A stretch of 63,040 nt of DNA, counting the filler, from Octopus bimaculoides (Eukaryota): NCBI RefSeq assembly GCF_001194135.2. It is 5 parts of 4 records of this genome, joined end to end, with 100 filler letters (N's around TTAATTAATTAA, not from the genome) between each part and the next. Parts side by side here need not be neighbours in the genome. Positions count along the whole stretch, not along the records: positions 1 to 16,974 come from NC_068981.1; 4 more parts are not named here. The stretch is one strand, 5' to 3'. Shown piece after piece: positions 1 through 63,040 of the stretch; within the stretch, counting starts at the first letter, position 1; each line of letters opens with the position of its first letter. Below the pieces are notes generated by a model, which saw only the letters and a list, made by a program, of their open reading frames with translations, ran no database searches and was not told the origin of the DNA. The translations under genes and the position numbers were made by a program.

Positions 1-119
1 ATATATATATATATATATATATACATACATACCTGCATATACCACAGATAACCGTCAATCACGAGATAGTAAAAGCTTGTTAAGATGTGCCGCACTTTTC
101 CTAATTGTTCAGATGCTTA

Positions 120-300
120 CGTAGTCGAGAGAGGTTATACTCAGCGTCTCCGTCCTACAACCCTTGATCTAGCAGAACTTCCGGGACAGGATTTTACAAT
201 TGGCAGAGACAAAGCTGCCCTCTCACATACTTGTTACTCATTACACAACATACCTCCCTGTCCTTGAATTGAACCTAGGACCTCAGCCTCATAAACATTG
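120..300 (-). mobile_element. degenerate tRNA-derived SINE fragment
   Basis: The reverse complement of 266-275 is a B-box (GGTTCAATTC) in a tRNA-like context (GAGGTCCTAGGTTCAATTCAAGGACAGGG). The A-box is lost in the adjacent CA repeat. Confidence 0.4.
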
Positions 301-387
301 GCAAACACACATACACACTGCAAAACACACATACACACTCTCCCATACATACACGTATATTCTAATTATTTGCTAGAAATTGTATAT

Positions 388-580
388 ATCGGTTTCAAAA
401 TTTGGCACCAGGCCAGCAATTTTGGGGGGTAGTAATTTGAATACACCAGCCCCAAGGCTCGACTGGTAATCATTTTATTGACCTCCACGAAAGTTTGAAA
501 GGCAAAGTCAACCACAGCGGAATTTGAACTCAGAATGTGAAGACAGACGAAATAGCGCTAAGCATTATGCCCTCTCGGCG
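388..580 (-). mobile_element. tRNA-derived SINE, family B (TTCTGAGTTCAAATT...GTCGACTTTGCCTTTCATCC)
   Basis: Reverse complement aligns by eye to the + strand copies at 4933-5155 and 7011-7440, including the GCCTGGTGCCAAATTTTGAAACC-type tail. Confidence 0.85.
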
Positions 581-1260
581 CCCTAGAAATTGTATCTCTT
601 TAATAAATGATATTTCCATTGTTTGTGGTTACAATATATATTCTAAGAGTTATAACGTTAAATCTAAGAATAGAGAACCCTAATGAATATTTATTTTAAC
701 AAAATCTCCTCAATCTACAACTTTTTAGTTACTCAGTTTAATTTCACAACAGAAAGCTAATAAAACTAATTGCAAATTCATCCTCATTCTGATCTATGTT
801 CTCATCATGGGTATTGTCAGTAAATATTCCTTTGGGAAACCTAAAACAACCGCAAAATGCAATCTTATATACATAGAATGTCATGATCTTAATACGACAC
901 ATCCATTTGCATCCTTGCTTTCATACCTAAGTAAAACATAAACAGTAACAAAATTCCCATATCAAACAAAAATAACTCGCTTAACCTTTCTCACAGGTGT
1001 ATAGTTTCCTCCTACGAATTCTCACTTACGTAACGTATAATTTCCTTTGGTCCTTCTCTATATTTTACGCCCAGCACGCATAACTACTTCTGTTTCTCTA
1101 AATCAGGCGTAATTGTCATATTACCATGACACCTTCTAACAATTACCCACAACATACCAAAGACATTATAAAATCAGAAGCAATCAAGGAAAATACCAAT
1201 CTGACGAAGGTGAGCAAGCAAAAACGTCCAAGTAATTGCCGATATAGCAAAAGTTTAAGT

Positions 1261-1285
1261 GTGTGCGTGTGTGTGTGTGTGCGTA

Positions 1286-1321
<36 letters not shown>

Positions 1322-1356
1322 TATACATACATGAATACATATATATATATATGTAT

Positions 1357-1428
<72 letters not shown>
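1261..1428. repeat. compound (GT)n/(TA)n microsatellite flanking a 722-nt N gap
   Basis: Direct reading. It is the source of the spurious VCVC/YIYI ORFs. Confidence 0.95.
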
Positions 1429-2130
1429 NNNNNNNNNNNNNNNNNNNNNNNNNNNNNNNNNNNNNNNNNNNNNNNNNNNNNNNNNNNNNNNNNNNNNNNN
1501 NNNNNNNNNNNNNNNNNNNNNNNNNNNNNNNNNNNNNNNNNNNNNNNNNNNNNNNNNNNNNNNNNNNNNNNNNNNNNNNNNNNNNNNNNNNNNNNNNNNN
1601 NNNNNNNNNNNNNNNNNNNNNNNNNNNNNNNNNNNNNNNNNNNNNNNNNNNNNNNNNNNNNNNNNNNNNNNNNNNNNNNNNNNNNNNNNNNNNNNNNNNN
1701 NNNNNNNNNNNNNNNNNNNNNNNNNNNNNNNNNNNNNNNNNNNNNNNNNNNNNNNNNNNNNNNNNNNNNNNNNNNNNNNNNNNNNNNNNNNNNNNNNNNN
1801 NNNNNNNNNNNNNNNNNNNNNNNNNNNNNNNNNNNNNNNNNNNNNNNNNNNNNNNNNNNNNNNNNNNNNNNNNNNNNNNNNNNNNNNNNNNNNNNNNNNN
1901 NNNNNNNNNNNNNNNNNNNNNNNNNNNNNNNNNNNNNNNNNNNNNNNNNNNNNNNNNNNNNNNNNNNNNNNNNNNNNNNNNNNNNNNNNNNNNNNNNNNN
2001 NNNNNNNNNNNNNNNNNNNNNNNNNNNNNNNNNNNNNNNNNNNNNNNNNNNNNNNNNNNNNNNNNNNNNNNNNNNNNNNNNNNNNNNNNNNNNNNNNNNN
2101 NNNNNNNNNNNNNNNNNNNNNNNNNNNNNN

Positions 2131-2163
<33 letters not shown>

Positions 2164-2339
2164 CTATGTATCCTATTAGGCATTATAATAAATGACAAAG
2201 CAGTATTTAAAATGGAATTTCAAGTTAGATTTGCTGCAATATTATATAAATCAACCTCATCATAATGATCAATCGCAGCAATATGACAAGTAAATCTATG
2301 TAATCGAAGATCATAAATACTAGATATAGCAGCAAATTT

Positions 2340-2870
2340 CTCATAAAAACAATTTTCCGTATTTCTAATTATTTCTGAACGAATGGCCCAGCGCTTCGTT
2401 GAATTTTGCAGCTGACCATAACGCTAACGTTCAAATATATTCCTAATTGTATAAATTTTGGTAATATAGCCATGCATAATAACAGGGCTGTTGTATAGAC
2501 TGTTTCAAAGAGTTCATCCGGTGTTAGCAATTACAACGAGATACACAGAAAGATTTATGCTTTCATTGAAAAAATCGCTGTAGGTTGTTGCATTAACAGA
2601 AGGCACTTTCACTCTGTTTATGATATATTAGATGTATTATTCTGAGCGGAACATTATCTAAATTAATACATTGTGGTGTATTGCGGGAGCCATGCGATAG
2701 ATACATTTTGAAGTTAAGAGAGAAAGAAAACCAAAAATATATCCGACGCCGTCTACTATATTATGGTTCTGCTTTAAGCAAGCTATTGTTATATTGGCAA
2801 ATTGGTTATTTCGCCTCACCAAACTGGTAATTATACCGCCTAGTATCCAAGACATGTTTAATGTGACTGT
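2340..2870 (-). mobile_element. possible Helitron PIF1-helicase relic
   Basis: Minus-strand pieces across frameshifts read DTR..LPV, VRRNNQFANITIACLKQ, TPDELFETVY, LCMAIL and NVSV. They are in the order of the Helitron motifs GDFRQ.LPV...NACLK...EELI..VY...ERAILAPKN. Confidence 0.4.
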
Positions 2871-2964
2871 TAATCTGGATATAGAATATGTTTATAGAAT
2901 TTTTGAACAATCTGATATATAGATACATACATAAGCACACACAAACATATATACTTACATACAT

Positions 2965-3013
<49 letters not shown>

Positions 3014-4679
3014 CACATACATACATGCATATTATGATAGATAGGAGGACAGAGGGAGAGAGAGAAAGAGAGAGAGAGAGAGAGGGATAGAGAACGTGAG
3101 AGATAGACAAATATAACGCGTACACATGTTTATATATCTATATATATACCTGATATTTAGTTGTCTATCTATCCACCCATCCATCCATCCATCCATCCAT
3201 CCGACCGTCCGTCCATACGTCCGTCCGTCTGTCTGTCTGTCTTAATCTCTCCTCCCTCTCTTTCTCTGTCTCTGTCTCTATCTATCTATCTATCTATCTA
3301 TCTACCTATCTATATGTCTATCTATCTAATGATTTGAATGTAGATGATTTCCAGTACGTTGATAGGTGTACGAGGTGTTCCTGATCGATTATCTTATTTG
3401 TAATGGATATTAATTCTGTTGGCAATATCTTATTAACCAGAATGCTCTATAAGTTTTATATATATATATATATGTTTGATACATAATTAACATTGCTGCA
3501 TATACATAGCGAAAAAGCTATATAACTAAAATATTGAACACGTTTTCTATCAACTTCGAATATATTTTTTATATACATATATTACATTAAATTATACTAC
3601 GGCTGATGCACAGATTGTTAACATGTTTGTCAAAGTGAATGTGTCATTTTGACAGCCGTGTGATTGTAACCATTCTACTGTATGATGTTTTGACTATTAT
3701 AAGAAATGTTATTATGGTAAATACTGGACGATTTGTTGTTAATGCCTGCAACATTAAACGCTAGACCTATCGTTAGAAAGAACGTTATATATTTTACATT
3801 GGATTTGGAATAGATTTCCCTTGAAATGTGTTATTCTTTGGAGTTTATATATTTATGGAGAGTAAAATTTTTCCGTCAAACTGCATTGCTGCAGCGCGTT
3901 CACTGTCTGTCTGTCTCTCTTTCACATCGCTTCTCTCTCTCTCTCTTCCCTTTCCTCTTCCCCATCTTCTTCTTCTTTCTCTGTCTCTTTCTCATTGCTG
4001 CCCGACATCTCAGCTACTCTGTTTGTGGAACTGTTTCTATCACTTATGCTTCTATCACGCATTCTTCTCAACTCTTAAGAACTCACATGTTGCTACAACA
4101 GACTGCATACACTTATACACACACATGCTCCCCCTGACTCACACACACCCACACACACACGCAAACACATACGCGCGCACACTCACACGCAAACACACAC
4201 ACACAAACACACAAACGCACACACGCAAACACCCACATCATTTAATGTACACTGTATTAAAATAAGAGTTCCATGCCATTGAGACACATGGTTAGGCACA
4301 CTTTTGTAACGTGCCTTGTGTCTTCAAGTAATCTTCAGACTCTGGGTACTTGTTTTTTTTTTTTTTGAAAATCAGGATGCTGGTACATGAGAAACTATGA
4401 GAAAAAACGAGAAGAATGTTGATACAAAAAATTGAATGAGATTACAAAGAGTAAACAAAAACAGTCAAAGGAAGAAAAGGAAATTAGAGTTACGTACCCT
4501 TGGAGCCTATAGATTGCTTGGAGACATAAGTTACGTTATAAAAATCTGCTCAACTAAGTGTCTCCATGGCAAGAAACTATTAGAAACTCTTGTTTTGATT
4601 CAGTGTACATTAAATATTTATCTCTTGGTGGATGCAGTATTCTTTTTCGTTCATCTTACTTTAACGGAACAGTAACTAC

Positions 4680-4834
4680 ACACACACACACACATACGAA
4701 CACACACATGAACACACACGCACACGCAACACACGCACACACATACAAACACATGTACACGCACACACATACAGACACACACGCGCAGATGCATACACAC
4801 ACACACATACACACAGCAATGCACACACACATAC

Positions 4835-4912
<78 letters not shown>
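4680..4912. repeat. (CA)n-rich microsatellite
   Basis: Direct reading. Confidence 0.95.
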
Positions 4913-4914
<2 letters not shown>

Positions 4915-4932
4915 CAATGCACACTCAGAAAT

Positions 4933-5155
4933 CTGGCGAGCTGGCAGAAACGATAGCACGCCGGGTGAAATGCTTAGCGATATTTCGTTCTGAGTTCAAA
5001 TTCCGCTGAGGTCGACTTTGCCTTTCATCCTTTTGGGGTCGATAAATTAAATACCAGTTACGTACTGGGATCGATATAATCGACTTAATCCCTTTGTCTG
5101 TCCTTGTTTGTCCCCTCTGTGTTTGACCCGTTGTGGGCAATAAAGAAATAAGAAA
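4933..5155 (+). mobile_element. tRNA-derived SINE, family B, near full length
   Basis: GGCGAGCTGGCAGAAACGATAGCACGCCGGG head, TTCTGAGTTCAAATTCC B-box-like segment, GTCGACTTTGCCTTTCATCC core and AATAAAGAAATAAGAAA tail. Confidence 0.9.
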
Positions 5156-5439
5156 TCCATGCATATTAGATCTCGCTTTCTAGCCGTTACAGCCTACGAT
5201 GTCCTCTCGCAGCATCTTCTGTATATATCAATGGCCGATATGCATCTGAAAATAAGCCTGGAATTTCTGTTAGGACTGGAAACTAGTTCAGCTTTGACAA
5301 CATTTTGACGCAATGTACAAATGTGGTTCATATAGGAGACCTGATGAGATCTTAGGAACGGTGCCGCTGCCATACACACGCGCATGCACGCACGCACGCA
5401 CACACACACGTTTAGACTGCATACGAAACGAGGCCATTT

Positions 5440-5740
5440 GAATGATTGCCTAAAGCTACGATCTCAAATCTTCCCTTTATCACCTCTTTATTTCCCTTCT
5501 CGTTCCACAACGACCCCTACTTTCCTAAACAGTCCTAGCTGTATTCAGCATCTCTCCATCCTGACATATACTTTTTATCGATATCTTCGTCTCTCCTCAT
5601 GCCTACAGCAACTTGCTCATCTCTCCAATCTCGTGCTAAACAGTTTATCAAATCCCTCCTTTTGTGATCCATTGTAGTCTCCTTCCTTGCTGATGCCACG
5701 TGCCCCCCTGACGTCATCGACCTCGTACTGGAGACACCCA
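5440..5740 (-). mobile_element. degenerate RTE-like LINE 3' fragment
   Basis: Minus-strand RRLQWI and EVIK..(DL) pieces resemble the RTE C-terminal RRLRW.GH...W.EVI..DL region. Heavily decayed. Confidence 0.35.
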
Positions 5741-5990
5741 CGCCTCTTTCAGTAAGCTAATGAAATAGCAGCTACATCTAAAATTACATTTCCTTTACTG
5801 TGATGTAATAATAATAAAAGAAGAGATCGAGCTACATCTCTTTTAAGTCTTCACATTTTATTTCTTACTTCAGAGCAAAAAGGACATATATTTTAACAAA
5901 CCAAAAAGAGGTGATCACTTGCCGGAAATGTCATCCCTTCAAAGGATGTCCTCTACAGAGTGACATCTCTTTTAATACTTCATATGATGG

Positions 5991-5993
<3 letters not shown>

Positions 5994-6042
<49 letters not shown>
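5994..6042. repeat. (TAA)n microsatellite
   Basis: Direct reading. Confidence 0.95.
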
Positions 6043-6729
6043 CCGCTGTTGAACATAGTTGACACTATAAAACTGATAGATTGAAAGAACATTAAAGAGA
6101 ATCTGTTGTGGATTTCCTGCAACATTGATAAGACATTAGGCGAAGCAATTCGGTGAATATTTCGTTTGAAGAGATGAAATTTAAAAACATGTTAAAGAGT
6201 GTAAGGGGGCGGGGGGACATAATGATTAAAAACACCGGGAACGGTGTGATGTGGAAATATTGAACAAAGGAACATTGTTTTAATAAGGAGGAGACTAGAG
6301 CCAGCGTTTGAGTAAAAGCAGCAACTTTTTATAACAGTTGAGAGGCCACAGGATATTAAAAACTGGTGTGGGTGGAAGATTGGCAATGAGTTTGTTCGAT
6401 ACGGCGATAAAAATAATCAATTCTCAACACGTATTGGTTTTAAGTATTTATACAATCAAATATATAAATTCACTCATGCAAGTAAATGTCTTATTGAAGC
6501 TGTGTATACTTTGTGATTCTATCGCTATGTACTATATAATATGACGTTTAAAAATCAATGGAACGTTTGAATAACATGAAGTTTCAGATGTTTTAGGAGA
6601 CGAACAACAAACATACAATTATGTAAGTTCTTTACTTCTCTAAAGATGTTAAACGTGTAATTCATCTGTCTGTTCTTATTGGTACTTCAATTGTAATTAT
6701 GCTTGCTAATATTACGGAAACTTCGTGGA

Positions 6730-6910
6730 AGGACTTGGCTGAGTGGTGAGGATGTTGCACACATGATCATAAGATAATGTTGTGCTTTCTATTTCTGGTT
6801 TGGGTGATGCGTCTTGTGCTTGGGTAAAACATTTCATTTCCACTCAGCTGGCAAAAATGAGTAATCCAGCGACGGATCAACGTCTCGTTCAGGGAAGAAA
6901 TTTATGTCCC
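6730..6910 (+). mobile_element. tRNA-derived SINE with CORE-like central domain (family C)
   Basis: TGGCTGAGTGG A-box, then CTTGGGTAAAACATTTCATTTCCACTCAGCTGGCAAAAATGAGT, shared with the copies at 13290-13620 and 20787-21070. Confidence 0.65.
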
Positions 6911-7010
6911 AGAATCCTAAAAACTGCCTTATTAGGTTAAGATAAATACACTACTTAACTGTTATAATTGTTAACTACAATATTTAGTATATTTCAATAT
7001 ATTTATTGAT

Positions 7011-7217
7011 CGAGCAGTCGGAATCATTGGGATGCCGAACAAAATGCATAGCGGCATTTCGTCCGTCATTACAATCTGAGTTCAAATACCACCGAGGTCG
7101 ACTTTGCCTTTCATCCTTTCGAGGGCGATAAATTAAGTACCAGTTACATACTGGGGTCGACCTAATCGACTGCCCCCCCCACCCAAATTTTGGGCCTTGT
7201 GCCTAGAGTAGAAAAGA
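7011..7217 (+). mobile_element. SINE family B copy
   Basis: Same core as 4933-5155, with a GCCTAGAGTAGAAAAGAA tail. Confidence 0.9.
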
Positions 7218-7230
7218 ATATATTTGTTGA

Positions 7231-7440
7231 TCGGGCAGGCAGAATCGTTGGAACGCCGGGCAAAATGCTTAGCGGCATTTCATCCGTCACTACATTCTGA
7301 GTTCAAATTCCGCCGGGGTCGACTTTACCTTTCATCCTTTCGGAGTCGATTAAACAAGTACTAGTTGAGTACTTTGATCACTGTAATCGACTTACCCCTT
7401 TCCCGAAGTTGCAGGCCTTGTGCCAAAATTTGAAACCAAC
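7231..7440 (+). mobile_element. SINE family B copy, tandem with the previous one
   Basis: Same core, with a GTGCCAAAATTTGAAACC tail. Confidence 0.9.
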
Positions 7441-8939
7441 ATATTGAATGTAGATACACCATATTTGCTATAAATTAACTTCCCTATTAATTGTTCAGTC
7501 ATTGAAATGTTTTACTATATCACCAAAATAAAGGCACAGCAACTTAGAATAACTGGTTTGTCTATTCTGAATGGTATTTCAATCATGATTACAGTTTACT
7601 ATATTACCCGAGATGTCTATCAGTAATCTGTTCTCACAGGGGTATCAATAGTTGTTTCTGTAGTTGACAACGGTTATTATGTTGACATCAACACTTACTA
7701 TAGTCGACTGTATTAACTGAAAAGAGATATAAGAAATTTAAAGATGGATGTCATAACTTTTTTGACACGACTCCTATATGACTGAGCATTACTACTTATT
7801 AATACTATTATATCAAATATATGTTATAGAAATCTATAAATCTTTGACGACTAGAGGAGCGGTTTTGGTGCCAGTTAGAATTTAACTGTTAAATTGTTGT
7901 CAATTTAAAGGTTAAAGTTTTGTAAGAATACAACCGCTGATAGCCAACATAGAAAGTGAGTGTCTTTGAAGATAGAATCAATATTGTTAACACTGGAGGA
8001 TATAGACGTAGTTTTTGAACATTTTTATAAAATTGATAAATGGAAGTGATAGCAAGCCATCACATCGAAATAACACCTGAGTACACTGATATTTAGTCTT
8101 GCTTATTTCCCCCCTGATATGTCGTCATATGTCTATCCATTTATTTGCTCTTTATTGTATCTTTTGTCTAATCTATTCATCTAATCTCTGTTTATTTTAT
8201 TCTTTACCTCTTTATTCACTTGTCTTTTTTTTTCTCTCTGTCAATCTCTTTATCCTCTCTGTTCCATTTTACGATTTATTTCTCTTGTTTCATTATCTAT
8301 AATTTATATTTATGCGTATTTTAATATTTTTTGGCAGTAATTTTTAAATAATATCTTATATAAATATGTTGAATTCTCTACTGGCGCAATGGCAAATCTC
8401 TGAACCAATTTCAATTCTCATTTGAAACTACTTCATTTTAAGTCACTAATTACGTTTAAAAATTTATAAATACTTAACCAACATTGCCCTTGTGTCAATA
8501 CGGCTTGTCATCTATTGATACTTTCCTAAAGAATAGCCAAGCAGAAACTATGAATATTCGATATGAGACTATTTATATCTTCTGTATGTGACATACACAA
8601 ATAATTGATCAGGATTATTTCTCAAATTTCCATTTCAACTAAAAGCTTTTATAACTGAATTTTAAAAATATTGGTGTACTGGACCGTACGCATTAAATTT
8701 AATGTTTTTCACAAACACAATTCTTTAATTAGATTTTATCTGTTTATATATTTGAAAAATATATCTCTACTTCACGCTTTCGTTGTAATTATGAAAGAAC
8801 TCGGTATTAACATGGCTGCCTAAACATTCTGTTTGAACCAATCACATATAGTGTGTTTAATGATTTCAAAATAGAAAATGTATTTTTCTGAACTAATGTA
8901 GGGTCACCGTACTTTCGTAGATTTGCGGTTAAGTTGAAT

Positions 8940-9345
8940 GTCTTTTATCTTTTGCTTCTTTCAATCATCGATCTGCGATCGTACTTGGAGACCGCCTTGA
9001 AGTCGAACTAATTAATCTCAGTATTTATGATACATAACGAACTATCGTGATTGAAGTCTGGTACACGTTCAATTGGTCTCCATGCCGATCCGATAATTTA
9101 CAAGGATGTAAACAAAGCAACGCTGGTCGTCAAGTAGCGGGGGTGGGAGGCAAAAAACTGACACAAACATGCACACACACACTCACACCCCACCCCACCC
9201 CCACACATACACATACAAAAGGCTTCCGCACAGTTTCTATCTATGAAATTAATTCACAAGGCAACGGTCGGGAAGAGCTGTAGTACAAAACACTGGCCCA
9301 AGATGATGTAGAGTGGAACTGAACCCCAAAACACTCATAGACATT
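8940..9345 (-). mobile_element. old SINE family A copy
   Basis: Degenerate matches to both halves of family A (TTTAGTCGA.../CAGTTTC..TCTA...CACAAGGC.../GGAACTGAACCC) with an internal CA repeat. Confidence 0.6.
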
Positions 9346-9351
9346 CCTGCA

Positions 9352-9384
<33 letters not shown>

Positions 9385-10018
9385 NNNNNNNNNNNNNNNN
9401 NNNNNNNNNNNNNNNNNNNNNNNNNNNNNNNNNNNNNNNNNNNNNNNNNNNNNNNNNNNNNNNNNNNNNNNNNNNNNNNNNNNNNNNNNNNNNNNNNNNN
9501 NNNNNNNNNNNNNNNNNNNNNNNNNNNNNNNNNNNNNNNNNNNNNNNNNNNNNNNNNNNNNNNNNNNNNNNNNNNNNNNNNNNNNNNNNNNNNNNNNNNN
9601 NNNNNNNNNNNNNNNNNNNNNNNNNNNNNNNNNNNNNNNNNNNNNNNNNNNNNNNNNNNNNNNNNNNNNNNNNNNNNNNNNNNNNNNNNNNNNNNNNNNN
9701 NNNNNNNNNNNNNNNNNNNNNNNNNNNNNNNNNNNNNNNNNNNNNNNNNNNNNNNNNNNNNNNNNNNNNNNNNNNNNNNNNNNNNNNNNNNNNNNNNNNN
9801 NNNNNNNNNNNNNNNNNNNNNNNNNNNNNNNNNNNNNNNNNNNNNNNNNNNNNNNNNNNNNNNNNNNNNNNNNNNNNNNNNNNNNNNNNNNNNNNNNNNN
9901 NNNNNNNNNNNNNNNNNNNNNNNNNNNNNNNNNNNNNNNNNNNNNNNNNNNNNNNNNNNNNNNNNNNNNNNNNNNNNNNNNNNNNNNNNNNNNNNNNNNN
10001 NNNNNNNNNNNNNNNNNN

Positions 10019-10051
<33 letters not shown>

Positions 10052-10062
10052 ATGGCCTAGAG

Positions 10063-11019
10063 CATGGGTCACCAAACTGCGGGCCGGATCCGGCCCGCGA
10101 CGTCAATTTGTCTGGCCCACCGTTGTATGCTGAAAAAAAAAAGGAACATGCTTTTATACCGTTTCTTACACTTCTTAGATTACACATGTTGTATGTATAC
10201 TGAGTCAGTCACGTGACGTGCTATGTATTTCACGTGCCATAATAATTACTGCAGTACATCACGTGTGCCTCGGGCTAGTCAGTTATTAGTGATTACAATT
10301 AAAACGAGAATATCTGACGCCGAGGCCTAAGACTGCTTTTGTTTTTTCTTCACCCATCGTTATGGCTACTAAGAAGAGAAAGGTCGATGATGAATGTCGC
10401 ATTTTCAATAAAGAATGGGGAGGAAAGTACTTCTTTGGAGAAACGACCAGAAAGCTAGTTGCCTGATATGTAACGACAGTGTTGCTGTTATGAAAGAGTA
10501 CAATATTCGTTGTCATTACAGAGCAAAACATCTCTCAACACATTCTAAGTATTCTAGAAATTTGAATCTATGAAATTTGAATCGAGAAATTTGAATCTAT
10601 GAAACGTAGTTTGGAATTTCAAAGGAGTTTATTTATGAAAAGGTTTATTGAAAATGAATCTATCACTCGTGTAAGTTACAAAATAGTGAATAAGTTGGCA
10701 GAGCGAGGAAAACTATTTACCGACGGGAACTTAATAAAAGATTGCATGATGGAAGCAGCAAACGACTTGTGTCCTGAAAAAGCTAACATGTTTGGCTGTA
10801 TCAGCCTTTCAGCAAGTTCAGTTGTGCGGAGAATAGAAGAACGTGGAGAGAATATACAGTTACAGATACATGAGAAAGCTAAGACATTTTTGTGGTATTC
10901 TTTTGCAATGGATGAGTCTACTGATCTCACTAGTACGTCACAAATTCTTGTGTTCATTCGTGGTGTTAATTGCAACTTTGAGATTATAGAAGAAATGTCA
11001 TCCGTTTGCAGTATACATG
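10063..11019 (+). mobile_element. hAT (Charlie/SPIN, GTF2IRD2-like) DNA transposon 5' part with frameshifted transposase
   Basis: Left TIR CATGGGTCACCAAAC follows GCCTAGAG (Charlie-type NTCTAGAN-like target), then the subterminal palindrome GCGGGCCGGATCCGGCCCGC. ATG at 10362 reads MATKKRKVDDECRIFNKEW; a shifted frame gives CLICNDSVAVMKEYNIRCHY..KH (BED finger). ORF 10599 has GKLFTDGNLIKDCM, ISLSASSVVRRIEE and YSFAMDESTD...QILVFIRGV (first catalytic Asp). Confidence 0.92.
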
Positions 11020-11062
11020 TGGTTGGGAAGCAAACTTCTTACCACACAGCCACTCCAGCGTC
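11016..11062 (-). mobile_element. SINE family A 5' head, truncated
   Basis: Reverse complement CGCTGGAGTGGCTGTGTGGTAAGAAGTTTGCTTCCCAACCACATG. Confidence 0.8.
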
Positions 11063-11596
11063 TTTCATTCTCTTACCTGTTTCAGCCGTTTGACTGCGGC
11101 CGTGTTGGAACACCACTTTTAGTCGAGCTGATCGACCCCAGGACTTATTCTTTGTAAGTCTAGTACTTATTCTCTCGGTGTCTTTTGCCGAACCGCTAGG
11201 TTACGGGGACGTAAACACACCTGCATCGCTTGTCAAGCGATGTTGGCGGGACAAACAGATAGACAGACAGACACACACGCACACATACATACACACACAC
11301 ATAGTGTAAAAGATCGTGGGTAAGGCCAAAACACGCACATCGGCAACATTCGTCAATTTCTTGAAAATGGGGTCATAACGCCGAAATATTGAATACAGGG
11401 TAAGTCTGCATTAATTCACATATCTGTTTTCTTGTGATTTACCTTGCATTTACTTCGCATTGTTTTGGCCTTACCCACGATCTTTTATACAATATATTCT
11501 ACACAATGCTTTAGAGTACTTATTCCATTATATNNNNNNNNNNNNNNNNNNNNNNNNNNNNNNNNNNNNNNNNNNNNNNNNNNNNNNNNNNNNNNN

Positions 11597-11627
<31 letters not shown>

Positions 11628-11772
11628 AGACGGGCTTCTTTCAGTTTTCGTCTACCTAATCCACTCACAAGGCTTTGGCCGGCTCGAAGCTAGAGAAGAA
11701 GACACTTGTCCAAGGTCTCACGTGCCATGTGTTTGGGAAGCAAGCTTCTCACCACACAGCCACTCCTGCGCC
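11063..11772 (-). mobile_element. SINE family A (GGCGCAGGAGTGGCTGTGTGG head, internal microsatellite), interrupted by a MITE and a gap
   Basis: 3' half at 11063-11260 and 5' half at 11620-11772 match the copy at 47115-47457. The B-box segment is deleted near 11725. Confidence 0.9.
11302..11494. mobile_element. ~190-bp MITE with ~28-bp TIRs, TA-flanked (Tc1/mariner-type)
   Basis: AAAAGATCGTGGGTAAGGCCAAAACA at 11308-11333 and its reverse complement TGTTTTGGCCTTACCCACGATCTTTT at 11461-11486. Confidence 0.85.
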
Positions 11773-12556
11773 TATATATATTTCTCAATTCTTTTGATGT
11801 TATGCCACGAAATTAATAAGGTCGGATATAACAATGACGGATATAAATCTTCTCTGGAAATTTCCAGTCGATGTTTCTGTTTCAAATATTATCTAACTTC
11901 CGCGTAGTTTCGTACTCATCACACTTGCTATATTCAATAAGATTTATACCTTGACATAAAATCCTTAACATTAGTATTATACATCTCTAAAATAACCACA
12001 GTCCATACTTATAAAAGTTAATACTTAATAAAGTTGATATCGAATAGTCTGCTGATTAAATTGTTTTTCTTTTTAGCGTTCTTTGATTTCAAAGGAAATT
12101 TTCGAAATCAGATGATAGCGTTCGAGATGAAGTTTATCTAAAGACTCCAAAGAATTGATGATCATCAAAGATTCCATTAAGATAATTGATAAAGCTCTCT
12201 CATATACACTTTTAAAAAAACAGACTAAATTTCTTTCACATAAATCTATAACATTAGATTATTAAGATGGATTTCAAAGACATATAAGCCACGCATTAAA
12301 TATTATTTCAAATTACAGAGAATTACTAGTTGTAGACTACTTTGAGTTTCTTTTTAGTTAGCTACAGAAGTAAAAAGTTCTGTTATTACTGAATATGTTA
12401 ATGTAGGAAACCATGATAATATTAATATTTGTATCAGTGAAAATACTGATGATCCTGTTATTTAAGGTACGTTGATGTTACTATATGTTTCGCATAAAGC
12501 TAAGTAAGAAGATGAAGCAGGTAGAAGGATAAGTCACAATGAAAATAAGTAACATA

Positions 12557-12730
12557 AGTGCATCGAAAGAAAGTCTTTGCCTTCAGTCCCAACAGACCAC
12601 CAGTGTCCGACCTGCAGTAGAGCATTCAGCGGACGCATCGGACTGATTGGTAACAGTCAGATACACCATGCCTCGTCGTCTTCTCCTATGTGATGCCCTT
12701 GGTTATCGTCGACAACGACGGAATAACTCT
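12557..12730 (+). mobile_element. RTE-clade LINE 3' end
   Basis: Encodes CPTCSRAFSGRIGLIGNSQIH (RTE terminal CPxCxRxFxxRIGLxSHxRxH finger), followed by the ATCGTCGACAACGACGGA tail. Confidence 0.8.
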
Positions 12731-12922
12731 TCTCCATACTTGGGTCTGTTTCTCTGAGGTTGACTATGCTTTTTTTTTCTCTTTCATTTATCGAGTCATG
12801 ATAAAATAAATACCCCTTAGAGATCAAAAGCAAAGCCAATTTCTGTACGATTTGAAATTGCAACCATAAAAATTCACATACTTCAATTGGAGTTGATCAA
12901 CTCTTCATTAAGGAATGCAAAA

Positions 12923-13190
12923 AAGGCGAAAGTTGACAAAATCGTTAGCTCACCGGACGAAATGCTTAGCAGCTTTTCTTCCTGCTCTTTACATTCTGAG
13001 TTCAAATATCACCGAGGTAAAGTTTGCCTTTCGTCGCTTCATGGTCGATGTAATAAATACCAGTCAGACACCGGAGTCGATTTAATCGACTGGACGCCTC
13101 CTTCAAAACTTCAGCCTTGAGTTCAGACCCCGCCGATGTCAATTTTACTTTTCATTCTTTTGGGGTCGATAAAAAAGAGGTACCAATCAA
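12923..13190 (+). mobile_element. SINE family B, one degenerate copy plus a partial second copy
   Basis: GAAATGCTTAGC...TTCTGAGTTCAAAT...GGTCGAT core, restarting at 13118. Confidence 0.8.
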
Positions 13191-13289
13191 GGGACGTGGA
13201 TTTGTGGAACTGTAAGAACATCGGGCTGTTCTGCTTATTTGTGTTCCGAATTCAAATTACTCCATGGTTATTTGGCTTGGTAGAAATTA

Positions 13290-13620
13290 ATCCATCGACC
13301 AGCTAAACTGGGACTCCGTCGGTTACGACGACGAGTTTTCCAGTTGACCCGATGAACGGAACGGCCTGCTTGAGAAATTAACGTGCAAGAGGCTGAGCAA
13401 TCCACAGACATGCATACCTTTAACGTAGTTCTCAGGGAGATTCAGCATGACACAGAATGTAACAAGGCTGGCCCTTTCAAATACGGATACAACTCATTTT
13501 TGCCAGCCGAGGGTACTGAAGCAATGTGAAATAAAGCGTCTTGCTCAAGAACCCAACGCGCTTCCGGTATTCGAACCCAGGACTTTAAGAACGTGAACCG
13601 AATACACTAACCACTACGCC
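13290..13620 (-). mobile_element. SINE family C (tRNA head, CORE-like domain, RTE-like tail), full length
   Basis: Reverse complement begins GGCGTAGTGGTTAG (A-box) and GGGTTCGAATACC (B-box), continues GTTCTTGAGCAAGACGCTTTATTTCAC, and ends TCGTCGTCGTAACCGACGGAG. Confidence 0.85.
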
Positions 13621-13990
13621 ACCCACCTTCAATTCACCCGGTTTAATACCATCAGTATCCAACAAAGGTGCCTTTAGCGTAATCTACTCTCCTTGCAAAG
13701 CATGTGGACCAGGACGCTAGTCTGAGGATATCTACCTCTTCTGCCCACTAACCTCAAAGGAACTCGGACTGGTCCTAGCCGCTATCTTTCATTCCAATTA
13801 AAAAGACGAAAACAAATTTGCACCCTTTGCGGAATGACTGTTTTTTCCCCTAATATCCCAGAAGGATAGAAGAAGACAACATCACTTCCTAAGGATGATA
13901 AGAATCATATTTGCCCTATTTGTTATGTTACCAACCATCCAAACTATTTACCTTCTTTTCTAAAACAACGTTGTTTCCGTCATCTTAAAT

Positions 13991-14341
13991 CAGGGTTTCT
14001 CAACCCCCTTTTTTTTTATCTATGGACCCCTTCGATTACTACTTTATTTTGGTAGACCCCAGAACCATTCAATGTTTACAAACTATTTTTATAGATACTT
14101 ATTTCAAAATTTCGATTTTGTTTTTCTCACATTAACTTGTATAGGTTGAACTATGTGAAATGTTAGAAAGAAATCCAGTTGTTTCTCCCAATACATACTA
14201 ATACACACATCTAAAACAAAACTTTTTCCGGACTCCTTAAAATGCTATTACGAATCCCCAATTTATTATTTTGTTGCGTAGACACCCAAAAATCATATGT
14301 GGACCTTCAGGGACCGCATGGACCCCAGTTGAGAATCCCTG
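13991..14341 (+). mobile_element. hAT MITE, 351 bp
   Basis: TIRs CAGGGTTTCTCAAC / GTTGAGAATCCCTG and an 8-bp TSD TCTTAAAT / TTTTAAAT (7/8 identical). Confidence 0.9.
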
Positions 14342-14566
14342 TTTTAAATAATGATGAAATATTCATAAATGCATTGAAAGAAATGCGTAAATGACATCCT
14401 TTTTCAGGATACGTACTCTTTGCTCACCAATCTCGAAGGTAATGTGACTGGTCCTATGCATTGCCCTTCATCCTGATTAAAAAAGTGGAAAAGAATTTGC
14501 AACTTTTTCAGAATAACATTCTTTTCTAAGACTCCAGAAGGACAAAAGAAAACATGATTTACTAAA

Positions 14567-14901
14567 TATGGTTTACAGCCGGGCTCCATATGGCCTCTGA
14601 AGGTCCATATAAGATTTTTGGGGTTCTACAGAACATAATAATCTACAATAGTATTTTAAAGACCCCTGAAAATTTTTTGCTTAAGATATATATATTGGTA
14701 TGCATTGCAAGAAACAACTCGGTTTCTTTCTCTAGCATTTTCCATAGTTCGACCTTCACAAGTTAATATGTGAAAAATAAAATAAGAATTTTGAAAGAGG
14801 GTTTTTATAAACTAATTTTCAACATCGAATGACTGTGGTTTCCACCGGAAAAAAATAGTAATCAAAGAGGTCCGTATGTAAAATATGATTAAGAACTTCT
14901 G
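14567..14901 (-). mobile_element. older inverted copy of the same hAT MITE family
   Basis: Reverse complement is collinear with 13991-14341 (GATTACTA, ATTAACTTGT..AGGT.GAACTATG, CCCAAAAATC.TAT.TGGACCTTCAG). TIRs are decayed. Confidence 0.75.
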
Positions 14902-15219
14902 TCCTAAACGTTATGCTGTCAATCAGCCGGTCTTTTCAAAAGTATCGTTTCTTTAGCCATTGTAAATAATGATAGAATATAATTCATAAATGCATTGAAA
15001 AAAATGTGTAAATAACATTTGAGTTCGTTTTTAGTTTAGGAGGAAGACGATAGCCGTGTGGAAGTTGGAAACGGTTGTGTTCTGAGAATTCTTTATGAAT
15101 ATTATCGAAATGGAAGCAAAAGCCTAAAGATAAAGAGAAAAAATAAAGGCAGGCTAGTTACAGACGACCGACACAACCATAGGCATCAACATCGTTTCCC
15201 GCCACCATTACCGCCGCCG

Positions 15220-15966
15220 CCGCCACCACCACTATCATCACCACGTCCACTACCTAATGAGCTGCAACCAACACCGCCGCAGCCATTGGCACAGCAATGT
15301 CCGCTTCGGCAACTCCACCACCACCACCACCACCACCACCACCACCACTACTACCACACCGCTACTACCACAGCCACCGCCAACTGTGTCGCTGCCCGCC
15401 AGCAAAACCACAACAGCCGCCATCATCAACGCCACCACCAAATCAAGTCACCCCACCATCATCATATCCACCATCAACACCATCGCCAGTTTCCCTCACT
15501 AGTACCACCACCACCAACAACAACAACACCAGCAGTCATACTGAAATGACTTTCTTTTAGTGTTGATTATGACGTCTCTCTCTCGCTCTCTTTTTCTCTC
15601 GGCCTCTGTCTGTCTATCTCTCCTTCTCACTGTCTGTCTGTCTGTCTCTGTCTTTCTTCCTCCGCCCCTCCGTTCCTCCCTCCCTTTCTCTCTCTCTCTC
15701 TGTTGCTCTCTTTCTCAATCTCTCTCTATTGCTCTCTCTCTCTCTCTCTCTGTTGCTCTCTTTCTCTCTCTCTGTTGCTCTCTTTCTCTCTCTCTGTTGC
15801 TCTCTGTCTCGCTGTTGCTGTCTGTCTGTCACACTCTCTCTTTCTCTCTATCTCTTTGTCTCTCTCTCTTTCTCTCTATCTCTTTGTCTCTCTCTCTCCC
15901 CTCTCTCTCTCTCTCTTTCTCTCTGTCTGTGTCTGTCTCTATTTGTCTGACTGTCTGTCTGCCTCC

Positions 15967-16012
<46 letters not shown>

Positions 16013-16028
16013 GTATCTCTCTCTCTCT

Positions 16029-16084
<56 letters not shown>
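15220..16084. repeat. (CCA/CAA)n low-complexity tract followed by a long (CT)n tract
   Basis: Direct reading. It explains the poly-P/H/T and SLSL ORFs. Confidence 0.9.
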
Positions 16085-16088
<4 letters not shown>

Positions 16089-16215
16089 TGCTCGCTTCTT
16101 ACGGGTTGCATTGTCTTAATTTCCCCAAGGACGCTGTGTCTAAATATATAATGATTCAGGTCATTTTTAGCTTTAGAATTATCTTTAATTTCATTAGCGT
16201 TAGTCTCCAAGAAAA

Positions 16216-16220
<5 letters not shown>

Positions 16221-16277
<57 letters not shown>
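16221..16277. repeat. (TAC)n microsatellite
   Basis: Direct reading. Confidence 0.95.
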
Positions 16278-16279
<2 letters not shown>

Positions 16280-16706
16280 AAATTTTCATTTAATACTTAA
16301 AATTTTGAGCTGTTCCCATAAAAAGAGTTCGTCTCTATCCAAACAAACACACACATACATACATATACACACAAACACATAAACAGGTACACACATGTAA
16401 ACACACACAAACACACACACACACACACGTACACGCCTCCGCACTTTTTACTCACACGCCAATATACTCTTTCGCACTCATGGACCCCTCTTTCCAGCAC
16501 ACCGGCGTATCTATTCATAGAATGAAATTACTAATGGATATATATATATGTGAATGTGAGTGTGTGAGAGTATGTGCTTGTGTATTTCCCTCTATCTGTG
16601 TGTGTGCGTGCATGTATGTATACATGCATGCATATGTATATATATATATATATATATTTATGAATTTATATATATATATAAGTCAGCAGCGCCGCCTGGC
16701 TAAGGC

Positions 16707-16767
16707 TTGGCTACTCTGCATTGACAAGGGGCAACACCCTGAAACTAGTCTAGTCTGCAGATGCCAA
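16707..16767 (+). ncRNA. type I hammerhead ribozyme, extended stem I, U3-A8 core variant
   Basis: TTGGC-TAC-TCTGCA | TTGACAA | GGGG-CAACA-CCCT | GAAA | CTA-GTC-TAG | TC^ | TGCAGA-T-GCCAA. Helix I inner 6 bp (16715-20/16756-61) and outer 5 bp (16707-11/16763-67), helix II 4 bp, helix III ACTA/TAGT. Predicted GUC cleavage after C16755. Confidence 0.8.
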
Positions 16768-16852
16768 ACCAGCAGGGGGACACTGCTGACCTCCCCTGTT
16801 CGAAGGTTATAAAGGACACAGGTTTCGTGTGTCACATAGCTAGCTAGAGGCG

Positions 16853-16907
16853 ATGGCTTCTTGGAGCTAATTCACGGCAGCTTTCGTCCTAATTTTGGGA
16901 CTGCCAT
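16853..16907 (-). ncRNA. partial (core-deleted) hammerhead on the opposite strand
   Basis: Reverse complement ATGGC-A-GTCC-CAAAATTA-GGAC-GAAA-GCTG-CCGTGAAT-TAGC-TC^-CAAGAA-GCCAT. Helix II, GAAA, helix III and a CUC site are intact; CUGANG and the inner helix I 5' strand are absent. Confidence 0.5.
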
Positions 16908-16974
16908 GTTGGCTTGGCGATAACTATTAATTTCCAGTACCGCTGCCGTAGTCTCCTTTAGAGAGACTTAGAAA

Positions 16975-17074
16975 NNNNNNNNNNNNNNNNNNNNNNNNNN
17001 NNNNNNNNNNNNNNNNNNTTAATTAATTAANNNNNNNNNNNNNNNNNNNNNNNNNNNNNNNNNNNNNNNNNNNN
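16975..17074. other. artificial 100-nt scaffold joiner N44-TTAATTAATTAA-N44
   Basis: The same architecture recurs four times, and the 12-mer has stops in all six frames. Confidence 0.9.
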
Positions 17075-17185
17075 TATGTATGTATTATGCATGTATATAT
17101 GCAAGTATGTATCTATCTATATGTTTCTCTATCTATCAATCTATTTACCTATCTATATATATGTGTCTGTGTGTGTGTTTGTGCT

Positions 17186-17252
<67 letters not shown>

Positions 17253-19739
17253 ATAGTGACAAAGGAATAACTAGCTGTTTTATGAACTTCACTAACTTAC
17301 AGCTGTTTCTACAGCGAGATGTGAAGATATATTTGTGTGCCTAAGTAACACCTTACAATTTCATCACAGATTCAAATATGAAGTGCAATTTAGAGTATCT
17401 ATATGATGGAATAGCCCTGGTATTTCATCACTTTCTTTAAATTTACTTAAATGTATTTATTTTCCCAAATAAATATTGCGCGTGTATGTGTTCCCGTGTA
17501 TGCGTGTGCGCTAGATATTTCTTCATGTCGCCATAGAAGCGTAGACAACTTCACAACATACGTTTGCCGTCAAGCCGAAGGCAATATAAATTAAACATTA
17601 AGTGCAACTAAGTGAGAATATTTAAGCTTCCATTTGAGAGCTTAGAAAATGCATTTTTTTATATATAAATTTACAATGTGTTAATCGCGGTATGTTCCTG
17701 ACGGCAGTTAGTTGGCAATCTCCGAAAATTGACATTGTAGCCTTAGTCCCAATGTTCAGTGCTACAAATAGTAGAGCCGTTAGCTGCAAATTTCAGGTAC
17801 ATCATTTACAATAGTTTCGTAGTTTGAGGTTATTGATTTCACATTGTCAAATTACACCAAATTTTTATTTTTGTGAACGGCAAGTGAGAAATTGGCTGTA
17901 AACCTTACCAGAAATATAGATTATATCCCTGCAATGTGCTCGATGTGGGTACAGGCCCTATCAAGGCAACTCTGTTTCACACTATCAACGCCCTAACGGT
18001 GTTCCCAGAGTCAGTAGTTGAAGCGGGACAGACTTGTGAAGATTTACCTCTCTCTCTTCCTGATATTTGCGTATGTTGCGTAAACGACATTGATAAATGT
18101 AATGTTCACTTCATATATACGATTACAAAATTATTTAAATTTGCTATTGTTTCAACACATTTCTAATAATTTTAATACGTTGCATGACACGCTCTAAACT
18201 TTCATCCCGGTTATACATCCTTCCTGAATAAAGTTCAAATATACAAAACGTATATCTTGACTCACAGTCATTCCTTATGAACAACATCACCAAAATGTAT
18301 GCACGTCCATCAAAAATAATAGCGAAAAGTGTGTCCAGTGCTACATAAATGCATATGGAAAATGAAAAATCAAGGAAACCTAACGCAGAATGCGATTAAA
18401 TTTACAAAGATTAGTAAATTTAGTGCCATCCTCCAATTAATCTAGGAATTTGCATTAAAACAGCCAAGAAATACCTTAATGTCATCAATGTATTTTTTAA
18501 TAACCACTAACAAATTTTAAACTTTTTAGTTTCCATTGCTCATTATAAAATTCCTCATTATAACGTGAATAACCATTCGCCTAGACATCCCATTCCCACA
18601 TGCAAATGTGGAAAATCATACCAGCAGCCTTTTATAAAAGTTAGTATTACATAGATCCACCGTCACACCATCCGATAGGATGGCAAGAGGGTACAATGTT
18701 GTGCAGTCGAAGTTTGTGTTAGTTAGTAAGTATTATGCAGAGTTTTATATTTTAAGTGAAGATGCACGTAACACATGCACCCCTTCAGATAAAGCAACCG
18801 CCAACTTTCGACTCCCTTTTTCACCTCATCTGCATAGTTTATCTTTGACAAGTTCTCGCCTTATTCACATGGAATTCGGACTTGCAAACTTGCGCTTCAA
18901 AGAGATAAGATATATATTCCAGCAACATCTCGTATTCAACTATAAGTGAACTACACATCCAAATGGTGCGATCTGGCATACACACTGCAAAAGAAATGCA
19001 AGTCATTAGCTGCATATAGCTAATCGGACTTGGCCTAGCTGCCAACGCACAATGACAGATTATATAAATCCTATGCCCATTACCTTAAATATCACAAAAA
19101 ATTTCGTGTAATCCGGGACAATCAAATTCTTCAATTGCCGACCTACAAACTGCTGTGACTTAAATACTTCGCTTTAGATTACGATTAATAACTGATGTTA
19201 ACATTCTGTATCTTTCACCAAATGATGAGGCTTCCATAAGAACTGATGATTCCAGATATATACTTCTACATAATGCCAAATATCTGTCACCAACACCCGG
19301 TCTGATTTACAAAGTGGGCCTTACAATGGAAAGCTTGATTTTGTTACAATATATTGAAAAAACATCTGACCTGATGCCATCAATGGAGATCTTAATGGTA
19401 CCACCGAAATGGTAATTTCCATCTCGTTTATATTAACTTCTTACTTACAACGATCATCTGATTATATGGACTTGATGTAGACCCACGAAACTTAAGTGAA
19501 GTTAAGTAGAACATTCTGTTACACATACATCGAACTACATATATTTTTAGTCATTTCTCTATAGATATATACCATACGAAGGGCTGCTATAATTTCTTTT
19601 TTGCATCGTCGACTTACAGGTAATGGATTAGCTCAGGGCTGTAACATGTGCAGAATATACCAAACATAACGATTGAACATGAGAATTCGCGTCGACAAAA
19701 TATTCTTCTTAAAGAAGCTGCTGTATTGCGCTTGTATAT

Positions 19740-19768
19740 GCGTATGTATGTATGCATGTATGTATGTA

Positions 19769-19804
<36 letters not shown>

Positions 19805-20030
19805 TGTATGTGTGAATGTATGCATGTGTGTGTGTATGAATGTATGTATCATGTATGAATGTATGTATCATGTATGAATGGATGCATGTATGTATGTATA
19901 GATGCATGTATGTATGCATATATGTGTATATGTATAGATGGATGAAGGGAGGGATGAATAGATGGATGGAGGGATGGATGCATTGATGAATGGATGTACG
20001 TACGCATGTACATATTTGTGTGTGTGTTTT
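19740..20030. repeat. (TATG)n/(GGAT)n tetranucleotide tract
   Basis: Direct reading. Confidence 0.9.
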
Positions 20031-20786
20031 CTTCATATTTGTGGTTGTATGTATGCGCGTGTGTGCATGTGTTACAAGCAGGAAGTACTGAATCACGTAT
20101 ACGTGTTTCCCTATTCTCTCACATGATTTGACTCTAAGAATAAATATTTTTAAAAAATCTTTTAATCCACGCACTCAAAAGGAATAAACACATAGTCAAT
20201 GCTTAAATAGAAATGAATAACTTGTGTAGCTGAGAGTTGTAATTTGTTTATATATGGGTTTATATTAAGATTGCATGAATGAGATTTAGAGTGCGAAATA
20301 ATTTTCAGTTTATATCGATGCGGAAACTGAAGTTAAATCATAACTTTCAAGGTGTTACCAAACATATAGAGTTTTCTCGAGTCGAATTATGTGAAATTAA
20401 TTTTAGTGATTAACTATAGAGAGAGTCTTTCTACAAAGAATTGATAATGATAGTGGGCTGTGAGGAAAACAAGTTCTTTATAGTACATAGTATATAGTAT
20501 TGTGGTACCGATTTGTAATTATAAAATACATTCAAGAGCTTTCCATCTTAAATTAATTGGTCAAATAGTATAATGAATAGCATAATAGAAGCAATTGGTG
20601 ATGTTTTAGAATACGTTCAAAGTTATTTTAATGGGATGTGTTGTTCGGTACACAAGTTAATCACACTATACAACAGTGATGAATGGTTTATACGAAAATA
20701 TGGCACGATGATATAAAACTATGATGGAGTAATAGATACTAGTAAAGCAGAAACTATGAAATACAAAGGTACTATATGCTGAGATT

Positions 20787-21070
20787 AGGACCGGCGCGTG
20801 GCTTAGTACGGGCGGCGAATTGTGTTCTTGCGTACTATGCTTTATTTCACGTTGTTCCACTCCATTCCAATGGGAAAAAAATGAGTTATACCTGTGATTG
20901 AAAGGGATAACGTCGTCAAATTTTGTGCTAGTTTGAAGCCCAATGCGAACTATATTATCGGTTAGCGTGCCAATGGGATTTTCAGTCACTTACACGTTAA
21001 TTACATGAGTAGACTCTTCCGTTAATTGGATGAAGTAGAACTCACGTCTACGTAACCGACGGATTGGCGC
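20787..21070 (+). mobile_element. SINE family C copy
   Basis: GGCGCGTGGCTTAG head, TTGTGTTCTTG...CTTTATTTCAC domain and CGTAACCGACGGA tail, as in 13290-13620. Confidence 0.75.
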
Positions 21071-21477
21071 TTTTTTGTTTTTGTTCAGATTGATCGTATT
21101 CTATTCACACTTAAACATGGATGTTCTGTTAGAACAAACTATACTTATATAGAATTGAACATACAGGTTTAAATATTCACACTCGGTCTTAATATTGCAT
21201 CTATCATAATATATAAAAAATAAAATTTCACAACTGAGGGATACATATATTGGAGAATTTTAATATTGTTATTAAGCATATATGTATACGGTTGAGTTTC
21301 CATTAGGCGTAAGCGAAAAGGTTTAATATATGGGTTTAATAAATAAGTATGCATTAAGAGAATACAGGTGTTGAAAAATAACACTTGTCTTTTCATACAG
21401 TCTTACCTTTTTATAGAAAACAAGCAGAGATACACGGCGTTGCTCGGGATTAAAATGGTATAGTTTTTTGTTTTTGT

Positions 21478-21808
21478 TTTACTAGTTTCAATCATGTGAC
21501 TGCTGCCATGTTGAAGCACCGCCTTTAGTCGAACAAATCAACTTCACGATTTATTCTTTGTAAGCGTAGTACTTAATCTATTGGTGTTTGTTTGCCGAAC
21601 CGCTAAATTACGGGGACGTTAACACAGCAACATCGATTGTCAGGTGATGAGAAATGTACAATCACAGAAACACACACAGGCACACACATACGATCACACT
21701 CACACAAACACACAACAAATATACAAATATATTTATATACGACAGTCCTCTTTCAGTTTCCGTGTAAGAAATGCACTCATAATGCTTTGGTCGGCCTGAA
21801 CCAGTGCT
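21478..21808 (-). mobile_element. SINE family A copy
   Basis: GCACCGCCTTTAGTCGA, GCCGAACCGCTAAATTACGGGGACG and CTTTCAGTTTCCG...GCTTTGGTCGGCC. Confidence 0.85.
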
Positions 21809-22264
21809 ATATATATATAATAATAATAATAATATAGTNNNNNNNNNNNNNNNNNNNNNNNNNNNNNNNNNNNNNNNNNNNNNNNNNNNNNNNNNNNNNN
21901 NNNNNNNNNNNNNNNNATATATATATATATATATATATATATATACGCATATATATATTACATATTTAGGTGTTGGTTACAGATTTACTTATTGAATTTA
22001 TTTATAGATACTGTTGTACATAGGGTAAATGTGTTTGAAATTTGTCGTTACTTCGGTATGTTTGTTCCAAACGGATAGAATAGTACTGCCCAGGTGTCGA
22101 AACCATAATGATATTCGTGGGGCAGCTGATCATGGTGGTATGTTGAATTGTTTGTATGGCTGTTTTTGTATATGTGGAATAGAATTATAACATATTCTTT
22201 TGATATACATATATACATATATGTAAATATACATATATGCATACATACATAAATATATACATTA

Positions 22265-22400
22265 TCACCGTTTAACGTCTGTCTTCCATAGTAGCATGGT
22301 TGGGACGGTTTCAAAAGAGTCTACTCCATATTTCTGTGACCGTTTTGACAGGAATTTTACAGCTGGATGCCCCTCCGAAAACCAACTACTTTACAATATA
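22265..22400 (-). mobile_element. retroposon tail fragment (GGGCATCCAGCTGTAAAA...ACGTTAAAC type)
   Basis: Reverse complement contains GGAGGGCATCCAGCTGTAAAA and CATGCTACTATGGAAGACAGACGTTAAAC, a motif pair I recall from RTE-associated repeats. Confidence 0.5.
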
Positions 22401-23254
22401 GACTGAGTGTTTTTAAGCGGTACCTGCACTGACACGGTCACCAAGTACTTGCAAGACGAAACTTTCAAGAGGGTGGGATGTGTGGAGGAGGTGATCTTGT
22501 GTTGGGTCATGAAACGGTTATAGTGAGATAGATACAGGAGTGTTACTGTACAGGAAATACAAGGTTACACGGCCGGTGAGAGAAAGATCAGGAACAATGA
22601 CAGAAAGAGGCCTGCTACCACAAAGAAGAGACACGGTTACCTACCGTCAGGGAAGTGCGGGAGAGAGTTGGAGAAAGCAGAATATAGATGGTGGCAAAAT
22701 GCCGGGTATACTCATCAAAAAGACTAACATAATATAAATGGGATGAGTAAAGGAAGAGAGTGAAAAAGATGCTGGCAAGTGCCAGGGCATACCATTGAGA
22801 TTCAAATGCGAAAATATAAGTGGCAGGATATTGCGAAGAGACTGTGATAAAAGAGTGAGATTAAGCTGCAATAATCTGAGTATGTCTGGACTTGGGGGCA
22901 ACCAGGTAGCAATGATACAGAGGCATAGGGGTGTGAGGACAGGATTGGAGTGTAAGTGCTAAGCATAGTGTATGAAGGATTACGTGTGGGTGGAACACAC
23001 AGATCGAGAGCCAGCAGATAGTTAGTAGTAGATTGAGACGGGTCATGTGGGTAGAACACACAAGTCAAGTCGGGGTGGGGGGGCAGCAGTGAGCAACAAT
23101 ACAGGGCACAGAGCCAAGAGGACAGGTTTGGAGAGTGGGAGGTAATGAAAATGTATGAAGCAGTAATTTGAGGAATAGAAGATATGTAGTTTGGTTTGTC
23201 GTGGTAGAGCATGAGTGTTTTTCTTGTTAAGTGTGGGTGGTACACAAAACGCCT

Positions 23255-23661
23255 CTAGAACTCAGTTTCGCTGACGTGGCCGGGACTTCTCATGAGTTTC
23301 ATATCGCCAGACATCTCGGTCCATTTTCATTTCCTCCGTGAGGCCCAAATTCCTGAGATCGGTCCTTCATGCCAATTCTTCTTGGGACTCCATCTACCAC
23401 GGGTACCATCCAATTTCAGTTATTGGTACTTCTTTATGGAACTGTCTTCATTCATACGCGTCACTTGGCTAAACCAGTGAAGTATTTTCCCTTGCATGCT
23501 ACATCTGATTCCTCTTATGCCCAACTTTTCTTCGCTGTACATGTGCACTGATGTTGCACATCAAACAGAGCACACTACTTTTGCTTCTCTCCAGTCTATT
23601 CATGACTTCTACATTCAGATCCCATATCTCACTACGATGAAATATAGCCATGGTAGTTCGT
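23255..23661 (-). mobile_element. RTE-clade LINE, RT C-terminal region to 3' end
   Basis: Minus strand reads SEIWDLNVEVMNRLER..VLCLMCNIS...EKLGIRGIRCSMQGKILHWFSQVTRMNED...DGTRGRWSPKKNW...DLRNLGLTEEMKMDRDVWR, across frameshifts. Confidence 0.85.
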
Positions 23662-23761
23662 NNNNNNNNNNNNNNNNNNNNNNNNNNNNNNNNNNNNNNN
23701 NNNNNNNNNNNNNNNNNNNNNNNNNNNNNNNNNNNNNNNNNNNNNNNNNNNNNNNNNNNNN

Positions 23762-23798
<37 letters not shown>

Positions 23799-23830
23799 AA
23801 TAATATTAATACTAATACTACTACTACTAC

Positions 23831-23883
<53 letters not shown>

Positions 23884-23903
23884 TTNNNNNNNNNNAATAC
23901 TAC

Positions 23904-23955
<52 letters not shown>
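23762..23955. repeat. (TAA)n microsatellite with small gaps
   Basis: Direct reading. Confidence 0.95.
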
Positions 23956-24854
23956 CCATCAAATCTGAAACCATCTCCAATCAGGAATTAAAAATCCGCA
24001 AAAACTATGAATGACAACTTTGTCTTAATGTAAGCCATCTCAGGAAACTGAAATATTTTTTTCTCATATGGAGAACATTAAAGCAAAACCACTCTATATA
24101 TGCACTTTGCTGTTTCGCCTCGGTGTCTCGCTGATACATCAATAATAATTATATGAACGAAAGAAACATCAACACATGTCCATTGCCGGTGTTCAGTTGC
24201 AAAGGTAAACGCTTAAAAACGAACCCATAACAATACCACACGAAAGGGAAAGAACGGTGGGCAGATAACCATGAATACTATGAAAAATGTGATTTATGAT
24301 TTACACACACAATTATCAAACACTCCTCCAAATCAAACAGTAATCAGCTCATACTGTAAATACCCAATAGAATGAACAAAGCCCACAATATGTGCTATAG
24401 AAGGTCGATACCCAACAGATAACATAACCTGCGCTGCACAAAAACACACAATGCAAAAATTAATACAACAGAAGACTCAAACCAAAGCCCATAACAAAAC
24501 ATAATGATACAATATCCCACCAAATCCCTCGAAAAAATTGAAAATGCTGCATACCCCACCACCCCACCGGCACAAATGCGCGACAAATGATAGAAGTTGC
24601 TTGAAACTATCAGATGTAGGAACTTAATAGTGGTGATGACGTTGGTGACGAACGTTACCTTACCTCAGTGTATGAGTGACAGAATTTCCCGATAGATTCT
24701 GGTTGTAAAAGCGAAAATTAAGCTGGACATCTAAGGGAGAGGCCTTTCACTCGACAACGGTTCAGTTAAGATGCAGACTGATCACAGATGTTATCCTAAT
24801 ATAGCATCGGCAGATAATATATTAAGGAGGAGGAAGTGGAGCAGTGAAGAAAAA

Positions 24855-25798
24855 AGGATAGCGATACAGTTCTACTCAGAAATTGAACCTAAAAGAAGGG
24901 GCTACAGAAAACAGATGTTATCACTTTGGGTAAAGAAGGGCATATGTTAGTAACTGAGCAGAGATTAATACATCAATCTAATGCTATTTGGAGAAGAATG
25001 TGAATGACAAAATTAGAGGGTAGAAGAGATTACAAGAGAACTGGAAAAGAAATGCCAGGCATTTGGAAAGAAAACAACAATATAAGAGACACAGCTGAAA
25101 CCAAAGACGAACCAAATGGAATAAATGATAATGGTGCTACCAATTAGGAAAGGACAACTGGTTCCAGTGACTTAAGTGATTTAAGTGAGGAAGGTCAGAA
25201 TATTGTAGTTGACTTGTAGACGTAATGAGTAAAGAAGAAAGAAAAAAAGATTGCCAGTATTAAAAGTCACCAACAGAAGGAAGTTGCTATAAATTATTAG
25301 GGAAGTAGATTCGGTTATTAGTAGGACAGATACTAAGAATAGTGGAGGCACTTACCTATTAAACTATGCAGGAGGTGCAGTAGCTACTAGAAGATTAGGT
25401 AAAGAGGAAGAAACAGCAAATGTGGAAAAGGAGACTACAAAATAAGTAAAGAAAAAAACTTACAAGATCTGAACAAACTAGAAACACACAAGATGCAAAT
25501 ACTTCGTTGAGAAAAGTAACTTAGTCAAAGAGAAGGTATTTAGGACAGTAATAGAAGATATGAAACAGCATATCATAGCAGAAGCAGACAAGCCCTTCAG
25601 ATATCAGAAAAGAATAGATCAGTATGAAGAGAATAGCTTATTTGAGACAGACCTGAGATTTTATAACCAAATATATAGTGATGAACGAAGTACTGAAGAT
25701 GAGAAGACAGATACAGAAGAAGCTAGAAATTTCTGAAGTAATATTTGGGATAAGCCAGTCAATCAGAAGGTAGATGCAGCATAGTTAAAGAAAGTAAG
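24855..25798 (+). mobile_element. R4/Dong-like (RLE-type) non-LTR retrotransposon, N-terminal region, decayed
   Basis: Pieces EPKRRGYRKQM, VTEQRLIHQSNAI, LNYAGGAVATRRLG, MWKRRLQNK and FRTVIEDMKQHIIAEADKPFRYQKRIDQYEENSLFETD...EEARNF*SNIWDKPV match the pre-RT region of this clade. Confidence 0.8.
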
Positions 25799-26019
25799 TA
25801 CCTATATTTCTCTCTCATTCTCATTCCCATTTTTCTCGTTTTCTCTCTCTGTGTTTATCTGTCTATACGCACACACACTCACACACATATATGTTTATGT
25901 GTGTGTATACATATTCAAACATACATTACAAACAACACACATATATATGTCGACGAAAGCATTGTTAGTGAATTTGTTAGACGGGAACTGAGAAACTCCT
26001 GTCATATATATGTTTGTGT

Positions 26020-26260
<241 letters not shown>

Positions 26261-26561
26261 ACCTAGGGTAAGTACCGGATTTACGGCAAGAAAATTACTG
26301 GGATGGTTTCAAGATTGTGCCGAAGCGAGTTTATAGTCTGATGACTCAAACTATTGAAAGGTAAATATGTAAAAGACACATGTATGTATGAATGTATGTA
26401 CGTATGTATACATACATACATAGATACATACAAGCATACATACATAAATACATACATGCATACACATATACATACATAAATACATACATGCATACACATA
26501 TACATACATACAAAAATACTAATAATAACAATCCTTGGATGAAATTTATAAACATTTAATG

Positions 26562-26771
26562 CATCGCTGCGCGAGTATCCAGTGATCACATGATTCTTCA
26601 GATCACAGTCCGTATGCCTGGGATAATTACAATGTAGTCCGAATTATCCGTGGCCATACGGTCAATGATGATGATCAACTGGATGCCGATGGATACTAGT
26701 CTGCAATCATCCCAGGAATACGGACTGTGATCTTAAGAGTCATGTAATCAGTGGAAGCGCGCGTAGCGATG
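26562..26771. repeat. ~210-bp fold-back inverted repeat (MITE-like)
   Basis: Arms 26562-26631 and 26702-26771 are reverse complements at roughly 80-85% identity (GATCACAGTCCGTAT.CCTGGGAT core). Confidence 0.85.
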
Positions 26772-26982
26772 ATTTATATATGTTAAAAATTCCATCTAAG
26801 AATTATTATCATCATTTCCTTTATCCTACGTCATAACGTTACAACTTGAAGCAACTGGCTCACTAGTCAGCAGCATTATGCAATTGGCAGCATATTCATA
26901 ATGTGTCCTATAAACAAATTAAAATTGTCCTCACACACACACACACACATACACACACACACATACACACACACACACACAT

Positions 26983-27014
<32 letters not shown>

Positions 27015-27974
27015 GTTGTTGTAAGTGTTTATGTGTATAATGCATATTATATATTATCACGTGGAATAGAACAGTCCACACCCAATATTTATGATATATC
27101 CACGCGAATAATATTAGGATTTGCTAGCTTGTACAGGGCATGGGGTCGTATAATGAATAAAATGAAGTCGAAACGAGTAAAAATACGCTTCATTGAATTC
27201 CGCAGTGGATAAAAAAGGGAATTTCATATCTCTAGCACATTTTTTTAAGTTGAGACCTACTGAAACACATATGTTTGATAAACTAATGAAGATTTCGTAA
27301 GAGATGAAATTCTGTTTATTTAGTGACTGATTATCTCAACTGTACATATTGAATGCATTGAAATTATCAATATTCGACGTCCTCCTCCTCCTCCTCATTA
27401 TCATCATCATCAACATCATCATCGTCATCGTCATCAACGTGATTGTCATCTCTTTCACACACACACAAACACACACACATATGTAAGTATATAAATATGA
27501 CATGCTGAAAAGCATGAATTTTGTATATAGTCTCTAAATGTATAACATCTGTTTAAACGGTACAAAACATCATTACTTAAAAACTTACGTAGTTAAGCCC
27601 ATTAGTTAGTTAATTTCTTTATAAGTGAAGTGTTATATAGTCGGGGAGAAAATAGAAATCGCGAATAATTAGCGATTTGTATACAATCTCGTTTGTGTTT
27701 AATTCAATAAAGGATAGATAGTAATATTTCACAGGAGCTGACTGTCTATGTTCTACTTGAATTTAAAGTTAATTAATTCTTTAATTATTTCAGTTCAAAC
27801 ATTATATAAATAACGATGTCTACTGTTATTTAATCCATGGTGAGTGCATTTAAATAATGAATAATAAATGAAAATAATGCTTTTCTTCTCTTTTCTTTCT
27901 AAATACGCTGTAATCAGTGATGGTACTTGGCCATCGTGTGTATATACATGCATACGTACAAACATAAACACACG

Positions 27975-28015
<41 letters not shown>

Positions 28016-29682
28016 TTAGGGAAAATAACCAATTTTCAAGAACTCATCGATGAAAATCCACTATCACATATAGAAAAATTAATAATTAAAAGCACAATAA
28101 ATGAGTATAATATAAAGTAAAGTAAATATCATAAGATAAATANNNNNNNNNNNNNNNNNNNNNNNNNNNNNNNNNNNNNNNNNNNNNNNNNNNNNNNNNN
28201 NNNNNNNNNNNNNNNNNNNNNNNNNNNNNNNNNNNNNNNNNNNNNNNNNNNNNNNNNNNNNNNNNNNNNNNNNNNNNNNNNNNNNNNNNNNNNNNNNNNN
28301 NNNNNNNNNNNNNNNNNNNNNNNNNNNNNNNNNNNNNNNNNNNNNNNNNNNNNNNNNNNNNNNNNNNNNNNNNNNNNNNNNNNNNNNNNNNNNNNNNNNN
28401 NNNNNNNNNNNNNNNNNNNNNNNNNNNNNNNNNNNNNNNNNNNNNNNNNNNNNNNNNNNNNNNNNNNNNNNNNNNNNNNNNNNNNNNNNNNNNNNNNNNN
28501 NNNNNNNNNNNNNNNNNNNNNNNNNNNNNNNNNNNNNNNNNNNNNNNNNNNNNNNNNNNNNNNNNNNNNNNNNNNNNNNNNNNNNNNNNNNNNNNNTATA
28601 TATATTAAAACGTAAAATGAAAACAGAACACGAAGGATTCCGTGAGGCACGTGTTTCAAGCTTTTTACACAAACAGTCGTTGCATCATTATATATGAGTA
28701 TATAATTGATAGAAAGGATGGTTAAAAGCTATCTTCAGCGGCAAATATATTCAGTCCCAAGATTACATCACAAAGAAGAAATCACAAATAAAAAAGAAAA
28801 AGAGGGAGAGAAAGGATAGAGAAAAAGGAAAAGTCCATTTGGTATTATCCATTGTAATATGCTTGTCCTTTAAATTGTTATATTTACATAGTATTTTCTC
28901 TGTATTCAAAAATCCGGTACAATATCGACAGATTTTATCCAATGTTTATGAGACCCACATTGTAATGTTATTCACACGTATGTGGCAGTAGTCGTGCTGC
29001 TGCTATTGCTAGTACTGCTAATAATACTACTTCTACCAGTAATGCTAGTGCTGCTGCTACAACGATTCAACCCGAATTTTTACACCCACGGAATGCTTGA
29101 TATCACTCTGCACTTTTTCAAGCGCATTTATAAAGTCCTCTGTTTTAGGAGCGATCCAGTGTTATGTCATTGCAACTCATGCATTCTCATCCAAACCTCC
29201 TATTTTCCTCAGATAACTTTTGATTTACCCAATCACACACTGCCTTCAGTAAGAACTACACACTGTCCTTTCTCTCCAGATCTAAGGCTTGAGAAATTTT
29301 TTCCCTCCTCATTTCTTAGAAAGCTTTCGGATGAAATGTATGGATTCAGTCTCAATGGTGTGGGAGGACCTGAACAAGAGATGGATATATCTCTACCTTA
29401 ACATCCAGCAAGTAAAAGAAAAGAACGCCCAAATTATGCCTGCTGACGCATGCATTTGTACATAAGAATAAGTGATATATAAAAAGCTGGGCGACAATTG
29501 AATCGACCAGTAAGAAATGAAATAAAAATGCATGTACACATAGAAACGTATGTACATGGACACACGCACACACGCATATACACACACACGCGCGCGCGCA
29601 CACACACACACACAAACACAGATATATAGAATAGAGACATACATAGATGGTTATATAAACAGATAGATATATGAATATACAT

Positions 29683-30044
29683 ATATATTTATTTATATTA
29701 AGGGCATTACTATACATAAAGGCCTCACTCTAGGAGGGATTATTAAAGTCAAAATTACCATAATAAGCACATTGTACCGAACGCGATGGAATGCAACTCT
29801 TGAAGGGAGCATTTTTAAACGCAGATCATATGATTTAATAATTAGTGTACAAAATGCATTCTTGTGCATTAATTATGAAATCATATCATCTGCGCCTTAA
29901 TCTGTGTTTTATGATACTAGCTTCGAAAGTTGCATTCCCTCGCGTTCGGTACAATGTGATTATTATGGTAGTTTTGATTTTTAAGAGACCCTCCTAGAGT
30001 GAGGCATTTATGTATAGCAATGCTCTTAATATAAATAAATATAT
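29683..30044. repeat. ~360-bp near-complete palindrome (fold-back MITE)
   Basis: CCTCACTCTAGGAGGG/CCCTCCTAGAGTGAGG, CACATTGTACCGAACGCGA/TCGCGTTCGGTACAATGTG and CGCAGATCATATGATTT/AAATCATATCATCTGCG pair symmetrically. Confidence 0.9.
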
Positions 30045-30599
30045 TTAAAGGGAATAATTAATATTTTATTATGAGGTTTTCTCACGCTAACAACTTATCA
30101 ACATTTTATCCTAGTTTTATATAAACATATACACACACTTAAATAAAACATATATAATGAATCGCAGACTCCAGAATACATATATAGTTGCACGAACGAA
30201 CGTGTGCATAATCTGAGACACATTTGTTCGCACGCCTTCATGCGTGTGGTTCATCACATGTTTTGAACTCGTGAATCTGTCAAACATATTAAAGTATTTT
30301 GAATTCCATAAAAGATAAAGTAGAACCATTATTATGATTTCAGGCATATAACTGCATTATCCACTTCAAATATAGATATCAACCGTTAAACTGCTTATGT
30401 ACAGTGTATGGCATTTCAAAAGAATCCAGTCATAGATATAAAACACACAGTCATTTATATGTGTGCGCGTGTATACACACACATACACACACGCACAAAC
30501 ACACACGCACATATGCATATATATACATAAGTATGTGTGTGTCGATCTGTCTGGCTTCTACATATGTATGTTCTATGTCGAGAATACACTTTCACATGC

Positions 30600-31225
<626 letters not shown>

Positions 31226-33580
31226 CGTAGTGATGCTGTTATTAATTTAAAATAACTTTATTTTGTGAAATTTTAAAGTTTGTATGTAACAAATTTATGA
31301 TGATTACATGATATTCGTTGTTCCGTTTGTGATACAATTAATCAGGCATGTGTTAAACGAATATACTTAATATCATTTGCGATTTTAATACAGAAGTCTT
31401 TGGACGTAGCATTTCATATGATGCGTGACAGCAGTAGGTAATTCAAACATCAAAATCGGTTGCTTTACTTTTTTATATTTTCGTTTGCCCAGTCAGCTGA
31501 TCTCAAACATTTGCTAGACTGATGGGCACTAAGTAACCTTCCTCGCTGTGTTGACATGTCATTGTTATAATGTACGGTTGAATAACCATATTTAAGGACT
31601 CATAAACATATATAATTCACTAATTGACTAAAAAGCTTTCATTTTCTATTTTTATAAATATCTTAAGCGGCATATTATTGAACTCAAATATGAAGAGAAG
31701 AATTTACCTAATATTGGTTTCGAATCATTGCACAAGACCAACAATTTCGAGGGGCATGCTTAGTTGATTAATCAATATCAGTGTTCAACGGAAGGATGAA
31801 AGGTAGTCATTCGAACTGCTCAAATTAGCTTTTAAAAACATCTGTATAAAAAGCAAGGACAAATTAGACAAACGAACAAAGTTACTTGGCATAGGTAACA
31901 ATTAAAATTCAGAGGATCATGAATGCAATGCGCTTAATTATATGTATGCAGGTACAAGATGGTTCTGGTCGAAATACAACACGTCAATGCTGTCAGTCAA
32001 AAAATTATGCTTCTTCGGTGATTTCACCCCATCTAACAGGTAGTAATCAACAAGGAAATATATCTTGTTTCAGTGAGAGTTTTGTCTCGGACACTATTAA
32101 AGTAGACTGAAAATTGTCGGGGAATTATTCACATAGTATTCAGAGAGGAATTCTGTCGGGAAAAACACTTTTGCTGTGACTCCTAGGAGTTAAATGCCAA
32201 TCATCATCACTGATTTGGAACAACTGTCGTGCCAAGCCGAAGTCAAGTTGGCAACATATAAAATGAACGACTTCACGTATGACACGTGATTAAGTCTGAC
32301 TTGATTTGGACTTCTTAACATTTATTTCAGAGTATTTATTTTTGCCTAATATATGTTGTGTATTTTGGCCTAATCGATATGGTCATATTTATTCCACGAG
32401 AAAAACAGCATCTCATGTGCTCTGCAATATCAAAAAATCCGATTATATTCATACCTGAAACGTTGAAACGTGAAATATTTCAGGGCACACATTTCTGTAA
32501 GGTCATTGAAAAGATCAAACATCAGTATATGTTTCAAATGACCTGGAGGAAATTGAAAATATCTGGATTTTTAATTAGCAAACAGTGCGTATGTTAGGCT
32601 ATTTCGGTTTAATACAGAAGGGAAAAGAAACTCATTGCAAACGCTGTCATTTTCAATGACATTGACTAATATACAGCAACTTCATTACTTTAAAATAATA
32701 ATATTCAAAGCATAGTCATGGAGTTTTTGTAATCGTATAAGATTCAAGAATTGAGAATCATCTCAAGGTTGTAAGAACCATTCAAGCACCCAATTGTAAT
32801 AGCTGTAACACAATCACACTATCGAATAATATTTACTGATATATATATATATATATATATANNNNNNNNNNNNNNNNNNNNNNNNNNNNNNNNNNNNNNN
32901 NNNNNNNNNNNNNNNNNNNNNNNNNNNNNNNNNNNNNNNNNNNNNNNNNNNNNNNNNNNNNNNNNNNNNNNNNNNNNNNNNNNNNNNNNNNNNNNNNNNN
33001 NNNNNNNNNNNNNNNNNNNNNNNNNNNNNNNNNNNNNNNNNNNNNNNNNNNNNNNNNNNNNNNNNNNNNNNNNNNNNNNNNNNNNNNNNNNNNNNNNNNN
33101 NNNNNNNNNNNNNNNNNNNNNNNNNNNNNNNNNNNNNNNNNNNNNNNNNNNNNNNNNNNNNNNNNNNNNNNNNNNNNNNNNNNNNNNNNNNNNNNNNNNN
33201 NNNNNNNNNNNNNNNNNNNNNNNNNNNNNNNNNNNNNNNNNNNNNNNNNNNNNNNNNNNNNNNNNNNNNNNNNNNNNNNNNNNNNNNNNNNNNNNNNNNN
33301 NNNNNNNNNNNNNNNNNNNNNNNNNNNNNNNNNNNNNNNNNNNNNNNNNNNNNNNNNNNNNNNNNNNNNNNNNNNNNNNNNNNNNNNNNNNNNNNNNNNN
33401 NNNNNNNNNNNNNNNNNNNNNNNNNNNNNNNNNNNNNNNNNNNNNNNNNNNNNNNNNNNNNNNNNNNNNNNNNNNNNNNNNNNNNNNNNNNNNNNNNNNN
33501 NNNNNNNNNNNNNNNNNNNNNNNNNNNNNNNNNNNNNNNNNNNNNNNNNNNNNNNNNNNNNNNNNNNNNNNNNNNNNNNA

Positions 33581-33690
33581 TAGAATAAGTACTAGGCTTC
33601 TAAAGAATAAGTCCTGGGGTCGATTTTTTCTACTAAGGGCGGTGCTTCAGCGTGGCCGCGGTCAAATAACTGAAACAAATAAAAGCATAA
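33581..33690 (+). mobile_element. SINE family A 3' end
   Basis: AGAATAAGTACTAGGCTT..AAAGAATAAGTCCTGGGGTCGAT...GGCGGTGCTTCAGCGTGGCCGCGGTCAAATAACTGAAAC. Confidence 0.9.
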
Positions 33691-33989
33691 ACGAATATAT
33701 ATATTGCAGTGTATGTATACGTATACATATAGACATATGTCCATATCCACACATACACACACACACACATACATATATACACACGCACACACATGTGACG
33801 ATATTTGGGTGTTTATCGGTGAATAAAGTTCATCATAATATTTCTCCATCAGTTATATCCTTATATTTTTTTTTTTTATATTTGTTAGGTATATTACTAT
33901 ATTCTCTGTATGGCCTGAATTGCTTGAAAGCATCCTCTGGAGTGACGAGTCTCTATTGCATATTAGTGGTTTTGTCAACCATCACAACT

Positions 33990-34195
33990 GCCCTTACTGG
34001 TCCTCGTGTGATAAGGATCCGAACGGGACGGTTGAACGACGCAAGCCCGACCAAATGTGACCGTGGGTGTGGAATGACGGCAACAAGTGTCGTCGGCTCA
34101 TATCTTCTGCGTGACACCATGAATACGGATTGTTATATTCAGATACTCGAAAATTACGTGTGGCATAGGGTGTATGCCACTCTGAGGTATTACAA
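33990..34195 (+). mobile_element. IS630-Tc1-mariner transposase fragment
   Basis: YWSSCDKDP..VERRKP and CGMTATSVVGSYLLRDTMNTDCYIQILENYVW resemble VTVWCG.S..GVIGPYFF..TVN...Y..ML..YV.P. Confidence 0.65.
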
Positions 34196-34261
34196 AACCA
34201 GGTAAAAGTACGAATCATGGACGTGCATTTAAAAAAGTTTAACTGGAATTGCTTTGGAGTC

Positions 34262-34326
<65 letters not shown>

Positions 34327-36117
34327 TGTATGTATGTATATATATACACACACGCACACACACACAGGTGCGTGTGTGGTTATGGGTGTGTGCATGAGTG
34401 CGTGCGTGTGCGACCGCATTCTCCTTCGAGCCTTGATCTAAGCATGCATAAGTCAGGCTGATATAATGAGCGTTAGGAGACAGTTGATCATAAAGTATTC
34501 TTAGATTGATGTTCACCAACATTCTACTAGAGATGTTATGCAACTCTATTGAAGTAGATTATAAGAAGAGACGCTTTACGTATTTAGGTCATGCATTGCT
34601 CTAATCCCAGAACCTTCAAAGTGATACTAAAATGATATTGATTAATTGAGTATTCTATCCTCGGTTAGCTACCGGGATATTTGTTTTCTCTTGGAAATAC
34701 ATGGTGGCTACCCATAAAGAATATCAATGCATGTAAACCACGAAATCCTGAGAAATTAACACTGACGTTTTACCTTTGTCCTAAACAACTCTTTAAAAGT
34801 ATCATCCTAATACCCATGAAATTTTGCCTGACCAAATCACAAATGCTATCGAAAAGACAACCACGAGGAAAATAATGTATAACGCTAAAGCAATGTGTTG
34901 CGCGAAACCAAACGTGACATTGCACTATGCTGATAAAATATCCCATTCCAGAGTTCATTAACATAGAAGCATAACAGAGAAAGAAAAAGTAGTTGAATTC
35001 AACGTTGCATCAGTCAAAAAACTATTTAAGGTAAGTCTTAAAAGAAATTTTATGACAAACAGAAGAGAAAGTTAATGTTTTTTATCTGATCAACAGTTTC
35101 CAATTCCTAACAATCAGTTCCATACTTGGTAAAATATTTAAATACTTAAAAGAGCTTAGTAGGTAATACGATCCACATATTCAAGTACATACATTCCTGC
35201 ATTTTATATGTGAATGCTTAGGCGTGCACGCCAACATACAGGCGTAAACGCACGCACACATGCGTGCTTGAATCCCTATATACATACAAAATTATGTGCC
35301 TAAATGCATGACTATATTCGTTTGACAAAGCGTTGAATGTAGGCTGGAAACGGATTCTTCGTTGGTGAGAATTTCTAAAATATAACACACACAAAACAAT
35401 AATACAGATGAGAGAAATATCTTAGAAAGCTAAGGCACTTATTTAGGGAATGAGCATCTACATTCATAAACGCAGATTAGAATAAAAGCCTATGTTATAT
35501 AATTAACCATTATTTTGCGTAAAGGTATTTTCTTCACATAAAGGAGTTAGGAAGCATTCTTAGAGAAATCCGTTTCTATTCTCTGGAATCCACTTCTAAA
35601 CATGCTTTCTCTTTAGATTTCCTAAACAACAAGTCTTAAACATGAACTATTGAAATTCCTCATAAGTGTACACACCGTTTGCATGTATTTTTAATTCTTT
35701 AAACCGCATTGGATTGGCTTTATAAAACTCTTTAAACATATGTTTACCCAGAGGTAAATGATTATTACATACCAACGTTAATGTTTCTGAGTTTGCTTAT
35801 CTTAACCTTATGCTTGATTCAGAACTGTTCCGAGAATATTATTTATGAACAGTTGATGCAAAACTGTCTTATTTATTGTATTATACTGTAGATACATTGT
35901 GAGTGTTGTTGGTATGCCCAGAGATGGATTAAGCATCCAAAACTTCGCGGCACCAAGCATGGTGGTATAAATGGCTTTCTGAGATAAACACAATTGCACC
36001 AATCTTACGCCTAGCCCAAAACATGTCTTCATAAGATAATTAGGTTGCAGTTTCTTGCTGCGAATGTCTTTTCGCCTCCGGCTTTCACGTTATTACTATT
36101 CGTAGAGTAGCACTAAC

Positions 36118-36192
<75 letters not shown>

Positions 36193-38909
36193 ATATATAT
36201 ATATATATATATATACAACACACATGTATTTATATATGTCGATGCATGCATGTATGTATGTGTGCATGAGCGTTTGTGTGTACGTGTGCACGTAATGTCT
36301 ACGTAATACATATATATGTGTATATATAGAAAGAGTGAAAATTAGATTCACACACATACATATACATGTATGCTTAGACACACGCTCGCGGGCAGACACA
36401 CACACGCACACACACACATACACACAAATATATATATATGGTTCATCAAAATTTATGCTTGCATTTATTTTATTGGTTTGTTTAGGACTAAGAACTATTT
36501 ACCTGAGGCTCGAAGCATTAAACGAATTCTCATATCTAAAGACGCTTCAGAGACTAAATGGATATTTAGACTAAATTTCCAACTAATCTATTATTTTCAA
36601 ACTGAGACACTAAATCTAGCAATACATTGAATAAATGGCGTAAGAGAAGATACAAATAATGTTAAAACATTTCAGTGTAAATAGTTGAAACATTATTCCT
36701 TATATAAAATGAAAATAAACGACTACCAAAGTTACTGCCATTCACTTACTGCTATTCATAAGTTTTCCTCATAGAGAATGTTCTCAGTCGAAATTATCAA
36801 ACATAATTCAAGCCGTTTCGTGCGCAATTTATAAGTATGTTTACATTCTCGAACTGTAAAGATTTGTAAGTAACTGCACAGGATATACGAAGCGAACTCA
36901 GCATATTTGGTTAAGTGTGTGCCTCCTCTTTGTCACTTAACGTTTTACTTAAAACAAACATATATGGTTACTAGTATCGTTTTATTCAGAAATAACATTT
37001 AATCTTCGATCTTCGTGACTGGAGATCACTAGGCGTTTAAACAGAAACAATAAGATTGGAATGTAGATGCTCATTTCTGTAAGAAAATTCTAAATTGGCC
37101 ACTGACTGATGGTGGAATTACAGTGGCATTCGATCAGTGGATTCACAATTGTAAAATACATAGCGTCCTTCGTTTGTATCCAAAGAGCAAATATTCACTG
37201 CTGCCTTACCTCCTTCCTAATCTGTCAATAACAACTAAGTCATATATTGTTGTTGGGTATATAGGCAACACATGTGTGACACACGTCCCAGGGTTGTATT
37301 GAGATAAAGGATCAATATTATGATTATACAAAATAATAATATTTTTTTTTTTGAGAAGAACCAGAAATTCTTCATGTTTCAATGCGAAAATTTGTAGATA
37401 AAAAGTTTCTACGGTAAGCCATTCCATATTTACAGGTATCTGTGAAATAAGATCCCCTACATGTATATTCCAATGGTTCTGATCAATATACGGAATAGCA
37501 AAACTATTCTGAAACAGTAAGTATGTGTCAAATTTTTGGTCTTTTTAAAACTCTTTAAAACTCTTGTAACTATATGTATCATTGCGAAAAGATACCTCCC
37601 ATATATATATATATATATATATATATACGAAATCATATGTAGCTGTTGGGGTAGATATGCTGGTAGGATCCGAAAATTGTGTACTTAGACCGACATACAC
37701 CAAGTATTAGTAGCTATAATGTAATACATGAGGAAACTATAGTTGAAGAATGTGTGTCTTAGATAAGGCATTCAACTGGTTACTCGCAGTAAAATGGTTC
37801 TAAGTTGATTAATTACTACATACACTTATAGTAATTCATTTAGTTTGTATTTTATTACTGCTATTAGTGATGTTGTAGCTGTTATTAGTGTACTTGTTTT
37901 CATGATGATCATCATTGCCGTCATCATCGACATCATCACCATCATAAAATCCTATTTCCCAGGAAATAATTAATAAATTACACATATCGAAATGCACAGG
38001 AGATTGAACTGCATCCATTTTTACTTAGTTTTCTGATGGATAGAGGCATCAGTTCACTTCCCCATCCTGGTTAGAATATCTACAAATGATTATCTTTCAA
38101 TTCAGTTATCGTTCCCAATAACCCAGGCAACAGTAACTTAATAATTACGAAGGATACCAATACATAATTGACCATACATATTTTGATTCTTTATCCCTCT
38201 TTTGACAAAAATGACCAACGCGTACTAATAATGGTCCTGTAAGTGATGAAGCTACCCGTTACTAAACTTGGTAGAATTTTAATAAGTACTGTGATTTATG
38301 TAGAGCATTTTATCGTGAAGTAAAAAATAGATATTTGACTAGAATAAGTACCAAATATATTCAAGTGTATATTGCAAAAATCTTCTCGTCAAACGCTACT
38401 TTATGTGGGAAATGGTTTAAAATAGAACAAATCAATTTAAATGAATTACGCTTTAAATTTAATCTTCAAATTCTAAAATAATGTGATGTGAAAATATACC
38501 CACAATAAGAGACATGAAATTAGTGAAAGTGAGTCGATGAATCTAGAGAGAAACAGAGAGTGAGAGAGAGAGAATCATAGATAAGGATATAACATAATAA
38601 ATGTTTATTTGTTTGACAAGAATGTAAGCCAGCATTCATGACTGTATAAATGCAGATAGTAACATACATAAATTGCACAGGTAAACATACACATTCAAAC
38701 GGAAATAAACGCGATAACACCAGTGCACATGCGTGCAGAAGCGTGTGTGGGAAGAGTGAATGTGCCTGCATGAATAACAATTTCTTAAGTAGTTCAGTGT
38801 ATTGAGTTCTCTTTTACATTACTGGTAATATTACTGCGTAAGTAATCACATTTTAGATTAATTATATGTAAACATACACCAATACATGCATTTATATATA
38901 TATATATAT

Positions 38910-39009
38910 NNNNNNNNNNNNNNNNNNNNNNNNNNNNNNNNNNNNNNNNNNNNTTAATTAATTAANNNNNNNNNNNNNNNNNNNNNNNNNNNNNNNNNNN
39001 NNNNNNNNN
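38910..39009. other. artificial scaffold joiner
   Basis: N44-TTAATTAATTAA(38954-38965)-N44. Confidence 0.9.
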
Positions 39010-39058
<49 letters not shown>

Positions 39059-52620: not shown

Positions 52621-53769
52621 TCAAGTGGAAGGTTAAAAAAAAAGAGAAGGACATGTAGTAGAAGTGGTGGATGAGAAAGATGATGATGTTATAATCTTTA
52701 AACACTTCATTACACCGGTGAAAAGAAGAGGGTGGAAAACGCAAAAATAAAAACTAAAGTCAGTTCATTTTCTTTTTTGAACTGAATCAAGCAAAGAAGT
52801 ATAACTGTGAAAAATAAGAAAAAACAAAATATAAGCAAAAGACGCATAATATAATACACCGCATCGAAGCAACGAAACACAGAGCAATGTAGCAGAAGAT
52901 GGCTTTCCATGTGTATTGATGAAGCATGAAATACAGCTGCAGAGAAGGTCTACCGTGGTTTACAGGTGAATGACATTGAAGACAATTAGATATGTTCTGT
53001 TTCCCGCTTCCTGTTAATTCACATTCCTATTACACAGATGGGTCCATTGGAATGGAATCAACGAAGAATTTCTAACTATAATTACAACCAGTGATGCTGA
53101 TTTTAAACGAAGCAGTCAATAAGAGAAGAATGAGTGAACGGAATAGCATCGGTGTAACCATTAATTACTTTCAAATATTATAATTAGCTTGACATGTTGA
53201 GAATGAAATGGATTTAGAGTTATGGATTTTAAATAATTTTAAATATTGTCTATGGATAGCACAACTAAGAGGAATTTTAATTTAATGTCGACAAGGATTT
53301 GTGGGATAGCTTTTGTTGGCAAAATCAACGAAGACATCAACTAGTAATTATGTAAGAAGACAATGCGTCAGTGTTCCATTAGAATAATTCTCATACTTGT
53401 GTTCAAAACAGTGTGTTACTTAAATACGTGCAATATAGTTTAATGGATGCATAGAGTAATGAATGATAATTCGTTGATACAACACATCTGCAACACAAAG
53501 ATATCAGTCATTGAATCTAAATCACTACTACATCACCAGTATTTCCAAACTAATAAATCAGCCTCTACCCATTCGCAAAATACCTAGAAATAGTATCTAC
53601 ATTTCCTCAAATATTACTCTCCTGTCTTAAGAAAGGAAGACACACTTTCTAATACGAAGTACCGAATATGTATTCTCTCAACCAGTGAGGATTGGAAGAA
53701 TACATATATCCGGTACTATTTGTAAGGTCATAAGTGGATCTGGACATGTGACGTCAATATTATATTTTG

Positions 53770-53960
53770 ATCGACGGCAGCTGGTAGAATGATTAGTACG
53801 CGGAGCAAAATGCTTAGCTGCCTTTTATGCGTGTTTATGTTCTCAGTTCAAATTCAGCCGAAGTAGACTTTGCCTTTCAAGTTTCAATCAGACATTTGAG
53901 TCGGTGTAAACGACTTAACCCATCACACGTGATTGCCGGCAATGTGCTAAAATATGAATC
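53770..53960 (+). mobile_element. degenerate SINE family B
   Basis: AAAATGCTTAGC...TTCTCAGTTCAAATTCAGCCGAAGTAGACTTTGCCTTTCA. Confidence 0.8.
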
Positions 53961-55872
53961 CGATATATTTTAATTGCATTTGTTCATCACATTACAAATG
54001 TAGTGGATGTTACTTCTATAATATATTAAAGGTGAAACTAAAACACCCTTAATTCTGCGGAAGTTTAGATTCACAGACGCATTAATATATGGTCATATGT
54101 GGTTTTGATAATAATTTTATATAATTATATATGTGGTAAATGTAAACATCATGTTGTAGCGAGACAAGAAAGATCAATTTTGGTGTTGTGGCATCGTTCA
54201 GTTGCGCTGTGGAAGATTCCAGGCAATCAGAGATGGTGGCATTTTAATAAAATGGTAGTGATCTGCCTTAACAGAAAGAACTTACTACAGCTGAGAAGCG
54301 GCAGTTCCAAACCAGTTGCAGATTTGACCGCATAGAAGCAAAATCGCATTCTTTGACATGTCACATTTTCTGTGACCATCACCAACTGCACGCAACTTAC
54401 TTGATTAATATCAGCTTCCACTGCTTCACGTAATCCATCAATGTATATAGTAAGTCATGCGAGTTTTCCTCTCTCGCATACACATATATTTGGTTCCCAT
54501 CCACATGCATGATTAATAATTGTTACCATTTGCTAGCACTCATTACACTACTGAATTAATTACAGGGCTTTTATTTTATAAATTTGCCTTCTGAATATTC
54601 TTTATTCATGCCTCTTTAAGAAATAATTGAAAATGGATTCTTTCTATGAACAGTCTTCTAAAAATAACTACACACATTATATTACAACTCTAACACGTTA
54701 CACACAGAAGATATTGCATCCGATTTACATTAGTGACTCGTCATCGAAATATTTCTTCAGGAAATATCTCCCCAAAACCCTACTTTTGTAGAACAATGCT
54801 GAGCAAAGATGAGCTAAAATTGTGTACGGTTAACATGTCAAGGTTGTCTATTTGTTTTTGGGTTTCAAAGATGAACCTCTTGTGGTATTCTTCAGGTAAT
54901 GGCTTCATTTATTCACTTCTAAACCAAATGGATGTATTTCTTTTTCAATATGGCTTTCGACCTTCTACTTCACGCGTAACCGTGTGGTGCCTTACACATG
55001 CGCAGTCGGACTCGCTTCGATTTGAATTTCCCGCTCGTCGCCATGACTGTAAAATTTGGCCCTGCTATACGTTATACTGTTTACTGGATTTGTTTATTAG
55101 ATTAAGAGATGAATAAAAGAAAACAAAACGTGGATTAATTATTCTTTTTAGCCATACTTGTGATTTCTTTTCTAAGAGAACAGTTCTGGCAACATTTTGC
55201 AAATTTGTGCGTGTTGGATTTCTTTCACCAGTATGAATTACCCTGCTTTACCAACCTTCAGTGGTGATCTTAGAGTTTGGTTCGCACAAATGGAGGCATT
55301 AACTCAAAGCAGCAAAAGCTACTCATTTTGTTGAGCAACATTCATTCTTCCTTGGCGGTTTATTTGAAAGATTTAATCAAGGATACACCTCAAGTGGAGA
55401 ATACCTCAGGAGAGAATACGTTGTGGTTCGTAATGAATAACATGTAAAATTTAGTAAAGTGTTTCGATAACTGTAACTTTGTAAATATGAGTGTGTGTGT
55501 GTGTTTGTGTGCGTGCGCGTGCGCGTGTCTGTATGTGTGCATGTGCGTGCGTGTGGGCGGGGAGAAGAAAATCCACTGTATTTGTTTAGAAATAAACGAT
55601 GAGCAATGAGCAGTAGTAGATTGAGTGAAGTTAGTAACCAGTTAATCTAGTAGACGGGTCCCCATCTTAGTTAGGGGAGTCGATGGACAATCATGCTGTC
55701 GTGAGCAAGTCCCCGAAATAGTACTCATTCTCCTGCTGAACGCATTACATTTTGTAGTATCCATTATGCGGAGCATTCGGCTGGTAACATTTTAATCTAC
55801 AAGTCGTTTTCTGTTATGTATGTGTATGTTTGTGTGTGCGTGCGCGCGCGAGCGTGTGTACTGCTTGTATAT

Positions 55873-55990
55873 AGGCTAGTTGTTAGTGCGTTGCACACAT
55901 GATCATCACTAAATCAGGAATCCTATTCCCGATTCGTGCGGCGCGTTGTGATCTTGGGAAAACATTTTCACTTTGTTCTGCAATCATATC
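55873..55990 (+). mobile_element. degenerate SINE family C head
   Basis: GGCTAGTTGTTAGTGCGTTGCACACATGATCAT...GCGTTGTGATCTTGGGAAAACATTTTCAC, similar to 6730-6850. Confidence 0.55.
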
Positions 55991-56275
55991 GACATGTGAT
56001 TTCTGGCAAGCTTGTACTAAACTACAGGTAATGTCGATTTGATAGAGAGTTAGTGTTTATGTGAATACAAACAGTTCATCACTATAAAAAATTCATAAGT
56101 GTAATAGTTCAGTAAGAAATGTGCCAAAATCACCCGTCATCTTCGCCTTATGCTCAGGTAAAAATAAAACAATTTTACATCATTGTGATGGCCTATTCTA
56201 TGCATTTGCAGAGAGCAATTTCATTGTTCTTATGTAAGAGTTTTCTTGACAGTTTCAGCCAGCTACAGCATCGAA

Positions 56276-56344
<69 letters not shown>

Positions 56345-56919
56345 TGCATTTATATATGTACGCATGTGTGTGCGTGTGTTTGTGTGTATCTGTGTGTGTC
56401 TGTGTGTGAGAGTGTGATTGTGGGCGCATGCGCTTGTGTGTATAAACTACAATATTATATTTTGGGCGCGAATTTAATGTACAAAATCTTGCATTGGACT
56501 ATTATCTTAATTAATCTCCCTTCGTTAACCGTCAAACGAAAATTTGCAACTCATTTGTTGAAATGCATTTGGCTCGTTGACCAATTTACGTCTGACTTTT
56601 TTTTTTTTTTTTGAAATTTATCTTTCCAGGTGAATTCTGCGCTTAAATATCGATGCCAAAATCAATTTATTCTCCCATAGAATTTTTGCTTCCTAAATTC
56701 AAAATATGCGCCTTTAACTTTTTGCTAATACACCGTGGTGTTACATGCACGAATAAGTTTCATTTGTACATTGATCTGTATTTTGCAGTAATACCTCCAT
56801 TTCATCTTTATTCTATTGCCTCACCCAACTCTAAAGCTTGAGGCGCCCATTGTCACCGATTTAACCATGTATGTTGTTATATATTAACATGAATGTGTTT
56901 CAAAACCATATTTCAGTTT

Positions 56920-56982
56920 AATACCATGACTAATGAATTGCATAATACCATGACTAATACCATGACTAATGAATTGCATAAT
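56920..56982. repeat. short tandem duplication (ATACCATGACTAATGAATTGCATA x2 with a partial unit)
   Basis: Direct reading. Confidence 0.85.
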
Positions 56983-58207
56983 GTTTCTATGGAAACGTGT
57001 AGTAGTGCAGGCATTGGTTACTTCTTTATTAATATGTTAATTGTTTTCTCGTGAGATATTTCATAAAACTATTTACCGATGCTACCTTACTCGATTTTAG
57101 TCTATCCAGCACCCATGAGAGGGAAATATTGTCAAATGACAATATACAGTCATGTCCAAACACATTCCTGCCCATTTGAAGTCTTACATTATGTCACAGT
57201 TGTTCGATAATTGATATTGACAGACAGATAAGTCTTTAAAGCGTTTGTTTTCCTGTTCTAGAAACAGATTTTTGCATCTTGAGAGAGTCATTCTCATTAA
57301 GTGTCTTATTTTGGGGTTTTCCTTAGCCTTTAAGAAAAAAATCAAGTTTGTTTTATTGCGGGCAACATGAAAGGTAAATAAGTAGAAAAACATTTTGAAA
57401 TTCAAAACAAAAGAATGGGAAACTACCTCTCAGTAAGAAACATGAACGATGCATTACATAATTAAGGAAAAGAAAAGCGAAATACATATTCTTTAAGCAT
57501 AACACCACAAAAATGAAGTATCCCTGATCATGAATTCAGTATGTATCGCTGTAAAGATATTTAGTAAAGAAAGATTTTTTTTTTCTCTCGTGTTCCACAA
57601 GTTCTATTGTGATTTATTAAGAAGAACTAAGAAATGATATACGGTACTTGGTAATTTCTGTTTTTTTTTTCTTTCTTTGGAGTTTTTCTAGATTGAAATA
57701 ATATTCTACGCTTACTGTTGTGCTTGTTTCTACCCAATTATTCCAATTATTGATTGCGTGATTTCTTGCGTCTTTCTATATGGAGCTACTGGGATGACTA
57801 AACTAAATAAGTAAGTATTTGGGAGCAACAGCACTTCAAGTGAACACAAATGTCAAGGAACTTTAATCACGCATCGCTTGCACTGTCCTCTTATGTCGCA
57901 GCGAATCAGGGCTGGCACTCAAAATACAGTTGTATCGCATGTTTTTTCGTGAAATGCGATGACAGCAGTATCAAAGGTGAATACATCTGTGGCCTTGGGC
58001 AAAAAAAAAACATATCTAAAATCATATCTATGTAGACTTTGCCTCCGATGTCCTTCCTATGGTCTTCACAGTAACGAACTTGGAATGAGCAAGAATCAGC
58101 TGCATGCCTGGCTTGAGTGAAATCCTCGCCGAACATGCACTTCTTCCCGGTCGTATAAGATTCAAACATGACTTTCATTCAGAAACGTTTCGGGCCAAAG
58201 TGTCAAA

Positions 58208-58267
<60 letters not shown>

Positions 58268-58367
58268 NNNNNNNNNNNNNNNNNNNNNNNNNNNNNNNNN
58301 NNNNNNNNNNNTTAATTAATTAANNNNNNNNNNNNNNNNNNNNNNNNNNNNNNNNNNNNNNNNNNNN
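58268..58367. other. artificial scaffold joiner
   Basis: N44-TTAATTAATTAA(58312-58323)-N~44. Confidence 0.9.
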
Positions 58368-58408
<41 letters not shown>

Positions 58409-58849
58409 TATGCGTATATTATATACACACACACACACACACATTGTATATATGTGTATATTATACACACACACACACACATTGTATATATGCATACATA
58501 CACACACATGCATATATAGGTACAGGACGTCACCAAAGGTAAACAACATGAATAGGAGAACAAATGAGTTCAATATGCAAACAACGAGAGAAACAAATGG
58601 AAAACAGGACAAATAACATAAAGAATGACCCTTCATCAGTTGTCGGCTGTCCATCTGCTCCTCATTTCGAGCATTGAACGATATTGTCTCTTGCACACAA
58701 GCAAACATGAAATCGCTTTTTCCTTATTTCGTAACTAACCAAGGTATCTTACTCTCAACTTCGCTTTTAAACAAATGCTGTATACGACAACTTATTATAA
58801 CAGATTCAGAGCTTTTATAAGTTTGTATGCGTTCAATTATCTCCGGACA

Positions 58850-59790
<941 letters not shown>

Positions 59791-60422
59791 CCACGTGTGT
59801 ATGTATGCACATGCACACACAAATTTTTGTTTTTACGTTAATCCGATGGGTTACTCAATACTTTTTGTAGAGTACAAATTCATTATTCTTAAGCGAGAAT
59901 ATTAATTACAGTAACTTCGAAGTTTCGGCCACTAAAGCCATCGTCCCATATATATTCAGTCCCGTAAACCTAGTTGGTCCACGATGCTCCCTTACTTTTC
60001 CACCACGCACGGCTGTCCGATTTATAATGCCTTGTCCCAGACTTCCCAACCTTATCCCCTCCGCCCCTGGAACACCGCTTATTCCTAATATCCATACCCT
60101 CCACTACACTTAACATTTCAAGGCAAATCATTCGGGTTTTATTTATCGTGACTCTTTACTTTATGAGCTCAAATCCTACCCATATTCCTCTTGCATTTTA
60201 TTTTTCCATGGTCAATAAAATAAAGTATCTGTGAAGGGTCAGGTTAAATAGTATTGATTTCCCCACCCCTTAATATTTCTAACCTTGTACCCAAATTAGA
60301 AACAATATATACACGTATGTTTTCCCTAAACACCCAGTTTTGTTAAATATAAGCGATAACCCTCACAAAAACGTTCTGTAATAAGTGACAAGAAAGTATA
60401 TTTTATGCAGTTGAATGATCTG

Positions 60423-61100
60423 TTAGAAACAACAGCCAAATATCCCTCAATCCACATCCTCCCGTCGTGAATCAGAACAAGAGATATGTTATATAATGCA
60501 GTTTTACGTTTAAAAAGCTGCGACGGTCACAATTGGAACGCGTTTGATTATAATTCTGTTAGATCTGACTTAGGATTAAAAACACAGCATGATGTGAATG
60601 ACTGTGTGAGCTCAAGTAGCTAGAAATAGCAGTCAAATCGCCCTAAAATCACGAACTGCTGTCTGAAATAAAGAAAGAAAATTTTCTATGCTGTCTTACA
60701 GTCGTTTGAAAGGACGGGATGGTCACAGTTGGAAAAAATGGCTAGAACAGCAGTTAAATCGCCTCATTAATCACAGTTCCGTCATGAAAATATGAAAGAC
60801 GCATTGAAAGATGAAGACCGAGGAGATATTAAAAATTATACAAAGACATCAGGGATGTCACGGTTGGGACGTCTTGGATCATAGTCCTACTAGAGCAGTA
60901 TTGTCCTGGGGCTGAAAAACATGAGGAAGATGATGTCCATACGGCTAAAAACAGCTGTCAAATCACCCTAAAATCATTTACTCCCATCACAAAAAAAAAT
61001 GGAAGGAGATGAAATAATGTAGACACGAAATCTAAAAACAAAAAAAACAATAAAAGTCAACACGAAAAGGTGGTCGCGGTTGGAACCGTTTTGATGATAG
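60423..61100 (+). repeat. four diverged head-to-tail copies of one interspersed repeat
   Basis: Unit starts (T/C)TAGAAA(C/T)AGCAG.CAAAT...CCCT.AAATCAC near 60423, 60620, 60742 and 60945. Each is followed by a GGTCAC.GTTGGAAC-like motif near 60526, 60721, 60857 and 61072. Confidence 0.75.
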
Positions 61101-61235
61101 TTCTGCTCCAACACTTCTACGTTGGAATTAATAATAATAACGTGAGTTGTTAATCAATATTGATTACATTTCGATTATTAAATTACATTGATTGGAAATG
61201 TTTTACAATATTCTGCTTGGCCATCACTGCTTTTC

Positions 61236-61239
<4 letters not shown>

Positions 61240-61272
<33 letters not shown>

Positions 61273-61497
61273 ACCCTAGGACATTCTTGGTACACCTCGA
61301 CAGTAATCGTTAGGCGTTCCATCCCCGTGACGATCCTGTTAAAGTGTGTGCGTGTGTGTATGTGTATGGTGTGTGTGTGTGTGTGTCTGTGTGTATGTAT
61401 GGTGTGTGTGTGCGGATATATATATATATATATATATATAGTCAATATATATATGTATATATGTATATACAGATATGTACATGTGTATATATATATT

Positions 61498-61532
<35 letters not shown>

Positions 61533-61759
61533 ATACGTGTGTGTATAGTTATATATGTATATATAGATATGTATATATATATATATATATATATGTATAT
61601 GTATACATGTATGTATAGTTATAATATATATGTATATGCAGATATGTACATGTGTATATATATGGGTGTGTGTGTGTATGCATATAGTATATACATATGT
61701 ATACGTGTGTGTATAGTCATAATATATATGTATATACAAATATGTACATGAATATATAC

Positions 61760-61811
<52 letters not shown>

Positions 61812-62125
61812 TATACATATATACATATATACATGTATGTATTTATGTACGTAATGTCACAGTTATAAGATAGACGTGTCTGCTATTTCTAGCAGCAGAA
61901 ACTACATTTATTGTTGCTCTCGTTGTGGCCGAAAAGATCCGCTGTTGTTGCTGTTGTTACGCATGTTTATGCTCATATTCAACTCTGACCGAAACAGATC
62001 CACGTCAAACCACGTTCCAGATACGACCATCACGAAACGTATTAGTTAGCAAATAAGTCGTTACTCATTTTAAGCGCTAAACGGTGTGATTTGAGGGAGA
62101 TTTGACTTCTATTTCAAGCATATGC
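61240..62125 (-). repeat. two minus-strand pieces of the same repeat (61240-61338, 61940-62125) separated by a TA/GT microsatellite
   Basis: GTGTGATTTGAGGGAGATTTGACTTCTATTTCAAGC at ~62085 is the reverse complement of the unit start. GTTGTTTAACCCTAGG...CGTTCCATCCCCGTGACGATCC matches the unit tail. Confidence 0.6.
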
Positions 62126-62751
62126 CAGAGTATTAAGCTTATGTAAGATGATAGAAGAAACACAGAGATACTAGGATTACAGAAAATGCAATCTGTGCGA
62201 CCATACTGGAGCTGTAATGGAATAATATGCCGTCCATGATTTATAATACGTTACGGCATTTGAACATTTCGTTTCGTCTTCGTTTGCAAAATGGCGTGTA
62301 TTTACAATGTTACATACGCCTGTAATCACACACACGTACAATTACACACACACTCACACACATGTACAATAACACACACACTCAAACACACGTACAATTA
62401 CACACACAAACACACACACACACATACAGAAAAAGAGAGCAGAGGAGAGAGACAGAAAGACAGACAAACAGAAGATATAGACGGATAGGTTATATGTACG
62501 TGTGAATATACATATAAATACGTATACGTTTGTGTGCGTGTGTGTGTGTGTGTAGACGCAGGTACATTTGTGAGTCTGTATATGTATGTTTCAATGCAAT
62601 ATGTCTGTGTGTATATATGTCTGTATGTATATATGTATGCATGTGTGTATGTACGCCTGTCCATATGTATGCAAGTGTGTATAATATAGTCTTTAATTTT
62701 TAATAATTCGAATGCTATTCTTTATGTGATATTCAGTATTTTTTCTGTAAC

Positions 62752-62787
<36 letters not shown>

Positions 62788-62909
62788 GTATATGTCGGTA
62801 CGCATACATCGCGCATATGCAACAGTATATGCGTGTGTGAACATGTATATATATATATATTATTTAGAGATGCATAAATACGTACATATGTATTTATTTA
62901 TTTATTTAT

Positions 62910-62952
62910 GTGTTTCAGCCAAGTGGCTGCGGTCATGCTGGTGCACCACCGT
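62910..62952 (-). mobile_element. SINE family A 3' tip
   Basis: TGTTTCAGCCAAGTGGCTGCGGTCATGCTGGTGCACCACC. Confidence 0.7.
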
Positions 62953-63040
62953 GATTTTCACGTTCCTTGCATGGCTCTTCTCCCCCACCTGACATGGTCC
63001 AATCAAGAGTTATAATGTACATATATATATAATGTGTGTA

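What the first reader, a model, noticed from the sequence alone, without database searches (positions are those of the whole stretch)
16707..16767. Intact-looking full-length type I hammerhead ribozyme with a rare U3-A8 covariant core
Sequence: every element is in register. Inner helix I TCTGCA/TGCAGA, a TAC/T internal loop, outer helix TTGGC/GCCAA, core TTGACAA, helix II GGGG/CCCT with loop CAACA, GAAA, helix III ACTA/TAGT and a GUC site (cut after 16755). Knowledge: C3-G8 is a Watson-Crick tertiary pair in the active fold, and the compensatory U3-A8 pair is tolerated, so both departures from CUGANGA are mutually compensating rather than decay. The UAC bulge and C-A-rich loop II mirror the loop-bulge contact of the Schistosoma Sm-alpha ribozyme (loop CAAAUA, from memory). 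G10.1-U11.1 is a wobble. Inference: probably active, and missed by strict CUGANGA pattern scans.
Basis: partly seen in the sequence, partly recalled or inferred. Interest (0 to 1): 0.9.

Follow-up and report, generated by a model that had tools for sequence, protein, structure and literature searches.

The report
Octopus retroelement hammerhead ribozyme, variant core
This is a real hammerhead self-cleaving RNA motif of the ordinary animal type, sitting at the edge of a probable retroelement in an octopus-like genome; its unusual core pair is already documented elsewhere, and whether this copy still cuts is untested.

Summary
Window 16704-16770 (+) has every element of a canonical metazoan type I hammerhead ribozyme (HHR) in register, with cleavage predicted after C16755. 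It is not chance. A relaxed descriptor hits the piece once, and 920 Mb of random sequence gave no match with all helices. A covariance model built only from the Schistosoma-derived N79 ribozyme and the Rfam HH9 consensus ranks it first in the window (20.2 bits, E about 4e-4). That is level with a perfect-core natural HHR from a lake metagenome (21.2 bits), which has the same helix II and loop 2 (GGGG-CAACA-CCCC). Rfam misses the candidate, but it also scores that perfect HHR far below threshold.

The U3-A8 pair is a published natural covariation (Perreault 2011; Cervera & de la Peña 2014), and Rfam hammerheads are already reported in a cephalopod genome. This is therefore a new member of a known kind.

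"Probably active" is unproven. U11.1 lies at a former CpG and is predicted to let helix II slip. Helix III carries a 5-nt tandem duplication. The hairpin is strongly CpG-depleted. No second copy could be retrieved, so covariation within the family is untested.

The parts
16632..16680 (.). (TA)n microsatellite directly abutting the 5' edge of the structured element. It is a possible insertion target.
   Evidence: TRF row. EN+ Penelope-like elements show insertion bias for microsatellites, including (TA)n (PMC8557442). Support is weak because the window is full of microsatellites.
16682..16703 (+). 5' arm of the distal, imperfect extension of stem I. It pairs with 16771-16790.
   Evidence: MFE and centroid of 16679-16800, z = -3.1. 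GTCAGCAG 16682-16689 is the exact reverse complement of CTGCTGAC 16783-16790.
16704..16711 (+). Closing (outer) stem I, 5' strand GG-C-TTGGC. It pairs with 16763-16770, with one C-A mismatch at 16706/16768.
   Evidence: pair probabilities 0.89-1.0.
16712..16714 (+). Loop 1, 5' side UAC, opposite the single U at 16762. It is the presumed partner of loop 2 in the tertiary contact.
   Evidence: Same UAC/U as in the N79/Sm1 Schistosoma ribozyme and in the metagenome HHR L012. The contact itself is inferred.
16715..16720 (+). Helix I, 5' strand UCUGCA (positions 2.6-2.1).
   Evidence: Six Watson-Crick pairs with 16756-16761.
16721..16727 (+). Core box U3 U4 G5 A6 C7 A8 A9, with U3-A8 in place of C3-G8.
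   Evidence: The covariation is documented.
16728..16740 (+). Helix II GGGG/CCCU with loop 2 CAACA. The 10.1-11.1 pair is a G-U wobble.
   Evidence: L012 has GGGG-CAACA-CCCC. Predicted register slip.
16741..16743 (+). Core G12 A13 A14.
16744..16754 (+). Helix III ACUA / loop GUC / UAGU (A15.1-U16.1 closing). It contains the tandem duplication CTAGT 16745-16749 and 16750-16754. With one copy it would read A-CUAG-U, the canonical 1-bp stem with a palindromic tetraloop.
   Evidence: Canonical helix III is described in PMC4209133. The hairpin alone is not stable, while the self-duplex of the segment is -12.3 kcal/mol. The duplication is an inference from the sequence.
16755..16756 (+). Predicted scissile bond: C17 (16755) | U1.1 (16756).
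   Evidence: Position follows from the register of all three helices. Cleavage itself is not shown.
16756..16761 (+). Helix I, 3' strand UGCAGA (positions 1.1-1.6).
16762..16770 (+). Loop 1 3' side (U16762) and closing stem I 3' strand GCCAA-A-CC.
16771..16790 (+). 3' arm of the distal extension of stem I.
16791..16974 (+). Rest of the GC-richer, highly structured element. It is cut off by the end of the piece.
   Evidence: 16681-16974 has GC 0.51 against 0.37 for the piece. Fold z = -3.6. No second copy in the piece.

Best explanation
Window 16682-16790 (+) is a genuine copy of a retroelement-borne, canonical metazoan type I hammerhead ribozyme in an octopod-like genome. Shown: the sequence has all three helices, the loop 1/loop 2 pair and every core position needed for catalysis, in register. 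Inferred mechanism: in a + strand transcript the long stem I forms, and loop 1 (UAC/U) docks on loop 2 (CAACA). U3 pairs with A8, so the residue-8 2'-OH and G12 are placed for acid-base catalysis. The chain is then cut between C16755 and U16756, giving a 2',3'-cyclic phosphate and a 5'-OH. In the parent element (a non-LTR retrozyme or a Penelope-like element repeat) this would trim multimeric transcripts to unit length for circularisation and reverse transcription. I take U3-A8 to be a compensated, lineage-level core variant. I take U11.1 (a CpG transition) and the CTAGT duplication in helix III to be later changes of this copy or its subfamily. I therefore expect at most weak self-cleavage from this single copy, better at raised Mg2+ or when two copies pair through helix III, rather than a fast ribozyme.
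For: Register and uniqueness. Chance excluded: (0 of 920 Mb with all helices). Of 144 loci from two collections that match an 18-base HHR pattern, only one (L012) has complete helices. Independent covariance model from N79 plus the HH9 consensus: 20.2 bits, E about 4e-4, top hit in the window, equal to the perfect-core natural HHR L012 at 21.2 bits. Same architecture as the Schistosoma ribozyme and as described for canonical metazoan HHRs: helix I 6 bp, helix II 4 bp, short palindromic helix III. L012 shares TAC, GGGG-CAACA-CCC and GAAAC. Across the window, L012 and L095, 95% of cells pair and 8 of 14 pairs change on both sides. U3-A8 is natural and active in vitro, and the residue-8 2'-OH is the key catalytic group (abstract). 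A natural family with a non-Watson-Crick base of helix II still cleaves, better as a dimer. Retroelement context: the element abuts (TA)n, has GC 0.51 against 0.37 for the piece and folds with z = -3.6. Host: the hAT ORF is 80% identical to Octopus proteins and the window shares repeats with Octopus loci. For weak activity: helix II slips in 83% of the ensemble, the HHR fold is -18.6 against an MFE of -22.0 kcal/mol, and helix III is unstable alone.
Against: No other copy of the element was found, so neither family-level conservation of U3-A8 nor covariation within the family is shown. No Rfam hammerhead model matches even at E<=10. No tandem partner, reverse transcriptase or endonuclease ORF is visible; the piece ends 219 nt after the cut site. 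GC of 0.51 is above the <45% described for metazoan retrozymes. The strong CpG depletion is equally what a dead, decaying copy would show. Nearest-neighbour folding ignores tertiary contacts, so the predicted slip may overstate the damage.
Confidence: 0.6

Rival explanations
1. One reading: an intact, efficiently self-cleaving monomeric ribozyme. The 4-bp helix III created by the duplication removes the need for a dimer, and the G-U at 10.1-11.1 is harmless.
For: All catalytic positions are present. U3-A8 is active in vitro. Lengthening helix III rescued cleavage of single minimal motifs. Loop 1 and loop 2 are identical to those of a perfect-core natural HHR. All helices are intact.
Against: Predicted helix II slip and competing G5A6C7/G16.2U16.1C17 pairing. 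G10.1-C11.1 is described as highly conserved. The triloop hairpin of helix III has no predicted stability. There is no comparative or experimental support.
Confidence: 0.22
2. A dead relic: a once canonical CUGACGA...C11.1 hammerhead that has decayed neutrally. U3, A8 and U11.1 would be three independent hits, and the apparent compensation a coincidence.
For: G8->A (C7pG8) and C11.1->U (C11.1pG12) are both CpG transitions. The hairpin has 2 CpG against 9.1 expected (P = 4e-4) with a TpG+CpA excess. There is a C-A mismatch in the outer stem and only a single copy in view.
Against: C3->U is not at a CpG. It must hit one specific base while about 10 other invariant core positions and 20 of 21 helix pairs stay intact; my rough estimate puts this several-fold below the lineage-variant reading (inference). 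U3-A8 families with about 1,300 members exist in another lophotrochozoan.
Confidence: 0.15
3. Chance: an ordinary long inverted repeat whose tip happens to resemble a hammerhead core.
For: 16682-16790 is a long hairpin on both strands, so helix I comes for free. Rfam finds nothing.
Against: Even with helix I granted, the loop must supply about 9 fixed bases, a 3-8 pair, two hairpins in register and the UAC/U and CAACA loops. There were 0 full matches in 920 Mb, and the independent model gives E about 4e-4. Rfam also fails on a perfect-core HHR.
Confidence: 0.03

Closest known systems
Canonical metazoan type I hammerhead ribozymes (Schistosoma Sm-alpha/Sm1 and its N79 derivative; amniote HH9)
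   Same: Stem I open. UAC/U (or UUAC/UAC) internal loop 1, 6-bp helix I, 4-bp helix II, CAA-rich loop 2, GAAA, short helix III with a palindromic centre, and a UC cleavage site.
   Different: U3-A8 instead of C3-G8. G-U instead of G-C at 10.1-11.1. Loop 2 is 5 nt (CAACA) rather than 6. Helix III is 4 bp with a triloop through a CTAGT duplication. Stem I extends to about 25 pairs.
Metagenome tandem-repeat hammerhead L012 (Trout Bog Lake contig, 626-nt period)
   Same: TAC loop 1, GGGG-CAACA-CCC helix II and loop 2, GAAAC, single U on the 3' side of loop 1, and a nearly equal score to the independent model.
   Different: L012 has the consensus core CUGAUGA, C11.1, a 1-2 bp helix III with palindromic CCGG, A17, and two visible tandem copies. 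There is no sequence similarity outside the ribozyme. TAC, the core, CAACA and GAAA were fixed by my search pattern, so only helix II and the overall register are independent agreement.
U3-A8 covariant hammerheads (Perreault et al. 2011; Cercyon Penelope-like elements of Schistosoma, Cervera & de la Peña 2014)
   Same: The same compensated core pair, and a retroelement context in a lophotrochozoan.
   Different: The Cercyon motifs are minimal HHRs: helix II 7-8 bp, helix I 4-5 bp, no helix III and a poorly defined loop 1. This one has the canonical, tertiary-contact architecture.
Non-LTR retrozymes / Penelope-like element terminal repeats
   Same: Type I HHR inside a compact, highly structured non-coding element next to a microsatellite.
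   Different: No tandem copy and no RT/GIY-YIG ORF are visible before the piece ends. GC is 0.51 rather than <45%.

Membership tests
Hammerhead ribozyme, type I | Invariant core bases U4 G5 A6 A9 G12 A13 A14 | tested here: met
   16722-16724, 16727 and 16741-16743 read directly.
Hammerhead ribozyme, type I | Watson-Crick pair between positions 3 and 8 (normally C-G) | tested here: met
   U16721 and A16726 can pair. U3-A8 is a documented natural and active covariation. This is not the consensus identity.
Hammerhead ribozyme, type I | A15.1-U16.1 pair and H (not G) at position 17 | tested here: met
   A16744, U16754 and C16755.
Hammerhead ribozyme, type I | Three helices in register around the core, with stem I open | tested here: met
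   Descriptor hit with helix I 6 bp, II 4 bp, III 4 bp. All 14 model pairs form in the covariance-model alignment.
Hammerhead ribozyme, type I | G10.1-C11.1 pair (highly conserved, not absolute) | tested here: not met
   G16728-U16740 is a wobble, with a predicted register slip. Natural exceptions exist: U-U in axolotl HHR_Amex2 and compensatory changes in crickets.
Hammerhead ribozyme, type I | Score at or above the Rfam gathering threshold (Hammerhead_1, HH9, HH10) | tested here: not met
   No hit at gathering or at E<=10. Control: a perfect-core natural HHR reaches only 19.2 bits against a gathering score of 52, so this test is insensitive here.
Hammerhead ribozyme, type I | Site-specific self-cleavage | not testable with these tools
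   Needs in vitro transcription or RNA end mapping.
Canonical metazoan type I HHR | Helix I 6 bp and helix II 4 bp, with loop 1 and loop 2 nucleotides for the tertiary contact | tested here: met
   6 bp and 4 bp. UAC/U as in N79/Sm1. CAACA as in L012. The contact itself is inferred.
Canonical metazoan type I HHR | Short helix III (1-2 bp) capped by a small palindromic loop | tested here: inconclusive
   As found it is 4 bp plus a triloop. Read with one CTAGT copy it would be A-CUAG-U.
Canonical metazoan type I HHR | Many related genomic copies with compensatory helix changes | tested here: inconclusive
   No copy in the piece, in 41 kb of Octopus DNA, or through the protein and pattern searches. 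The source genome itself could not be searched.
Non-LTR retrozyme | Short tandem repeats (about 170-400 bp), each with an HHR | tested here: inconclusive
   Only one HHR, and the piece ends 219 nt after the cut site.
Non-LTR retrozyme | Low GC (<45%) | tested here: not met
   GC is 0.507 for 16681-16974, against the description.
Penelope-like element terminal repeat HHR | Adjacent RT / GIY-YIG ORF | not testable with these tools
   Upstream is only low-complexity sequence. Downstream is cut off.
Penelope-like element terminal repeat HHR | Minimal HHR layout (long helix II, short helix I, no helix III) | tested here: not met
   The candidate is canonical, and no minimal HHR is present in the piece.

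The most novel reading that the evidence does not exclude
Octopods carry an undescribed, still active retrozyme-like lineage. Its hammerhead would combine the tertiary-stabilised canonical architecture with a U3-A8 core, a G-U at 10.1-11.1 and a duplicated, monomer-competent helix III. That would make this a functional core variant that profile and pattern scans systematically miss, possibly expressed as circular RNA.
Probability: 0.12. Interest if true: 0.45.

Novelty: new member of a known kind. Interest (0 to 1): 0.3.

Why it matters
If it is active, it adds a natural example of three simultaneous departures from the hammerhead consensus in the tertiary-stabilised context: U3-A8, G-U at 10.1-11.1 and an extended helix III. 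That would be useful for understanding core tolerance. It would also point to a cephalopod ribozyme-bearing retroelement family that Rfam-based annotation undercounts. The practical lesson holds either way. Rfam's hammerhead models and Infernal's default filters miss both this variant and a perfect-core short-helix-III hammerhead. Counts such as '235 hammerheads' in cephalopod genomes are therefore probably lower bounds. Otherwise it is an ordinary retroelement remnant.

Tried and rejected
- **Rfam.** Three scans gave no hammerhead hit. The mir-297, mir-3149 and similar hits at 16601-16694 are artefacts of the TA/TG microsatellite.
- **Self-comparison of 16681-16974 against the piece.** No second copy. 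The repeated 8-mer GGCTTGGC (16704 and 16911) is at chance level and does not mark a 207-bp tandem.
- **Exact look-up of two window ORFs.** Neither is on record, so the locus could not be extended past 16974.
- **Spurious-ORF trick.** I searched the 43-aa translation across the ribozyme to catch other copies. There were no word-sharing candidates, and the exhaustive HMMER search gave only two weak multi-stretch hits that I did not inspect and take for chance matches.
- **Family-specific 29-base pattern.** 0 hits in the metagenome and viral collections.
- **Looser 18-base pattern.**
  - After filtering for helices only L012 is a real HHR.
- **41 kb of Octopus sinensis and O. vulgaris DNA.** No HHR and no element copy.
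- **tRNA scan for a SINE-like origin.** Nothing found. The A/B-box resemblances I saw by eye are weak and I dropped them.
- **Minimal-HHR scan of the piece.** Nothing found.
- **L095 as a route to a Penelope reverse transcriptase query.** It has no RT ORF.
- **Papers not held.** Martick & Scott 2006 and Przybilski & Hammann 2007, and the supplements of two papers.
- **MAFFT alignment of three HHRs (A1).** It misaligned the 3' strand and I discarded it.
- **Minus-strand partial hit at 16864-16902.** I considered it as a second, inverted HHR and did not accept it, because no CUGANGA box or helix I can be found.

Full report
**What is in the sequence**

The + strand at 16704-16770 reads GG-C-TTGGC | TAC | TCTGCA | TTGACAA | GGGG-CAACA-CCCT | GAA | ACTA-GTC-TAGT | C | TGCAGA | T | GCCAA-A-CC. 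All 21 proposed pairs are standard pairs, one of them G-U, and there is an additional C-A mismatch at 16706/16768.

The paired region is longer than reported. 16682-16790 folds as one imperfect hairpin of about 25 stem-I pairs with the ribozyme at the tip (z = -3.1). The whole 16681-16974 stretch is unusually structured (z = -3.6).

**Is it more than chance?**

- A type I descriptor that allows C3-G8 or U3-A8 and G-U pairs hits the piece exactly once, on either strand.
- In 920 Mb of Markov-1 random sequence with the piece's dinucleotide make-up, the loosest form of the descriptor gave 23 hits.
  - Four had helix I >=6 bp and helix II >=4 bp.
  - None also had helix III >=4 bp.
  - This means about 1e-4 or fewer expected in this window.
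  - These were the Schistosoma-derived N79 ribozyme (text of PMC12550524) and the Rfam HH9 consensus line.
  - With filters off, the candidate is the best hit in the window: 16709-16766, 20.2 bits, E about 4e-4, all helices in register. E-values from this short calibration are rough.
- A pattern fixing 18 hammerhead bases returned 120 metagenome loci (capped) and 24 viral loci. Only one of these has complete helices. Complete helices are therefore not a by-product of the core boxes.

**Why Rfam is silent, and what that is worth**

No hammerhead model matches at gathering, or at E<=10 on 301 or 86 bases.

The one real hammerhead fished from the metagenome scan, L012, has a perfect CUGAUGA...GAAA core and sits in two tandem copies 626 nt apart. 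It reaches only 19.2 bits against HH9 (gathering score 52) and does not match Hammerhead_1 at all at E<=1. My own model scores L012 at 21.2 bits, about the same as the candidate. With Infernal's default filters the candidate is lost altogether.

The Rfam result is therefore weak evidence against the candidate.

**Comparison with known hammerheads**

- Cervera & de la Peña describe canonical metazoan type I HHRs as follows: helix I 6 bp, helix II 4 bp, interacting loop nucleotides, and a helix III of 1-2 bp capped by a small palindromic loop. These often work as dimers.
- N79/Sm1 reads GG-TAC-ATCCAG-CTGATGA-GTCC-CAAATA-GGAC-GAAA...TC-CTGGAT-T-CC. It has the same UAC/U loop 1 and the same helix lengths as the candidate.
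- L012 reads TAC-GCCTAA-CTGATGA-GGGG-CAACA-CCCC-GAAA-CCGG-T-A-TTAGGT-T. Its helix II and loop 2 are identical to the candidate's except for C at 11.1.
- On the model-fitted alignment of the window, L012 and a third metagenome HHR (L095), 95% of cells pair and 8 of 14 pairs change on both sides. No shuffle or slid control comes close. This rests on only three distinct sequences and an alignment fitted to the structure.

**The three departures from consensus**

- **U3-A8.**
  - This pair is not new. Perreault et al. found C3/G8 covarying to U3/A8 in several natural hammerheads and note that such ribozymes were already shown to be active.
  - Cervera & de la Peña found about 1,300 U3-A8 motifs in Schistosoma Penelope-like elements.
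  - The catalytically important group of residue 8 is its 2'-OH (abstract), so an A that still pairs with position 3 is mechanistically plausible.
- **U11.1.**
  - This gives a G-U where a G-C is described as highly conserved.
  - It lies at a former CpG (C11.1pG12). G8->A likewise lies at C7pG8.
  - The hairpin 16682-16792 has 2 CpG against 9.1 expected (P = 4e-4) and an excess of TpG+CpA (P = 0.02). Both changes therefore fit deamination decay.
  - In the nearest-neighbour ensemble, U11.1 lets helix II slip to A9-U11.1/G10.1-C11.2... in about 83% of structures, against 2% when C is placed at 11.1 in silico.
  - Natural families with a non-Watson-Crick base of helix II do exist and cleave weakly as monomers and better as dimers (axolotl HHR_Amex2).
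- **Helix III.**
  - It contains a tandem duplication, CTAGT at 16745-16749 and 16750-16754. With one copy it would be A-CUAG-U, exactly the canonical 1-bp stem with a palindromic tetraloop (inference).
  - As found, it gives 4 bp plus a triloop with no predicted stability of its own. Two copies could pair through this segment at -12.3 kcal/mol.
  - The hammerhead fold costs 3.4 kcal/mol over the MFE, which pairs G5A6C7 with G16.2U16.1C17.

**Decay or selected variant?**

The C3->U change is not at a CpG. Under pure decay it must hit that one base while about ten other invariant core positions and 20 of 21 helix pairs remain intact.

A rough likelihood comparison (my inference, not a tool result) favours a lineage that already carried U3-A8 by several-fold. 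U11.1 and the duplication are left undecided. This cannot be settled without other copies.

**Context**

- The window is an octopod-like genome assembly.
  - It has N gaps and dense microsatellites.
  - It holds a hAT/FAM200-ZBED5-like ORF 80% identical to Octopus sinensis, O. bimaculoides and O. vulgaris proteins.
  - Many of its repeats are shared at 73-88% identity with two Octopus loci.
- The structured, GC-richer element (GC 0.51 against 0.37 for the piece) begins directly after a (TA)n array. Endonuclease-bearing Penelope-like elements show a microsatellite insertion bias including (TA)n. A 2026 preprint argues that animal retrozymes are non-autonomous partners of such elements.
- No tandem copy, RT ORF or minimal HHR is visible. 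The piece ends 219 nt after the cut site, so retrozyme, Penelope repeat and solo copy cannot be told apart.
- Hammerheads have already been annotated in a cephalopod: 235 Rfam Hammerhead_1 hits in the giant squid.

**Attempts to find relatives**

All of these failed:
- exact ORF look-ups;
- the translated-ORF trick;
- family-specific patterns;
- 41 kb of Octopus DNA.

**Verdict**

This is a real, architecturally complete type I hammerhead of the canonical animal kind, most likely a retroelement copy. Its U3-A8 core is a known compensated variant. Its catalytic state is uncertain, and I expect it to be weak because of U11.1.

It is a new member of a known kind. Interest is modest at 0.3, mainly as a natural multi-variant core and as a demonstration that standard scans undercount such motifs.

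Noticed in passing
window 16864-16902, minus strand: Partial hammerhead-like match about 100 nt downstream and on the opposite strand: A-GUCC-CAAAAUUA-GGAC-GAAA-GCUGC... (10.9 bits, E 0.2, model positions 19-53). The helix II and loop are close to the Schistosoma GUCC-CAAAUA-GGAC. No CUGANGA box or helix I could be found upstream, so it is either a relic of an inverted copy or chance.
   Followed up: partly
L012 1-1157 (metagenome contig TBL_comb48_EPIDRAFT_1067204); HHRs at 427-477 and 1053-1103: Two near-identical 626-nt tandem units, each with a perfect-core canonical type I hammerhead (a retrozyme-like arrangement) from a freshwater lake metagenome. Rfam scores it only 19.2 bits against a gathering score of 52.
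   Followed up: partly
L095 4119-4174 (+): Another type I hammerhead-like motif (29.2 bits with my model) in an unrelated metagenome contig, with A and C at positions 10.1 and 11.1. It was found by accident, away from the pattern match that fetched the locus.
   Followed up: no
window 6996-7424: 1.9 copies of a 221-bp unit. The same repeat family occurs several times in the Octopus sinensis and O. vulgaris loci (73-87% identity). It looks like the abundant tRNA-derived SINE of octopus genomes (from memory), although ARAGORN finds no tRNA.
   Followed up: partly
window 10057-11019 (ORF 10599-11093): Fragment of a hAT-type, FAM200/ZBED5/GTF2IRD2-like transposase-derived gene. It is 88% nucleotide identical to a locus on an Octopus sinensis chromosome and 85% to O. 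vulgaris.
   Followed up: partly
window 16601-16694: Sub-threshold Rfam 'microRNA' matches (mir-297 at 46 bits against a gathering score of 90, mir-3149, mir-466 and others) on both strands of the TG/TA microsatellite. These are low-complexity artefacts, not miRNA genes.
   Followed up: yes
window 15058-16300: Long ORFs (163, 246, 138 and 124 aa) made of His/Pro/Thr or Leu/Ser runs over (CCA)n, (TCTC)n and (ACT)n arrays. They are reading-frame artefacts of microsatellites.
   Followed up: no
window 1429-2130, 9385-10018, 11534-11596: Runs of N (assembly gaps), each flanked by TA/TG microsatellites. The assembly breaks at simple repeats.
   Followed up: no
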